A stretch of DNA of 64,000 nt from an uncultured Spirochaetota bacterium (GTDB lineage: Bacteria > Spirochaetota > Spirochaetia > SZUA-6 > Fen-1364), in assembly GCA_963745235.1 (NCBI GenBank), contig CAVUXE010000037.1, positions 96,001-160,000 of the forward strand, written 5' to 3'. The notes beneath the pieces are model-generated. The model had not been told where the DNA came from and made no database searches. It was given only the letters and a program-made list of their open reading frames with translations. Position 1 is the first letter of the stretch. Every line of letters starts with the position of its first letter. This document shows, piece after piece, positions 1-64,000 of the stretch. Both the position numbers and the translations under genes were made by a program.

Positions 1-1
1 G

Positions 2-1036
2 TCGGAGGCTTCCATAGAAAGGAGCGCGCGGTCGCTCACCGGCATCCAGGTCGACGACAAGGAGTTCGGCGTGGCGCAGTGGTGCTTCGACAACCGGACC
101 CCCTGCGGTAAGTACACCGACACCCTGCACTTGGCGAGCTACCACTACATCCCGCTTCTGACCCCGGACTCGGCGGTCGGCGTCATGGCCATCCGCCTCC
201 CGGAGGGACGCGCGTGGCCCCAGGACCAGGACGCATTCCTTCAGATCCTGGGGCGCAACCTCTCCCTTTCCATCGAGAGGGAGCTCCTGGCGGAGGAGAA
301 CCGCAGGAACCTCATGGCGCGCGAATCCGAGAGGCTGGGCAGGGTGCTCCTGAACACGGTCTCCCACGAGCTGCGCACCCCTCTCACGACAATCAAGGGC
401 TCGGTCACGGCCCTCATGGACGCCTCCACGGTGGAAGACCCCGAGGCGCGCTCCGCGCTGCTTTCCGAGACCCTGACGGCAACGGACCGCCTGAACTCCA
501 TCGTGGAGAACCTCCTCAGCATGAGCAGGCTGGAATCCGGGATGCTGCGGCTGAAGAAGTCCGACAACGACATCTTCGATCTCGTCTCCGTGGTGGCTGA
601 CGCACTGCGGCGCCAGTCCCGGGACCACCCCCTTTCCATCAGGATCGATGAGGATGTGCCGCTCGTGTCCCTTGACTTCATCCTGATGGTGCAGGTCCTC
701 ACCAATATCCTGGTCAACGCGGTGCGGCATACCCCGTCGGGGACGCCCGTGGAAATAAGCGTGGAGAGAAAGGGCAGGGGGGCGCGGATCACGGTTGCGG
801 ACGCCGGCCCGGGCGTGGACCCCGAGGAGCTTCCTCATCTGTTCGACAGGTTCTTCCGCGGGAAGAAAGCCGCCGCGGGAGGGGTCGGCCTGGGGCTCTC
901 CATCTGCAAGGGGATCGTTGAAGCGCACGGCGGAAAGATCACCGCGTACATCAACCGCAAGGGAGGGCTGTCGGTTTCCATATTCCTTCCGGACAGCATC
1001 GTCGAGGTGCCTGCAGAGGAGAAGGCGGCCACATGA
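2..1036 (+). CDS. kdpD: Sensor histidine kinase KdpD, C-terminal part (5' truncated by window edge)
   Basis: Frame is open from base 2. GAF-like region, H-box VSHELRTPLT, N-box NILVNAVRHT, G-boxes DAGPG and GVGLGLSIC. ATGA overlap with a kdpE-like regulator. Confidence 0.9.
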   Translation, partial: SEASIERSARSLTGIQVDDKEFGVAQWCFDNRTPCGKYTDTLHLASYHYIPLLTPDSAVGVMAIRLPEGRAWPQDQDAFLQILGRNLSLSIERELLAEENRRNLMARESERLGRVLLNTVSHELRTPLTTIKGSVTALMDASTVEDPEARSALLSETLTATDRLNSIVENLLSMSRLESGMLRLKKSDNDIFDLVSVVADALRRQSRDHPLSIRIDEDVPLVSLDFILMVQVLTNILVNAVRHTPSGTPVEISVERKGRGARITVADAGPGVDPEELPHLFDRFFRGKKAAAGGVGLGLSICKGIVEAHGGKITAYINRKGGLSVSIFLPDSIVEVPAEEKAAT

Positions 1037-1710
1037 CATCCGTGCTGGTGATCGACGACGAGGTCCAGATCAGGAGGCTTCTTCGCGTGAGCCTGGAAAA
1101 GCAGGGGTACGCCGTGCACGAGGCAGGCACCGCGGCGGATGGCCTCCAGCTGGTGCTGGGGAAGAAGCCTGACATCGTGCTCCTGGACCTGGGGCTCCCG
1201 GACAAGGACGGCGCCGAGGCGCTTTCCGAGCTGCGCACGTGGTCATCCGTGCCCGTGATCGTCCTTTCCGTTCGAAACTCCGAGGAGGAGATCGTTCGCC
1301 TGCTCGACACGGGCGCGGATGACTACCTGATCAAGCCCTTCCATACCGGAGAGCTGGTGGCGCGCATCAAGGTTGCCATCCGTCACCGGGCCCCGCAGGA
1401 GAGCCAGGAGCCCTTCACGTCCGGCCGGCTCAGCGTCGACCTCATCACGCGCGAGGTCCGGGTGGAGGGGCAGCTGATCCGGCTGACCCCCACCGAGTAC
1501 GGTCTTCTGCGGACGCTCGTGCAGCATGCGGGTCGGGTAGTGACCCATGGCCAGATCCTGCGCGAGCTGTGGGGGCCGAATGTCGACCAGGACACCAACT
1601 ACCTGCGCGTGTACATCACGGGACTCAGGAAGAAGATAGAGGAAAACCCGCACATGCCCCGGCTCCTGATCACCGAGCCGGGCGTCGGCTACCGGCTCGT
1701 GTCCCAGTAG
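1033..1710 (+). CDS. kdpE: OmpR-family response regulator KdpE
   Basis: [22 protein letters not shown]; C-terminal LTPTEY...[14 protein letters not shown]...TEPGVGYRL typical of KdpE. Confidence 0.92.
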
Positions 1711-1714
1711 GTGC

Positions 1715-3374
1715 TCACACGACCTCGGCGCCGCTCTCGGAAAGAAGCTTCAGCCCCATCTCCCGCAGCCGGTATTTCTGAATCTTGCCGCTCGCCGGTC
1801 ATGGGGAAAGATTCCACGAAGAACACGTACCGGGGGATCTTGAACCGCGATATCTGCCCGCGGCAGAAGTCCCGCACGTCCTCCTCACCGAGGGAAGCCC
1901 CGCCAGCAGGGACGACGAAAGCGCCCACCTCTTCTCCGTACTTCTCGCTGGCAATCCCGACCACCTGCACGTCCCTGATGCCGGGCATCCGCAGGAGGAA
2001 CTCCTCGATCTCGCGGGGATAGACGTTCTCCCCGCCGCGAATGATCATGTCCTTGATCCTTCCCGTGATCTTGAAGTACCCGGCCTCGTCAACGGTGCCC
2101 AGGTCTCCGGAGTGCAGCCAGCCCTGGGCGTCCACCGCCTCCGCGGTGGCCTGCGGCATGTTGTAGTAGCCCTTCATGACGTTGTACCCCCGGCAGACAA
2201 CCTCGCCCTGGCACCCCGGGGCAAGCTCGTTGTTGTTCGCCGGATCCTGGATCCTCACCTCGATGCCGGGCAGGGCCTGCCCCACGGTGGAAACTCGAAG
2301 ATCCACCGGATCATCCGTCGATGTCTGCGTCATGACGGGCGAGCCTTCGGTCAGGCCATAGGCGATGGTGATCTGCGAGGCGTGCATGTCGCTGATGACC
2401 CGGTTCATGATCTCCACGGGGCAGGGAGACCCCGCCATGATGCCCGTCCTGAGGCTTCCCGTGTCGAACATGCGGAACATCGGGTGGGAGAGCTCCGCAA
2501 TGAACATCGTGGGGACGCCGTACAGTGCCGTGCATCGCTCCTTCTGGACAGAGGCCAGGACGAGGAGCGGATCGAAGCTCTCCGCGATCACGGCGGTGGC
2601 GCCATGAGTCAGGATTGCCATGATCCCCAGCACGAGCCCGAAACAGTGAAAGAGCGGGACCGGGAGGCAGACTTTCTCCGCAGAGGTGAACTTCTGCCGC
2701 TCCCCGATGTGAAAGCCGTTGTTCAGGATGTTCAGGTGGGTAAGCATCACGCCCTTGGGGAACCCGGTGGTCCCCGACGTGTACTGCATGTTGATCACTT
2801 CGTCGCAGCTCAGGGCGCGCGAGGCGCTTTCAAGGGCATCCCCGGTCTCGTGGCTGCCCCGCAGAAGGAGCTCCTGCGTGTTGTACATCCCCCGGTGCTT
2901 CTCGGGGCCGATGAATATCACGGTCTTGAGACAGGGGAACCGGGGGCTGGAAAGCCTGCCTCTCTGGCAGGAGCGCAGCTCGGGGACCAGCTCGTTCACC
3001 ATGCCCACGTAATCGCTGTCTCGAAAGCCCGAAATGAGGCAGAGGGTCTTCATGTCCGACTGGCGCAGGAGGTACTCCAGCTCCGCCAGCCGGTAGGCCG
3101 TGTTCACCGTGACGGTGATGGCGCCAATTCTGCCAAGGGCGAAAAGGTATGTGAGCCAGTCCGGCACGTTGGTTGCCCATATGCCGACATGGTCCCCCTT
3201 GGCGATGCCGATTGCCAGAAGCCCGCGCGCCAGGGTGTTCACCCGTTCATCGAACTGGGCATACGTGAACCGGAGGTTGCGGTCCGGGTAAACGATGAAA
3301 TCCTTGCCCGGACTGACTGCCGCCTGCCTGGCAAGCACTTCCCCGAGCGTCTCGGCAATGGTTGTAGAGTCCAT
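1715..3374 (-). CDS. AMP-binding acyl-CoA synthetase; single frameshift near 1795
   Basis: [41 protein letters not shown]. After FPMT a one-base shift restores [12 protein letters not shown]...EVV-stop at 1715. Confidence 0.88.
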
Positions 3375-3389
3375 CAGTCCGACTTTCAA

Positions 3390-3962
3390 TTACGGCGCGT
3401 AGACCACGCCAATGACCTTGGCTTCCTGGTCCCCGGCGCTATGCACATGGTGAGGGACAATGCTGTCATAGTAGATGCTGTCCCCGGGGCGCAGACGGTA
3501 GGTGTCCTTTCCGTATTCGATCTCCACTTCGCCGGAAAGGACGTAGACGAACTCCTCCCCCTCGTGCGTCGACGCCTGTGCATCCTGGGCAGAGGCGGGA
3601 TGGATATCGATCAGGAAAGGCTCCATGTGCCTTCCCGTCTTGTTTGCGGCCAGGGAGAAGAAGTCCAGGTCGCTGCGGTTCGGCCGCTCCCGCCCGGAGA
3701 AGCGCACAACCGCCTCGTGGGCCCCGGCCCGGGAGATCACCGGCCCCACCTGCTCCTGGTCATCCAGGAACGTGCCGAGGCGCACGCCCAGCGCGCGCGC
3801 TATCCTGATGAGCGGGCTGAGGGATGGAATGAGCGCCCCGGACTCGATCTGGCGCACGTGCTCCGCGTCCAGGTCGGCCCGGTCGGCAAGCTGTTCCGCG
3901 GTCATGCTCCTCGACTCCCGAATGGAGCGGACTTTCTCCCCAAGAGTGTTCCTGTCAACCAC
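3390..3962 (-). CDS. XRE-family HTH plus cupin transcriptional regulator
   Basis: HTH (LADRADL...QIESG...PSL), cupin HEGEEFVYVLSG...GDSIYYDSIVPHHV. GGAGG precedes GTG at 3962. Confidence 0.88.
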   Translation of the reverse strand: MVDRNTLGEKVRSIRESRSMTAEQLADRADLDAEHVRQIESGALIPSLSPLIRIARALGVRLGTFLDDQEQVGPVISRAGAHEAVVRFSGRERPNRSDLDFFSLAANKTGRHMEPFLIDIHPASAQDAQASTHEGEEFVYVLSGEVEIEYGKDTYRLRPGDSIYYDSIVPHHVHSAGDQEAKVIGVVYAP

Positions 3963-3966
3963 GACC

Positions 3967-5122
3967 TTACCTCCCAACCATGGGCGCCACGAGGAGCCCT
4001 ATCCCGTACGTTATGGCGGCCTCGCCAAGCCCGATCAGCATCATCTCCAGCCCGCTCCTCCACCAGCTTCGCCCCGTGACCACCACCTTTGCCGCCCCTA
4101 CTCCGAAATGGGCAAGCGTGCTGATTACGAATGAAATGACAAGCGCCGGCACCCCCGCGGATGAAGACGTACGGCAGCACGGGGACCGCGGCGCCGATGG
4201 CCGTGGCGGCAGTGGCGCTGACCGCGGATTTCCACGGGTTGGGAAATGCCTGCTCGGAGAGTCCCAGCTCCTCGTGGGCGAGGGTCTTCAGCATCTCCTC
4301 GGGGTTCTGGGCCATGCGGGCGGCCATGGCGTCGGCCTCTGCCTCTGTAAACCCTTTCAGCTGGTAGAACAGTGACAGCTCCTGCTGCTCCTCCTCAGGG
4401 TTGTCCTCTATCTCCATGCGCTCGCGGTTCATCTCCGCCTCGTGCACCTCTTTCTGCGACTTCTCCGCGAGGTAAGCGCCGCTTCCCATGGAAAGAGCCG
4501 AGGCCACCATGGAGGCGAAACCGCTGAGGAGGACGAAGGAGCTGTTGACATGGGTGGCGCCGGCGACGCCGCTCACGATCCCGAACGCCGCGCCCAGGCC
4601 GTCGTTGATGCCATAAATGGCCTGGCCGATCCAGCCTCCGCCGCGAACGTGACGCTCCTTGCCCAGGATGCCTTCCAGCACGCGAAGCGGGCGGGGCGAT
4701 TCTCCCACCATCTCCGTGAGGGCCCGATCATGGGCGCGTTCCATGCGGCCGGTCTCCTCGAACGCCAGCCGATCCTCCTCCGTGGGAGAAAGTGCAGCAA
4801 GCGTCTCATACCCGCCGTTGGCGTTGTCCTCCGCGGCCTCCATGACCTTCACGACCGCTTCCGGCCCCTTCTCCACGAGGGCCTTTCTGCGGGCCGTTTC
4901 CGCGGCGGTCTCGGTGTATGCCCCCGGGTCCGCCCCCAGCTCGCGCAGGCGCTTCTCCCATCTTTGGGCGTGCTTCACTTCCTCCGCCGCCATGCGCAGA
5001 AAGATGTCCCTCCGCTTCGGGTCCTTCTCCTTCTCAGCGGCCGCCGAATACGTGAGAGCGCTGGACTTCTCGTCCCTCCACGCCTTGCGAAGCTCGTCGA
5101 CGAATCGATCCCGGTCGGGCAT
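3967..5122 (-). CDS. Rubrerythrin/ferritin-like domain fused to VIT1/CCC1 Fe/Mn transporter; frameshift near 4155
   Basis: ExxH motifs EEVKH and ERAH; VIT1 signatures IYGINDGL and SMGSGAYL. C-terminal TM helices continue in ORF 3967-4152. Confidence 0.85.
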
Positions 5123-5139
5123 ACGGCATCACCTCCGAG

Positions 5140-5466
5140 TCAGAAGCTGAAAAGAGCTACTCCCGCGAGGATCAGCCCCGTGCCGGCCCATGCCATGGGG
5201 GGAATCTTCTCACGGAAAACGACCAGCCCGCCAACCACCTGCACGCCGATGGCCGTCAGCCCCTCGGTGAGGGGGTAGGCGACGTGCAGGGATAGTCCGC
5301 GCAACAGGGCGGTAAAGGCAAGGACCCCGAGGAATCCCCCGAGGTTGCCGAGCACCTGCCACAGGAGAAATGCTTTCGCGCCCGCGGCGGCCGCCGAGCG
5401 CTTGAGGCAGATGTGCGCCCCCGTGTTTGCGCCAAGGTTCGCAAGGAGAAACAGGAGCGTCCTCAC
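5140..5466 (-). CDS. SMR/EamA-like small 4-TM membrane protein, subunit 2
   Basis: 108 aa hydrophobic; LSLHVAYPL...FREKI...G..LILAGV pattern of SMR/ArnE-like proteins; overlaps its paralog by 4 nt. Confidence 0.75.
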   Translation of the reverse strand: MRTLLFLLANLGANTGAHICLKRSAAAAGAKAFLLWQVLGNLGGFLGVLAFTALLRGLSLHVAYPLTEGLTAIGVQVVGGLVVFREKIPPMAWAGTGLILAGVALFSF

Positions 5467-5852
5467 GAACCGCCGCCCCCTCCCGCGGGACTCTTCCTGT
5501 TCTCCTGCCTCCCCGCCCCCACCAGGATGATGCCGGCCGCCACAACGGCCGCACCGACAGCTTCAGTCGGTTTGAACGCCTCGTGAAAGACCAGGAGGGA
5601 GGCGGCAAGCTGGACGCCAAGCACCCCGACGCCCCTGCTCAGCGGGAAGGCGGTGTGCAGCGGCATTTCGCGAAGCAGTCCCGTGTACAGAAGAACGCCC
5701 GCCAACCCCGCGAGGTTGCCTCCCGCCTGGAATGCGAGGAACGGCCACACCCCGTCTGCATCCGCCGAGAGCTTGAGAAGAACGTTTGCCGCGGTCACCA
5801 CCACGGCATAGCAGGCCAGGAAGAGGACGGTCTTCACGGCTGCCTGCAGCAT
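5463..5852 (-). CDS. SMR/EamA-like small 4-TM membrane protein, subunit 1
   Basis: MPLHTAFPL...FHEAF...G..VVAAGI. Start at 5852 lies 7 nt after a -10 hexamer. Confidence 0.72.
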   Translation of the reverse strand: MLQAAVKTVLFLACYAVVVTAANVLLKLSADADGVWPFLAFQAGGNLAGLAGVLLYTGLLREMPLHTAFPLSRGVGVLGVQLAASLLVFHEAFKPTEAVGAAVVAAGIILVGAGRQENRKSPAGGGGGS

Positions 5853-5859
5853 GCGTGCG

Positions 5860-5888
5860 AGCATAGCGTCGCGATGCTGCGACGTCAA
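5860..5888 (-). promoter_or_regulatory. Sigma70-type promoter, probably leaderless transcript
   Basis: Minus strand reads TTGACG-N17-TATGCT-N7-ATG. Confidence 0.65.
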
Positions 5889-5959
5889 CGATCTGTGACG
5901 CAGCGGACGGCGGCGCCCCACGGCCTGACACGGCTGACGGACACACGCGGCCGGGCCTG

Positions 5960-6006
5960 TTGCGCGCACGGCCGCGGGATGGTATAATTGATTGAACGTT
6001 CAGTCA
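5960..6006 (+). promoter_or_regulatory. Sigma70 promoter plus palindromic TetR operator
   Basis: TTGCGC-N17-TATAAT with extended TG, followed directly by TGATTGAACGTTCAGTCA (5989-6006), an 18-bp palindrome with one mismatched pair. Confidence 0.75.
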
Positions 6007-6021
6007 TTTTTGGAGAGGGAC

Positions 6022-6597
6022 ATGGCTCGGCCGCGTGACAGGGACAAACCCGCCCAGATCATCAGCGCAGCGTTCTCGGTTTTCGGCGAGGTCGGCTACG
6101 AGGCCACCAGCATTTCCCATATCGCCAGGCGGGCGGGAATCTCCTCGGGCACCGTCTATACCTATTTCAAGGACAAGAAGGACCTCTTCCGCGCGACCGC
6201 CCAGGATCGGTGGGACCGCTTCCTGGCACAGATCGAGGCGCTTGCGGATTCCCGGGAACCGACGCGGACCCGTCTCCAGGGACTGAACGAGATCGGGTTT
6301 GCGAGCCTGAAAAGCGCTCGTCCTCTCCTGCGCGGCATGCTGTTCGAATCGAGCCAGATGAACCTGCTCCAGGGAAACCTGGACAGGCTGTACGCGCTCA
6401 TCGAAAGGATCCTGACCGAGCCGGAGACGCCGGCGCGCCAGTCCGCCCAGGACGCGCGTCAGAGGCGGGCCCTGATTCGGATCACCGTGATAGGAGTCAT
6501 CTTTTCCGTTGCCCTGGCGGGGCCGGCGCGGGTGGACCGCGAGATACGGATTCTGCAGAGGGCCATGGCGCTTCGCCTCCAGGAGGCTGGACCGTGA
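6022..6597 (+). CDS. TetR/AcrR family transcriptional regulator
   Basis: GYEATSISHIARRAGISSGTVYTYFKDKKDLF helix-turn-helix; SD-like GGAGAGG before ATG. Confidence 0.9.
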   Translation: MARPRDRDKPAQIISAAFSVFGEVGYEATSISHIARRAGISSGTVYTYFKDKKDLFRATAQDRWDRFLAQIEALADSREPTRTRLQGLNEIGFASLKSARPLLRGMLFESSQMNLLQGNLDRLYALIERILTEPETPARQSAQDARQRRALIRITVIGVIFSVALAGPARVDREIRILQRAMALRLQEAGP

Positions 6598-8010
6598 CGC
6601 GCATCGTCCCGGCCGCACTCGCGGCTTTTCTCTTTCTTGCCGGCGGAGTTGCCGCCGGGGCGGAGCCGTCCCCCGTAACCCTGGACCAGGCGCTTGCCCT
6701 TGCCCGCAAGAGCTCCGAGGCCATCCGCCTCTCCGAGCTTGCGCTTCAGAAATCCCAGGCGGCGCTGGGAGAAGCGCGCGGCAGGGGGTTTCCGCACGTT
6801 GACCTGGAGGCCTCCGGCTCGTACCTGGTGAACCCGCCGCCAGGGTACACGGTGGCTGCGGGAGCCCTGGGCTCGCCGGGCAATTCCGGCAGGCTCACCC
6901 CTTGGCAATCCAACCGCGATCTCTCTTGGCCCCATTCCGCAGAGCCCGTTCAACGTTGGCGCCTCCCTGCACAACTACTTCAGCCTCGGCGCCACGGTGA
7001 ACCAGCCCCTTTTCACCTGGGGAAAGATCAGGAGCGCAATCGACCTGGCCGCCCTCCAGGTGGACGCGGCGGGAACGGACATGAGCGCCCGACAGAGAGA
7101 CATCGACCGGCAGGTGGCAAGGTCGTATTTCAGCGCGCTCCTGGCTCACCGCTCGCTGGAAGCGCTGCAACGGATGAGAGACACGGCCGCCGAGATCGCC
7201 ACGGACCGACAAAAGGGCTTCGACGAAGGGACCATCAACAGGGAGTCGCTCCTGGAGGTGAAGGCGACATTTGCGGCCCTGGATGCGAGGCTCGTCGAAG
7301 CCGCGCAAAGCGAAACAACCGCCCTCGCCGGGCTGGCCGTGCTGACGGGACAGGAGACGACCGCCTCCTCTCTTGCAACCGACTTCCCGGCTTCCCTTCC
7401 TCAGCTTGACGAGCAGGCTCTCCTCTCGCGAGCCCTCCAGGGCTCCACCGACATGGGGGGGGCCCGCACGCGCGTGCAGGAGGCGCGCCGCAAGCTTTCC
7501 ATTGAGCAGGGAGGCGCCATCCTCCACCCGGACGTGAACCTCGGGATCTCCCTGGACGTCTCGGGCCAGGAGGACTTCCCCTATTCCGGCGCCTGGACCT
7601 TCAGCAACAACACCTGGAACGTTGACCTGCTCCTGACTCTCGGCGTGAAAATGAGCGCCTTCGATGGAATGGAGTCCCTGAACCGCATCCGCCAGGCGGA
7701 GAAAGACCTGGACATGGCTGACGTGGCCCTCACCCAGCAGGCGAAGGGCGTGCGCATCCAGCTGCGACAGGCAGTCGAAGCCGCGGTAAAAGCCGACGCT
7801 GACACGCAGGCTGCCCGGGCCCGCCTCGAATACCTGGAGGAAAAACTCCGCAATGCCGGGGTGGCCCTTGCCAACGGGCAGGCGAGCCGGGAGGACCAGC
7901 ACAACGCGGCAATCCAGGCGGGCTCCGCGGAGCTCGATCTCCTCCTTGCGCAGTACACCCGGGAGGAGGCACTTGCCGACATCCAGCGGATAACCGGAGA
8001 GCGCCCATGA
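6594..8010 (+). CDS. TolC family outer membrane efflux protein; frameshift near 6879
   Basis: Signal peptide, TLDQALALA, QPLFTWGK, long helical repeats. Removing one G near 6879 joins ORFs 6210-7409 and 6997-8010. Confidence 0.85.
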
Positions 8011-11000
8011 ACATCACAGAGCTTTCCGTCAGGCGTCCCACTGCCATCCTCATGGGAATGCTCCTCATTGCGGGCCTGGGTCTTGTCGGGTACATGAACC
8101 TGGGGGCGGACCTTTTCCCCGCCGTGGACACGCCCATCATCGTCATCCGCTCCACCTACGCGGGGGCGGGGGCGCAGCAGATCGACACGGACATCGTCAA
8201 GCCCATCGAGGATGCAGTCTCGGTGGTCAACGGGATCGACACGATGCGCTCAACCTCGGGTGTGGGTTTCGGCTACACGATCATCCAGTTCACCATGGCA
8301 ACGGACCTCAACGCCGCCCAGGTGGACGTGCAGAAGGCCATCAACGGGGTTGTCGACAAGCTTCCCCGGGACGCCACCCGGCCCGTCATCCTCACCTTCG
8401 ACGTCAACGCGCAACCCATCCTGATCCTTGCCATCACGGGGGACGTCACCCCGGAGCAGCTCTACAACCAGGCAGACACGGTGACGCGCGCAATCGAAGC
8501 GCTCCCCGGCGTGGGAAGCGTGACAATTGACGGAGGCCGGAAGAAAGAGCTCCTGGTCACCCTGGACAGGGAGAAGCTGGACTACTATTCGGTGAGCACG
8601 CAGACTCTCCTTGCGACTCTCCAGGCGGACAACATGAACGTGCCGGCGGGGGAGATCAAGCAGAGGTCGCGCGACCTCACGGTCCGCATGCTCGGGGAGT
8701 TCGCAAGCGAGCAGGACGTGAGCAACCTCCGGATCCCCACGGCCACGGGATCCACGGTGCCTTTATCCGAGATCGCGCAGGTGAAGCTGGATTATCCGGA
8801 TCCCGTACGCTCCGTCCGCCTGGACGGGAAGCCGGCCATTGGCATCGTGGTGCGCAAGCAGAGCAACGCGAACCTCATGGACACCGCGAACCGGGTCAAG
8901 CAGACGCTCCCCTCCCTGCGGGGCTCCCTGCTGCCGGGCACGCGGCTCACCCTTGCAAGCGATGCCACGCTGTTCGTGACCTCGTCCCTGGATGAGACCC
9001 GGCTGAACCTGCTGGAAAGCATCATCACGACCTCCCTGGTGCTTTTCCTTTTCCTCCGCCGGTGGCGCTCTTCCCTCATCGTTCTCGTTGCCATTCCTTT
9101 TTCCCTGGTCGGCACGTTCTTCGCCATGTACACGTTTCATTTCACGCTGAACATCGTGAGCCTCATGGCCCTGGGACTGTGCATCGGAATCCTCGTGGAT
9201 GACTCCATCGTGATACTGGAAAACGTGGACAGGCACATCCTGCTCGGGGAAGACTCCCGGACGGCGGCCGTGCGCGGGAGGATGGAGATTGGTCTTGCGG
9301 CCGTGGCCATCACGCTGTGCGACGTGGTGGTCTTCGCCCCCATTGCGTTCCTGTCGGACATCGTCGGCCAGTTTTTCCGCCAGTTCGGGGTGACCGTGGT
9401 GGCGGCAACGCTGCTCTCCCTGCTCGTCTCTTTCACGATAACGCCCATGATGGCATCACGCATGCTCAGCGCGGGAAAGCGCGCCGGCCCCGCCCCGGCT
9501 GGCGAGCAGGCAGGCGGAGGCGCCTTCGGCAGGTTCTTCGAGACGGGGATCAAGGGCGGCTACCGCGCGTTTCTCCAGTGGTGCCTGGCAAACCGCTGGA
9601 AGGTGATCATTTCCGTGGCTGTGCTCGTGGCAGCCAGCATCGCCCTCCTTCCCCTGAGAGTCATCCAGAGCGAGTTCCTCCCGACCTTTGATCAGAGCAG
9701 GCTCATCGTGGACCTGGACCTGGGTCCGGGCGCAACATTTTCCCAGGTGGATGAAAAGACCGCAATTGTTGAGCGACACCTGCTTTCCCTGCCGGAGCTC
9801 GAGACGATGTACGCCGGAGTCGGAGGCGCCACGGCGGGTTCCAAGTCTGAGATCCTCGTGAAGCTGAAGGACAAGTCGGCGCGGCGAAAGAGCCAGTCCG
9901 TGCTGGCGCGGGAGCTGCGGGAGTGGGGCCGGGCGCTGCCCGGCGTGGACTTCTCCGTCACCGAGCCCGGGGTCCTGGACCGCACGTCCATCGAGGGCAC
10001 CAAGCCTTTCATCGTCAACGTGACAGGGCCCAGCCCTGACGTGCTGCAGGACCTGGCGCGCGTTGTGGAGAGGGAGGTGAGGGCCGTGCGAGGCACTGCC
10101 GACGTGGACAACACGATGCGCGCCACGCAGGGCGAGGTGAATGTCATCGTGGACCGGCTTGCCGCCTCGGACTACGGCCTCACCGCCTCCGACATTGCAA
10201 GCGTCATGCGCGCGGCGCTCGCAGGCGCTGACGCGGGAGTCTACCGGCACGGCGGAGACGAGTTTGACGTGACGGTCCGCTACCGGGAGGACCAGATCCG
10301 GACCCCCGACGACCTGGCAACGCTGTCCATCACGAATCGCCTGGGCCAGCGGGTCCCGCTCACCCAGGTGGCCCGCGTCGTCAGGAGCGACAGCCCGCAG
10401 CAGGTCCTGCGTCGAAACAGGCAGAACGTGGCGACCATTACGGCGAATATCCAGGGGAGGCCCCTGGGCGCAATCACCGCCGAGGTGAAGCAGAGGCTGG
10501 GAAGCCTTTCCCTGCCCCTCGGGTACCAGATCGCCTACGGCGGGGACACGCAGTACATGGCGACATCCTTCCGCTCTTTGGCGTGGGCCCTGCTCGCCTC
10601 CATCCTGCTCGTGTACATGATCCTGGTCGTTCTCTACGAGTCGTTCCTCACGCCAATGATCCGCATGCTCTCCATTCCCTGCGGAGTCATTGGAGCTTTC
10701 GCCGCGCTTGCCATCACGGGCAAGGCCATCAACATCTTTGCATTCATCGGGCTCATCATGCTCGACGGGCTGATCTCCAAGAACGGCACACTTCTCATCG
10801 ACTACACGAACACCCTCGTGAAGAGGGGAATGCCGCTGCGCAAGGCCCTCCTGGAAGCCGGCGTCACAAGACTGCGCCCCATCCTGATGACCTCGGCGAC
10901 AATGATCGTGGGCATGATGCCGCTTGCCCTGTCTCTCGGGGCCTCCAGTGAGATACGGTCCGGGATGGCAGTGGTCCTGATCGGCGGCCTTGTCACCTCC

Positions 11001-11099
11001 ACCATCTTCACCCCGCTCCTGCTGCCTGTCGTCTACACGCTGATTGACGAGGCTCGCGCGGCAGTGCGCGGGAGGAAAGCCGGAGAAAAAGGACCATGA
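8007..11099 (+). CDS. RND efflux permease (AcrB/HAE1 family)
   Basis: 1030 aa; GILVDDSIV, SKNG and RLRPILMT proton-relay motifs. Confidence 0.95.
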   Translation: MNITELSVRRPTAILMGMLLIAGLGLVGYMNLGADLFPAVDTPIIVIRSTYAGAGAQQIDTDIVKPIEDAVSVVNGIDTMRSTSGVGFGYTIIQFTMATDLNAAQVDVQKAINGVVDKLPRDATRPVILTFDVNAQPILILAITGDVTPEQLYNQADTVTRAIEALPGVGSVTIDGGRKKELLVTLDREKLDYYSVSTQTLLATLQADNMNVPAGEIKQRSRDLTVRMLGEFASEQDVSNLRIPTATGSTVPLSEIAQVKLDYPDPVRSVRLDGKPAIGIVVRKQSNANLMDTANRVKQTLPSLRGSLLPGTRLTLASDATLFVTSSLDETRLNLLESIITTSLVLFLFLRRWRSSLIVLVAIPFSLVGTFFAMYTFHFTLNIVSLMALGLCIGILVDDSIVILENVDRHILLGEDSRTAAVRGRMEIGLAAVAITLCDVVVFAPIAFLSDIVGQFFRQFGVTVVAATLLSLLVSFTITPMMASRMLSAGKRAGPAPAGEQAGGGAFGRFFETGIKGGYRAFLQWCLANRWKVIISVAVLVAASIALLPLRVIQSEFLPTFDQSRLIVDLDLGPGATFSQVDEKTAIVERHLLSLPELETMYAGVGGATAGSKSEILVKLKDKSARRKSQSVLARELREWGRALPGVDFSVTEPGVLDRTSIEGTKPFIVNVTGPSPDVLQDLARVVEREVRAVRGTADVDNTMRATQGEVNVIVDRLAASDYGLTASDIASVMRAALAGADAGVYRHGGDEFDVTVRYREDQIRTPDDLATLSITNRLGQRVPLTQVARVVRSDSPQQVLRRNRQNVATITANIQGRPLGAITAEVKQRLGSLSLPLGYQIAYGGDTQYMATSFRSLAWALLASILLVYMILVVLYESFLTPMIRMLSIPCGVIGAFAALAITGKAINIFAFIGLIMLDGLISKNGTLLIDYTNTLVKRGMPLRKALLEAGVTRLRPILMTSATMIVGMMPLALSLGASSEIRSGMAVVLIGGLVTSTIFTPLLLPVVYTLIDEARAAVRGRKAGEKGP

Positions 11100-12322
11100 A
11101 AAACGCGATCGTCATCCCCGCCCTCGCCCTTGGCGCCCTGCTGCTGAACGGGTGCGCGCCGGCGCGCCAGGCAGCCCCGGAAACGCCGCGCAGTGTGACG
11201 GTTGCACCCGCTCGTCGCCAGTCCATGACCATCTCCCGGGAGTACGCTGCCAGGATACGGGCGCAAAAGGAGATCATGGTCAGCGCCAAGATCTCGGGCA
11301 GGGTCGCAAGCACGCGCGCCGACGTGGGCCAGCAGGTCAGGAAGGGCCAGGTGCTCTTTACGCTGGAGGCCAGGGATTTCGACGCGCAGTATCGCCAGGC
11401 AAAGGCCGCCCTGGAAAGCGCCCGGGCCAGCCTGACCCGTACCAGCGATTCCTCTCTTTCGTCCCAGGTCCTGCAGGCGCAGGCCTCCGTCCGCCAGGCC
11501 CAGGTGCAGTACGACGAGACCAGGGACCTCTTCGAGCGCACGAAGAAGATGTTCGACAACGGGACTGTCGCGCAGCAGCAGCTGGATTCGGCGCAGGCGC
11601 GATACCAGAGCGCGGAGATCGCGCTGAGCACGGCAAAAGACAACCTGTCCCTGATCCAGGAAAAAGGAGGACCGCAATCCACGGGGGTCGCATCCACCCA
11701 GGTGGAGCAGGCCCAGGCGGCGCTGGACCTGGCGCAGTCACAGCTTGACAGCACGGTTGTCGCCTCTCCCATCACCGGAACCGTGTCCACGCGAAACGTC
11801 GATGCGGGGGAGCTCGTTGCAAGCGGCGTGCCGGCGTTCGTCGTCATTGACTCAAGCTCCGTGACGGCAGAAGCGAGCGTGTCGCAGGACACCGTGGAAA
11901 AAATCCGCAGGGGAGAGAGAATCAGCGTTGCAGTGGATACCGCGAACGGATCCAGCCGCATGCAGGGAGTGGTGGACACCATCAGCCCCGCCGCTGATCC
12001 GCGCTCCCAGGGATACCTCATCAAGGTGTCCGTCAGCAACAACGACGGCCTGCTCAGGCCGGGCATGTTTGCCAGGGTCTCCTTTCCCGTGGAGGACAGG
12101 GCGAACGTCCTGGTTGTCCCGAATGGAGCCATTGTCACGGAAACGGGCATCGACTACGTGTACGAGGTGACGGATGGCGTGGTGAAAAAGACAGCGGTGG
12201 AAACCGGAATATCCACCGATGCGGTGACGGAGATCACCTCCGGGCTCGTGGAAGGGGCGCTTGTCGTGACGGAGGGGCAGACCTTCCTGACCGACGGGCA
12301 GAAAGTCACCCCGGTCCAATGA
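11096..12322 (+). CDS. RND periplasmic adaptor (MFP), lipoprotein
   Basis: Lipobox LLNGC, lipoyl halves GQQVRKGQVL and SPITGTV, LRPGMFA. Confidence 0.92.
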   Translation: MKNAIVIPALALGALLLNGCAPARQAAPETPRSVTVAPARRQSMTISREYAARIRAQKEIMVSAKISGRVASTRADVGQQVRKGQVLFTLEARDFDAQYRQAKAALESARASLTRTSDSSLSSQVLQAQASVRQAQVQYDETRDLFERTKKMFDNGTVAQQQLDSAQARYQSAEIALSTAKDNLSLIQEKGGPQSTGVASTQVEQAQAALDLAQSQLDSTVVASPITGTVSTRNVDAGELVASGVPAFVVIDSSSVTAEASVSQDTVEKIRRGERISVAVDTANGSSRMQGVVDTISPAADPRSQGYLIKVSVSNNDGLLRPGMFARVSFPVEDRANVLVVPNGAIVTETGIDYVYEVTDGVVKKTAVETGISTDAVTEITSGLVEGALVVTEGQTFLTDGQKVTPVQ

Positions 12323-12335
12323 TAAGATCCCCGGC

Positions 12336-13622
12336 ATGAAACGAAACGCCCTTGTCGCTCAGTCAGGCGGACCGTCGCCCGTCATCAACTCATCCCTCCA
12401 GGGGGTCATCGAGGCCTGCCGGGAGCATCCCGATCACATCGGGACCCTGTACGCGGCATGGCACGGGATCGAGGGGGTGCTCCTGGAAGAGCTCTTCGAC
12501 GCCGGCAGGCAGCGGCGCGCGGAAGTTGAGCTTCTGGGCACAACGCCAGCGGCGGGAGTGGTTGGCACCTGCCGGTACAAGCTGACACCCGAGCAGGCGG
12601 AGGACTTCGAGCGGATCATCGATGTCATCCGGGCTCACGACATCGGCTACTTCTTTTACATCGGGGGAAACGACTCCATGGACACCGCGGCAAAGGTGTC
12701 ACGGCTGGCCCGGGAGCGCGGCGTGGAGCTGGTGGTGGCAGGCGTGCCAAAGACCATCGACAACGACATCGGAGACCCTGAGTTCAAGATCATCGACCAC
12801 ACGCCCGGTTACGGCAGCGCGGCTCGGTACTGGGCCTCCCTCATCCAGAACATCGAAGAAGAGAACCGCGGCATGTGCGTCTCCGAGCCGGTTGCCGTGC
12901 TGCAGGCCATGGGCAGGAAGTCCGGCTTCATCACCGCCGCCTCCCGCCTGGGCGATCCCGAGCGCCGCATGCCGCTGCAGCTTTACATGGCGGAGACCGG
13001 GCACAGCCTTGCATCACTCCATGAGAACGTGAACAGGGAGCTTGCAAAGACCGGCCGCTGCATTGTCGTGGTCAACGAGGGTTTCGACGTTGGCGGAGTC
13101 GGGGAAAGACACGACGGGTTCGGTCATGTCGAGTACGGGGCCAGCCGAACCACGGCGGCCCAGGCGGTGGTCAACTACCTGAACGAGAAGGGGCTTGCGG
13201 TTCGCGGCCAGGCCACCGGGCAGCTGCCCGGCGTCATCCAGAGGTCCGTCTCCATCCACGCGTCCACGGTGGACATTTCCGAGGCGCGGGAAGTGGGCCG
13301 GGAGGCTGTCGCCGTTGCGCTGCGGGACGGCACGGGCTGGATGGCCACCATCCTGCGAAAGCCGGGCAGCTCCTACGGCGTGCGATACGACAAGGTGGCG
13401 CTGGAAAAGGTTGCCAATTCGTCCCGGTTCATGCCTCCGCAGTGGATCGCGAAGGACGGGCTGGATGTCACCGACGATTTTCTGCGCTACGCCGCGCCGC
13501 TGATCGGGGAGACGGATCCGCTGATCCCGCGGGAGAACGGCTTGCAGAGGTTCGCGCGGTTTGAGATCACGTTCATCGAGAAGAAGCTTCCCGCATACGT
13601 TCCGGTGAGGTTCCGCGTCTGA
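12336..13622 (+). CDS. pfp: Pyrophosphate-dependent phosphofructokinase
   Basis: QSGGPSP, GGNDS (Asp at the PPi-specificity site), PKTIDND (Lys), MGRKSG. Confidence 0.85.
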   Translation: MKRNALVAQSGGPSPVINSSLQGVIEACREHPDHIGTLYAAWHGIEGVLLEELFDAGRQRRAEVELLGTTPAAGVVGTCRYKLTPEQAEDFERIIDVIRAHDIGYFFYIGGNDSMDTAAKVSRLARERGVELVVAGVPKTIDNDIGDPEFKIIDHTPGYGSAARYWASLIQNIEEENRGMCVSEPVAVLQAMGRKSGFITAASRLGDPERRMPLQLYMAETGHSLASLHENVNRELAKTGRCIVVVNEGFDVGGVGERHDGFGHVEYGASRTTAAQAVVNYLNEKGLAVRGQATGQLPGVIQRSVSIHASTVDISEAREVGREAVAVALRDGTGWMATILRKPGSSYGVRYDKVALEKVANSSRFMPPQWIAKDGLDVTDDFLRYAAPLIGETDPLIPRENGLQRFARFEITFIEKKLPAYVPVRFRV

Positions 13623-13634
13623 GAGCGGCCCCCG

Positions 13635-14417
13635 TCACCACACGCAGTAGCCGCCGTCAATGACGATATCCGAGCCGGTCATGTAGTCCGACGCCTCGCT
13701 TGCCAGGTACACCACCGCTCCCTGGAGGTCGGACACCTCGGCCATGCGATGCATGGGGATCAACGGCATCCACGTCTCCATCATCTTCTTTCCCTCCGGA
13801 GTGGACACCAGCTTCTCCACGAGGGCGGTTCTCGTGTAGCCCGGGCTGATGGAGTTCACCCGTATCCCATCCCCCGCCCACTCCGCGGCAAGGCTCCTGG
13901 TCATATGAATGACGCCTGCCTTGGAGACGTTGTAAGGGGTCTGGTTCTGGGGCGTGTTGACGATGTGGCCGGACATGGAGGCGGTGTTGATGATCTTCCC
14001 GTAGCGGGTCTTCCTCATTTCCCCGGCCTCGACCTGCGAGCAGTACAGGACGGCATCCAGGTTCAGGCGCATCACTTTCTGCCAGATCTCCTCTGTGATG
14101 TCGGCCGCATCCACCCACTGCCCGATTCCCGCATTGTTGACCCCGATGGTGAGCTTTCCCCACTTCTTCACCACGGCATCCACGACTCGCTGCACCTCGG
14201 CCTTCTTTGTCACGTCCGCAGTCAGGGCAAGGGCATCCACGCCCTTCGCTGAGAGCTCTTCGGTCACCTCATGGGCGTGCTTCTCCGATACGTCCACCAC
14301 GGCCACCGCCGCCCCTGCCTCGCCAAGCGCGTGGGCGTATCCACGTCCAATGCCCTGGCCGGCCCCCGTGACCAGCGCCACCCGGCCCGTGAGCCCGAAC
14401 CTGTCCAGGATTGCCAT
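13635..14417 (-). CDS. Short-chain dehydrogenase/reductase, polyol/ketose reductase-like
   Basis: [25 protein letters not shown]. Confidence 0.9.
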
Positions 14418-14429
14418 GCCCCGCCTCCT

Positions 14430-15436
14430 TCAGACTTTCTCATCGTTGGGAAAAATCATGACCTTCATGGCGTTCTCCCCCCTGTCCTCGATCTTCCTGA
14501 TCCCCGCCTCCAGGCTGTCCAGGGGCATGCGGTGCGACACGAGGTCATCGACGCGCACCTTGCCGGAGCCGATGAGGGCAAGCGCCTGCAGGCTGTTCCT
14601 GCGGGACGTGTACGAGGCGAATATCGACAGCCCTTTGCGGAAGACCTGGAACGGCTCTATTGTCGCCGCCTTCCCCTGGGGTGAGACGCCGAACATCAAC
14701 ACCCGGCCGCCGGGGCGCGCCATTCGGATGGCCTGGGAAAGCATGGGGGGAGCGCCGGTTGCGTCGATCACGATGTCGAACCTGTCAGAGGGAAGGGACG
14801 CAACGTCCCTGGTTGCTTCCGCCACGCCGTCACGACGCGCCGCTGCAAGTCTTTCCTCGCTCAGGTCCGCCACGGTGAACCGGGTCGCCCCCCGGCGCGC
14901 GCGGTCCTGATCAGGAGCATCCCGATGGGACCGGTTCCGATGACAGCCACGTTGTCCCCGAGCCGGATGCCGGCGGATTCTATGCCGTGCAGGACGCAGG
15001 AAAGGGGCTCCATGAAGGCGGCCTGGTCGAACGGGATGTCTCCCGCGTCGAAGACCACTTTTTCAGGAGCAAGGACGAACTGCGCCATGGCGCCCGGGCG
15101 GGTGACGCCGACAGCCTGCCAGTTCTCGCAGAAGTTCTGCCTGTTGTTCAGGCACGCAGTGCAGTTGTCGCAGGAGATGTTGGGCTCAACGGAAACACGG
15201 GAGCCGGGAGCGAAACGGCTGACCTTGTCCCCGACGGCAACCACCACTCCGGAGAACTCGTGCCCCGGGGTCATGGGATAGGACCCCAGGTATTCGCCGT
15301 GGAAGATATGGACGTCAGTGCCGCAAATGCCGCTGGCCATGACCTTCACCACCAGCTCGTCCGGCCGCGTCGGCCGGGGGACCTCCACGTCCCGCACGCT
15401 GATGGAAAGCGGCTTTTCGATGATCGCTGCCTTCAT
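14430..15436 (-). CDS. Zinc-dependent polyol dehydrogenase (MDR family); frameshift near 14895
   Basis: GICGTD, GHEFSG, CDNCTAC...C structural Zn motif, GTGPIG. C-terminal half is in ORF 14430-14873. Confidence 0.88.
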
Positions 15437-15444
15437 GATTCCTC

Positions 15445-16269
15445 CTATCCTTTCACGGCCCCCATGGTCAGGCCTTTCACCAGGGACCTCTGGGCCAGCC
15501 AGCCCAGGATCATCGGCGGAAGGACGACGAGGGTCGAGATTGCGCACAGCTTGGCCCAGAACAGTCCCTGCTGGGTCATGAAGCTCGCCATGTAGACGGG
15601 CACCGGAGCGGCATTCACATAGGTCAGGTTGATGGAGAAGAAGAACTCGTTCCACACGAAGATGAACACGAGGAGCCCCGTGGAGACGATCCCCTGGCGC
15701 GCCAGGGGCAGGATGATGCTGAAGAAGGAGCGCAGGCGCGAGGAGCCGTCCATGTCGGATGACTCCAGGATCTCCCGCGGCACGTCCAGGAGGAATGACC
15801 TGGTCATCCAGATGACAATGGGGACGTTGACGCCCGTGTAGATGAGGATCATGCCGCCCAGGGTGTCCAGGAGGCCGGTGATCCGAAACAGCAGAAAAAC
15901 GGGGACAATCACCGCAACCGGCGGGAGCAGAGTCGTCGAGAGGAACCAGAAGTAGAGGTTGTCGGAGTTGCGCAGCCCTCCGAACACCAGCGCGTAGGCA
16001 ACGGGCACGCCGAAAACCAGGCACGCGGCCACGGCGGTGACGGAGATGACGGCGGAGTCCAGGATATAACGCACGATCTCGTGCTGGAGGACCGTTGCGT
16101 AGTTTTCCAGCGTCGGGTGGGCAATCCACAACGAGGGGGGGAGAACGTCCGCCTCCCCCTTGAAGCTCGTGATGAGCATGTACAGGAGCGGGAAGCACCA
16201 CAGGATGGCCGCCAGCCAGATGAGCGCGATTCCTGGAGCCCGACGCAGTGCCCGTGATCCAGGGCTCAT
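15445..16269 (-). CDS. Polyol ABC permease (SmoG/MtlG-like)
   Basis: EAA-like loop ILESSDMDG, FVWNEFFF, GLFWAKL, GLTMGAVKG. Confidence 0.9.
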   Translation of the reverse strand: MSPGSRALRRAPGIALIWLAAILWCFPLLYMLITSFKGEADVLPPSLWIAHPTLENYATVLQHEIVRYILDSAVISVTAVAACLVFGVPVAYALVFGGLRNSDNLYFWFLSTTLLPPVAVIVPVFLLFRITGLLDTLGGMILIYTGVNVPIVIWMTRSFLLDVPREILESSDMDGSSRLRSFFSIILPLARQGIVSTGLLVFIFVWNEFFFSINLTYVNAAPVPVYMASFMTQQGLFWAKLCAISTLVVLPPMILGWLAQRSLVKGLTMGAVKG

Positions 16270-17150
16270 CAGGCGGCCTCCGTGACCCGACGGCGGAACC
16301 AGCGGAACAACGCCATGATGGCCAGCAGCGTGACGACAACGGTCACCACGGCAACCGCGGCCGCGTGGCCGACGTCCCATCCGAGGAACGCGGTCCTGTA
16401 CACGTAATAGGGCAGATTCGACGATGAGTACCCCGGCCCTCCCCTGGTTGTCACGAAAATGAGACCGAACACCTTCAGCACGAAGATGAGCCCCAGGAGG
16501 ACGGCCACCTCGATGTGGTTCATGATCACGGGGAGCCTGATGAAGAGCAATTCGCGAAGCCAGCCCGTCCCGTCCACCCGGGCGCTGTCCATGATCTCCG
16601 GCTCGATGTTCTGGAACCCCGCCAGGATGATCAGCACGAAGAACGGCGTCCACTGCCAGACAATCAGGATGACGATGGTGAGGAGGGAATGGACGCCGAA
16701 GAAGTCGAACGGCTTGACGCCGAACAGGGTGGCAAAGTAGCCGTTCCAGCCGAAGGAGGAATTGAGGATGATGGTGCGCCACACGATCCCCGCCACGGCA
16801 TCCATCACGAAGAACGGAGAGATGATCAGGGTGCGCACGATATTCACCCCCGGGAAATCACGGTTCAGCATGAGACCGAAGAGGATCCCCAGGACGGTGC
16901 AGATGGCAAGGGAGGCGACCGTGATCACCACCGTGTTGAGAACGACCTCGTAGAAGTCCCGGGAGGTGAAGATATCCGCGTAGTTGTCCAGGCCGATGAA
17001 GGTGATTCCGAGGTCCGGCCGCACCACGATCCATCGCACAAGGGACAAACCCAGCGTGGCCAGAATGGGAGCCTGGGTGACAACCGCCACGACGATGATT
17101 GCCGGAAGCGAGAGGAGCATCGATCTGCGTCGTCTCAACTCGTCGTGCAT
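16269..17150 (-). CDS. Polyol ABC permease (SmoF/MtlF-like)
   Basis: WQWTPF, DSARVDG, TTRGGPG. Confidence 0.9.
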   Translation of the reverse strand: MHDELRRRRSMLLSLPAIIVVAVVTQAPILATLGLSLVRWIVVRPDLGITFIGLDNYADIFTSRDFYEVVLNTVVITVASLAICTVLGILFGLMLNRDFPGVNIVRTLIISPFFVMDAVAGIVWRTIILNSSFGWNGYFATLFGVKPFDFFGVHSLLTIVILIVWQWTPFFVLIILAGFQNIEPEIMDSARVDGTGWLRELLFIRLPVIMNHIEVAVLLGLIFVLKVFGLIFVTTRGGPGYSSSNLPYYVYRTAFLGWDVGHAAAVAVVTVVVTLLAIMALFRWFRRRVTEAA

Positions 17151-17178
17151 TGCTGTCCTCGGGGACCACGGCAGGCGG

Positions 17179-18564
17179 TCACTGGGTGTGCGACGCGGGC
17201 GGCCGTTCCTTGAGGTAGCCGCCGTCGCGGGCCACCTTCAGCGCCGCCGCCTGGGAATCAGCCAGGGCCTGCTCCAGGGGCTTCTGCCCGGAGATGTATG
17301 CGGCAAGCTGCTGGGACACCGCCTCCCCCAGGCTCTGGAACTCGGGAATGGACACGTATTGTATTCCCTTGTACGGCACGGGCAGGAGCGTCGGCCGCTC
17401 GTAGTCGGCATCCTGGATGGAGCGGAGCACCATGCCGGCAAAGGGAGCGGCCGCCTGGTAGTCGGGGTTGCTGTACGTGGAGGCCCTGGTCCCGGGAGGC
17501 ACCTGGGCCCACCCGACCCTCCTGCCCACGAGGGTGATGTACTTCCTGTCCGTTGCCCACGTGATGAAGCGGAAGGCCTCGGCCGGGTGCCGTGAGGATG
17601 ACTCGATGCCCAGGGACCATGCCCAGAGCCAGCCCGTGTTGCCCCGCCGCGCGGAAGGGGCAAGAGCATAGCCGATGCGGCCGGCCACTTTCGAGTCGGG
17701 TGCCTCCAGCGCGCTTGCCGACACGGTTGCGTCGTACCAGAGCGCGGCCTTGCCGCTCTGCATGATGGCGAGGCATTCGGTGTATCCGTCCGTGGTCGGG
17801 TTGGGCTCCCCCGCGTCGTTCAGAAGCCGCTTGTAGAACCGCCATGCCTCAGCCATGGCGGGCTCGCCGAATGCCGGTCTCCAGCTCTCGTCGAACCAGC
17901 GGCCGCCGAAAGCATTGACGACAGTATTGAACGGAGCGAGCGCCTCCCCCCACCCCGGCAGCCCGCGCAGCACGATGCCGTAGCAGCCGTCAAGACCCCG
18001 CAGCTTCACCGCAAAATCATGGATCTGCTTCCATGTCGGTTCCCGCGGCATCGTGAGCCCCGCCCTGGCGAAAAGATCCTTGCGGTAGAACACCATGCTG
18101 CTCTCCCCGTAGAAGGGCAGCGCGAACTGCTCCCCGTTGTACGACAGGGCGGCCCGAATGGTCGGCAGGATGTCCTCCCGCGCATAGGCATCCCGGTTCG
18201 CCGCGCTCATGCGGGCAAACAGCGGCTCCAGGGAAATGAGCCAACGGTTCTTCCCCCAGATCGGCGTGTCATAGGTGCCGATTGTCACCACGTCATACCT
18301 GCCCGAGCCCAGGCCCACGTCCTCGGTGACCTTCTGACGCAGCTCGTTTTCCGGCAGGACCACGAAGCTGAGCTGGATGCCCGTGGCGGCGGTGAACTCC
18401 CCTGACAGTCTCTGCATGATCCCCATGTCGGGATTGTTCACCGTGGCCACGGTGAGCCGCACTGGCGTGGCGCCCTCCCGCGCGCCGGCGGCAAATGCGC
18501 CGCGGTGCGTCGCGAGAGAGCAGGCGAGCAGGAGAACTGCTTTGCACACGGCTGACCTTGTCAT
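17179..18564 (-). CDS. Polyol ABC substrate-binding protein (SmoE/MtlE-like), copy 1
   Basis: Signal peptide; TVNNPDM, LPENELR, PFYGESSM, LRGLPGWGE, WLWAW, PPGTR, IPEFQ. Confidence 0.9.
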   Translation of the reverse strand: MTRSAVCKAVLLLACSLATHRGAFAAGAREGATPVRLTVATVNNPDMGIMQRLSGEFTAATGIQLSFVVLPENELRQKVTEDVGLGSGRYDVVTIGTYDTPIWGKNRWLISLEPLFARMSAANRDAYAREDILPTIRAALSYNGEQFALPFYGESSMVFYRKDLFARAGLTMPREPTWKQIHDFAVKLRGLDGCYGIVLRGLPGWGEALAPFNTVVNAFGGRWFDESWRPAFGEPAMAEAWRFYKRLLNDAGEPNPTTDGYTECLAIMQSGKAALWYDATVSASALEAPDSKVAGRIGYALAPSARRGNTGWLWAWSLGIESSSRHPAEAFRFITWATDRKYITLVGRRVGWAQVPPGTRASTYSNPDYQAAAPFAGMVLRSIQDADYERPTLLPVPYKGIQYVSIPEFQSLGEAVSQQLAAYISGQKPLEQALADSQAAALKVARDGGYLKERPPASHTQ

Positions 18565-18603
18565 TTCGGCTGGCTCATCCTACCGCGTGGGCAACGCCGT
18601 AAG

Positions 18604-18646
18604 GAAGTTACCCCGGTACTACCGGGTGAAGGAATAGTACTAGTAC
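18604..18646 (-). promoter_or_regulatory. Conserved 43-bp upstream box, copy A; candidate response-regulator site
   Basis: Minus strand GTACTAGTACtATTCCT-N9-AGTACCgGGGTAACTTC; 32/43 identical, without gaps, to 20776-20818. Confidence 0.75.
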
Positions 18647-18814
18647 GAGAGTACTCGTTCGGCGGGTACGCGGTACGAGAGTACTTGTTCGAACGGCGGG
18701 GCCCGCTTCGCGGGTAGGGACCGTTCGTACGAGAGTACTCGTTCGGCGAGTACGCGGTACGAGAGTACTCGTTCGAACGGCGGGGCGCGCTTCGCGGGTA
18801 GGGACCGTTCGTAC
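18643..18814. repeat. Tandem repeat, 2 x 84 bp, containing four 19-bp GTACGAGAGTACTCGTTCG subunits
   Basis: Units start at 18643 and 18727 and differ at 3 positions. Subunits at 18643, 18673, 18727 and 18757. Confidence 0.95.
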
Positions 18815-18817
18815 TTT

Positions 18818-19513
18818 TCAGGGGTCGGTCCCGAAGTATTCCTTCAGGGAGTTCGCGAGCTTCATTGCCTGCATGCGGTTGTGGACATGAAGCTTGGAGT
18901 AGATGACGCTCACGTGGTTCTTGACCGTCTGCTCCGCTATGGAAAGTTTTCTGGCGATGTGGGCATTGTCAGCTCCCGTGCCGATGAGCCGCAGAATCTC
19001 GATTTCCCGCCTGCTCAGGTAGCGAAGGAAAGAGCCCTCGGAGACGGGTCGGGGCCGCGCCTCGGCGCCCTCATCCGCCTTCGCTTCCCCCTCGCGGATC
19101 CTCAGGAGCTTGTTCGCCACCTGGGGGGAGATGATGATGGAGCCCCTGCACACCGCTCGCAGGGATACGATGAGGTCCGCGGGAGGGATGTCTTTCAGCA
19201 TGTAGCCCGCCGCGCCGTGGTTCAGCGCCTCGACGACGTATTCATCATCATCGAAGGTGGTGAGCATCAGGACATGGATGTCGGGATAGGTCTCATGGAT
19301 GATCTTTGTCGCCTCCACGCCGTCCATCTCCGGCATGCGCACGTCCATGAGGATGATGTCAGGGTGCTTCTCCATGACCAGCTGGATCGCCTCGCGGCCG
19401 CTCCGGGCCACCCCCACCACCTCGAAGTCTTCGGCCCGCGTTTCCAGCACCGTCCGCAGGCTCTCCACGAAGAGCACCTGGTCATCCGCCAGGAGGACCC
19501 GGATCTTGCTCAC
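18818..19513 (-). CDS. NarL/LuxR family response regulator
   Basis: LADDQ, LMDVRMP, LTTFDDD; [12 protein letters not shown]...[17 protein letters not shown]. Confidence 0.93.
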
Positions 19514-20742
19514 GCCCGCTCCTCCTGACCAAGGGGGATCTCGCTGGAGACGAGGAAGCCGAATGCCGTGTTCTCGGCCTTCAGGGCGCCGCCGACGTGC
19601 GCAAGTCGCTCCGCCATGCCGGACAGCCCGATCCCGGGGACGATCTCCTTCGACCCCACGCCGTTGTCCGCGATGCTCAGGCGAAGCGCCCTCTCCACTA
19701 CCCAGAAGCTGACGGAGATCTCCGTGGCGTTTCCATGACGCAAGGCGTTGGTAAGAGATTCCTGGACTGTCCGGTACACGACGTCGTCGATGCGCGGTCC
19801 AAAGCTCTCGGGAGAGTTGCCGAAGTTCAGCCTCACCCTTACCTTCGTGGCCCTCTCGAAAATCCGCGCCACCTCGACCACCCTGCTCAGTCCGTTCGTC
19901 CTGACCGCGGTGACGGCGCGGAGGTTCCGCATGGCCCGCCGGGTCTCCAGGAGACCGCGCTGGGCCTGGTCGCGCGACTTCACCAGGAGCTCCCCCAGTC
20001 CAGCGCCGTCCCGGCTGACGAGGTCAGTGGCGGCCTCCATCATCATCTGGATGTTCGTCAGGGTGTAGCCGACGATGTCGTGGATCTCCCTCGTGATCCG
20101 CCGTCGCTCCTGCTCTTCAGTCTCCCGCTGCACGCGGGTGGCCAGCTCCTGGAAATCGAGGTTCGCTTCCGAAAGGGCACGCACTGTCCTGTCTATCCGG
20201 AGAAGCTCATCGTTCTGCCTCCGGATCTGCTGACCCCTGCTGCCCACCAGGCCAACCAGCCAGGTGAGAAAGAGGAGGTACATCCCGAGGAGGGCAGAAC
20301 CGAGAAGCGGCGCGCCGGCAACCGGGGTTCCCCACGCCACCAGGGGCCAATGGCTTGCGGAGACTGCCGCCGCATACACGAGGCAAAGGAGGGTGGCAAC
20401 CATGCCTTCCACTTCAGTCATTGCAAGGAAGATGAAGACGGTGCCGAGCACGACGTCCAGGATGAGGTCAGGTCCCTGCGGAATGCCCAGCACGATCTCG
20501 ATGAGCATTGCGAAAGTGAGCAGCGTGATCCGGTGCGAGCTCCTGCGGGTGCCCGGCATGACCAGGAGCAGCAGCGTGCACGCGGAAAGAAGGGCGTAGA
20601 ACTGGGGAAGCCAGACGGGCCTGATTGACGGGTTGCGAAAGGAAAGGAAAAAGACAAGACCCGCAACGCAATGGCCGGCGAGGGTCGTAACGAGGCTGGG
20701 AGCGCGTACGGCCATCCACATCCGTGTTTGCATGCGGTACAC
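19510..20742 (-). CDS. Membrane sensor histidine kinase (HisKA_3 / NarX-like)
   Basis: Several N-terminal TM segments; ERRRITREIHDIVG, QESLTNALRHG, DNGVG, GIGLSGMAERL. Exact start codon uncertain. Confidence 0.9.
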   Translation of the reverse strand: MYRMQTRMWMAVRAPSLVTTLAGHCVAGLVFFLSFRNPSIRPVWLPQFYALLSACTLLLLVMPGTRRSSHRITLLTFAMLIEIVLGIPQGPDLILDVVLGTVFIFLAMTEVEGMVATLLCLVYAAAVSASHWPLVAWGTPVAGAPLLGSALLGMYLLFLTWLVGLVGSRGQQIRRQNDELLRIDRTVRALSEANLDFQELATRVQRETEEQERRRITREIHDIVGYTLTNIQMMMEAATDLVSRDGAGLGELLVKSRDQAQRGLLETRRAMRNLRAVTAVRTNGLSRVVEVARIFERATKVRVRLNFGNSPESFGPRIDDVVYRTVQESLTNALRHGNATEISVSFWVVERALRLSIADNGVGSKEIVPGIGLSGMAERLAHVGGALKAENTAFGFLVSSEIPLGQEERA

Positions 20743-20758
20743 AGGTCCGTCGGGGGTG

Positions 20759-20787
20759 AGGATACCACAGCGCTGGTACTAGTACAA
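20759..20787 (-). promoter_or_regulatory. Sigma70 promoter of the kinase-regulator operon
   Basis: Minus strand TTGTAC-N17-TATCCT with extended TG; the -35 overlaps the GTACTAGTAC palindrome. Confidence 0.6.
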
Positions 20788-20818
20788 TTCCTGACATTTT
20801 CAGTACCCGGGTAACTTC
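20776..20818 (+). promoter_or_regulatory. Conserved 43-bp upstream box, copy B
   Basis: GTACTAGTACaATTCCT-N9-AGTACCcGGGTAACTTC; same orientation relative to its binding-protein gene as copy A. Confidence 0.75.
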
Positions 20819-20943
20819 TAACCAGCCCGAAACCATGAAAGTATGGAGGGAGAGACACTGTGGAAGGAGGTGATGATTCGCTTTTCCCGGTGTCGGGCGC
20901 GGCCATGCGCTCGACTGGCAAATCTTCAAAGAAGGGAGTCAAC

Positions 20944-22296
20944 ATGAGGAGACTTTTTCTTTTTTCCGTGTTCCTCGTCATCGCGGCGCTCACCTTGCCC
21001 GCCATGATGGCGGCGGCGCAAAGCACCACTATCACCGTCGCGGTCGTGAACAATCCTGACCAGCGGAAGCTGCTCGAGCTTTCCGACAAGTTCGAGGCGG
21101 AGCATCCCAACATAAAGCTGTCCTTTGTCATGCTGCCCGAGAACGAGCTTCGCGACCGGGTGACTACGGACGTAACGACGAAGGCCGGATCGTTTGACAT
21201 CGTGCAGATCGGAACGTACGAGACACCCATCTGGGGCAAGAACGGCTGGCTCTCGTCCCTCGACGACCTGATGTCTCAGTATCCGAGCAACGTGCAGCCC
21301 AACTACAACGTTGATGACCTGATCAAGGGAGTCAGGCTCGGACTGTCCTACGACGGCAAGCTGTATGCCGCTCCGTTCTACGCGGAGTCGAGCATGCTCT
21401 TCTATAATAAGAAGATGTTTGCGGCTGCCGGGCTGAAGATGCCCTCCGATCCCACGTGGGACCAGGTGCGCGAGTTCGCCCGCAAGCTGCACAACCCCGC
21501 GAAGAAGCAGTACGGCATCGCCCTGCGCGGCCTGCCCGGCTGGGGCGAGGTCATGGCCCCGCTCGACACCGTGATCAACACCTGGGGGGGCAAGTGGTTC
21601 GACATGGACTGGCAGCCCCAGCTTACCTCGCAGCCCTTCGAGGACGCTGTCAACTTCTACGTGAAGCTGATCCAGGACTACGGAGTGCCCGGCGCCGCGA
21701 ACAACGGCTTCTCCGAGAGCCTCACCATGATCGCGCAGGGACAGGCGGCAATGTGGGTGGACGCGACCGTGGCCGCCGGATTCCTCGAGGATCCCAAGCA
21801 GTCGAAGATCGTCGGGAACGTCGGCTTCGTGATGGCCCCCTATGAGAAAGTGAAGAAGGGCTATCACTGGCTGTGGAGCTGGGCGTATGCCATCCCCACC
21901 ACGAGCCAGCACCAGGCCGAGGCCCTGCAGTTCCTTACCTGGTGCACCAGCAAGGACTACCTGGACCTGGTCGGAAAGACCTATGGCTGGGCAAGCGTCC
22001 CACCGGGCACGCGCTATTCGACCTACAAGAACCCCAACTACATGAAGGCGGCAAAGGCGTTTGCCGAGGTGACGCTGAAGTCCATCGAATCCGCTGACCC
22101 GACCGACCCCACCGCGGACAAGGTGCCCTACACCGGCGTGCAGTTCGTCGGCATCCCGGAGTTCCAGGGCTTCGGCACGGACGTGTCAAAGCAGATCTCC
22201 GCGGCCATTGCCGGAACACAAACGGTGGAGCAAGCCCTCTCCGCGAGCCAGGACATCGTCACCAAGGCGATGACGGACGCGGGATACATCAAGTAG
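20944..22296 (+). CDS. Polyol ABC substrate-binding protein (SmoE/MtlE-like), copy 2
   Basis: Same motifs as copy 1 (VVNNPD, LPENELR, LRGLPGWGE, VPPGTR, IPEFQ); SD GGGAG before ATG 20944. Confidence 0.92.
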   Translation: MRRLFLFSVFLVIAALTLPAMMAAAQSTTITVAVVNNPDQRKLLELSDKFEAEHPNIKLSFVMLPENELRDRVTTDVTTKAGSFDIVQIGTYETPIWGKNGWLSSLDDLMSQYPSNVQPNYNVDDLIKGVRLGLSYDGKLYAAPFYAESSMLFYNKKMFAAAGLKMPSDPTWDQVREFARKLHNPAKKQYGIALRGLPGWGEVMAPLDTVINTWGGKWFDMDWQPQLTSQPFEDAVNFYVKLIQDYGVPGAANNGFSESLTMIAQGQAAMWVDATVAAGFLEDPKQSKIVGNVGFVMAPYEKVKKGYHWLWSWAYAIPTTSQHQAEALQFLTWCTSKDYLDLVGKTYGWASVPPGTRYSTYKNPNYMKAAKAFAEVTLKSIESADPTDPTADKVPYTGVQFVGIPEFQGFGTDVSKQISAAIAGTQTVEQALSASQDIVTKAMTDAGYIK

Positions 22297-22321
22297 CAGA
22301 GGGGATAGTCGACCATGCGAC

Positions 22322-22354
22322 CCGCTTCCGCCCGCACGGGCGGAAGCGGTTTTT
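22322..22354 (+). terminator. Intrinsic terminator or stabilising hairpin after the binding-protein gene
   Basis: CCGCTTCCGCCC-GCAC-GGGCGGAAGCGG followed by TTTTT. Confidence 0.85.
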
Positions 22355-22375
22355 CTTGAGAGAGCAGGGAGCCAC

Positions 22376-23261
22376 ATGAGCGGAATGCAAACTGCCCGGA
22401 ATGCCCACCCCTGGATGCTGCGCCCGGCAATCATCTACCTGATCGTGCTCACCCAGGCGCCGGTCCTCCTTACCTTGTACTACAGCACGACGAACTGGAA
22501 CTTCCTCCGTCCTGATCGCCCGGCCCGTTTCATCTGGCTGCACAACTACCTGGACTTCTTCCTGGCCCGGGACACCGGGCGGATCATGATCAACACGGTC
22601 GTCTTCTCGGTGGCCGTGGTCGGACTGTCCCTGGTCCTGGGAATGTGCCTGGCGCTGCTTCTTTCGCGGGAGTTCCGGGGCCGCAACTTTGCGCGCACGT
22701 TGATGATCACGCCGTTCCTGATCATGCCCACGGTGTCCGCGGTCATGTGGAAGAACATGCTCTTCAATCCGGCTTTCGGCCTGATCAGCTCTACCCTCGC
22801 CGCCCTCGGCGGTCCGCGCATCGACTGGATCAACCAGTATTCCATGGCCTCCATCGTCGTGATCGTGACCTGGGAGTGGACGCCGTTCATGATGCTGATC
22901 CTGCTCTCCGGCCTGCAGTCTCTCCAGAAGGAGCACCTGGAGGCCGCCCAGATCGACGGCGCGGGGCCCGTTGCCACCTTCCGCTCCGTGGTCCTGCCCC
23001 ACCTCGGCCGGTACATCGAGATCGGGGTGCTCCTGGAAACGCTGTTCGTGCTGAACATCTTCGGAGAGATCTTCACCACCACCACCGGGCGGTCCGGCCA
23101 ACTACACGACAACGCTGACGTTCAATATCTACCTGGAGGCGTTCAAGCGCTGGAACGTGGGGCGCGCCAGCGCGTACGCGGTGATTGCGGTCATATTCGC
23201 CAACATCATAACCCTGCTCTTCCTTCGCATCCTTCGACGCCAGGGTGGGGAGGCAACATGA
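22376..23261 (+). CDS. Polyol ABC permease (SmoF/MtlF-like); frameshift near 23087
   Basis: WEWTPF, EAAQIDGA. Removing one G restores TTGGPANYTTTL...EAT-stop, overlapping the next ATG. Confidence 0.85.
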
Positions 23262-24082
23262 AAGGCCACAGGCGGGCTCTTGGCCATTTCCTGTCCGTCC
23301 TCACCGTCGTTCTGGCCCTCCTCATATTCTTCCCGATCTTCTGGATGATCCTCACGTCGTTCAAGTCCGAGGCGGACGCCTTTACCTTCCCGCCCCCGCT
23401 CTTCTTCCATCCGACGCTGGACCAGTACGAGGTTGCGCTGGGAGAATCCGGGTACTTTCACTACCTCGCCAACACCATTCTGATCACCGGCCTCTCCACG
23501 CTGATCGCGGTGCTGCTGGGGCTGCCGGCCGCGTACAAGCTTGCCTACTATCCCACGAAGCGCAGCAACTTCACCCTGATGTGGGTGATGTCCACCCGCA
23601 TGCTGCCGGCTGTCGGCGTCATCGTCCCGCTGTACATCATCTTCAAGACCCTGCACTGGTTCGATACGTATCACGGGCTGATCGTTCTCTATACGGCAAT
23701 CAACCTCCCCCTCGTCATCTGGATGATGCGGTCTTTTTTGCAAGATCTGCCCTATGAGACAATCGAGGCGGCTCGCATCGACGGGTGCAGCCTCTGGCAG
23801 GAGCTGATGCTGGTGATGCTTCCCATGGCGGTGCCCGGCCTTGTCTCGACAGTCCTCCTGTGCCTGATCTTCACGTGGAACGAGTTCTTCATCGCCTTCA
23901 ACCTCACCATCACGAAGGTCCCGCCTCTCACGGTGTACATCGTGGGCTTCAAGACTTCGGAGGGGCTGTTCTGGGCGAAGATGTCGGCCGCCGCTACCGT
24001 GTCGGCCCTGCCCGTCATCATTGCGGGATGGGTGGCGCAGCGTCAGATGGTGCGCGGGCTGACCGCCGGGGCAATCAAGTAG
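23258..24082 (+). CDS. Polyol ABC permease (SmoG/MtlG-like)
   Basis: EAARIDG, FTWNEFF, GLFWAKM, GLTAGAIK. Confidence 0.9.
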   Translation: MKGHRRALGHFLSVLTVVLALLIFFPIFWMILTSFKSEADAFTFPPPLFFHPTLDQYEVALGESGYFHYLANTILITGLSTLIAVLLGLPAAYKLAYYPTKRSNFTLMWVMSTRMLPAVGVIVPLYIIFKTLHWFDTYHGLIVLYTAINLPLVIWMMRSFLQDLPYETIEAARIDGCSLWQELMLVMLPMAVPGLVSTVLLCLIFTWNEFFIAFNLTITKVPPLTVYIVGFKTSEGLFWAKMSAAATVSALPVIIAGWVAQRQMVRGLTAGAIK

Positions 24083-24084
24083 AC

Positions 24085-24120
24085 CTGTCAGGGTCGGGGC
24101 TATTGCTCGGGCCCTGACAG
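24085..24120 (+). terminator. Hairpin at end of the polyol operon
   Basis: CTGTCAGGG...CCCTGACAG inverted repeat 2 nt after the stop codon. Confidence 0.55.
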
Positions 24121-24134
24121 CAGTATTTTAACGT

Positions 24135-25912
24135 ATGAGACTGCTCTTCTCGTATCTCAGGCCGTACCGCGGGATGATCGTGCTCGCCATCTTCCTTGCG
24201 ATCACCAACCAGGTGTTCTCTCTCCTTGACCCGCAGATCTTTCGCATCATTGTCGACAAGTATGTCTCCCACATCTCCACGATTCCGCGTGCGGACTTCG
24301 TGCGCGGCGTGGGGCTCCTGATCCTCGGGTTCGTGGGTGTGGCCATGGTGAGCCGGCTGGCCAAGAACTTCCAGGACTACTTCATCAACGTGGCCTCCCA
24401 ATCCGTGGGGGCGCGGATGTACGCGGACGGCGTTGCCCACTCGATGCGGCTTCCCTACCGCGCATTCGAAGACCAGCAGAGCGGAGCGGTCCTGCAGCAG
24501 CTGCAGAAGGCGCGCACGGACAGCCGCGACATGATCGGGCAGTCGATCAACACCATCTTCGTGTCCGCCCTCACGTTCCTCCTCGTGCTCGGTTATTCGT
24601 TTTTCGTGCACTGGGCCATCGGGGTCGCCCTGATCGCGATGGCACCCATCCTCGGGGTGCTGCTTTCCGTCCTGGGCCGCAGGATCAAGTCGGTGCAGGC
24701 CCGGATCTTCGGGGAAACGAATGCCCTTGCTGGCTCCACAACGGAGAGCCTGCGGAACATCGAGCTCATCAAGAGCCTGGGGCTGGAGACCCAGGAGATC
24801 GACAGGCTCAACGATGCAAACCAGAAGATCCTGGACCTGGAGCTTGCAAAGGTGAAGACGGTGCGGATGCTCATGTTCTTCCAGGGGACGGCGCTCAATT
24901 TCTCCCGCGCGGTTCTGCTCATGCTCATGCTGGTCCTGGTGGCCATGAAGCTCATTACCCTGGGGGAGTTCTTTTCCCTCATGATGTATTCGTTCTTCGT
25001 CTTCGGGCCCCTGGGAGAGATCGGGGCGGTGATAGCGAAGTACCAGGAAACCCGGGCGAGCCTCGAGAACCTCCAGCGGATCATGGCGCAGGAGGCCGCG
25101 CCGCAGAACCCGGGCGGCGCCGTGCCGGACGGGATCGAGTCCCTGGAGTTCTCCCAGGTCAGCTACCGGCATCCGGGGGCGCGCGAGCCCGCGCTGTCCG
25201 AGGTCTCTTTCGAGGCGCGCTCGGGAGAAAGCGTCGCCTTCGTCGGCCCGTCCGGCGCCGGCAAGAGCACGCTCATCAAGCTGCTTCTCGGGCTCTACCA
25301 GCCGGACTCGGGGCGCGTCCTTTTCAACGGCATCGACTCCCGTGAGGTGAACTACGACATGCTGCGCGCCCGGGTCGGCTTTGTGCCGCAATCCATTGAG
25401 CTTTCGCCGGGACCATCCGCGACAACCTTCGCTTCGTCCGCCGGGAGGCAAGCGACGCGGCGTGCATCGAGAGCCTGCGGGCCGCCCAGCTGAACGGCCT
25501 CCTGGAAAGGAGCCGCCAGGGACTGGATACGAGGATCGGCGAAGGCGGCCTGAAGCTCTCCGGAGGGGAGCGGCAGAGACTGGCCATCGCCCGCGCGCTC
25601 CTTCGGCAGCCGGACATCCTCATCTTCGATGAGGCAACGAGCTCCCTGGACACGGAGACGGAGAAAGAGATAACCCGGACCATCGATGAGATCATCCGGA
25701 CCAGGCCGCACTTCGTCACGCTCCTGATCGCCCACAGGCTGTCGACGGTCGCAGCCGCGGACAGGATTGTCGTCCTGAAGAAGGGCCGCGTGGTGGAGAC
25801 GGGCTCTCACCAGGAGCTTCTGCGAACAGGCGGACTGTATTACACTCTGTGGCAGCAGCAGGGGCTCGAAGGAGAAGACCTGTCGCAGGCCGTGGCCGCG
25901 GCAGGCGGGTGA
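24135..25912 (+). CDS. ABC exporter with fused permease and ATPase (MsbA/MdlA-like); frameshift near 25403
   Basis: TM domain and Walker A GPSGAGKS. After the shift: LSGGERQR, IFDEATSSLD, IAHRLST, stop at 25912. Confidence 0.88.
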
Positions 25913-25958
25913 TGGAGCGGGCGGCGTCCCTTGGATCACTGCCTGCGGAGGGTGCACG

Positions 25959-27068
25959 ATGGACAAGAGACGGTTGGGAAAGACGGGGCTGGAGCTCTCC
26001 GTCCTTGGGTTCGGCGGATTTCACCTTGTGGAGATCGACTCAGCGGAGGCGGCTCATTTGCTGGGGGCGTACCTCGACGCCGGCGGCAACTACCTGGAGA
26101 CGGCAGCCAGCTATGGGGACGGCATCTCGGAAACCAAAATCGGCAGGGCCGTCTCGCATCGCCGAACGGACTTCCACCTTGCCACCAAGTCCATGCAGAG
26201 AACGCGCGACGGATTTGCCGCGGAGCTCGATCAAAGCCTGCGCAACCTGAGAACGGACCACGTGGATGTGGTCTTCATCCACGCGCTGCAGAAGCGGGAG
26301 GAGGCTGAGCAGGTGCTTGCCCCTGGCGGGGCCCTTGAAGCGGCGGTTGCAGCCAGGACGAGCGGCAAGGCCCGGTTCATTGCCGTCAGCTTCCACGGCC
26401 GGCCGGACGCGGGGCTGTACGCCCTGGAGCGCTTCCCGTTCGACGTGCTGATGACGGGGTTCAACTATTTCGACAGGTTCAACTACCCGTCCATCGAGGG
26501 CACCCTGCTTCCCTCCTGCCAGGAGAAGGGCGTCGGCGTCCTCGCCATGAAATCTCTTGCAGACGGCTACCTGTACCGCTCACCCGCTCACGCGCTGCGC
26601 TATACCCTGAGCCTGCCCATTACGACCGTTGTTGCCGGAATGAACTCCCGCTCGATGCTGGAATCCGACCTTCGCCTTGTGTCCGGGTTCACGCCAATGA
26701 CGGAAAGGGAGAAAGACGAGCTGTTTCGAACGGCGCCCGAGCTGGGGGACTATGTCTGCCGTCTGTGCGGCAAATGCCGGGTGAACGGGTTCGACCCGCA
26801 GACCATCTTCCTCCTGGAGGGACTGTACGACAGGCAGATGGACGACATGAGAGTCACCGACACCGCCCGGTACGCCTTGCGCGAGCGGCTTCGCACGTGG
26901 TTCCAGCAGCAGGAGACAGCGCGGCTGGAATATGCAGCCCTGCGGCCGAAAGTGGATCCTTCCCGCGACTACAGCGCCCTCTCACCTCTGTGTCCCTACG
27001 GGATCGATATTGACCGCAAGCTGAAGATAGCCCACGCTAAGCTCTCACGGGAGGGCTATATCGCATGA
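25959..27068 (+). CDS. Aldo/keto reductase with C-terminal Fe-S-like Cys motif
   Basis: LGKTGLELSVLGFG, ETAASYG, LATK, SLRNLRTDHVD; CRLCGKC...CPYG. Confidence 0.85.
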   Translation: MDKRRLGKTGLELSVLGFGGFHLVEIDSAEAAHLLGAYLDAGGNYLETAASYGDGISETKIGRAVSHRRTDFHLATKSMQRTRDGFAAELDQSLRNLRTDHVDVVFIHALQKREEAEQVLAPGGALEAAVAARTSGKARFIAVSFHGRPDAGLYALERFPFDVLMTGFNYFDRFNYPSIEGTLLPSCQEKGVGVLAMKSLADGYLYRSPAHALRYTLSLPITTVVAGMNSRSMLESDLRLVSGFTPMTEREKDELFRTAPELGDYVCRLCGKCRVNGFDPQTIFLLEGLYDRQMDDMRVTDTARYALRERLRTWFQQQETARLEYAALRPKVDPSRDYSALSPLCPYGIDIDRKLKIAHAKLSREGYIA

Positions 27069-27496
27069 GCAGCGCGTATTCGCAGCGCAACAAGGCCGAG
27101 CTGGAGCACCTGCGGAAAGTGGTGGACCGTCTCACGGATGAACAGATGGCCCGCCCCGCGGGAGGAGACGGTTGGACCGTCGGCGCCCTTCTCGGGCACA
27201 TCGCGTTCTGGGACCAGAGGGCCGTTGTCCTGATGGAGAGGTGGAAAGCCGGTGGCGTGGGGACCCCTGCCGGAGATGTGGATGTCCTCAACGATGCCGT
27301 GAAGCCATTCCTCCTTGCCCTGCCTCCGCGAGACGCCGCCAGGCTTGCCCTGGAAACCGCGCAGGCCATCGACAGGGAGATCGATTCCCTGGACGCGACG
27401 ATGCTCGCCGGCATTGAGGCGAACGGGCAGCCCAGGCTGGACAGAGCCTCGCATCGCGCCCACCATCTCGAGCAGATCGAGAAGACAATCAGGTAG
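27065..27496 (+). CDS. DinB/YfiT-like putative metalloprotein
   Basis: GWTVGALLGHIAFWD and HRAHHLEQI His pattern. Confidence 0.75.
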   Translation: MSSAYSQRNKAELEHLRKVVDRLTDEQMARPAGGDGWTVGALLGHIAFWDQRAVVLMERWKAGGVGTPAGDVDVLNDAVKPFLLALPPRDAARLALETAQAIDREIDSLDATMLAGIEANGQPRLDRASHRAHHLEQIEKTIR

Positions 27497-27504
27497 GAGA
27501 TACC

Positions 27505-28258
27505 CTGCCCGACACCCTCCGCTCCTGCCGCGCCATTTTCATTGCAAGGGAACGGCACGCATGCTTCAAGGGCCTTGCGCGAGCTTGCCTGCCATTTCCG
27601 GATCGTTTCGGTTTCCCGCGGGGGCAAAGACAGCGCACGCTCTTTCATCCGCGAGAATGCAATCGAATGGTACGCCTCGTGGTACGTTGGAAAGGGGCCC
27701 GACCTCGGGTTTCGCGGCGTGCTCCCCGGAGGCTCAGAAGCGGAGGTGCAGCGCGCGCTTCGCAGGATCAGGCGCGCCGAGGCGGTCTCACGAATCGTCG
27801 TTGACTGCGAGCAGCTTCGGCGGCGTGTCGAGAGGCTGCGCCTGCATGACCGGAAGATCGTCTTCACGAACGGCGTCTTCGATCTGCTGCACGTGGGACA
27901 CCTGAGGCTGCTCGAGAAGGCGCGCGCGCTGGGGGACGCGTTGATCGTCGCAATCAACAGCGACGACTCGGCCCGCAGGATAAAGGGCGCCGGGCGGCCC
28001 GTCATCCCCCAGTTCGCGCGCGCCCAGGCGCTCGCTGACCTGCGCCAGGTTTCTCTTTGCTTCATCTTCCCGGAAACGGACCCGCGGGAGGTCCTCAGGA
28101 CCGTGAGACCCGAGGTGCTGGTCAAGGGAAGCGAGTACCCGCTTCGCCGGATCGTCGGCGCGCGGTTTGTGTCGGGGTACGGCGGAAAAGTCGTTCGCTT
28201 CCCCATGGTGGAAGGCTGGTCGACAACCTCGACATTGCGCGCCATCCGCACACAGTGA
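27505..28258 (+). CDS. hldC: D-glycero-beta-D-manno-heptose 1-phosphate adenylyltransferase (RfaE domain II / HldC) with N-terminal extension
   Basis: VFTNGVFDLLHVGH, INSDDSARRIKGAGRP, LVKGSEY, GWSTT. Start uncertain: CTG 27505 after AGGAG plus a frameshift near 27551, or TTG 27542. Confidence 0.8.
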
Positions 28259-28309
28259 AAGGTCCGCGCCATGGCGGCGGAGACCGTGACGCGCCGCGCG
28301 CCTGCGTGG

Positions 28310-28927
28310 TCAATCGTTGCTGTAGCTGATGTTCAGCCGCGCCTCTCCCAGCACCGTGTCCTTGATTGCCTTGCGAAGCTCATCCAGAGTGAACCCTTTC
28401 GCCAGTCCGGTCGGAGAGGATAGTGCGTACACCGCCAGCCGGTAAACATGGATCAGGCGCTTGCCGGTGTTCGGGGGGAAATCCGCGGGCGGCTGGGGTC
28501 CGCGATAACCGATCTGACCCGTGCCGTTCTTCCCCTGCACGAGAGAAGGCATTGCAGCGGAGGCGTTCGCGGGAAGACCCCCGAGGGTCGGGTCGATGTC
28601 GGTCGCTATCCAGTGGAGGAAGGACGGAGCCTTGATCCCGCGGGAAGCCATCACCAACCTCGCATCGGGATCATCCAGGACCAGGGCCAGGGCCTCTGTG
28701 CCCGCGGGCACATTGCTCCACGAAAAGGGAAAAGACACGGGGTTGCTCGGCCCGCCGGCCTTTGCCGCGTACATCGCATCCAGGCGTCCCGCCGAGGAAA
28801 GACCGCTGTCAAACCCGATCTCGGGCGGGCCCGCTATGGCGCGCGTGGTCACCGTGAAGCCTGCAGCCCCGGCGGTCGACGCGGCAACCAGGAGCAGGAT
28901 CCAGCCAATTCTCCATCGAGTGCTCAT
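28310..28927 (-). CDS. YbhB/YbcL (PEBP/Raf kinase inhibitor-like) protein, secreted
   Basis: Signal peptide; DDPDA, FLHW, YRGPQPP, HVYRLAVYAL. Confidence 0.88.
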   Translation of the reverse strand: MSTRWRIGWILLLVAASTAGAAGFTVTTRAIAGPPEIGFDSGLSSAGRLDAMYAAKAGGPSNPVSFPFSWSNVPAGTEALALVLDDPDARLVMASRGIKAPSFLHWIATDIDPTLGGLPANASAAMPSLVQGKNGTGQIGYRGPQPPADFPPNTGKRLIHVYRLAVYALSSPTGLAKGFTLDELRKAIKDTVLGEARLNISYSND

Positions 28928-28965
28928 GACGCCTCCACGCTGAAAAAAATACTCATTTTGAAGGC

Positions 28966-31287
28966 TCAGAGTCTCACGGTAATTTCCTCTGCTCCCTTTG
29001 CGGGCAGGATCAGGGTTCCTTCAGGGCTGTTCCTGGAGGATCCGTTTTCCACTGCGCTCACCCCCGGCACGTTCCTCAGGCAGACGCTCCAGGGCTTCCC
29101 TGATCCCTTTGCCTTGAGGGTCACGGTGCCGGCATCGAGCCTGACGCTCAGGCCTGTCTCCAGGCCGCCTTCGGTTGATATGACCGAGGCGGTGCATTCG
29201 GCGCCCTCCGCGGGATCGAACACGTGGAAGACCACGCCGTCCGCGTAGTCGTAATCGGGCCTCGTGTCCACCGCCCCCATGGCGATGATGCTTCCCGGTC
29301 GTACCATGAGGGGGAGACTCATGTATCCGTGAGTCTCCGTTCTCCAGCGACCCCCGTCAACGACGTTTCCGCTGAGCAGGCTGGTCCACCTTCCGGACGG
29401 CAGGTAGTAGGACACCGTGCCGTCGTCCCTGAATATCGGCGCCACCAGGAGGGAAGGGCCGAGCATGTACTGCCTGTCCAGCCAGGAGCAGGCGGGGTCC
29501 TCGGGGAACTCCAGCATCATGGCGCGCATCATGGGGATTCCATCCCGCGAGGCCTCTCCAGCCGCGCCGAACAGGTAGGGCATGAGCCGGCATTTCAGCT
29601 GGACGAAGAAACGCAGCACGTCAACGGATTCTTCTCCGAACAGCCAGGGAACGCGGTAGGATTCGTTTCCGTGGAGGCGGCTGTGAGACGAAAGCAGCCC
29701 GAAGGCGGCCCAGCGCCGGTAGAGGTCCGGCGTTGCCGTCTTCTCGAACCCGCTGATGTCGTGGCTCCAGAACCCGAAGCCCGAAAGACCGAGGGACAGG
29801 CCTCCGCGCAGGCTTTCGGCCATGGACTCGTAGGTGGCGGAGCAGTCCCCTCCCCAGTGGACCGGAAACTTCTGCCCTCCAACCGTGGCGGATCGGGCAA
29901 AGACGAGGGCCTTCCCCTCGCCCTGGACCTCTCTCAGAACTTCGAACACGGCCTTGTTGTACAGATATGCGTAATAGTTGTGCATCCGCAGGGGGTCGGA
30001 CCCGTCGTGGTAGACTACGTCAGTCGGGATGCGCTCTCCGAAGTCAGTCTTGAAGCAGTCCACGCCCGCGGCCAGGAGGTCCCGCAGCCTGCCCTGGTAC
30101 CAGGAGACGGCTTGCGGGTTCGTGAAATCCACCAGGCCCATTCCCGCCTGCCAGCGGTCCCACTGCCACACGCCCCCGTCGGGCTTCTTCACGAGATAGC
30201 CATGCTTCATCCCCTCGTCGAAGAGCCGCGACTTCTGGGCGATGTACGGGTTGATCCAGACGCTGATCCGCAGCCCCTTGTCCTTCAGCCTGCGGAGGAT
30301 GCCCCGCGGATCCGGGAATTGCTCGGCATCCCATTCGAAATCGCACCACTGGAGCTCCTTCATCCAGAAGCAGTCGAAATGAAAGACGTGAAGCGGAATC
30401 CGCCGCTCCCTCATTCCCTCGATGAAAGAGGTGACCGTTGACTCGTCGTAGGCGGTCGTGAAGGAGGTGGTGAGCCACAGCCCGAACGACCACGCGGGCG
30501 GGAGCGCGGGCCGGCCCGTGAGCTCGGTGTATCTGCGAAGCACGTCCTTGGGCGTCGGGCCCCCGATGACGTGGTAGGAAAGCTCCTCCCCCGGCACCGA
30601 GAATTGGGCGCGGGAAACCACTTCGGAGGCAATCTCGAAGGAGACTTTCTCCGGGTGCGCCACAAGGACGCCATACCCCGCGCTGCTCAGGTAGAACGGG
30701 ATGTTCTTGTACGCGAGCTCGCTCGCCGTTCCTCCGTCTTCGTTCCACATATCCACGACCTGGCCGTTTTTGACGAAGGGAGTAAAGCGCTCCCCCAGGC
30801 CGTAGACGCACTCCCCCACTCCCAGGGAGAGCTGCTCCCGCATGTAGGGAGTCCCGTCGGAGTCAAGGAGATACCCCGAGCACGCCTTCCCGCTTCCCGT
30901 CAGGCGCTTTCCGTCGAACAGGAAGTCGACGGCCCACTCACCCGCCGTCCTCACGCTCACCGACAGGCGTCCACTGGACAGGACAACTGCATCTGCCGTT
31001 CTTTCGATCCTCGGGACAAAGCCCTCCCTGGCGGCAAGAGCGAATGCCGGGCCCCGCGCAGGCCCGCCCTTGAAGTGACAGAGATGGACGCGGATCACCT
31101 CCGGCGCGGGGGAGCTGAAGGTGAGGGTGAGCTGCGGCGTGTTCAGCGTGTCTCCCCGATGACGAATGGGTTTGCACGGGGCGTAGACGGTGAGAGTGGA
31201 GGCCGTCCAGCCCACGTCCCGCGCCTCCGCAGGGGCAAACAATCGAACCCCGTCCCGCAGGCCCCAGTAGCCGCTTGTGAACTTCAT
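28966..31287 (-). CDS. yicI: Alpha-xylosidase, GH31
   Basis: MKFTSGYW start, YGLGERFTPFVKNGQ, FHFDCFWM, CFKTDFGERIP, HWGGD, WSHDISGF. Confidence 0.93.
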   Translation of the reverse strand: MKFTSGYWGLRDGVRLFAPAEARDVGWTASTLTVYAPCKPIRHRGDTLNTPQLTLTFSSPAPEVIRVHLCHFKGGPARGPAFALAAREGFVPRIERTADAVVLSSGRLSVSVRTAGEWAVDFLFDGKRLTGSGKACSGYLLDSDGTPYMREQLSLGVGECVYGLGERFTPFVKNGQVVDMWNEDGGTASELAYKNIPFYLSSAGYGVLVAHPEKVSFEIASEVVSRAQFSVPGEELSYHVIGGPTPKDVLRRYTELTGRPALPPAWSFGLWLTTSFTTAYDESTVTSFIEGMRERRIPLHVFHFDCFWMKELQWCDFEWDAEQFPDPRGILRRLKDKGLRISVWINPYIAQKSRLFDEGMKHGYLVKKPDGGVWQWDRWQAGMGLVDFTNPQAVSWYQGRLRDLLAAGVDCFKTDFGERIPTDVVYHDGSDPLRMHNYYAYLYNKAVFEVLREVQGEGKALVFARSATVGGQKFPVHWGGDCSATYESMAESLRGGLSLGLSGFGFWSHDISGFEKTATPDLYRRWAAFGLLSSHSRLHGNESYRVPWLFGEESVDVLRFFVQLKCRLMPYLFGAAGEASRDGIPMMRAMMLEFPEDPACSWLDRQYMLGPSLLVAPIFRDDGTVSYYLPSGRWTSLLSGNVVDGGRWRTETHGYMSLPLMVRPGSIIAMGAVDTRPDYDYADGVVFHVFDPAEGAECTASVISTEGGLETGLSVRLDAGTVTLKAKGSGKPWSVCLRNVPGVSAVENGSSRNSPEGTLILPAKGAEEITVRL

Positions 31288-31297
31288 CTGTCTTCCT

Positions 31298-32125
31298 TCA
31301 ACCCTTGACCGCGCCGGCCACCATGCCCTTGATGATGTGCCTCTGCAGGATGAGATAGAAAATGATGGCAGGGGTGATGGTGAGAAGGACTCCCGCCATT
31401 GCGCTCTGCCATTCGATCTTGTACTGGCCGAAGAAGTTGTACGCGGCAAGCTGCAGGGTCTGCGACGCCTTGGACCCGCCGAGGATGAGGAGCGGCAGGA
31501 GAAAGTCGTTCCACATCCACATCGCGTTGATGACAATAACGGAGACCGTCACCGGCTGCAGCAGGGGAAAGGTCACCTGGAAGAACGCGCGCAGGGGCCG
31601 TGCCCCGTCCATGGCCGCGCAGTCATCCAGCTCCGTCGGCACCGTCTTCACGAAGCCGTGGTACAGGAAGAGGGAGAGGGGGACACCGAGGCCCCAGTAG
31701 ACCACGCCGAGCCCCCAGATCGAGTTCGTGAGATGGAAGGTCCTTGCGACTTTCACGAGGGCGATCATGAAGGAGTGGAACGGGATCATCATGGGCGCCA
31801 CGCACACCAGGAACACCAGCCAGCTGATCCGCGTCCGGGTGCGCGAAAGCTTGAACCCGGCAAGGGAGGCCAGGAGAACGACCCCCGCCGTGCCCATGCA
31901 CGTCACGATGAGCGTGTTGATGAACAGGTTCGGGTATCGCATGAGGCGGAATGCATTGGCAAAGTTCTCCCATTCCAGATGGGAGGGCAGCGCAATCACG
32001 TTTTCCATGATCTGGGCAAAGGTCTTCAGCGAATTGAGGATGACAAGGATCAACGGGTAGATGTAGACCAGCGCCAGCACGGTCATGATCAGGGAAATGG
32101 CCAGGGCTCCTCGCAGCCGGTTCAT
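31298..32125 (-). CDS. Carbohydrate ABC permease (MsmG-like)
   Basis: DCAAMDGA, WMWNDFLLPL, GMVAGAVKG. Confidence 0.9.
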   Translation of the reverse strand: MNRLRGALAISLIMTVLALVYIYPLILVILNSLKTFAQIMENVIALPSHLEWENFANAFRLMRYPNLFINTLIVTCMGTAGVVLLASLAGFKLSRTRTRISWLVFLVCVAPMMIPFHSFMIALVKVARTFHLTNSIWGLGVVYWGLGVPLSLFLYHGFVKTVPTELDDCAAMDGARPLRAFFQVTFPLLQPVTVSVIVINAMWMWNDFLLPLLILGGSKASQTLQLAAYNFFGQYKIEWQSAMAGVLLTITPAIIFYLILQRHIIKGMVAGAVKG

Positions 32126-33009
32126 GCCTGCACCTCCCGGCGCTTGAAGGCGTTGAGCTGAGTCACGGTCACCACGAGGATCAGGAGGAAAAGAACGACC
32201 GACTTGGCGGACCCGTAGCCGAAGCGGTTGTCGCTGAACGCCGTCTTGTAGATGTCCAGGGCGATGCTCGTGGTGGCGGTGCCTGGTCCGCCGAATGTCA
32301 GGCTGAAAATGACATCGAAGGTCTTCAGGGCATTGGAGACCGAGTAGAAAACCGCCACGGTCACCGACGGCATGATCAGGGGAAGCGTGATCCGAAAGAA
32401 GCGGCTCACGGGGCTGGCCCCGTCGATCACCGCAGCCTCCAGCTGCTCCCGGGGGACCGTCTGCAGGCCCGCGATGTAGATGACCATGTAGAACCCGATG
32501 GACTGCCATACGGTCACGAGCACGACGCTGAGGAACGCCAGGTGCGAGTCCCCGAGCCAGCTGAGCTGGAAGACGCCCAGGTGCGTGATGGCTCCCAGGG
32601 AGTCGAACCCCCGGGAAAAGATGAATCGCCACACGTAGCCGATGACGATGAGGCTGATGATGTTGGGGATGTAGAACGCGGCCCGCAGGAGGTTCCGGCC
32701 GCGGATCTTCATGTCCAGGATCACCGCGAGCAGGAGGGCAATGACATTGATGGCCACGACGGCCAGGAGCGTGAAGATGAGCGTGAAAACCAGGGCGCTG
32801 CCGAAGGCCGGGTCGCCGACCAGGAGCTCCCTGTAGTTGGCCAGCCCGATGAGCTTCGCCGCCTTGTCGAGCCCGTTCCATCGCGTGAAGGAATACGTGA
32901 TGCTCATCAGGAACGGGATCTCGACAAAGAGAAGGATGACGATCACCGCGGGGGCCGTCATCCAGAGAAACTCAAGCCCGCGCGCCCTGCGGGCCTTCAC
33001 CGCTGTCAT
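32122..33009 (-). CDS. Carbohydrate ABC permease (MsmF-like)
   Basis: SFTRWNG, WQSIGF, EAAVIDGA, LTFGGPG. Confidence 0.9.
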   Translation of the reverse strand: MTAVKARRARGLEFLWMTAPAVIVILLFVEIPFLMSITYSFTRWNGLDKAAKLIGLANYRELLVGDPAFGSALVFTLIFTLLAVVAINVIALLLAVILDMKIRGRNLLRAAFYIPNIISLIVIGYVWRFIFSRGFDSLGAITHLGVFQLSWLGDSHLAFLSVVLVTVWQSIGFYMVIYIAGLQTVPREQLEAAVIDGASPVSRFFRITLPLIMPSVTVAVFYSVSNALKTFDVIFSLTFGGPGTATTSIALDIYKTAFSDNRFGYGSAKSVVLFLLILVVTVTQLNAFKRREVQA

Positions 33010-33025
33010 GAACCTCTCCCCTCTG

Positions 33026-33057
33026 AAAAAGAGGCCGGGGAGCAATGCCCCCCGGCC
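33026..33057 (-). terminator. Hairpin plus U-tract after the binding-protein gene
   Basis: Minus strand GGCCGGGGGGCATTGCTCCCCGGCC-TCTTTTT. Confidence 0.75.
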
Positions 33058-33084
33058 GTCATGATTCGTCGCAACGCCCGGTGA

Positions 33085-34314
33085 CTACTTGGAGGCGTTC
33101 ACGATCTGCGTGTACTTCGCATCCAGGGCATCCAGGGTCTGCTGCCGATTTGTCTGTCCGGCGCAGTATCCCTGGAGGATGATTCCCAGTCCTTGTTCCG
33201 TCCCCGTGGGGAACATCTGGTAGTACCAGGGGTAGCTCGGGACCTTCTCCGCCAGCATGGCCACCGTCGCCTGCGCGAGCTCCGCTGAGGACGCCTTTGC
33301 GCCCTTGATGGGGGAGAGCTGCTTGATCTTGTCCGGGATCCAGGCCTTGCCGTACGCGGAGGTGGTCAGCCACTTCAACCACGCAAGGGCGGCGTCCACC
33401 TGGCCGTCCTTGGCAACCCTGATGGTCTGGTTGGAATCATACATGATCCCCGCCTCAGCCGCAGTCCCGGCCACGGGCCCCCGCAGGAAGCCAATGTCGA
33501 TATCCGGCGTGGTCTTGCGGATGGTGTCTTCCGCCCAGTTGCCCTGGTGCATGATGGCGGCCTTGCCGGTGGCAAGGGTGGAGCACTGGTCGTTGAAGTC
33601 CGACTCCATGGGCTTCCGGCCGCCGTACTTCTTGATCAGGTCCAGGACATCAAAAACGGTGCTCATGCCCTTGATGTCCTTGAACGTAAGGGAGCCGCTG
33701 TTCAGCTTGTCCACCATGCCGGCGAAACCGCCGTAGGCCTTTGCCGCGGGGGCAAGCACCTGCCACGCAGTCTGGGGAAGCACCCACCACTCCTTGAAGC
33801 CGGTCGCGAAGGGCTGGATGCCGCGGGCCTGCAGCTTCTGGGCCGCCGCGGCGTAGTCACTCAGGGTCCGGGGGAGCGTCTTGATCCCGACCTGGGCGAA
33901 GACCTTCTTGTTGTAAATGAAGGAATGGGACTGGACCAGGAAGGGATACCCGGTGATCCGCCCGTTCACGGTCACGCCCTGCAGCGCGGAGGGCTCGATC
34001 TGCTTCATGAAGTCGACGTCCGTCAGGTCATACACGTAGTCCTTGTACGTGGAGTTGTCCGCGTACGCGCTGCTCATGAAGACGTCCGGAATGTCACCGG
34101 AGTTGAGCTTCGCTCTCAGGAGCGTCACGTAGTCGGCCTGGTTCACGGTGATATCCAGCGCGTTTCCGGTGTCCGCCTTGTACGCCGCAGCCATGTCGTT
34201 GTACTGGTCGGTGAGCTCCGGGCTGTAGAAGAACAGCTTCAGGGTCTTTCCCTGGCCAACGGCGAGAGCGGCGCACAGCACCACCAGCGCCGCAGCCAGA
34301 AGGTATCTCTTCAT
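33085..34314 (-). CDS. Carbohydrate ABC substrate-binding protein (MsmE-like)
   Basis: Signal peptide; SGDIPDVF, YNKKVF, GKAAIMHQGNW. Confidence 0.9.
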   Translation of the reverse strand: MKRYLLAAALVVLCAALAVGQGKTLKLFFYSPELTDQYNDMAAAYKADTGNALDITVNQADYVTLLRAKLNSGDIPDVFMSSAYADNSTYKDYVYDLTDVDFMKQIEPSALQGVTVNGRITGYPFLVQSHSFIYNKKVFAQVGIKTLPRTLSDYAAAAQKLQARGIQPFATGFKEWWVLPQTAWQVLAPAAKAYGGFAGMVDKLNSGSLTFKDIKGMSTVFDVLDLIKKYGGRKPMESDFNDQCSTLATGKAAIMHQGNWAEDTIRKTTPDIDIGFLRGPVAGTAAEAGIMYDSNQTIRVAKDGQVDAALAWLKWLTTSAYGKAWIPDKIKQLSPIKGAKASSAELAQATVAMLAEKVPSYPWYYQMFPTGTEQGLGIILQGYCAGQTNRQQTLDALDAKYTQIVNASK

Positions 34315-34338
34315 CCCTTTCCTCCTTTACCGCTCGAA

Positions 34339-34358
34339 TATGATGTACGTTTATCATA
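34339..34358. promoter_or_regulatory. LacI-type operator
   Basis: TATGATgtACGTttATCATA imperfect palindrome with central CG, between the divergent binding-protein and LacI genes. Confidence 0.7.
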
Positions 34359-34406
34359 CGATAGTGGCGTTGTCAACAAAAAACCGCGTAGAATGAGGGA
34401 ACGCAA

Positions 34407-35499
34407 ATGGGCATCACGCAGAAAGAAATAGCAAAGGCGCTGAACCTGCCCCTGATCACGGTGCATCGGGCGCTCAACAGCTCGGGGTACGTGTCCAAGG
34501 AGCTCAAGGGGCGGATCCTCGCGTACGCCCGCGAGGTGCGCTACGTGCCCCACAAGGCGTCCCAGGTCCTGAAACGCAACAAAGTCAGGAAGATCGCCGT
34601 GTTCTCATCCTCACTGCCCCACTACTTCTGGAACGACATCAGGACGGGCATCTCCATCGCGGCAGAGCAGATCCAGGCCCTGAACTACAGGGTCAATTAC
34701 CACATGGTAGCAGAGAGGAGCTCTGACCAGTACCTGGAGCGCCTGGAAGAGGAGATCCGCGACGGCGTTGAGGCAATCGCGTTCGTCAACCAGTGGATCT
34801 ACCGCATGGATGAGATCATTGCGCGCATCACCCGGGCGGGGGTACCTTACGTGACGCTGAATGTGGATGCGCCGGAAGAGTCGCCGGATCTGCTACATCG
34901 GCCCGGACTATCGCGCCGGGGGCGCGCTCGCGGCGGAATACATCGGCAAGACGCTTCTCTTCAAGAATCGTCCGCGCATCCTGGTGCTCACCACCCTGCC
35001 GGATAGTCGCGTGGTCCTCCGCGCGCCTGACATCAACAAGCTGCGATACGAAGGCTTCCGTGAGGTCATGGAGAAGAGCTTTCCCCGGATTCGCCACGAC
35101 ACGGCCTTCATAACGAAAGGCATGAGCTCACCGGCCGCCGCTCGCCACATCGCTGAGCTCCTGGCGGACCGGGACGGAGATTTCGACGCGGTGTACCTGA
35201 TTGCCGCCTACAACGTCCCCTTCATCAGGGCACTGGAGCAGGGAGAGGGCACGCGGCGCGTGGTGGTGCTCCATGACCTTGATTCCTCGTCGAACCACCT
35301 GCTTGAAAAGAACCTCCTGACCGCCGTGATCTACCAGAACCCCATTCTGCAGGGATACTACGCCGTGCGAACGCTGGAGAACCTGCTGGAATCGGGCCAT
35401 CCGTCCGATGTTCGGCAGCTCAACGTGGTTCACAGCGTCATCCTCAATGAGAACAAGGACCTCTACAGGAACCACACCTTTTTCGCCATCATGGAGTGA
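34407..35499 (+). CDS. LacI family transcriptional regulator; frameshift near 34876
   Basis: ITQKEIAKAL...TVHRALN HTH. The shift joins NVDAP to YIGPDY...VIYQNPILQGY. Confidence 0.87.
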
Positions 35500-35586
35500 C
35501 AGCGATGGGCCGGCAGCGGGAAGGCGGGCAGCGGAAAGGCCCGCGGCAGAAGGGCCTGGCCGGCGCGTCGGCAGTATATTGATGAG

Positions 35587-36291
35587 ATGGATATCGATGC
35601 CGCCGAGGTCAACAGGCGATTCCCCGCGGCCGCCGAGTACCTGAGCGGGATCTACATCCTGGCAAGGGACTACGGACGCGTGAGCAATTCCCGCCTGGCC
35701 GCGTGGACAGGGGTCAGCGGCTCCGCGGTGACGCAGGCCCTTGGCCGGCTCAAGCGCCTTGGACTGGCGCGGCACGTGCGCTACGAGAGCATCGAGCTCA
35801 CCGAGCAGGGCCGCCTGCTGGCCGTAAAAGTCCTCAGGAGGCATTACCTGCTGGAGCACCTCCTGGTCCGCATCCTGGACTACCCCTGGGAAAAAGCGGA
35901 TGAGGAGGCCAAGCGGCTCCAGAGCGAGATCTCGGATGACCTGACAGACCACCTGTTCGCGCGCCTCGGGTCTCCCCAATCCTGTCCCCATGGCAACCCC
36001 ATGCCGGGTTCCGCCCTGGAGCCAAGGCTCCTGAACGCTCCCAAGCTGAGCGATGCCCCCGTGGGTGCCACCGTGCGGATAATCCGCATAACAGAGGAAG
36101 GCGAGCAGATCCCGCTGATGCTGGACTTCTGCCACACCCGGGGAATCAAGCCGGGAGCCGCCTTCCAGGTCGTGGCCCGGGAAGGAGAAATCATCCGTCT
36201 GGGAAGATCGCGCCCGGACAGTGCTCGGGACGACGCCAGTGAGATCGAAGTCCCTTTGGAAAAATCGCAGCACATCAGGTATGAAACTTAA
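35587..36291 (+). CDS. DtxR/MntR family metal-dependent regulator with FeoA domain
   Basis: EYLSGIY, VSGSAVT, LTEQG, RRHYLLEHLL, CPHGNPMP; C-terminal FeoA-like GIKPGA. Confidence 0.9.
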   Translation: MDIDAAEVNRRFPAAAEYLSGIYILARDYGRVSNSRLAAWTGVSGSAVTQALGRLKRLGLARHVRYESIELTEQGRLLAVKVLRRHYLLEHLLVRILDYPWEKADEEAKRLQSEISDDLTDHLFARLGSPQSCPHGNPMPGSALEPRLLNAPKLSDAPVGATVRIIRITEEGEQIPLMLDFCHTRGIKPGAAFQVVAREGEIIRLGRSRPDSARDDASEIEVPLEKSQHIRYET

Positions 36292-36304
36292 TACATATAA
36301 ACTC

Positions 36305-36335
36305 TTGACAGTAGTTGACCAAAACAGTCATATAT
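36305..36335 (+). promoter_or_regulatory. FTR1 promoter with IscR/Rrf2-type operator
   Basis: TTGACA at 36305 followed by GTAGTTGACCAAAACAGTCATATAT (TGAC-N7-GTCA core). Confidence 0.6.
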
Positions 36336-36340
36336 AGCCG

Positions 36341-38110
36341 ATGAAGCTTCGATTCCTGGGGTGGATTGCCCCTCTCCTTGTCAGTTCTTCCCTCTGGGCG
36401 CAGGGTGCACCCCCCGCGAAGCTCGACACTCTCCTGCTTCCCTTCGAGCGCTCTTTCGCCCAGGCCTCGGCCGGCGAGTGGAAAAGCTCTCTCGACCTGC
36501 TCGAGCAGTTCGCCATGCGCTGGCACATGCTGAACCCCGCTGCAACCGAATCCTCCCGCGCGGTTGAATCCTCCCTCAACGCCGCGGCCCGGGCGCTGCT
36601 GGAAGCGCCGGCAGCGCCCGCGGCAGTACCCGATGCGCTGGCGGCCCTCAGCAAGGCGGTGGGAGTGTACCTTACCGGGGAAGGAGACACGGCAAGCCCC
36701 CAGTTCTTCTCCGCCCTGGCAGTGATTGCCGCAGGCGGCCTGGACTCCGTCCAGGACGCAAAACCGGCAAAAGCCGCCGCAAAGATCCAGGTCTTCGACG
36801 CCCTGTGGGGGCTGGCGGAAGACTCCGTCCATGCAAAGGACCCGGCGTCGTACGCGCGAATCGAAGCCGGGGTCGACAATTCGCTCTCTGCTTTAAAGGC
36901 CCAGCCGGCCGACCTCGCAGGCGCGCGGACCTCGTTGACCGAGCTGCTTTCAACCGTGCAAGCCACGGCAGGCGGCGCCACGACAGGGGCCCCTGTCGCC
37001 GCAGCCGCGCACGGCATTCCTGACCTGCTCCAACTGCTTTCGCGGGCGAATGCTTCCCTGAGCGCAGGCAACGCTCGCGATGCATCCGGCGCACTGCAGG
37101 CCTTCATCGCCGCGTGGCCTCTCGCCGAAGGGGAGGTCAAGGCGAGGTCCGGGGCGGCCTATTCGCGGATCGAAAACGAGATGACCGAGGCGGGCGGGCT
37201 CCTCCTTTCGGGGCCGGCCTCCCGCGCGCGCGCCGCGGTGGTGATCTCTGAAATGTCCGCACAGCTTTCCGGGCTTGCAGAGAGGACCAGCTACACGGCG
37301 TGGGACGCCGGGATGATATTGTTGAGGGAAGGCATGGAGGCGTTGCTCGTCCTTGCGGCCCTGGTGGCAATGCTGCGAAAGTCCGGGGGAAGGCAGCGGG
37401 GGGTGTGGGTATGGTCAGGGGCGGGTGCGGGTCTCCTCCTGAGCGGCATCCTCGCAGTATTTCTCGGGTTCGTGATTTCAAAAGCGACCGCCGGCAGCGC
37501 TCGTGAGCAGCTGGAAGGATTCGTCGGCCTGGCCTCCGTCGGGCTGATGGTGACCGTGGGGGCCTGGCTGCACCGCAGATCCAGCCTCCAATCCTGGAAT
37601 GCCTTTATCAAGAACAAGGTGGGCGGCGCGCTGGCCACGGGGAGCATGTGGTCCATCTTCGCGCTGGCCCTCCTGGCCGTTTTGCGCGAAGGGGCGGAGT
37701 CAGTGGTGTTCTACGTAGGGATTGCGCCGGCCATTTCACTGGCCCGCCTTCTCCTGGGCATCGGCGGCGCCCTTGGCATCCTGATCGTGATCGGGTACCT
37801 GATCATTCGCTTCAGCGTCCGCCTTCCCCTGCACTGGTTTTTCCTGGTTGCAACGCTCCTGATCTATTACCTGGCATTCAAGATCGCGGGGGAGAGCATC
37901 CATTCCCTCCAGGTCGCGAACGTGCTGCCGGCTCACTCCATTCCCTGGCTGCCGACCACCGGGGTCCTGGGCATATACCCCACGTGGGAAACGTTTGCCC
38001 CCCAGGTGGCCGTGCTGGCCTACGTCCTTGCGGAAATGCTCGTCACCGAGCTGCGCCGCCTGATGAGCAAGCGCGCGCAGACCCGGGCTGGAACAGCGGT
38101 CTCCCCCTAG
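36341..38110 (+). CDS. FTR1/EfeU family iron permease with large N-terminal exported domain
   Basis: Signal peptide, about 300 aa helical region, two RExxE motifs (LLREGMEA, LREGAES), GIYPTWET. Confidence 0.9.
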   Translation: MKLRFLGWIAPLLVSSSLWAQGAPPAKLDTLLLPFERSFAQASAGEWKSSLDLLEQFAMRWHMLNPAATESSRAVESSLNAAARALLEAPAAPAAVPDALAALSKAVGVYLTGEGDTASPQFFSALAVIAAGGLDSVQDAKPAKAAAKIQVFDALWGLAEDSVHAKDPASYARIEAGVDNSLSALKAQPADLAGARTSLTELLSTVQATAGGATTGAPVAAAAHGIPDLLQLLSRANASLSAGNARDASGALQAFIAAWPLAEGEVKARSGAAYSRIENEMTEAGGLLLSGPASRARAAVVISEMSAQLSGLAERTSYTAWDAGMILLREGMEALLVLAALVAMLRKSGGRQRGVWVWSGAGAGLLLSGILAVFLGFVISKATAGSAREQLEGFVGLASVGLMVTVGAWLHRRSSLQSWNAFIKNKVGGALATGSMWSIFALALLAVLREGAESVVFYVGIAPAISLARLLLGIGGALGILIVIGYLIIRFSVRLPLHWFFLVATLLIYYLAFKIAGESIHSLQVANVLPAHSIPWLPTTGVLGIYPTWETFAPQVAVLAYVLAEMLVTELRRLMSKRAQTRAGTAVSP

Positions 38111-38245
38111 GCTCCGGCTGAATGCTGTCCACCTCGGCGAAGCTGGACAGGAACATCATCCGCTCTTCACCTCCTGAGCTGCCCGTCCTGAAGGGCTCAC
38201 AGCGGGAGCACTCAAGGGATAGCCCTCTTCAGTCAGGCGCTTTCC

Positions 38246-38275
38246 TTGACACCTCGGGCGGCAGAAGTCTATAAA
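38246..38275 (+). promoter_or_regulatory. Sigma70 promoter of the liv operon
   Basis: TTGACA-N18-TATAAA, 60 nt before the livK start. Confidence 0.65.
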
Positions 38276-38334
38276 GTCCTGTATCCTTTTACATTTCGTG
38301 CATCTTTCCGCGCATCCATAAGGAGGAAACCGCT

Positions 38335-39489
38335 GTGAAACGAACCGTTGCGCTTGCGGGCGCGCTGCTTCTGGTCTGTGCGCTTGCCGCCTTTGCAGCC
38401 GACACCAAGCCGCCTGTCCTGATCGGTCTGCAGGCGCCCATCACGGGCCCCTGGGCGTACGAGGGACAGATGGCCAGGCAGGCTACCCAGATTGCCGCGG
38501 ACCTGATCAACCAGAAGGGCGGGATCCTGGGCGGCAGGCAGGTCCAGATCGTCCTCGAGGACGATGCCGGCCAGCCCCAGACATCCGCCCTCGCTGCCAC
38601 CAAGATCGGCGGACAGAAGAACATCGTGGCCGCCGTCTCCACCTACGGCTCATCGGTCACCGAGCCGGCGTCCAACATCTACGAGAAGCGCAGGATGGTG
38701 AACATCGCCTACGGGGCCACGGCGGTCCGACTGACGGAGCGCGGCTCGAAGTACTTCTTCCGCACCTGCAGCCGCGACGATTCCCAGGCGGAGTTCTTTG
38801 CGAAGGCCGTTCCCCTGAAGTTCGGCGCGAAACGAATCGCGATCATGCATGACAACACGGCATTCGGCAAAGGCCTTGCGGAGAACACCCGGGATGCGCT
38901 GAAGGGGATGGTGGATTCCGGCAAGCTCCAGATCGTGTATTACGACGCAATCACCCCGGGGGAGAAGGACTTCCATGTTCCTCTCACAAAGATGAGGGAA
39001 ACAAAGCCGGACCTCTGGTACTACACCGGCTACTATGCGGAAGCCGCTCTCCTGGTCACCCAGGCCCGGGAAATCGGGATCACCTGTCCTTTCGTCGGGG
39101 GCAACGCGGCCATCAACGCTGAGTTCGTGAAGATCGCCGGCCTCCCTGTCGCGAAGGGCTGCTTCATGACCAACGAGCCCTTGCCCGCGGACCTGCCGAC
39201 TCCTGAAGCCCGTGAGTTCCTCAAGGCGTACAAGGACAAGTTCGGCGACATCCCCTCCAGCCCGTGGCCGGTGTACGCTGCTGACGCGGTGAACATCATC
39301 GCATACGCGGTGGACAAGACCGGGTCCCCCACTGACGGCACCGCGCTTGCGGAGTACCTCAGGAGCAAGGTGAACGGCGTGCCGGGAATCACCGGCAAGA
39401 TCGGATTCACGGACAAGGGTGACCGCGAAGGGGTGCCCATGTTCCTCTACGTCGTGGATGACCAGGGAAACATCGTAATCTCCCGGTAG
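38335..39489 (+). CDS. livK: Branched-chain amino acid ABC substrate-binding protein
   Basis: IGLQAPITG, INQKGGILGG, FFRT, YYTGYY, GITGKIGF; SD AGGAGG. Confidence 0.9.
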   Translation: MKRTVALAGALLLVCALAAFAADTKPPVLIGLQAPITGPWAYEGQMARQATQIAADLINQKGGILGGRQVQIVLEDDAGQPQTSALAATKIGGQKNIVAAVSTYGSSVTEPASNIYEKRRMVNIAYGATAVRLTERGSKYFFRTCSRDDSQAEFFAKAVPLKFGAKRIAIMHDNTAFGKGLAENTRDALKGMVDSGKLQIVYYDAITPGEKDFHVPLTKMRETKPDLWYYTGYYAEAALLVTQAREIGITCPFVGGNAAINAEFVKIAGLPVAKGCFMTNEPLPADLPTPEAREFLKAYKDKFGDIPSSPWPVYAADAVNIIAYAVDKTGSPTDGTALAEYLRSKVNGVPGITGKIGFTDKGDREGVPMFLYVVDDQGNIVISR

Positions 39490-39498
39490 CCTCGCTGA

Positions 39499-40410
39499 AT
39501 GAGGGTTTTTTTCGAGCAGTTGATCAACGGGCTGACCATCGGGAGCTTCTACGGCCTGATCGCCCTTGGCTACTCAATGGTCTACGGTGTTCTCAAGTTG
39601 ATCAACTTCGCCCACGGGGATTTTTTCGCCCTGGGCTCCTATCTCGGGTACACGATGCTCGTCTTTGGATCGGGTTTCGTGACGACCCACCTCGGGTTGT
39701 GGGGCGGCCTCGCGGTCGCTGTGATCGTGGCCGCCCTCTGTCTTGCGCTTGTCGGCGTTGTGGTGGAACGCGTTGCGTATCGGCCCATCTACCCCGCCGG
39801 CAGGCTGCCCGCGGTGGTGTCGGCCCTGGGAGCCTCCATCATCCTTCAGAACCTCATCATGATCATCTGGGGCCCTCGGTACCAGGCCTATCCCGCGCAG
39901 CTCATCCCCAACTTCCCCATCCACGCGGGGGGCCTGAATCTCACCGGGCTGCAGCTTCTCATTCTCTGCGTCTCGTTTGCCCTGATGGCCGTGCTCTATT
40001 TCGTGATCCAGAAGACCACCTGGGGGGCAGCCGTACGGGCAACTGCCCTGGACCGCGACACCGCGGCCCTCATGGGGATCAACTTCAAGAAGGTGATACG
40101 CTTCATCTTCACACTCGGTCCCGCCCTCGGCGCGCTCACCGGGGTCATGGTGGGCATGTACTACCGGCAGATCAGCTTCACCATGGGGTGGAACTACGGG
40201 CTGAAGGCTTTCACGGCGACCATCCTCGGCGGTATTGGAAACCTCCCGGGGGCCATGTTCGGCGGCCTCATCCTGGGCGTGCTGGAGATGCTTGGCAGCG
40301 CGTACGTTTCCACCGCCTGGAAAGACGTCTTCGTCTTTCTCATCCTGATTCTCGTGCTGATATTCCGTCCCAACGGACTCTTCGGCGAGAAGATAGCAGA
40401 GAAGGTCTGA
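39499..40410 (+). CDS. livH: Branched-chain amino acid ABC permease
   Basis: LIALGYSMVYGVLKLINFAHG, LKAFTATILGGIG. Confidence 0.93.
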   Translation: MRVFFEQLINGLTIGSFYGLIALGYSMVYGVLKLINFAHGDFFALGSYLGYTMLVFGSGFVTTHLGLWGGLAVAVIVAALCLALVGVVVERVAYRPIYPAGRLPAVVSALGASIILQNLIMIIWGPRYQAYPAQLIPNFPIHAGGLNLTGLQLLILCVSFALMAVLYFVIQKTTWGAAVRATALDRDTAALMGINFKKVIRFIFTLGPALGALTGVMVGMYYRQISFTMGWNYGLKAFTATILGGIGNLPGAMFGGLILGVLEMLGSAYVSTAWKDVFVFLILILVLIFRPNGLFGEKIAEKV

Positions 40411-40413
40411 GGC

Positions 40414-41413
40414 GTGCCGGGACACTGTGTGCCGCGTCATCTCGCGGCAAGCCGCCAGAAGGCGGCTGGCCTTCTCCTTGTGTTCGCCGCGCTCGTGGTT
40501 TTTCCCTTCTTTGCAGGCGACTACCTGGTGGACGTGGCCTTTTTCTTCGGCATCTACGTCCTGCTCGGCCTGAGCCTCAACATCGTCCTGGGTGAAGTGG
40601 GACTGTACGACCTAGGCCACGCCGGTTTCTATGCTATCGGCGCCTACACCACGGCCATCCTCAACACGAGGTTCGGGATTCCCGTGCTCGTCCTCCTGCC
40701 CGGTGAGCGCCCTCGCCGCCGGCCTGTTCGCTTTCCTGGTCACCTCCCCGATCATCCACCTGCGCGGCGACTACCTGTGCATCGTGACCATCGGGATGGG
40801 GGAGATCGTGCGCCTGGCGCTCATCAACAACCCCCTGGGACTCACCGGAGGCCCCAACGGCGTCTACGGGATCGACTCGCCGACCCTCGGGTTCCTCAGG
40901 CTCGACTCCTCTGCCGGCTCCTACGCGCTGATCTGGGTGGTGGTCGGGCTCGCGGTGTTTGCCCTCTTTCGGCTGCAGCGCTCCCGCATCGGCCGGGCGT
41001 GGAACTGCATCCGGGAGGACGAGATCGCGGCGCAGGCCACCGGCATCAACGTTCGCGCGTACAAGCTGCTTGCCTTCGTGCTGGGCGCCGCGCTGGCCGG
41101 CGTGGCCGGGAACCTGTACGCGGTCAAGCTGATGGTGGTCTCTCCGGAAAGCTTCACGTTCTGGGAATCCTGCCTCATGTTCTCCATCGTGCTGATTGGA
41201 GGGATGGGCTCGGTGCCGGGCGTCATCATCGGCGCGGCGGCAATCAGCCTGTTCCCGGAGATCTTCCGCTCCTTCGCGAGCTACCGCCTCGTGGTCTTTG
41301 GCGTTGTCATGATCCTGATGATGATGTTCCGGCCGGGGGGCGTCTGGCCGCGCAGGCGCGGAGGGACCGAATCCCGTGACCTGCTCCTGCGGCTCGGGAG
41401 GCCCCGTGGGTGA
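40414..41413 (+). CDS. livM: Branched-chain amino acid ABC permease; frameshift near 40702
   Basis: GLSLNIVLG...DLGHAGFYAIGAY, then LRGDYLCIVT, IREDEIAA, VLIGGMGS in the shifted frame. Confidence 0.88.
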
Positions 41414-41417
41414 TCCG

Positions 41418-42209
41418 ATGACCGCGGCCGCCAGGAAAGACGCGGAGATAGTCCTGGAGACGGTCCGTCTTACCAAAGCCTTCGGAGGGCTGACTGCCGT
41501 TGATGCCCTGGACCTGCGCGTCCATCGGGGGGAAATCTCCAGCCTCATCGGTCCCAACGGCGCCGGGAAAACGACGGTCTTCAACGTCGTCACCGGCATC
41601 TACCGGCCCGAAAGAGGCAGCGTCTTCTTCCAGGGAGAGAACATTACGGGCAGGAAGCCGCACCGGATCGTGGAGCGGGGAATAGCGCGCACGTTCCAGA
41701 ACATCCGCCTGTTCCCGAACCTCACCTGCCTGGAGAACGTCATGGCCGGCCGGCATGCGCGGATGCGAAGCGGCCTTGCCGGCGCCCTGTTTCACCCGCG
41801 CACGCAGGTCGCGGAGGAGAGGGAGACGCGTCGAGCCGCGGAAGAGCGGCTGGCCCAGGTGGGATTGGGTGAGTCCCGCAACGAGCTTGCGCGCAACATC
41901 GCCTACGGCCGGCAACGGATGCTGGAGATTGCGCGCGCGCTGGCCACCTCACCGCGCCTGGTCGTCCTGGACGAGCCGTCCAGCGGGCTGAACCCCCGCG
42001 AGACAGAGGATCTGATGGTGTTCATCAGGAAGATCATCAGGGACGAGCGCCTGACCATACTTCTCATCGAGCACGACATGAACGTCGTGATGGGCATCTC
42101 GGACTGGGTCACCGTGATGGACGGGGGACGCAAAATCGCTGAAGGACATCCCCGGCAGATCTACCATGATCCCCGCGTCATCGAGGCATACCTGGGCGGA
42201 GGGACCTGA
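41418..42209 (+). CDS. livG: Branched-chain amino acid ABC ATPase
   Basis: GPNGAGKTT, ARTFQNIRLF, LDEPSSG, IEHDM, VIEAYLG. Confidence 0.93.
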   Translation: MTAAARKDAEIVLETVRLTKAFGGLTAVDALDLRVHRGEISSLIGPNGAGKTTVFNVVTGIYRPERGSVFFQGENITGRKPHRIVERGIARTFQNIRLFPNLTCLENVMAGRHARMRSGLAGALFHPRTQVAEERETRRAAEERLAQVGLGESRNELARNIAYGRQRMLEIARALATSPRLVVLDEPSSGLNPRETEDLMVFIRKIIRDERLTILLIEHDMNVVMGISDWVTVMDGGRKIAEGHPRQIYHDPRVIEAYLGGGT

Positions 42210-42212
42210 GGA

Positions 42213-42962
42213 ATGCCGCCGCTTCTCCAGGTGAAAGACCTGCACATCCACTACGGGGCGCTGGAAGCGCTGAAGGGGGTGACCCTGTCCGTGGAGGAAG
42301 GGGAGATCGTGACAGTGCTCGGCGCCAACGGGGCCGGGAAGAGCACCCTCCTGCGCGCCATTTCGGGCCTGCTTGCGGCCAGGGACGGAGAGATCCTCCT
42401 TGACGGCGCCTCCCTGTCGCGCGTGCCCGCGTGCGACATTGTGCTGAAGGGGATTTCCCATGCCCCGGAGGGCCGCAAGGTCTTCTCCACGCTCACCGTG
42501 GAGGAGAACCTCAACCTGGGGGCGTTCACCCGTCGACACCGAAGGCAGGAAGTCACCGAGGCGCGGGAAAGAGTCTTCGGCCTTTTCCCGCTGCTCTCTG
42601 ACCGCAGGCGACAGCTGGCCGGGACGCTCTCCGGCGGTGAGCAGCAGATGCTGGCAATGGGCAGGGCCCTGATGAGCACGCCCCGGATCCTCCTCCTGGA
42701 CGAGCCCTCACTTGGTCTTGCGCCAATCCTCGTGAACCTGATCTTCGACATCATCCAGGAGATCAACCGCCAGGGCGTGGCAATCCTCCTGGTGGAGCAG
42801 AATGCCCACCAGGCCCTCGCGCTGGCGCGGCGCGGATATGTGCTGGAGGCGGGCGTGATTTCCGCGCAAGGCGCGTCACGGGAGCTGCAGTCCGACCGGC
42901 GGATTCAGGAGGCGTACCTGGGAGGCTCGGGTCTCAACGCACGCGGGCCCGAGCGGGGCTAG
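42213..42962 (+). CDS. livF: Branched-chain amino acid ABC ATPase
   Basis: GANGAGKST, PEGRKVF, LSGGEQQMLA, LDEPSLGLAP, VEQNA. Confidence 0.93.
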   Translation: MPPLLQVKDLHIHYGALEALKGVTLSVEEGEIVTVLGANGAGKSTLLRAISGLLAARDGEILLDGASLSRVPACDIVLKGISHAPEGRKVFSTLTVEENLNLGAFTRRHRRQEVTEARERVFGLFPLLSDRRRQLAGTLSGGEQQMLAMGRALMSTPRILLLDEPSLGLAPILVNLIFDIIQEINRQGVAILLVEQNAHQALALARRGYVLEAGVISAQGASRELQSDRRIQEAYLGGSGLNARGPERG

Positions 42963-43768
42963 CGCTGGCGGACCTTGCCGGGGGCGCGCGGCGGGTGCGC
43001 CCGGGCGGGAGAAAGCGGCTCCGCAATCGGCGTGCTCTCTATCTTCTGGTTCATGATTGCAAGCCCGCCCCCCGCGCTCAGCGTGCTCATGATGACATCG
43101 TGCACGAGGGCCTCGTGACTCAGCCCCCTGCTTCTTCCCAGGCCGTAGACGAGCGCCAGGGACGCGTAGCCGGAGGGCTGCATGCCGCTCGCCATGAGGA
43201 GCTTGCCGATCTGCGCGGAGTCCGCGTCCTCCAGGGGTGCAACGGCTCGCAGGTCCATGATGGCCCCGCAGGCGGCCAGCGCGGACTCGTAGCCTCTCTG
43301 CATGCCCGCCCCCGCGGCGAGGAGCTCTCCGACAAGCTTGTCGGGAAGTCCCGCGCGGAGATAGATCCCGACCTCTTTGAGCGTCTCGTCTCCGGGACGC
43401 GAGAGGAAGGTCCCGCGCAGCCCCGCATTGGCCATGAGGAGCCGGGCCTGCTCCAGCCGCCCCAACTCTCCGTGAAGAGCGCTCACCAGCGTGTCAGGCG
43501 GGATTCCCTTTGCCTCCCCCTCCCGGAGCCTCTCCATGAGCAGCCACTGGGGAACATGGCGCTGGCCTGCTTCCGAAAAGATGTGGCCAAGCTCGCCGCG
43601 AGCGCTCGCGTACGCCGCGGAGCGGGGGTCTGACCCGTACCAAGTCTTCAGCAGGTCGCTCCACGACGCGCCTGCACCGGCGACAAGCAAAACCGATGAA
43701 AAAAGAAGGATTGCCGCGAGAGGCACGCGGCCGGCTCCGGAGGGGACGTTCATGACGTGAACCCTCAC
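42959..43768 (-). CDS. Hypothetical exported alpha-helical protein
   Basis: N-terminal hydrophobic signal or anchor; GTGA overlap with the anti-sigma gene; no recognisable catalytic motif. Confidence 0.75.
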   Translation of the reverse strand: MRVHVMNVPSGAGRVPLAAILLFSSVLLVAGAGASWSDLLKTWYGSDPRSAAYASARGELGHIFSEAGQRHVPQWLLMERLREGEAKGIPPDTLVSALHGELGRLEQARLLMANAGLRGTFLSRPGDETLKEVGIYLRAGLPDKLVGELLAAGAGMQRGYESALAACGAIMDLRAVAPLEDADSAQIGKLLMASGMQPSGYASLALVYGLGRSRGLSHEALVHDVIMSTLSAGGGLAIMNQKIESTPIAEPLSPARAHPPRAPGKVRQR

Positions 43769-44400
43769 AACCTGAGCACGGAGCTCAGACCGCCGAAGCC
43801 ATCATCGATCTGGCTTTCCGAGTGCGGATCCGGGACCCACCGCTGCCCGTCGATCAGGAAGTCGTAGGTGTAGATTCCCCCCGCGCGCAGCGGCACGATG
43901 ATTTCCCAGACGCCGTGCTGTCCGGCCTTCAGGTTCAGCTCGCCGGGACGCCAGCCGTTCCAGTCACCCGCAAGGCTGACCCGTGAGGCCAAGGGAGCCT
44001 CCAGGGTGAAGCGCACCATGACCTGGGCGCCCGCGGAGCGCATGCGCCCCTGGAGGACAAGTCCGCCAATCCCCAGGAGAAGGGCCACGCACCCGGCCAG
44101 GGGAAGCGCCCATCTGACCGTCTGCATGGTTCGTCCGGAGAAGTGATGCACCTTCACTCTGGTGGCCCGTCGCATGACCGAATCCGTGAAGGAGGATGAC
44201 GGCGATTCTTCGAAGGGAACCAGCCCGGAACGCTCTCCCGCGTCGCGGCGGATCAGAGGGATCAGTGCCCCGTAGGCGCGCGCGCACCGTTCGCACGCCC
44301 GGCTGTGATTGATGATGAAAAAGAGGCTCTGGGCATCTGAGACATGCCCTTGTTCCCACTCGCTGATTGCCGCGTCCACGCGTTGACAGGTGTCGTTCAT
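43765..44400 (-). CDS. Zinc-binding anti-sigma factor with C-terminal CBM48 (glycogen-binding / isoamylase early set) domain
   Basis: HxxxCxxC (HSRACERC), one TM helix, VRFTLEAP..SRVSLAGDWNGW...GVW...YTYDFLIDGQRWVPDP...DDGFGG. Confidence 0.85.
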   Translation of the reverse strand: MNDTCQRVDAAISEWEQGHVSDAQSLFFIINHSRACERCARAYGALIPLIRRDAGERSGLVPFEESPSSSFTDSVMRRATRVKVHHFSGRTMQTVRWALPLAGCVALLLGIGGLVLQGRMRSAGAQVMVRFTLEAPLASRVSLAGDWNGWRPGELNLKAGQHGVWEIIVPLRAGGIYTYDFLIDGQRWVPDPHSESQIDDGFGGLSSVLRL

Positions 44401-44446
44401 ACCGCTGCCTGCTTTGTTACTCTGCCGTTGCCTGCTGGTTATTATA

Positions 44447-45037
44447 CTATGGTAGACCTTCCTTCGTTGCGTTCCTCTGGAGACTTTCGCGCAGCTTCTG
44501 CCGGCCGCGGAAAAGGCGGGACTTCACGTTTTCCACGCCGATATTGAGCACCGCCCCGATTGCCTCCACCTTCATCTCCTCGTAGTAGTACAGCACAACC
44601 ACCTCTCGCAGGGTGGGCGGGAGGGAGTCCACGGCACGGCGCAGCGCGTCTCGCTCGTATTCCTCCATCACGACGCGCTGCGGGTCGGCCTCCCCGCCCG
44701 CGGCCAGCTCGACCTCCACGGCGGTCACCCGCTCCTCGCGTCTTTTCATGCGGCCGTAGGCGCTGCGAAGGTGGTTGACGGCAATGCTGTAGAGCCAGGG
44801 AAGGAGCTTCCTGTCCAGGCTGAAGCGGTGCAGCGACCGATAGGCGCGCAGGAAGATCTCCTGCGCCGCCTCCTCCGCCTCCTCCCGGTTGCCAAGGAAA
44901 GAAAGGGCAAGCCTCACGACGAGGCCCTTGTAGCGATCCACGATGAGCCGAAAGGCGTCCCGGTTTCCGCGGAGGACCTCGCCGATGGCGGCGAGCTCGT
45001 CCGCGCGTTCACTCTCCCCGGCGCGAATCTCTTCCAC
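44447..45037 (-). CDS. ECF sigma-70 factor
   Basis: AEEAAQEIFLRAY, WLYSIAVN, LPPTLREVVVLYY, VKSRLFRGR. Start GTG 45037 inferred from TGgTACATT-N7; an upstream start is possible. Confidence 0.92.
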   Translation of the reverse strand: MEEIRAGESERADELAAIGEVLRGNRDAFRLIVDRYKGLVVRLALSFLGNREEAEEAAQEIFLRAYRSLHRFSLDRKLLPWLYSIAVNHLRSAYGRMKRREERVTAVEVELAAGGEADPQRVVMEEYERDALRRAVDSLPPTLREVVVLYYYEEMKVEAIGAVLNIGVENVKSRLFRGRQKLRESLQRNATKEGLP

Positions 45038-45391
45038 GGGAGTCAATGTACCACCCCGCGCCTGGAAAAAGGACAGACCGCATGTTTTCATTCCTGCAAC
45101 CGCGCCGCCACGGGGCGGGTACAATGAAGGGTCACCATTGTGGGCGCTGTCGGCCTCCCCAGAGAACTGAACAGCGCGCGGGAGAGCGAAAGCGCGGGCC
45201 CCGTTCCGCGCGCCTCCCGCAAATCCCTTTCCACGGCCGGCCGCAGGCCCCCCTGAGCGCCCTTGATCGGGGGCACTGGACCGGCCATCTTTTTTCCCGG
45301 GCCAGGTGCATGCAATAACCCGCCGCGTCGTTCGTCTTTGAGAGCATGACGATCACGGCCCCCGCAGGGTCCCCGTCTCACGCGCAGGCGC

Positions 45392-45456
45392 TTGACGCTC
45401 GGCGCGAAAGACTGTATGTTTTCGAATATTACGGAATCGAACATTTCGTAATCGAA
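45392..45456 (+). promoter_or_regulatory. MarR operon promoter with three 15-bp-spaced operator units
   Basis: TTGACG-N17-TATGTT; units TATGTTTTCGAA (45415), TACGGAATCGAA (45430), TTCGTAATCGAA (45445). Confidence 0.7.
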
Positions 45457-45465
45457 GAAACGACC

Positions 45466-45900
45466 ATGAAAGAAATACAGCTTCTTGAGCTCCTGGGTGA
45501 CATCTACCGCCGGGTCTTCCGGGCCGTCGCCCCACTGGCGCAGTCGGAAGGCCTCTCCATGACGGAGATGCTCGTCGTGTGGAAGATGCACTCGCGGGAA
45601 TGCCGCAGGGTGAAGGAGCTGGTCGCGGAGATCGGGCTTCCCCCGAGCACGCTCACCGGGATCCTGGACCGTCTCACCGCCGCCGGCTGGCTCGCCCGGG
45701 AGGACGACCGGGAGGACCGCAGGGCCGTGGTCATGAGGCGCACGGAGAAGCTGGACAAGTTCATCCGCATCTTGAGGCAGGAAAGAACGAAGTCCCTGGA
45801 GGCTGCATTCCGCAAGCTCCCCCGCGACCTCGTCGAACGGCTGACGGAAGACCTGACCGCCGTTCATGACATTCTGGAAGCTGAGGAGAAGCAGGAATGA
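45466..45900 (+). CDS. MarR family transcriptional regulator
   Basis: ELVAEIGLPPSTLTGILDRL...DREDRRAV winged helix. Confidence 0.9.
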   Translation: MKEIQLLELLGDIYRRVFRAVAPLAQSEGLSMTEMLVVWKMHSRECRRVKELVAEIGLPPSTLTGILDRLTAAGWLAREDDREDRRAVVMRRTEKLDKFIRILRQERTKSLEAAFRKLPRDLVERLTEDLTAVHDILEAEEKQE

Positions 45901-47492
45901 GCGATATCACGCGGGCGCGGGGGGCGGCCCCCGCGAAGGCTCTGCAGACCGGCGTGGAGGCGGGGCAGTCCGGATACCACTGGATGGCCCCGGTCCTTGT
46001 GGCCCTTATTGGCGCGTTCATGTCCATCCTGGACTCGAGCATCGTCAACGTTGCAATCCCGACGATGATGAACGTGTTCAACGCGAACCCAAGCTCGATC
46101 CAATGGGTGTCCACAATCTACATGCTCGCCCTGGGCGTCGTGATACCGCTCTCCGGCTGGCTCGGAGACCGCATCGGTTTCAAACGGCTGTACGTCCTCT
46201 CCATGGCGGTATTCGTGGCGGGCTCACTGCTGTGCACATTGGCGTGGGACCTGAACTCCCTCATCTTCGCCCGCGTGGTCCAGGCAATGGGCGGCGGGAT
46301 GATCATGCCGACCACAATGGCCATGATCTACCGCATGGTTCCGCGGGACAAGATCGGCTCGGGAATGGGGATCTTCGGCATCGCGCTTCTGGTTGCCCCC
46401 GCCATCGGCCCGACCCTCGGCGGGTACCTTGTCGAGTACGTGGAGTGGCGGTGGATATTCACCATCAACCTTCCCATCGGAGTGATCGGCATTCTGCTCG
46501 CGCTCTTCATCCTCCCGGAGTTCCAGTCCAAGCATCCCGGCAAGCTCGACGTCTGGGGGGTCGTTACATCGGCATCCGCGCTGTTCAGCCTGCTGCTCGC
46601 CCTCAGCAAGGGGTCGGACTGGGGCTGGGGAGATGAAAGGACCGTCCTGCTCTTTCTTGCGAGCTTCTTCTCGTTTGTCCTTTTCATCTACATGGAGCTG
46701 ACGTCGGACAACCCGCTGCTCGATCTGCGGGCTTTCAAGTACGTGAGCTTCACCGTGGCGAATCTCTCTCTCGTGGTGACCACCATCGGGATGTTTTCCG
46801 GCCTCTTCTTCCTTCCCCTGTTCCTGCAGAGCATCCGGGGCATCGGGGCCATGGAGACCGGGCTGCTCATGATGCCCGGCGCAATCATCTCCGGGATGAT
46901 GATGCCCGTGGTTGGCCGGTTGTTCGACAAGATCGGGCCTCGGCCTCTGGTGATAACGGGTCTTCTCCTGCTCTCATTCATCACCTTCCTGTTTCGCAAC
47001 CTGAACCTGGAGACCGCGACCGCCACCATCATGCTGTGGACGCTCCTCCGGGGGTTCGTGATGCCCCTGGCGATGATGCCGGCCCAGACGGCAGCGATGG
47101 TGGATATCCCCACTGAGCTGATCGGCCGGGCCTCCTCCATCACCAACATCGTCTCTCGTGTATCCAGCTCCTTCGGGATTGCCGTTCTGACCTCCATGCT
47201 GACCACCCGCCAGATCATGCACGGCGCGAACCTCGCGTGGAGGGTCTCCGCGGCGAATCCGACGGCAATGAGCGTCATTCACCAGGCAGGTGCTGCCATG
47301 GGCGGCGGCTCCCAGGGCCGGAGCATCGCGCTCGCGTTCCTGGATGGGATGGTGGCCAAGATGTCGTTCGTCAATGCGATCGATGATGTCTTTCTTGTCA
47401 CGGCGGCGTTCACCCTGATAGCGCTCGTCCCCGCGTACTTCCTCAAGAAGGGCGTGCATGGCGGGCCGCGGGGAGCAGCGATGGCCGAATAA
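45897..47492 (+). CDS. DHA2 family MFS efflux permease (EmrB-like)
   Basis: LDSSIVNVAIP, GWLGDRIG, APAIGPTLGG, WRWIFTINLPIG. Confidence 0.93.
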   Translation: MSDITRARGAAPAKALQTGVEAGQSGYHWMAPVLVALIGAFMSILDSSIVNVAIPTMMNVFNANPSSIQWVSTIYMLALGVVIPLSGWLGDRIGFKRLYVLSMAVFVAGSLLCTLAWDLNSLIFARVVQAMGGGMIMPTTMAMIYRMVPRDKIGSGMGIFGIALLVAPAIGPTLGGYLVEYVEWRWIFTINLPIGVIGILLALFILPEFQSKHPGKLDVWGVVTSASALFSLLLALSKGSDWGWGDERTVLLFLASFFSFVLFIYMELTSDNPLLDLRAFKYVSFTVANLSLVVTTIGMFSGLFFLPLFLQSIRGIGAMETGLLMMPGAIISGMMMPVVGRLFDKIGPRPLVITGLLLLSFITFLFRNLNLETATATIMLWTLLRGFVMPLAMMPAQTAAMVDIPTELIGRASSITNIVSRVSSSFGIAVLTSMLTTRQIMHGANLAWRVSAANPTAMSVIHQAGAAMGGGSQGRSIALAFLDGMVAKMSFVNAIDDVFLVTAAFTLIALVPAYFLKKGVHGGPRGAAMAE

Positions 47493-47555
47493 GGTGGGTC
47501 CGTCCCCTGCGCCCGGTCGCCGGGGCCTAATCCAATTTCCAGAGAGGAAGATCTG

Positions 47556-48251
47556 ATGTCACGAAGAACTGTCATTATGCTCGTTATCGCCATTGCGGTG
47601 GTTGCGACGGTGGGAATCGTCGGGTACTACGGGTACCAGGGGTACCGCTACGTCTCCACTGACGACGCGCGGATCGCCTCCAACGTCGTTTCGGTCAGCC
47701 CGGAGATCGCCGGAAAGATCCTGGAATGGCGGGTCAAGGAAGGCGACATGGTCCAGAAGGACGATGTCCTGGGACGCCAGGATCTGGGCGCCGCGCTCAC
47801 CTCGGGGGCAATCAATCCGCAGGCTATGGGCTCGGTGGCGGGTGTCGTGGCGGAAAAGGCGATCCTGCGGGCGCCCCTTGCCGGGCAGGTCATCCTGTCC
47901 ACGGCCGTCGTCGGCGAAATGGCGGTGCCGGGCATGTCCCTCGCCGTCATCGCGGACACGGAAGGGCTGTACGTCAGCGCGAACATCAAAGAGGGGGACA
48001 TTGCCCGCGTGAAGATCGGCCAGCAGGTGAGCGTCTGGATAGATGCGTTTCACGGCAGGCTGTTCCATGGACGGGTGGAGACCATCGGCCGCGCCACCTC
48101 CTCCACGTTCTCCCTCCTTCCCGCCCAGAACGGAGGCGGAAATTACACGAAGGTCGTCCAGGTCATCCCGATCAAGATCAGCATCCTGGATCAGGGCGAC
48201 GCTCGTTTCATGATCGGGATGAACGCATATATCAAGATCCACATCAACTGA
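47556..48251 (+). CDS. Short EmrA/HlyD-family adaptor
   Basis: N-terminal TM helix, VSTDDARI, FSLLPAQNGGGNYTKVVQVIP; lacks the long alpha-hairpin. Confidence 0.88.
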   Translation: MSRRTVIMLVIAIAVVATVGIVGYYGYQGYRYVSTDDARIASNVVSVSPEIAGKILEWRVKEGDMVQKDDVLGRQDLGAALTSGAINPQAMGSVAGVVAEKAILRAPLAGQVILSTAVVGEMAVPGMSLAVIADTEGLYVSANIKEGDIARVKIGQQVSVWIDAFHGRLFHGRVETIGRATSSTFSLLPAQNGGGNYTKVVQVIPIKISILDQGDARFMIGMNAYIKIHIN

Positions 48252-48271
48252 GAAATGCAAGGAGCGAAGTC

Positions 48272-49417
48272 GTGAACAATCGGTTCCATAAATCATTCGT
48301 GATCATTACGGCCGCGGCGCTGGCCGTGAGCCTCCTGTCCTGCCAGCCGAAAGCGGCCGTACGTGTCAGCGTACAGACGTCGGCCGCGCATGACGGAAAG
48401 ATAGTCAAAGACGTCGACTTTTCCGGCGTTCTGGTCCCTAATCAAACCGTCAACATTTTCGCGAAGATTGCCGGCCAGGCTACATACGTTGGCGGCGACG
48501 TGGGCACACCGGTGAAGGCCGGGCAGCTCCTGGTGCAGATCGACACAAAGGAGCTGAACGCGCAGCTGAAGGTTGCGGAGGCCCAGCTGTCCGGGGTGTC
48601 AGACCAGGGCGCGCAGGCGAAAATCGGGGTGGAGACCGCGCGGTTGAACCTGGACCTGGCCCAGCGGGCGTACGACCGGACGAAAACGCTGCTGGAGAGC
48701 AAGGTGGTCACGCAGAGCCAGCTGGATGATGCCCAGACGAAGCTGGACCTCGCAAAGAGCGCTTTCGACAATGCAAACCGGCAGTACCAGACCGTCAGCG
48801 GCTCGGGGCTCGCCCAGGCGGAGGCCCAGGTCAACTTCATCAGGGTCCAGATCTCCAACAGCACCATCACGACCCCCATCACGGGCATCATCACGAATCG
48901 CAACATCAATCCCGGCGAGATCACCTCCACGACCACGGCCCTGATGTCGATTGCCGACACGGCAACGCTGAAGCTGCAGGGGAACCTGTCCCAGGAGGAT
49001 ATCGTGCACCTGTCCATCGGGGACGCGGTGAAAGTGTCCGTGGATGCCATCCCGGGAAAGACCTACGCGGGCCGGGTCCAGCAGGTGGGCCCTGTCGCGG
49101 CCGCCACGGGCCAGTATTTCCCGGTTGTCGTTGCCCTCGCGAACGACCGCAAGCTCCTTGCCGGCATGACGGCGAAGGCGTCCTTCACGTTGACAGGGTC
49201 TCCAGGGATCATCGTAGCGCTCCCGGCCATCGACGCGGGAGAGGACGGCCAGGCATATGTGTTCGTGGTCGCCGGCGGCAAGGCTCACAAGAGGCAGGTA
49301 ACTCTCGGAATGAGAAACGGCAACGAGGTGCAGGTGCTGTCCGGGCTTGCGGCGGGGGAGATGGTGGCAGTCACCAATGTGGAAGCGCTGGTGGACGGGA
49401 TGGAGGTGGCTCAATGA
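48272..49417 (+). CDS. RND-type periplasmic adaptor (MFP), lipoprotein
   Basis: AGGAG then GTG 48272; lipobox LLSC; VKAGQLLV; long coiled coil; TPITG; LLAGMTA. Confidence 0.87.
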   Translation: MNNRFHKSFVIITAAALAVSLLSCQPKAAVRVSVQTSAAHDGKIVKDVDFSGVLVPNQTVNIFAKIAGQATYVGGDVGTPVKAGQLLVQIDTKELNAQLKVAEAQLSGVSDQGAQAKIGVETARLNLDLAQRAYDRTKTLLESKVVTQSQLDDAQTKLDLAKSAFDNANRQYQTVSGSGLAQAEAQVNFIRVQISNSTITTPITGIITNRNINPGEITSTTTALMSIADTATLKLQGNLSQEDIVHLSIGDAVKVSVDAIPGKTYAGRVQQVGPVAAATGQYFPVVVALANDRKLLAGMTAKASFTLTGSPGIIVALPAIDAGEDGQAYVFVVAGGKAHKRQVTLGMRNGNEVQVLSGLAAGEMVAVTNVEALVDGMEVAQ

Positions 49418-50869
49418 GCGCTCCACTGCGCGCCGCCGCGGCCGTCGCCATGTTCCTGCTGGCGGGCGCCGGCGCCATGGCGTTCGCCCAGGACGCGGGT
49501 CAGAGTGCGTCCGCGACGCAGGGCGCCGGACAGTCCGCGGCGCTCACGCTCACGGTGGATCAGGCCGTGGCGCGTGCGCTCGCCAACCAGCCCCTCATCC
49601 AGCAGGCGCAGGCCGCGGTGGAGGCCGCCCGGGCGCGAGTCGGGGAGGCGAACAGCGCGTACTACCCGTTTCTCAACGGCACGGCTTCGTACAACAGGCT
49701 GTCGGATGAAAGCTTCCCGCTGGGTGCACTGCTTCCCCCCGCAGCCGAGCTCTCCCAGTTCGGGATCACGATTCCCCCCAGCTTTGCGCCGCTTCTGAAT
49801 GCCCCCTTTTCCTTTGCCCCCGTGAACTCGTGGGATTTCAAGCTCGGATTCAATCAGGTGATCTTTCAATTCGGCAGGAGAGGCATCCAGGTCAAGCTGG
49901 CGGAAAATGGCGTCTCCGCAGCCGAAATTGGCGTCGAGCAGATACGCTCAAGTCTCGCGTTCCAGGCCGCGCAGGGGTTCTACACGGTCCTTTTCCTCAA
50001 GCAGCAGCTGGCAGCCCTGGACACGCAGCTTGCGAACCTCCAGGAGCACCTGGATGCGGTGCGGGTACGGACGCAGACCGGAGCGGCCACACGGTACGAC
50101 GAGCTTTCAACCGAGGTGCGCATTACCGCGCTGCGGAGCCAGCGCATCGATGCCGACAACATGCTGAACAAGCAGGCTGTCGGGCTGAAGCTGCTCCTCG
50201 GCATCGAAGCGAATGCACAGCTGGATCTGAGCGGTGACTTCACTCCGGGGGCTGCCGCATCCCCGGACGAGCAGGCCCAGGTCGCCTCCGCACTTTCGCG
50301 TCGGCCGGAGATCCGCCAGGCAGTCGAGGCTGAGAGGGCCGCGGAGCTGAACCGCAGGCTCTCCACCATGGGCGCCTGGCCCACGATCTCCGGGCACGCC
50401 TCGGTTGGCTACTCGAACGGGATACTTCCGGATCTCAACACGCCGGTCCTGAACTGGGTTGCCGGTGTTCAGGTGAATGTCCCCATTTTCCAGGGTTTTC
50501 TCGTTGCCCGCCAGGGTGAGGAAGCCGACAAGAAGCTGCTCGCGGCCCGGGCAGAACACGATGCAGGTCAAGCGCACCATCACGATTCAGGTGCTGCAGG
50601 CCATGCAGGACATAGATGCAGGGGGCAGGCAAGTGGAGAGCGCCCAGGTGCAGCTCGGGCAGGCGAAAGAAATGCTGGACGTGGTCAAGCTGCAGTACGA
50701 CCTGGGGATGCTGACGAACCTGGAGTACCTCGATGCGCAGGCATCGCTGGAGCGCGCGCAGCTCTCGAGCCTGCAGAGCCAGTACCGCCAGGTGCTGAAT
50801 CAGTACTCTCTGGATCTGGCTACCGGGGCGCCCTTCTGGTTGATGGGGCCCGGGGCAACGGGGAAGTGA
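49414..50869 (+). CDS. TolC family protein; frameshift near 50550
   Basis: LTVDQAVARAL, QVIFQFGR, VPIFQG. C-terminus YDLGMLTNLEYLDAQ lies in ORF 50477-50869. Confidence 0.86.
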
Positions 50870-50904
50870 ACCGGGCAGATCTGGTCTGCCCGGCCCGCCC
50901 CTTT

Positions 50905-51321
50905 TCAGCTTCTCCCGTCCCGGCACGCTGCGCAGAGACATCCCCGGGGCTTGATGTACGCGTCAAAGTATTCCTTGCCGTAGTGGTAGGACAGCTCCTC
51001 CCCGGGTGAGATCCTCCTGCGCGAATAGATGATGACCCGCTTTCCGCGCGTGTAGGCGACACAGTTGGGCCTGCAGGAATGGTTGATGTAGCGGCTCAGG
51101 TTCTCCCGGCCGCGGCCGTCGATTGTCCAGCGGGAGTTCACCCGAAAGAGATACCTGCCTCCCCTGCGGTCTGCCGCCTCGGTTGCTAGCAGCGCGCCGG
51201 TGTATTCAATGACGAAATCACCCCGCTTGAAGCCCCGCGCGGCGAACAGTCCGAGCCCCGACTGACTTCTCCTTACGACAAAACAGTGCGCGATATCCCG
51301 CCCCTTCTTCTTCCCGGCCAT
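50905..51321 (-). CDS. SET domain protein-lysine methyltransferase with post-SET cysteines
   Basis: GLGLFA, IEYTG, RYINHSCRPNC, GEELSYHYG, CLCAAC. Confidence 0.92.
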   Translation of the reverse strand: MAGKKKGRDIAHCFVVRRSQSGLGLFAARGFKRGDFVIEYTGALLATEAADRRGGRYLFRVNSRWTIDGRGRENLSRYINHSCRPNCVAYTRGKRVIIYSRRRISPGEELSYHYGKEYFDAYIKPRGCLCAACRDGRS

Positions 51322-51387
51322 AGGTGTTGCGGCGTACTGTATACGCAACCGGGACGGGATGTCAGCCCTCGAGCGAGCGGGCGGGCC

Positions 51388-53253
51388 CTACTGCGCTCCG
51401 CCCTCTCGGGCAAGCCCGCGGATGAGACGTGCGACCGTGTCGTCACGGATGTAGCTCCTCAGCCGCGAATCGAAATCCGGTGGCTCCCATCTCCCGGAGA
51501 GCATCTCGCGCATCTGGTCTCGCAGGCGTCTTGCCTGCTCGCTGTCGCCGAGCCGGTCCGATGTGACGGAGGCATAGGCGATGGCGAGCAGCCTCGTTGC
51601 CGGAGAGTTGATGGGCCGCGACTCCGAGGCAAGAAAATACGTTCTCGCGTCGGCCCAATGACGCTTCGCGCATGCAACGAGCCCCAGCTCGAGAGGACCG
51701 AGATAGTAGTCAGGAAGCTCGCGGTCCATCCAGCCAGCCGCCTCTTCCGCTCCGTCGAGACGGTCGAGGGCCAATGACGCGCTGAAAGTCCAATCTGCCC
51801 TGAGAAACGGGTTGATGGCTGCATGCGTCTGCAGGGAAGCGAGAATCCGGTCCCATCCGTCCCTGTCCATTCCCATGCCGTGCAGGCGGGCAAGCTGAAA
51901 GACGCCGTCAAGGAACTCTGAATCCGCGGCGAACCCCTCGGTTTGCGCAAAGGGATCCACGGGTCGCCAGACGGTGAGGTTTCCCGTGGAAAGCTCGTAT
52001 GCCAGAAACGGCCCGAAGCCGGCATAGGAGGGTCGGTAGGAGAAGAGAACGGCGTTGCGGGACCAGTCGATGATGACGCTCTGAACCGTGCAGAAGTTGT
52101 TGATTGTCTTGAACGAATCCTGGAGCAGTGTCTGGTGCACGGGAAAGTCATCATAGGAGTAGAAGTCATGGTTCCCGAGAACCTTTGCCAGGTACTCCGC
52201 GAGCGCAGTCTGCGGGACCTTGGCGCGCAGGATGGACAACGCGTTCTCGCGCGCCAGGTTGTATTCCGCCTGGGAGAGGATGGATGCGTTTGCCTGGCGG
52301 TTGGCAAGGGAAAGGGGGGCGTTGGCCACACACAAGGTGTCAGTCACCATGGGCACTTTCGTGGTCGCGTCACCCAGGGATTCGTACAGCGCGGCGTTCC
52401 GCTCGTCCCGGGAAGAGATCGTGATGAAGTAGTGGGATGCCGAGGAGTGCTCCATGATCGAGTCCACGTCATGAACGGTGGCGCAGTTTTCCAGGACTTC
52501 CTTGACGAGGAAGCCGACGGGAATGACGTTGCCCCGGGCGTACTTCGTGAACGCCGCGGTGTTGACGCTCGCCGCAATTCCCCGATCGTTGAGGCCCGTA
52601 TACACGCCGGGGAGCCCGGCAAAGCCTACGTTGACGTACGGGATCTTCCCGTCCACTGCGACCTTCACGATGGCGGGATATCGGGAGACGAAGTTCGCCG
52701 GCCTCGGGAAATCGAAGTTCCTGCCATGGATGATCTGGTCCCCCCGCCTCACCACCATGGACGTGCAGCTTGCATCGAAGAGCATCTCAGGGGTCATGGC
52801 GAAGAACAGGAAGTCGGTGAATGGAATACCGGCCCCATCCGCGATCCCGCGCACCTCCTCCTCGAAACCGCCCGGCATTGCCGCGCGCATGTCACGGACT
52901 TTCCCGTCCAGGGACAGGCGGAAGAAAAGGCGCCGCAGCCCGCCGCCTGTCAGCTCGTTCAGCAGCCTGTCGTATTCTGCGTAGACTGCGCGGATCTCAG
53001 GCCGCAGGAGGACGCCGTATTGAAGTCCGACTTCGTAGGGCGCGCCCGAAAGATCGAGCAGCGGCACCCCTTCCCGGTCGACACGCTTGCCCGCATGGAA
53101 GACCAGGACATCCGCGCTGCGGTAAGGCTCCCTGTCCCGAGAGGGAGGAGCTCCGGCGCATGACGAGAGGAGCAAAGCCAGCACGAGCGCGGTTGCTGCC
53201 AGAAGGACAGGAACACTCGCAAGAGGGCCATTCCTGGTCACGCTTCTGTTCAT
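51388..53253 (-). CDS. C45-family Ntn-hydrolase (acid ceramidase / acyltransferase-like) lipoprotein with TPR-like C-terminus
   Basis: Lipobox LSSC; GAPYEVGLQYG, EEVRGIADG, nucleophile CTS, HGRNFDF, TGLNDRG. Confidence 0.8.
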   Translation of the reverse strand: MNRSVTRNGPLASVPVLLAATALVLALLLSSCAGAPPSRDREPYRSADVLVFHAGKRVDREGVPLLDLSGAPYEVGLQYGVLLRPEIRAVYAEYDRLLNELTGGGLRRLFFRLSLDGKVRDMRAAMPGGFEEEVRGIADGAGIPFTDFLFFAMTPEMLFDASCTSMVVRRGDQIIHGRNFDFPRPANFVSRYPAIVKVAVDGKIPYVNVGFAGLPGVYTGLNDRGIAASVNTAAFTKYARGNVIPVGFLVKEVLENCATVHDVDSIMEHSSASHYFITISSRDERNAALYESLGDATTKVPMVTDTLCVANAPLSLANRQANASILSQAEYNLARENALSILRAKVPQTALAEYLAKVLGNHDFYSYDDFPVHQTLLQDSFKTINNFCTVQSVIIDWSRNAVLFSYRPSYAGFGPFLAYELSTGNLTVWRPVDPFAQTEGFAADSEFLDGVFQLARLHGMGMDRDGWDRILASLQTHAAINPFLRADWTFSASLALDRLDGAEEAAGWMDRELPDYYLGPLELGLVACAKRHWADARTYFLASESRPINSPATRLLAIAYASVTSDRLGDSEQARRLRDQMREMLSGRWEPPDFDSRLRSYIRDDTVARLIRGLAREGGAQ

Positions 53254-53304
53254 TTCTTCCCCCCCCTTCAAACACCGGTCGCGCAGAGAACTCACCCGAT
53301 GAAT

Positions 53305-53333
53305 TCAGACGTTTCAGCGGTTGATTTAGTTCA
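53305..53333 (-). promoter_or_regulatory. ECF (RpoE-like) promoter
   Basis: Minus strand TGAACT-N17-GTCTGA, about 50 nt upstream of the C45 gene start. Confidence 0.55.
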
Positions 53334-53350
53334 CCGAGACGCGCTTTTTT

Positions 53351-54256
53351 TCAGCCGGCCCACACGGTGTTCAGGACAAGCAGCAGGAACAGGAGCGGAA
53401 GGTACGCAACGGAAGCACGCAGCAGCAGCCGCCCGCTGCGCTTGTCTCTGCGCGCGGAAGCTCGGGCCGCAAAAACAAGGTACGCTGCCCCCAGGATCGA
53501 GGCGCCCGCCAGGTAGGCCGGACCCGCCATGCGCGTGAAAAACGGCGCCAGGCTCACCGCGATCAGCAGGACCGTTGCCGCCATGATTTCGAAAACCACC
53601 CAGGACCCGGCCGCCGGCAGGGCAGTGATGACCCGGATGCCACCCCGTTGGTAGTCCTCCCGATACATCAATTCCAGCGCCAGGAAGTGGGGAAACTGCC
53701 AGAAGAAAAGGACTGCGAAGAGCGCCCAGGCGTTGACGCCGAGGTCCCCGCGCGCTGAAGCCCACCCAAGGAGGGGCGGCATGGCGCCGGAGATCGCCCC
53801 GGGAATGGTGTGGTGCAGGGTGCGGCGCTTCAAGGGCGTGTAGATGAAGATGTAGCTGACGAAAGTGAAAACGGCGACGCCACCGGCAACGGGCCCGAGG
53901 GCCGCGGTGATTCCGACCACGGCGGCGGTCGTCAGAACGGCCCCGAAGGCAAGCACAGCGCTCGGCCGCAGGCGTCCGCTGGGCAGGGGGCGGTGGGCCG
54001 TGCGGAGCATCATGGCGTCAGTGTCCCGCTCGATGTAGTGGTTCAGCGCGAATATGCCGAAGGCAAGGAGGGCGACACCGCAGGCGGTCTCACCGAGCCG
54101 GGGCCAATCCAGGAAGCGAGGGGACGCCAGGTAGAAGGAGCCGACAGCCACCGTGAGGACCAGGAGAGCGATGCGCGGCTTGGTCAGCTCGATGTACGCC
54201 TTCAGCCTGCCCGGCGTTCGGCTCGGCGGCAGCCGTTCACTCGTTCTCTCGCTCAC
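53351..54256 (-). CDS. cyoE: Protoheme IX farnesyltransferase (heme o synthase)
   Basis: LTKPRI, NHYIERDTDAMMLRTAHRPLPSG, YTPLKR, WQFPHF, EDYQRGG. Confidence 0.93.
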   Translation of the reverse strand: MSERTSERLPPSRTPGRLKAYIELTKPRIALLVLTVAVGSFYLASPRFLDWPRLGETACGVALLAFGIFALNHYIERDTDAMMLRTAHRPLPSGRLRPSAVLAFGAVLTTAAVVGITAALGPVAGGVAVFTFVSYIFIYTPLKRRTLHHTIPGAISGAMPPLLGWASARGDLGVNAWALFAVLFFWQFPHFLALELMYREDYQRGGIRVITALPAAGSWVVFEIMAATVLLIAVSLAPFFTRMAGPAYLAGASILGAAYLVFAARASARRDKRSGRLLLRASVAYLPLLFLLLVLNTVWAG

Positions 54257-55681
54257 GCGCGGCCCCGCGCACCCGCGGCCTGACGGTACCCGAACAGCCC
54301 GCCCGCCTTGATGACGCGGGCGACCTCCTCCGGCACGAGCTCTTCCCAGGATGGATCTCCGTCCCGGAGCCGGGTAAGGACATCGCGAGGGAGAATGGAG
54401 AGATCCGCTTCGGTGGTATCACGGATCGGCTCCACGAGCCGGTTCTCGAACAGGTGGGCGTAGAGATGGCGCAGATTGCCCGGCGCCTTGAAAGTCTCCG
54501 CGGTCACGACCTCTCCCGTCTCGCTGTTTTTCCATGGATACACGAACAGCGTGACGGGGCCCCGCATGAGTCGACCCAGCGCTTCCAGCACGCCGCCTTC
54601 CAGGTCGCGATAATACTCTTCATCCAGGAGCTGGATCATGGTCGGTATGCCGAGCACCATGACTATCCTTTCATGGGTGTAGCGGCGCAGGTAGGCGGTC
54701 ACGTTGTGGAAGCGCGAGTAGTTGGAGACCATCACGGTCTTGCCGAGCGCACGCAGGGTATCCATGCGCCCCAGGAAGTCCTCGTGCTCGATCTTTTCCC
54801 CGAGTGTGAGAAGGTTGCGCAGAGTCATCTCCATGAGGGTGATGGGCTCCCGGCCCGCCATGTCGGGCATCTTCTGCAGCTGCGCGCGGGACCTTTCCAG
54901 CATGTCGAGGGTGACCCGCGTGATCGGGCGAAAGCTTCCCCGCTCAATCGAGGACGGGCTGGTGGTACAGGAGCTCCGCGGGCTCCACGACCTCCCCGTC
55001 AGGGGCGAACATGGCGGCGTTGGTCAGCCGCTGCTCCACGAGCTGCAGGCTCATGAGCCTGTTGTCCACCTGGCGGAAGGTCGGGCCGGTGAGCTTCAGC
55101 ATGTCGACTTCCATGCGGTCACGCGTGAGCTCGTCCATGAGGGACCCGATCAGCGCCTCCGGCGACCCGGTGAGGTAGAACGCCCCGTAGATGAGACTGA
55201 CTCCCAGGATGCCCAGGGCCTCCTGCTGGCGCACGTTGTCCAGGTCCCACATCCTGGCGTGGATGATTATCTCGGAGGCCGGGCCGCGAGGTTCCGTCTG
55301 GAAACGGATCCCGAGCCAGCCGTGGCCGTCCTCCTGGCGGGTATGGCTTTTCGTCGCTACGGTGTCCGCAAAGACGAAGCACTTGGTCTTCTCCGCCCTT
55401 TTCGCATCCAGCCTTTCCAGGAGGAGGGCCCATTCGTGGTCCAGCATGGAGACCAGGCGCTGGCGGCTCACGTAGCGTTCGTGGGTTCCGTAAATGGCGT
55501 CAGAAACCGCCATGTCGTACGCGGAGATCGTCTTCGCCACGGTGCCCGCGGCGCCCCCGACGTGGAAGAACCATCGCGCAACCTCCTGGCCCGCCCCGAT
55601 CTCCGCAAACGTGCCGTAGCGCGCCGCGTCGATGTTTATCCGCAGCGCCTTGTCGTGCGCGCTCAAGCTGTTCGTGCTCAT
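54253..55681 (-). CDS. Conserved protein with CinA/PncC-like N-domain and nucleotidyltransferase-like C-domain; frameshift near 54950
   Basis: KALRINID..YGTFAEIGAGQEVARWFF. Removing one base gives VLIERGSFRPITRVTLDML and joins ORF 54253-54903; ends VPEEVARVIKAGGLFGY. Confidence 0.75.
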
Positions 55682-55763
55682 CCCGTTTCTAAAGTAATGC
55701 GTTTCCCTGCAAACAGCGAGCCCTCGACCCCCGTGCGCCCTTGCTGTAGAATCTCCGAACGTC

Positions 55764-56543
55764 ATGAGAATACGAAACGAGAACGAGTTTCCCATCGGGT
55801 ACACGGAGATCGGCGCCCATCGGGCGGAGACGCTCATGGATTTCGGCATCCTGCGCCTCGCGGCGGGGCAGGCCCATCGCTCCAGACCGGGGAAAGAAAG
55901 GGCATTCATCCTCCTGGGCGGCCAGGTGGAGCTGGCCTGGGAGGGACAAAAAGTCCGCGCTTCCCGTGAATCCCTGTTCGATCAGTCTCCCTGGTGTCTC
56001 AGCCTTCCGTCGAACGTCGAAGCGACAATCAGCGCAATTGGCGGGGAGGCTGAGATCTCCGTTCACGCGACGCAGAACCCGCGCCCGTTTCCCGCGCACC
56101 TCTACACGCCGGAAGAGTGCAGGAGCGAAGAACGCGGAAAAGGGACAATGAAGGAAACCTCCACGAGGATCGTCCGTACCATCATCGAGGACCCGCGCGC
56201 TTCATTCTCCAATCTCGTTCTCGGGGAGGTGATCACCTTCCCCGGCAAGTGGTCCAGCTACCCTCCGCATCACCACCCGCAGCCGGAGATCTACCACTAC
56301 AGGTTCCAGCAGCCAGGCGGCTTTGGTCTCTGCCAGATCGGCGAAGAGGCCTACCTGCTTCGAAACCGTGACACCGTCATCATTCCCCCGGGGGCGGTGC
56401 ATCCCCATGCCGCGGCGCCCGGCTATGCGATGTTCTATATCTGGGTGATACGGCACCTGGACGGCGCCCGCTACGGGACGCCCACTTTCGTCCCCGAGCA
56501 TTCCTGGGTCATGGACCCGAAAGCAAAGATCTGGGGCCCCTGA
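55764..56543 (+). CDS. iolB: 5-deoxy-glucuronate isomerase
   Basis: LVLGEVITFPGKWSSYPPHHH, EIYHYRF, HPHAAAPGYAMFYIW. Confidence 0.9.
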   Translation: MRIRNENEFPIGYTEIGAHRAETLMDFGILRLAAGQAHRSRPGKERAFILLGGQVELAWEGQKVRASRESLFDQSPWCLSLPSNVEATISAIGGEAEISVHATQNPRPFPAHLYTPEECRSEERGKGTMKETSTRIVRTIIEDPRASFSNLVLGEVITFPGKWSSYPPHHHPQPEIYHYRFQQPGGFGLCQIGEEAYLLRNRDTVIIPPGAVHPHAAAPGYAMFYIWVIRHLDGARYGTPTFVPEHSWVMDPKAKIWGP

Positions 56544-56634
56544 GGATCGGTTTCAGCAAGGCCTCGCGGGGCGCCCGCCGCTGGCGCGGGGTGCTGGCGT
56601 CGCACGCCCCCGAAGCCGTTCATTCAGGAAGGCT

Positions 56635-58159
56635 TCAGATCATCCCGTCCCAGCTGTTGCGGACCCGGGCCTCCCGCGCTTCCTTCTCCGAGAACCAGTG
56701 CGAGGTGACGCTCTTCAGCTCCGTGTAGAAGCGCACCCCGTCGGTGCCCATGGTGTGGAGGTCTCCGAAGAAGGATGCCTTGTGCCCCGTGAAGCCGAAC
56801 ATCGCCAGGGGAACAGGGATCCCGACGTTCACACCCACCATCCCGGCATGTGACCTGCGTGGTGAACTCCCGGGCGTAGTAGCCGTTCTGCGTGTAGATG
56901 ACGCTCCCGTTTCCGAACTCGCTCTCGTTCATCAGCTCCACGCCCTCGTCGAAGCTCGAAACGCGCTTGATGCAGAGCACCGGCCCGAAGATCTCCCGGT
57001 CCCCGACGCTCATGCCCTTCTTCACGTGATCGAAGAGCGTGGGGCCGAGGTAGAAGCCCTTCTCGTAGCCGGGCACCACGACATCCCGGCCGTCCAGGAC
57101 CATCTGGGCGCCTTCCTGGATACCCTTCTCGATCCAGGAGACGACGCTCGCGCGGTGCTCGGCGTTCACAAGCGGACCGAGCTGGCTCGTCTTGTCGTAT
57201 GCCGGCCCGATCTTGAGCCCCTCCATGACCTTGACGAGCGCTTCGATGAGCTGGTCCGCGACTGCCTCTTCCACCACGGCAACCGGCAGCGCCATGCACC
57301 GCTCCCCGGCGCATCCGCAGGCGGAGTTCACGATGCCCTTCGCGGTGCGCTCCAGGGGGGCATCGCTCATGACCAGCGCGTGGTTCTTTGCCTCGGTCAG
57401 GGCCTGCACCCGCTTGCCGTTGGCGGCCGCGGTGGCATAGATGTGCTTCCCGACGGAGGTGGAGCCGACGAACGAGATTCCTACCACGTCGGGATGGGTC
57501 AGCAGTATCTCGGCCTCCGCCCGCGAACAGGTGACGAGGTTCAGAACGCCCGGGGGAAGCCCTGCTTCCTGCCACAGCTCCATGATGCGCATGGAGGAGC
57601 GCGGGACAAAGCTCGCGGCCTTGAGCACCATGGTGTTGCCCGTCGCTATGCACAGCGGCGCCATCCAACCCATGGGGATCATCGCGGGGAAGTTCCACGG
57701 GGAGATCCCCGCGAACACGCCCAGGGGCTCCAGGTATTGCGTCGTGTCGTACCCGGGGGTGGCGTTCATGATTGCGGGCCCCTTGATGAGATGCGGGACT
57801 CCGGCCGCGTACTCCACCACTTCAATCACCTTGAGCACGTCCCCCATGGCCTCGTCCCAGACCTTGCCGTGCTCCTCGGCTACCAGGTGCGTGAGCTCAT
57901 CCACGTGGCGGTCCAGGATGCTCTTCATCCGAAACAGAACCTGCGCCCTCTTGTTCGGCGGCATGTCCGCCCAGGCGGGGAAAGCAGCCTTTGCCGCGGC
58001 AATTGCAGCCCGGACCTCCTCCGCAGTGCACTGCGGAGTGCGCGCAACGACCTCCCCGATGGAAGGATCGTAGCAGTCCATGTAATGGTCGGTCTTCGAG
58101 GTCTTCCACTCTCCGCCGACCCAGTATTTCAATTTCTTCGGCTCGACAGCTGTTATCAT
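56635..58159 (-). CDS. iolA: CoA-acylating (methyl)malonate-semialdehyde dehydrogenase; frameshift near 56860
   Basis: [36 protein letters not shown]. After the shift: [12 protein letters not shown]...FFGDLH. Confidence 0.9.
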
Positions 58160-58202
58160 GTCGATCCTCCTTGCATTCATTCAGCCGGGCGCCAGCCAGG
58201 CG

Positions 58203-59288
58203 TCAGCCCTCCGGCAGCATGGCGTCCCTCATGAGGGCCGCCAGGTCCTCCGTGGCTTTGCAGAACTGCCGCAGCGTGCGCACCGACGCGCCGTACAGGT
58301 CGAACTGGTCCGGCCGCATGCCGTCCTCCTGGTAGGCCCGCGCGAAGTCAGGGAACTTTTTCAGCAGCTCTCCGACGATGACGGGGTCCACGGGAGTCCC
58401 GATGCGGCTCTCCACGGAAACGTCAGACGCGTTGAAACGCTTCTGCCACTCGTAGGGAGGGGAGATGACAACGTCTCCGCCGATGAGCTCGGACCAGTGA
58501 AGATGATTACGAAAGGCGGCGGAGAGGAGCCGCAGCCTGTAGCCTCGCTCCTGGTAGATCCCGTACGCCTTCTTGAAAACTGCGACTCCCGCCCAGTCCA
58601 GCACCGCCGGGTCGGCAATGATTCCTTTCCTCTCCGCGAGGGCTTTCAGCCAGTCATCGAGCCGTCCCACCATGAGGGTGCAGACCGGGCCCATGCGGCT
58701 CGTATCCTTGCCCTCCTTTTCCCGGCGTTTCAGTCCGCGCTCCACCGCCTCCGCTACCGCAATTGCCTGCGGCAGCGTGAAGCTCACCGTCGCGTTGACG
58801 CTGATCCCCCGGTAGGTGGCTTCCTCGATGGCCGCAACACCCGCGTGCGTGACGGGGATCTTCGTGATGATGTTGGGCGCCATGGCGTTGAATCGCTCAG
58901 CCTGCTCGACGATGGCCCGCGCGTTGCGGTACAGCCGCGGGTCAGTCTGGACGGAGAGTCTGCCGTTTCTTCCATTCTCCCGGTGAAAGATCGGCTCGAG
59001 GAGCTTTGCGGCCTTGATTGACATCTCCTCCACCAGGCGCCAGGCAACTTCGTCCTCTGTGGCCGCCGGCATCTCGGCGATGATTGCCGGGATCCGGTCC
59101 TTCCACAGGTGCAGCTCCTTTTTCAGAACGCCCAGGACGATGACCGGGTTGGCCGTGGCGCCCACGGCGCCATTCTGACTGATGGAAGAGGAAAGCTCTT
59201 CGATAGAGCAGGAGTCGTTCCACAGGGCTGTCGGGGTGGTGGATGTCATCTGGCGCAACAGCGTGGTTGTGACGGCTTGTGTCGGCAT
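58203..59288 (-). CDS. Transaldolase-family protein with non-canonical active site
   Basis: WNDS, GATANP, SVQTDP, Schiff-base Lys in ITKIPVT, NATVSF, LMVGRLDD, SAAFR. Start 59288 or 59300. Confidence 0.85.
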   Translation of the reverse strand: MPTQAVTTTLLRQMTSTTPTALWNDSCSIEELSSSISQNGAVGATANPVIVLGVLKKELHLWKDRIPAIIAEMPAATEDEVAWRLVEEMSIKAAKLLEPIFHRENGRNGRLSVQTDPRLYRNARAIVEQAERFNAMAPNIITKIPVTHAGVAAIEEATYRGISVNATVSFTLPQAIAVAEAVERGLKRREKEGKDTSRMGPVCTLMVGRLDDWLKALAERKGIIADPAVLDWAGVAVFKKAYGIYQERGYRLRLLSAAFRNHLHWSELIGGDVVISPPYEWQKRFNASDVSVESRIGTPVDPVIVGELLKKFPDFARAYQEDGMRPDQFDLYGASVRTLRQFCKATEDLAALMRDAMLPEG

Positions 59289-59362
59289 AGGCGGGCCCAC
59301 GGAGTGGTAGAAAAAATATACTCATGGCTGTATGCTGGGGCAAAAGAAATGGGAGGTCGCCC

Positions 59363-60202
59363 ATGATCGAAAGACGTCGATTTGCCCTGAACAGGATAAC
59401 ATGCCCGTCACTCGGACTGGAGGATTTCTTTCGGTTCGCCGCGGAGCTCGGCATCTCCCGAGTCGAGCTGCGAAACGACCTCGCCGGCGGCCAGGTCACG
59501 GACAACCTTTCCCCGTCGCGAGCCGCGGCGCTGGCAAAGGCGAGCGGGGTTCAGATCATCACCATCAACGCCCTGCAGAAGTTCAACCTGACATCCGCCC
59601 GGCAGAAGGCGGCCGGCGAGCTGGAGAAGCTGCTCGACCTTGCTGAGGAACTGCGCTGCCCGGCGCTCGTCCTGTGCCCCAACAACGACACCGCTGACGC
59701 GAGGGACGCAAAGACACGGGTCGCGGAAGCGGTGGACGCCTTGAAAGCGTTCGGACCGTCGTTCATGAAGAAGGGAATCCTGGGGTACGTGGAGCCGCTC
59801 GGGTTTCACGAGTCGTCCCTGGCTTCTCTCATCGTCGCCGTGGAGACGATCAAGAGCTCGGGCTTCAGCTGCTACCGCACGGTGTACGACACTTTCCATC
59901 ACTACCTGGGACCGGACACGGAGAATGACATCGGCCCGCACTACGAGGTCACCAACACGGGCCTCATCCACGTCTCAGGCGTCGAGGCGGACATACCCAA
60001 GGAGAAGTATCGGGATGAGCATCGCGTTCTTCCCGGCCCGAAAGACCGCACTTTCTGCAGGGAGCAGGTTGCCCACCATGACCGCCTGGGCTACACCGGG
60101 GACATCTCTTTTGAGCCTTTCTCCGCGGAGGTTCAGCGCATGGGACGCGCGGACCTTGCCGCTGCCCTGAGAAAGAGCATGGAGTACCTGCAGGGGAGCT
60201 AG
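59363..60202 (+). CDS. Sugar phosphate isomerase/epimerase TIM barrel (IolI-like)
   Basis: FALNR, VELRND, TINALQKFN, YVEPLGF, DTFHH, IHVSG, SFEPFS; SD GGGAGG. Confidence 0.82.
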   Translation: MIERRRFALNRITCPSLGLEDFFRFAAELGISRVELRNDLAGGQVTDNLSPSRAAALAKASGVQIITINALQKFNLTSARQKAAGELEKLLDLAEELRCPALVLCPNNDTADARDAKTRVAEAVDALKAFGPSFMKKGILGYVEPLGFHESSLASLIVAVETIKSSGFSCYRTVYDTFHHYLGPDTENDIGPHYEVTNTGLIHVSGVEADIPKEKYRDEHRVLPGPKDRTFCREQVAHHDRLGYTGDISFEPFSAEVQRMGRADLAAALRKSMEYLQGS

Positions 60203-61213
60203 GCTTCGCTTCTCGACGTTCTTCCGCACGTCGATGGTCACGGCCACGACGATGATGATGGCGCGCGCCACCTGCTGGAAGTCCGCGGAGACGTTCAGGA
60301 TGTCCAGGCCGTTCTTCATGACGCCGATGATGAGGGCGCCGATGAGCGTGCCTCCCGCGCTTCCCAACCCTCCCGCAAGGCTCGTGCCCCCGATGACCGA
60401 CGCGGCAATGGCATCCAGCTCGTAGCCCAGGCCGAGGCCCGGCTGGCCGGAGCCGATGCGCGCGGTCAGAACGATGGCGGCAACGGCTGCGAGAAAGCCC
60501 GCGTACGTGTAGACCAGGATGAGGTAGCGGTTCGTCTTGATCCCCGAAACCACCGCCGCCTGCAGGTTGCTGCCCAGCGCATACGTGTAGCGGCCCCACA
60601 AGGTGTGCTGGAGTATCACGTAGGTGATCACCACGCAGACAATGAGCACGATTGCCGGGTTGGGGATGCCCAGGATGTCTCCCTGACCGATGACCTGGAA
60701 GGAGTCGATGAGACTTCCGCGGGGGCGGCCCTGCGAATAGATGAAGGCCCACCCGCGGGCGAAGGTCATCATGCCGAGGGTGGCGATGAACGGCGGGATC
60801 TTCAGCCAGGCGATCATGCTGCCGTTGACGAACCCGATGGCAACTCCGACTCCCAGACCGATAAGGACCACGGGAACAATCGGCCAGGGGTGCCCGCCCT
60901 TGTACAGCCGGTCCATGGCGTCCGCGCTCTGCACGAGGCTTGCCACTGCCACCGCGACAGCGGCCACCACCGCGCCGGAGGAAAGGTCGATCCCCGCGGT
61001 GATGATGCACATGGTGACGCCCAGGGCGATGATCCCGATGACGCTGATCTGGCGCAGCACGTTCAGGAGGTTGTTGATCCGCAGGAAGATTCCGCCGGAA
61101 AGGATTGCGATCACGATGCACAGCCCCACGAGGATCAGCAGGATGCTGTACTTGCTCATGAGCGCAAGAACGCGGGATTCCCTTCGGGGAGCAATCTTGA
61201 CGGCTTCAATCAC
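60199..61213 (-). CDS. Sugar ABC permease (RbsC/MglC-like, probably inositol); stop displaced by a probable indel
   Basis: IITAGIDLSSG, IPPFIATLGMM, YELDAIAASVIGGTSL. A TAG at 60199-60201 is one base out of frame. Confidence 0.87.
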
Positions 61214-61233
61214 GGCGTGCCTCCGGTCCGACC

Positions 61234-62756
61234 CTAATAGTAGTGCACTTCCTTGAACGTGCTGAGCGGCTCTCCGGTTGCCATGTGGAGGATCTTCTCC
61301 TGCGTGGCCTCCGCCCGGCTGATCTCTCCGACCTTCCGCCCTTCGTGCATGACCATGATCCTGTCCGACATGGCCAGGATCTCCGGCATCTCGGATGAGA
61401 TGAGGATGATTGCCTTCCCCTCCCTGGCAAGGTTGGACATGATCTTGTAGATCTCGCTCTTTGTGGCCACATCGATGCCCCGGGTTGGCTCATCCATGAT
61501 CAGGAGGGCCGGCACCGTGGCGAGCCAGCGCGACACGAGGACCTTCTGCTGGTTGCCGCCGCTCAGGAACATCACCAGCTGGTCCAGGCTGGGAGTCTTG
61601 ATCCGCAGCGACCCGACGGCGTCGTCGCAGAGCTTGCGAAGCGCGCGATGCTTGAGAAACAGGGCTGCTCAGGTTGTTGCGCAGGCTGGGCATGATGATG
61701 TTGTCCCGCACGGAAAGGTTCAGGTACAGCCCGCTCCTCTTCCTGTCCTCCGTCAGGAACGCCATCCCGTGCCGGATGGCGTCGAAGGGGGTGTCGATGC
61801 TCACCTGCTTCCCGCGGATCCTGATCGTCCCCGCCTGCCGGGGCGAGACGCCGAAGACTGACTCCATGACCTCGGTCCTTCCCGCGCCGATCAGGCCGGC
61901 CACCCCGAGGATCTCTCCTTCTCTCACGGAAAAGCTGATGTCGTGGAAGTAGCCGCGCCGGGTGAGCCCCTCCACCTCGAGGACCGGCTTGCCGACCTCC
62001 GCCTTTTCCTTCTGGAAGAACTGGTCGATGGTGCGGCCCACCATCATCTTGATGAGCTTTTCGCGGGTGAGGTTGACGCTGTCCTCATGACCCACGAACT
62101 CCCCGTCGCGGTAGACGCTTACCTCGTCGGTGATCGCGAACACCTCATCCATCTTGTGCGTGATGTAGATGACCGCCACGCCGCGGCTCTTCAGGTCCTT
62201 GATGATGGTGAACAGGTGTCCTACTTCTTTTTCCGTCAGGGCGGAGGTGGGCTCATCCATGATGATGAGATCCGCCTTCCGGGAGACCGCCTCCGCGATC
62301 TCCACCAGCTGCATCTGGGCAACGCTCAGCCTGCCCATGATCTGGCGCGGCTTGAGATTGATCTTCAGCTCTTTCAGGATCTCTTCCGAGGCCTTGTCGA
62401 TGGCCCGGTGATCGATCAGCCCCAGGCGGTTCTTCATCTCCCGGCCCAGGAAGATGTTCTGCGCCACGGTCATGTACGGGAGCGGGCTCATCTCCTGGTG
62501 GATCATGGAGATGCCCTTGGTGAGGGAATCATGGACGCTCTCAAAGGTCGACCGGCCGCCCGCGCAGCGTGATGGTGCCCGAGTCCGGCCTGTACAAGCC
62601 GATGGCAACCTTCATGAGGGTGGACTTGCCCGCCCCGTTTTCGCCCATGACGCCGTGCACCGTGCCCGGGCGGACATGGAGCTGCACTCCGTTCAGGGCG
62701 TGCACGCCGGGGAAACTTTTGTGGATGCCTTCCATCTCCAGGATGAACTCGCTCAC
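61234..62756 (-). CDS. Sugar ABC ATPase (RbsA/MglA-like); multiple frameshifts
   Basis: [53 protein letters not shown] spread over three ORFs. Confidence 0.87.
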
Positions 62757-62787
62757 GGCGTGCCCGCTCCTTGTCCAGGAAGTCGCG

Positions 62788-62824
62788 AAAGAAAACCAGG
62801 GGCCGGGCTTCCGCCCGACCCCTG
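62788..62824 (-). terminator. Hairpin plus U-rich tract after the binding-protein gene
   Basis: Minus strand CAGGGGTCGGGC-GGAA-GCCCGGCCCCTG-GTTTTCTTT. Confidence 0.75.
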
Positions 62825-62836
62825 CCGCAGTCTGCC

Positions 62837-63765
62837 CTACTTCATGTACTTCTTGTAGTTGTCGTACGTCACTGGCTCGAACGGGATCGCCGTGAAGACC
62901 GGGACGTTTTGCGTGATTGATCAGCTTCAACGCCGTCTGGACGGCGCCGCGGCCCTGTGCTCCGCCGTTCTGGAACACGGTCATGTCCAGTCTCTTGTCC
63001 GCGATGAACTTCAAGCGCGTCCGAGGTGGCGTCAACGCCCGTGACAACCACCTTGTTCTTCATGCCCTTCTCTTCGAGGACCAGCACCGCGCCGAGGGCC
63101 ATCTCGTCATTGTTGCGCGATGATGGCGTCGATCTTCACGTCGCCGGCCAGCCAGTTCTCTACCACGGTGACTGCGTCAGGCCGCTGGAAGTTCGCGGTC
63201 TGCTCCCGCACGACCTTCATGCCGGGGTACTTCGCAAGCACGTCCTTGCTGCCCTGCGTGCGGCCGATCTGCGGCGCGCTTCCCATGGTTCCCATCAGGA
63301 TGGCGACATTTCCCTTGCCGTCGCAGCTTCTTGGCCACGAACTCGCCTTCCAGGTTGCCTGCCACCACCTCGGGGGAAGCGACGGCGACGGCCTTTCCGG
63401 GAACGAGGGCCGAATCATCCGGCTTGCGGTTGAAATACACCAGGGGGATGTTCGCTGCCAGGCATTCCTTGGTGATGGTTGGCGCAAGGGTCTGGTCAAT
63501 GACGTGGATGAGAATGGCATCCACACCCTGCGTGATGAAGTTCTCAACCTGCTTGAGCTGCTCGTTCGGGTCCCGTTTCCCGTCGGCTGCGACGACGTCG
63601 ACGTTGTCTCTTCGTCGCCTCGGCGGTCAGCTGGTCGAGCGCATAGCGCATGAACACGTCATTGAAGTCTTCGATGGTGACGCCCATCTTCAACTTCGGG
63701 GCGGCCGTCGCGATGAGCGGCGCTGCCATCAGAGCCACCAGCGCAAACACAAGGATCTTCCGCAT
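62837..63765 (-). CDS. Sugar ABC substrate-binding protein (RbsB-like, probably inositol); multiple frameshifts
   Basis: AGGAGG then [12 protein letters not shown]; fragments [36 protein letters not shown] in different frames. Confidence 0.82.
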
Positions 63766-63789
63766 ACGCACCTCCTTGAGAGATTTTTC

Positions 63790-63814
63790 GCGTTTGCAAT
63801 GCAAACGCTTGCAT
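63790..63814. promoter_or_regulatory. LacI/cre-like operator(s)
   Basis: ATGCAAACGCTTGCAT (63799-63814) overlapping the inverted repeat GCGTTTGCA-A-TGCAAACGC (63790-63808). Confidence 0.65.
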
Positions 63815-63906
63815 AATGGGGCTTTAAAAAGCGGAAATACTTCCGCATGGTGAACCAATAATAAAACCGTTCCCATAGACAGTTGTCAAGCAAAAACTGG
63901 AGCCAC

Positions 63907-64000
63907 TTATCCGGATTCGGGATCATCTGGTCCCGGATCAGCACCACCAGGTCGTCGACTGCCTTGCAGAACTGCCGCAGGGTCCTGCGGGTCGCCCCGT
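63907..64000 (-). CDS. C-terminal fragment of a second transaldolase-family paralog (start outside window)
   Basis: Translates GATRRTLRQFCKAVDDLVVLIRDQMIPNPDK, aligning with GASVRTLRQFCKATEDLAALMRDAMLP of 58203-59288. Exact stop unclear. Confidence 0.75.
   Translation of the reverse strand, partial: RGDPQDPAAVLQGSRRPGGADPGPDDPESG

Follow-up and report, generated by a model that had tools for sequence, protein, structure and literature searches.

ECF σ/anti-σ pairs are among the commonest signalling systems of bacteria, and most of their groups have no known input signal. In the RseA/RseB/σE system of E. coli, a single-pass anti-σ factor carries a periplasmic domain that is bound by a secreted lock protein encoded downstream; in the SigI/RsgI systems of Clostridium thermocellum, membrane anti-σ factors report outside polysaccharides through extracellular carbohydrate-binding modules, and these systems combine a SigI-type σ factor, an RsgI N-terminal domain and CBM3/CBM42-like modules without a helical partner. 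Another described group is ECF278s1: according to Casas-Pastor et al. (2021, PMC7826278, supplement), its anti-σ factors carry an AMPK glycogen-recognition domain in the periplasm that “could be sensing glycogen”, and its predicted promoter has a −35 GTGAC and a −10 GTATA. The earlier note on the locus described below proposed an α-glucan-sensing ECF system and knew of no experimental characterisation of such a system. The latter statement agrees with our literature search, which, judged by titles and the opening lines of abstracts, found no experimental work on an ECF system with a CBM48 anti-σ factor (PMC7406223 makes no mention of CBM, glycogen, carbohydrate, isoamylase or AMPK); the glycogen-sensing idea, however, is not new, as ECF278s1 had already been annotated in this way, on computational grounds, in print. 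The novelty lies in the helical partner.

The locus lies in a 64,000-nucleotide stretch of DNA from an uncultured Spirochaetota bacterium (the window, i.e. the whole stretch analysed) and consists of three co-directional genes for an ECF σ factor, a single-pass protein and an exported, all-helical protein. The three reading frames reported by the earlier note stand, all on the minus strand, on which every feature located in this text lies. The σ gene spans 44447..45124 as its longest open reading frame (225 aa); in-frame start candidates are a GTG at 45037, where the earlier note had ended it, and an ATG at 45091, and one of these two is likely the true start. The anti-σ gene (43765..44400, 211 aa) follows 46 nt downstream of the σ gene. 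The partner gene (42959..43768) encodes 269 aa from a GTG at 43768 that overlaps the anti-σ stop codon by 4 nt (GTGA), or 264 aa from an alternative ATG at 43753 that is preceded by GAGGG. Third-position GC is 0.79-0.81 in all three genes, which is typical for the real genes of the window, versus 0.5-0.67 in the antisense reading frames. We conclude that the three genes are genuine and closely linked. A scan of 42700..45500 for σ70 promoters and terminators returned nothing above the shuffle expectation.

The σ factor matches Pfam Sigma70_r2 (PF04542, E 3.9e-15) and Sigma70_r4_2 (PF08281, E 2.9e-15), has no region 3, and scores 100.7 bits against TIGR02937 (sigma70-ECF; cut-off 42.9); by these profile matches it belongs to the ECF (group 4) σ70 factors. 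It shares 41% identity with the σ factor of a related trio from Treponemataceae (locus L001). A GTGAC pentamer read from the sequence at 45131..45135 could be the −35 of an ECF promoter through which the σ factor controls its own gene and is offered as a lead only, as no GTATA-like −10 element was found at the right spacing after it in the window. A pattern chosen post hoc, GT[GC]AC-N17-19-GTnAn[AT], is present in 3 of 18 σ upstream regions and absent from that of the window, and we therefore make no promoter claim. An unbiased dyad search of 13 σ upstream regions for a shared promoter was dominated by GC-rich words and was set aside.

The N-terminal part of the second protein has the ligand motif of a zinc anti-σ factor. 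Sequence and family alignment place an H32-x3-C36-x2-C39 motif at 44284..44307 and a candidate fourth ligand, C5, at 44386..44388; the window protein thus carries the class I ZAS motif of H-x3-C-x2-C plus an upstream fourth ligand. In the alignment of its Spirochaetia-type family (22 members), C5, H32, C36 and C39 each reach a conservation of 90% or more, and W15 and E16 are conserved as well. Pfam zf-HC2 matches 5 of the 22 members (best E 4.9e-4) and leaves the window copy without a match at E≤5; residues 1-95 compared with PDB sequences gave no match beyond chance (best E 0.69). The AlphaFold2 model has helices at residues 3-16, 23-35, 37-53 and 69-81, then a long helix at 89-123 and a β-sandwich. 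Within the long helix lies a transmembrane helix at about residues 97-116 (44053..44112), in the sole stretch with a Kyte-Doolittle 19-residue mean of at least 1.6 (peak 2.33 at residue 98, best window 98-116). Charged residues in the 15-residue flanks number 3 versus 3 in a positive-inside check, and it is therefore the reasoning from the motif, together with the partner's signal peptide, that supports the topology. An RsgI-type identity was considered and rejected, the protein having no RsgI/SigI-family match in Pfam.

The C-terminal domain (residues 126-211, 43768..44025, with W150, W188, D200 and F202) is a CBM48 domain both by a sequence match above the curated cut-off (CBM_48, PF02922, residues 128-189, 33.7 bits, cut-off 22.4) and by its β-sandwich fold; AMPK1_CBM scores 25.4 bits, slightly below its cut-off of 26.8. 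In a PDB profile search the domain matched GlgB at E 4.9e-9 and AMPK β at E 3.7e-6, and the top Foldseek matches were the AMPK β CBM (target TM-scores 0.63-0.72 for the isolated domain), the CBM48 of GlgB, and SEX4. The PDB matches also include type II pullulanase and ferulic acid esterase, and the view of the earlier note that CBM48 is normally cytoplasmic is thus too narrow; moreover, since ferulic acid esterase too has a CBM48-like sequence, the ligand cannot be deduced from the fold. In AMPK β, Trp100 and Trp133 stack on the glucan, Leu146 is ring-piercing, and Lys126 and Asn150 form hydrogen bonds, according to the descriptions of the site in PMC9788615 and PMC4339375. The stacking and ring-piercing positions are kept in the anti-σ family (W150 in 21/21, W188 in 19/21 and F202 in 19/21), whereas the position of Lys126 holds Lys in 0/21 (D in the window) and that of Asn150 holds Asn in 10/21 (Ser in the window). 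The domain family has an extra conserved D-x-F-G motif. The tryptophans should be just as conserved in a domain whose role is plain glucan binding, a point against the partner-docking reading given below.

The third protein begins with a signal peptide (residues 1-29, 43667..43753, boundary AGA/SW), identified from a hydrophobic window that peaks at residue 10 (mean 2.22), and the ASWSD motif following the hydrophobic stretch is conserved in its family. Its AlphaFold2 model is all-α, with 11 helices and a mean pLDDT of 83.6. The protein itself has no match in Pfam or NCBIfam, and a Pfam search with 30 representatives of its family yielded no family and one sub-threshold chance match; as it matches no Pfam family, it has no RseB family match either. 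A fold search against the PDB gave no match at E≤0.001. On these results membership in the RseB/MucB family was rejected, as were TAL-effector and designed helical repeats as homologues (E 0.15 or worse, TM-scores ≤0.26). The family comprises 347 cluster representatives at E≤1e-3; a protein atlas returned only Gemmatimonadota clusters without a name (0.89), which serves as a lead only, and a search for longer forms fused to CBM48 found none, which is a weak negative. In the predicted complex, the motif E74...E78-G79-E80-A81-K82 (43508..43534) touches W150, W188 and F202 of the anti-σ factor; among 134 representatives of the family, conservation is 0.93 for E78, 0.89 for G79 and 0.96 for K82.

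The arrangement recurs in other genomes. Of 79 loci fetched by a CBM48 pattern, 20 have a gene for a small protein that ends in a CBM48 preceded by a hydrophobic segment. Upstream DNA is present for 18 of these, and in 17 of them the gene directly upstream is that of an ECF σ factor; a relative of the partner is encoded downstream in 15 of the 20, mostly adjoining the anti-σ gene, with no detectable partner gene in the other 5. The loci belong to Gemmatimonadota, Nitrospira, Deltaproteobacteria and Spirochaetes; the best relative in the genome-contig survey is 38% identical. For the closest relatives, above 60% identity, the gene context was seen indirectly: in one, the anti-σ factor and the partner bear consecutive accession numbers, and 14 pairs of anti-σ factor and partner agree in the length of their longest contig. 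The trio arrangement is not due to chance. The architecture in the window is the one that the earlier note had described: an ECF σ factor, a single-pass HxxxCxxC anti-σ factor ending in a CBM48 fold, and a closely linked exported helical protein.

Complex prediction, a check that the earlier note had suggested, gave a score of 0.85 for the CBM48 domain with the partner and 0.00 for the best of three controls. This score passes a mark that 116 of 157 solved complexes attain, versus 2 of 215 mismatched pairs, a calibration that applies only roughly here because custom alignments were used; as the partner has no counterpart among solved structures, the model is unlikely to be reproducing a known complex. 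At least 92% of the contacts are shared between prediction runs, and the pLDDT of the partner is at least 85. The model puts the most conserved motif of the partner, E78-G79-x-x-K82, onto W150, W188 and F202, and the interface lies where both families are most conserved; the most frequent residue has a mean frequency of 0.48 over the 25 interface positions versus 0.34 over the other 191. The partner is thus predicted to sit on the sugar-binding face of CBM48, which means that the signal may be no sugar at all. Together with the downstream partner genes in the survey, the model supports the suggestion of the earlier note that the third protein is an RseB-like modulator, one that probably acts on the periplasmic domain.

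We consider it reasonably probable that the trio is a three-component ECF module in which the periplasmic complex of CBM48 and partner is the sensor, the partner plays an RseB-like part, and the σ factor is freed on signal. In the cytoplasm, the helical N-terminal domain of the anti-σ factor, with its Cys/His-x3-Cys-x2-Cys site, would keep the ECF σ factor inactive, and the single membrane helix would position the CBM48-fold domain on the periplasmic side. The secreted partner with its helical repeats is predicted to bind the domain there and to lay its E78-G79-x-x-K82 loop on the aromatic cradle of W150, W188 and F202, which in AMPK-type CBM48 holds glucan. By analogy with RseB, the partner would act as a lock that stabilises the anti-σ factor as long as no signal removes or remodels the lock; regulated proteolysis would then probably inactivate the anti-σ factor and release the σ factor. 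As no protease gene adjoins the trio, proteolytic release is put forward as an analogy only. Candidate signals are a glycan competing with the partner for the aromatic cradle, or a ligand of the helical protein. A bolder version of this scheme is tentative, and we hold it for possible rather than probable: the glucan cradle of CBM48 would have been turned into a protein-docking site plugged by the E-G-x-x-K loop, a glycan or an envelope-derived ligand would displace the plug and fire the ECF σ factor, and the whole would form a widespread three-component envelope-sensing pathway in Gemmatimonadota, Nitrospira, Desulfobacterota-type bacteria and Spirochaetia. In some phyla, a fourth, CBM48-containing protein may serve as a decoy.

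The signal proposed by the earlier note corresponds to a direct α-glucan sensor, in which the periplasmic CBM48 would bind glycogen or maltodextrin and thereby free the σ factor, with the helical protein only modulating. The above-cut-off CBM48 match, the AMPK β-like fold and the retention of W150, W188 and F202 all speak for it, as do the equal inference in print for ECF278s1 and a GH31 gene with sugar ABC transporter genes about 12 kb from the trio in the same window. However, the hydrogen-bonding positions of AMPK β are not conserved, the predicted partner interface takes up the very face that a glucan would use, the CBM48-like sequence of ferulic acid esterase shows that the ligand does not follow from the fold, and no GH13 or glycogen gene was found beside the trio in the window or among 30 flanking proteins scanned, picked from 17 related loci. 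With the Lys126 and Asn150 equivalents not conserved and no glycogen genes nearby, the α-glucan reading is unproven and weakened, and we regard it as unlikely.

The lock-and-sensor scheme also has to be weighed against two readings that move the signal, or the third protein, elsewhere. If the anti-σ factor were an RsrA-type cytoplasmic thiol/zinc redox switch, oxidation of the Cys/His site would be the signal and the periplasmic part a mere anchor; the strong conservation of C5, H32, C36 and C39 in the Spirochaetia-type family and the zf-HC2 matches fit such a switch. Across phyla, however, HxxxCxxC is present in only 3 of the 20 related anti-σ-like proteins (L001, L002 and L011), whereas CBM48 and the partner gene are kept, so that the conserved core of the system is periplasmic and a redox switch is very unlikely. 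Just as unlikely is that the third gene encodes an envelope protein outside the sensor and is simply transcribed along with the others as a target of the σ factor: ECF operons often include members of their regulon, and the 5 related loci that lack a partner gene could be read in this way, but in most of the 15 loci that have one, in several phyla, it adjoins the anti-σ gene, and the strong complex prediction places a conserved partner motif at the interface.

The module offers a concrete candidate for a sensor complex, built from a small, well-understood fold in the periplasm and a new helical family, with a contact prediction at residue level. If the partner does occupy the sugar site, the annotations ‘glycogen-binding’ and ‘isoamylase early set domain’ would mislead for such proteins, and the CBM48 fold would gain a role in bacterial protein recognition; if a glycan competes with the partner, a new carbohydrate-sensing logic would result, akin in principle to the way in which lipopolysaccharide releases RseB.

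Compared with described systems, the trio resembles ECF278, as characterised in its supplementary entry, in that the gene at +1 encodes an anti-σ factor with a single membrane helix and, in the periplasm, a glycogen-binding domain of the AMPK type. The GTGAC pentamer predicted as the −35 of ECF278s1 stands upstream of the window σ gene, with no GTATA-like −10 at the expected spacing. ECF278 is described there from Desulfovibrio, Syntrophobacter and Chloracidobacterium, whereas the window copy comes from a Spirochaetia-type genome; and the text of that entry makes no mention of a third protein, whereas the window trio has one. As in RseA/RseB, a secreted protein is encoded right after the anti-σ factor and, in our working model, would act on its periplasmic domain; unlike RseB, the partner has no RseB homology and is all-helical, the periplasmic part of RseA is not a CBM48 whereas that of the window anti-σ factor is, and the window trio, unlike RseA/RseB/σE, has no linked protease gene. 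With SigI/RsgI it shares a membrane anti-σ factor bearing a carbohydrate-binding-type module outside. The domain itself has the fold and the two tryptophans of the AMPK β CBM (PDB 1z0m, 1z0n, 2f15 and 4yef); unlike that module, it does not keep the equivalents of Lys126 and Asn150, bears the additional D-x-F-G, and stands in a periplasmic context, where a protein, not a glucan, is predicted to fill its site.

The three co-directional minus-strand ORFs at 42959..45124 have the arrangement described in the earlier note, and domain matches and third-position GC agree with it: all three ORFs have values of 0.79-0.81, as do other real genes of the window, vs. lower values of 0.5-0.67 for antisense ORFs. 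By sequence, their products are an ECF σ factor, a single-pass ZAS-motif protein with a CBM48 fold predicted to be extracytoplasmic, and a tightly linked signal-peptide protein (hereafter the partner). The σ ORF (44447..45124) matches Sigma70_r2 (E 3.9e-15) and Sigma70_r4_2 (E 2.9e-15), lacks region 3, and scores 100.7 bits against the NCBIfam ECF superfamily model TIGR02937 (cut-off 42.9); no family or equivalog model among the best 25 of 97 NCBIfam matches reached its own cut-off. The σ start is uncertain among TTG 45124, ATG 45091 and GTG 45037, the last being the choice of the earlier note.

The anti-σ ORF (43765..44400, minus strand, 211 aa) follows the σ gene after a 46-nt gap and has only a weak ribosome-binding site at its start. 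Its product carries C5 and H32-x3-C36-x2-C39, a single hydrophobic segment (Kyte-Doolittle peak 2.33 at residues 98-116) and a C-terminal match to Pfam CBM_48 (33.7 bits, cut-off 22.4), while AMPK1_CBM falls slightly below its cut-off (25.4 vs. 26.8 bits); Pfam zf-HC2 does not match the window protein and matches 5 of 22 relatives. Within 15 residues of the membrane helix, positive charges number 3 on each side; over 21 residues, the N-side has 6 Lys/Arg. The AlphaFold2 model, weaker than that of the partner (mean pLDDT 72.3, pTM 0.40), has helices at 3-16, 23-35, 37-53 and 69-81, a long helix at 89-123 and a β-sandwich from residue 126 on; its best PDB matches by Foldseek are AMPK β-subunit CBMs, GlgB CBM48 domains and the plant phosphatase SEX4. 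Entries for the AMPK domain alone (1z0m, 1z0n and 4yef) reach target TM-scores of 0.63-0.72. By sequence, the family profile also matches GlgB (E 4.9e-9), type II pullulanase, AMPK β (E 3.7e-6) and ferulic acid esterase. The σ/anti-σ gap itself (44401-44446, minus strand) harbors an exact TATAAT with TAG ahead of it (…CCATAGTATAATAACC…), with no good −35 before it and unreported by a consensus scan; it may be an internal promoter or chance.

The partner ORF (42959..43768, minus strand) has two candidate starts, a GTG overlapping the anti-σ stop (GTGA) and ATG 43753, 8 nt past GAGGG, and its N-terminal hydrophobic stretch ends in AGA followed by SW. No Pfam or NCBIfam family matches it. An exhaustive profile search found 347 cluster representatives of its family (E ≤ 1e-3), of which 142 reach E ≤ 1e-10; 30 of the 347 were scanned with no Pfam family matched. 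Its AlphaFold2 model (26-sequence alignment; mean pLDDT 83.6, pTM 0.73) comprises 11 helices and no strands; visual inspection suggests four helix-turn-helix units, all having a Gly-x-Pro-like turn. A Foldseek search of the PDB returned nothing at E ≤ 0.001, the highest-ranked entries being TAL-effector and designed repeat proteins (E 0.15 or worse, TM-scores ≤ 0.26).

Relatives of both proteins exist: a word-indexed search found 41 for the anti-σ and 29 for the partner; source names, where given (few relatives of either protein), are ‘Spirochaetia bacterium’ assemblies; 14 anti-σ/partner pairs agree in the size of the longest source contig; and one close relative has the pair under consecutive accession numbers (HUI72296.1 and HUI72295.1). 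Among species-representative genomes no close relative was found, the best match, in a Treponemataceae assembly, being 38% identical; the scan yielded 79 loci with CBM48-like matches, numbered with the prefix L. We kept the 20 whose small product has a hydrophobic segment ahead of a C-terminal CBM48; the other 59, mostly GlgB-sized enzymes or other architectures, were set aside, seven of them serving as controls in the family alignment. An ECF σ gene lies directly upstream in 17 of the 18 loci assessable for it (upstream DNA is absent for L014 and L034), L007 having none; 12 of these genes were called by Pfam and those of L002, L010, L016, L023 and L024 by BLAST to the window σ. A downstream plus-strand ORF matches the partner profile (E ≤ 1e-3) in 15 of the 20 loci, with no match in L016, L023, L024, L027 and L034. 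The 20 loci are mostly from Gemmatimonadota, with Nitrospira, one Deltaproteobacteria assembly and Spirochaetes also represented. The survey proposed in the earlier note thus establishes the trio as a real, conserved and phylogenetically wide three-gene ECF module and not a chance neighborhood.

Eight related loci from genomes of Gemmatimonadota, Nitrospira and Salinivenus carry, close to the partner gene, an additional gene for a protein that ends in another CBM48-like domain (L004:5986-7050, L027:4065-5198, L010:4856-6514, L005:5312-5725, L016:5277-6518, L017:5694-7193, L024:5893-7059 and L026:6087-7277). It is mostly downstream, but sits between the anti-σ and partner genes in L005 and occurs without a detected partner gene in L016; four of the proteins were matched by Pfam AMPK1_CBM and the remainder linked via BLAST. 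These proteins may serve the helical protein as a decoy or as a second client. No such fourth gene is present in the window, nor any paralogue of the anti-σ or the partner.

In the AMPK β CBM, according to a review (PMC9788615), Trp100 and Trp133 provide the stacking surface for glucose units, Lys126 and Asn150 hydrogen-bond, and Leu146 passes through the cyclodextrin ring; mutating both tryptophans abolishes the effect. In the plant protein PTST, starch binding is abolished when the aligned tryptophans are mutated (PMC4339375). We mapped these residues by HMMER alignment of the L010 CBM with the AMPK β-2 CBM (2f15) and by a family alignment of the window and 20 related loci. Trp100 corresponds to W150 (W in 21/21), Trp133 to W188 (W in 19/21) and Leu146 to F202 (F in 19/21), whereas Lys126 corresponds to D180 (Lys in 0/21, with D, N, Q, M, A, V or S instead) and Asn150 to S206 (N in 10/21). 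The alignment indicates that the aromatic platform of the AMPK-type sugar site is retained and its polar contacts are not, a pattern compatible both with glucan binding and with its absence. This CBM48 subfamily further conserves a D-x-F-G motif (D200 to G203); its aromatic residue aligns with Leu146 of AMPK, which reads S-Q-L-G, without the Asp and Phe.

Complex prediction, which the earlier note had suggested as a check, favors binding of the partner to this domain. With a separate alignment for each chain, CBM48 residues 119-211 and mature partner residues 29-250 scored 0.85 (0.85, 0.84 and 0.85 in three runs) vs. 0.00 for the best of 3 controls, with at least 92% of contacts shared between runs and partner pLDDT of at least 85. 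For scale, 116 of 157 solved complexes attain the mark of the tool, as do 2 of 215 mismatched pairs, counts that are only rough here because our own alignments were supplied. As the partner is unlike any solved structure, the score is unlikely to come from a memorized complex. The predicted CBM48 interface (residues 144-146, 149-152, 175-176, 178, 188, 195-202, 206, 208 and 210) is the face bearing W150, W188 and F202; that of the partner comprises E74, R77-K82, I84, T88, L89, A92 and E96 plus parts of the following repeats. The lowest-error pairs are W150 with 77-82, W188 with K82, and F202 with 78, 79, 82 and 84. Across 134 family representatives, E78 (0.93), G79 (0.89) and K82 (0.96) rank with the best-conserved residues anywhere in the partner, and mean top-residue frequency is 0.48 at 25 interface positions vs. 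0.34 at the other 191; the predicted contact therefore unites the best-conserved feature of each family.

We consider it probable, with some reserve, that the module is a partner-locked sensor: the N-terminal domain of the anti-σ would sequester σ, the partner would dock on the ligand face of the CBM48 domain and act as an RseB-like lock on the anti-σ, and release would follow removal or remodeling of the partner and inactivation of the anti-σ, probably by proteolysis. Direct sensing of α-glucan by the CBM48 domain, with its retained aromatic platform and unconserved polar contacts, seems to us unlikely. A redox switch would draw on the cysteines of the window anti-σ, but just 3 of the 20 related anti-σ-like proteins have HxxxCxxC, while the CBM48 domain and the partner are retained. 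A periplasmic signal is thus likelier to be the conserved input than a thiol switch in the cytoplasm, and we give the redox reading very little weight. That the partner, tightly linked to the anti-σ gene and predicted to bind its product, is a mere regulon member seems equally improbable.

The trio is flanked on one side by a convergent branched-chain amino-acid ABC transporter and on the other by a divergent MarR/MFS/HlyD efflux set. At their 3′ ends the partner gene and the transporter ATPase gene (42213..42962, plus strand) share 4 nt (42959-42962), leaving no space for a terminator between them. The second branched-chain permease gene (40414-41413) is seemingly split between frames: an ORF from 40414 overlaps the Pfam-matching ORF 40631..41413, whose match starts at profile position 57 of 269, which may reflect a frameshift or an assembly error. 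The nearest carbohydrate genes, a GH31 hydrolase and sugar ABC transporter components with an adjoining LacI-type regulator (28966-34314), lie about 12 kb from the trio. A scan of 47 window proteins showed no GH13 or glycogen gene, and the 30 flanking proteins selected from 17 related loci (27 downstream, one upstream, two between the anti-σ and partner genes) included no glycoside hydrolase or glycogen enzyme.

Full-text literature searches, judged by title and the start of the abstract, returned no paper on a CBM48-bearing anti-σ, and the main text of Casas-Pastor et al. 2021 (PMC7826278) does not mention CBM, glycogen or isoamylase. Its supplementary group descriptions cover the pairing of σ with a CBM48 anti-σ and give a predicted promoter GTGAC/GTATA; the core inference of the earlier note was thus already printed there, as an annotation of group ECF278 without experiment. 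The earlier note was right that experimental characterization is not to be found in the literature searched, but its idea was not new: the pairing has been noted in print and never studied. The ECF278 description names no third conserved protein, and, as far as our searches reach, the third component and its predicted docking onto the sugar site are new.

GTGAC-N18/19-GT(T/C)A(T/C)(A/T) lies upstream of the σ genes of L017, L019 and L021 (Gemmatimonadota), about −100 from the σ2 region, and resembles the published ECF278s1 promoter. This pattern, picked post hoc, occurs in 3 of 18 σ upstream regions, and 0 of 500 shuffles gave as many; in the window, GTGAC is present upstream of σ (45131-45135) and the rest of the pattern is absent. 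The taxonomic spread of the trio looks similar to that of ECF25, whose anti-σ factors, as described in the same source, are of zinc-binding, DUF4384 or DUF4349 type, not CBM48.
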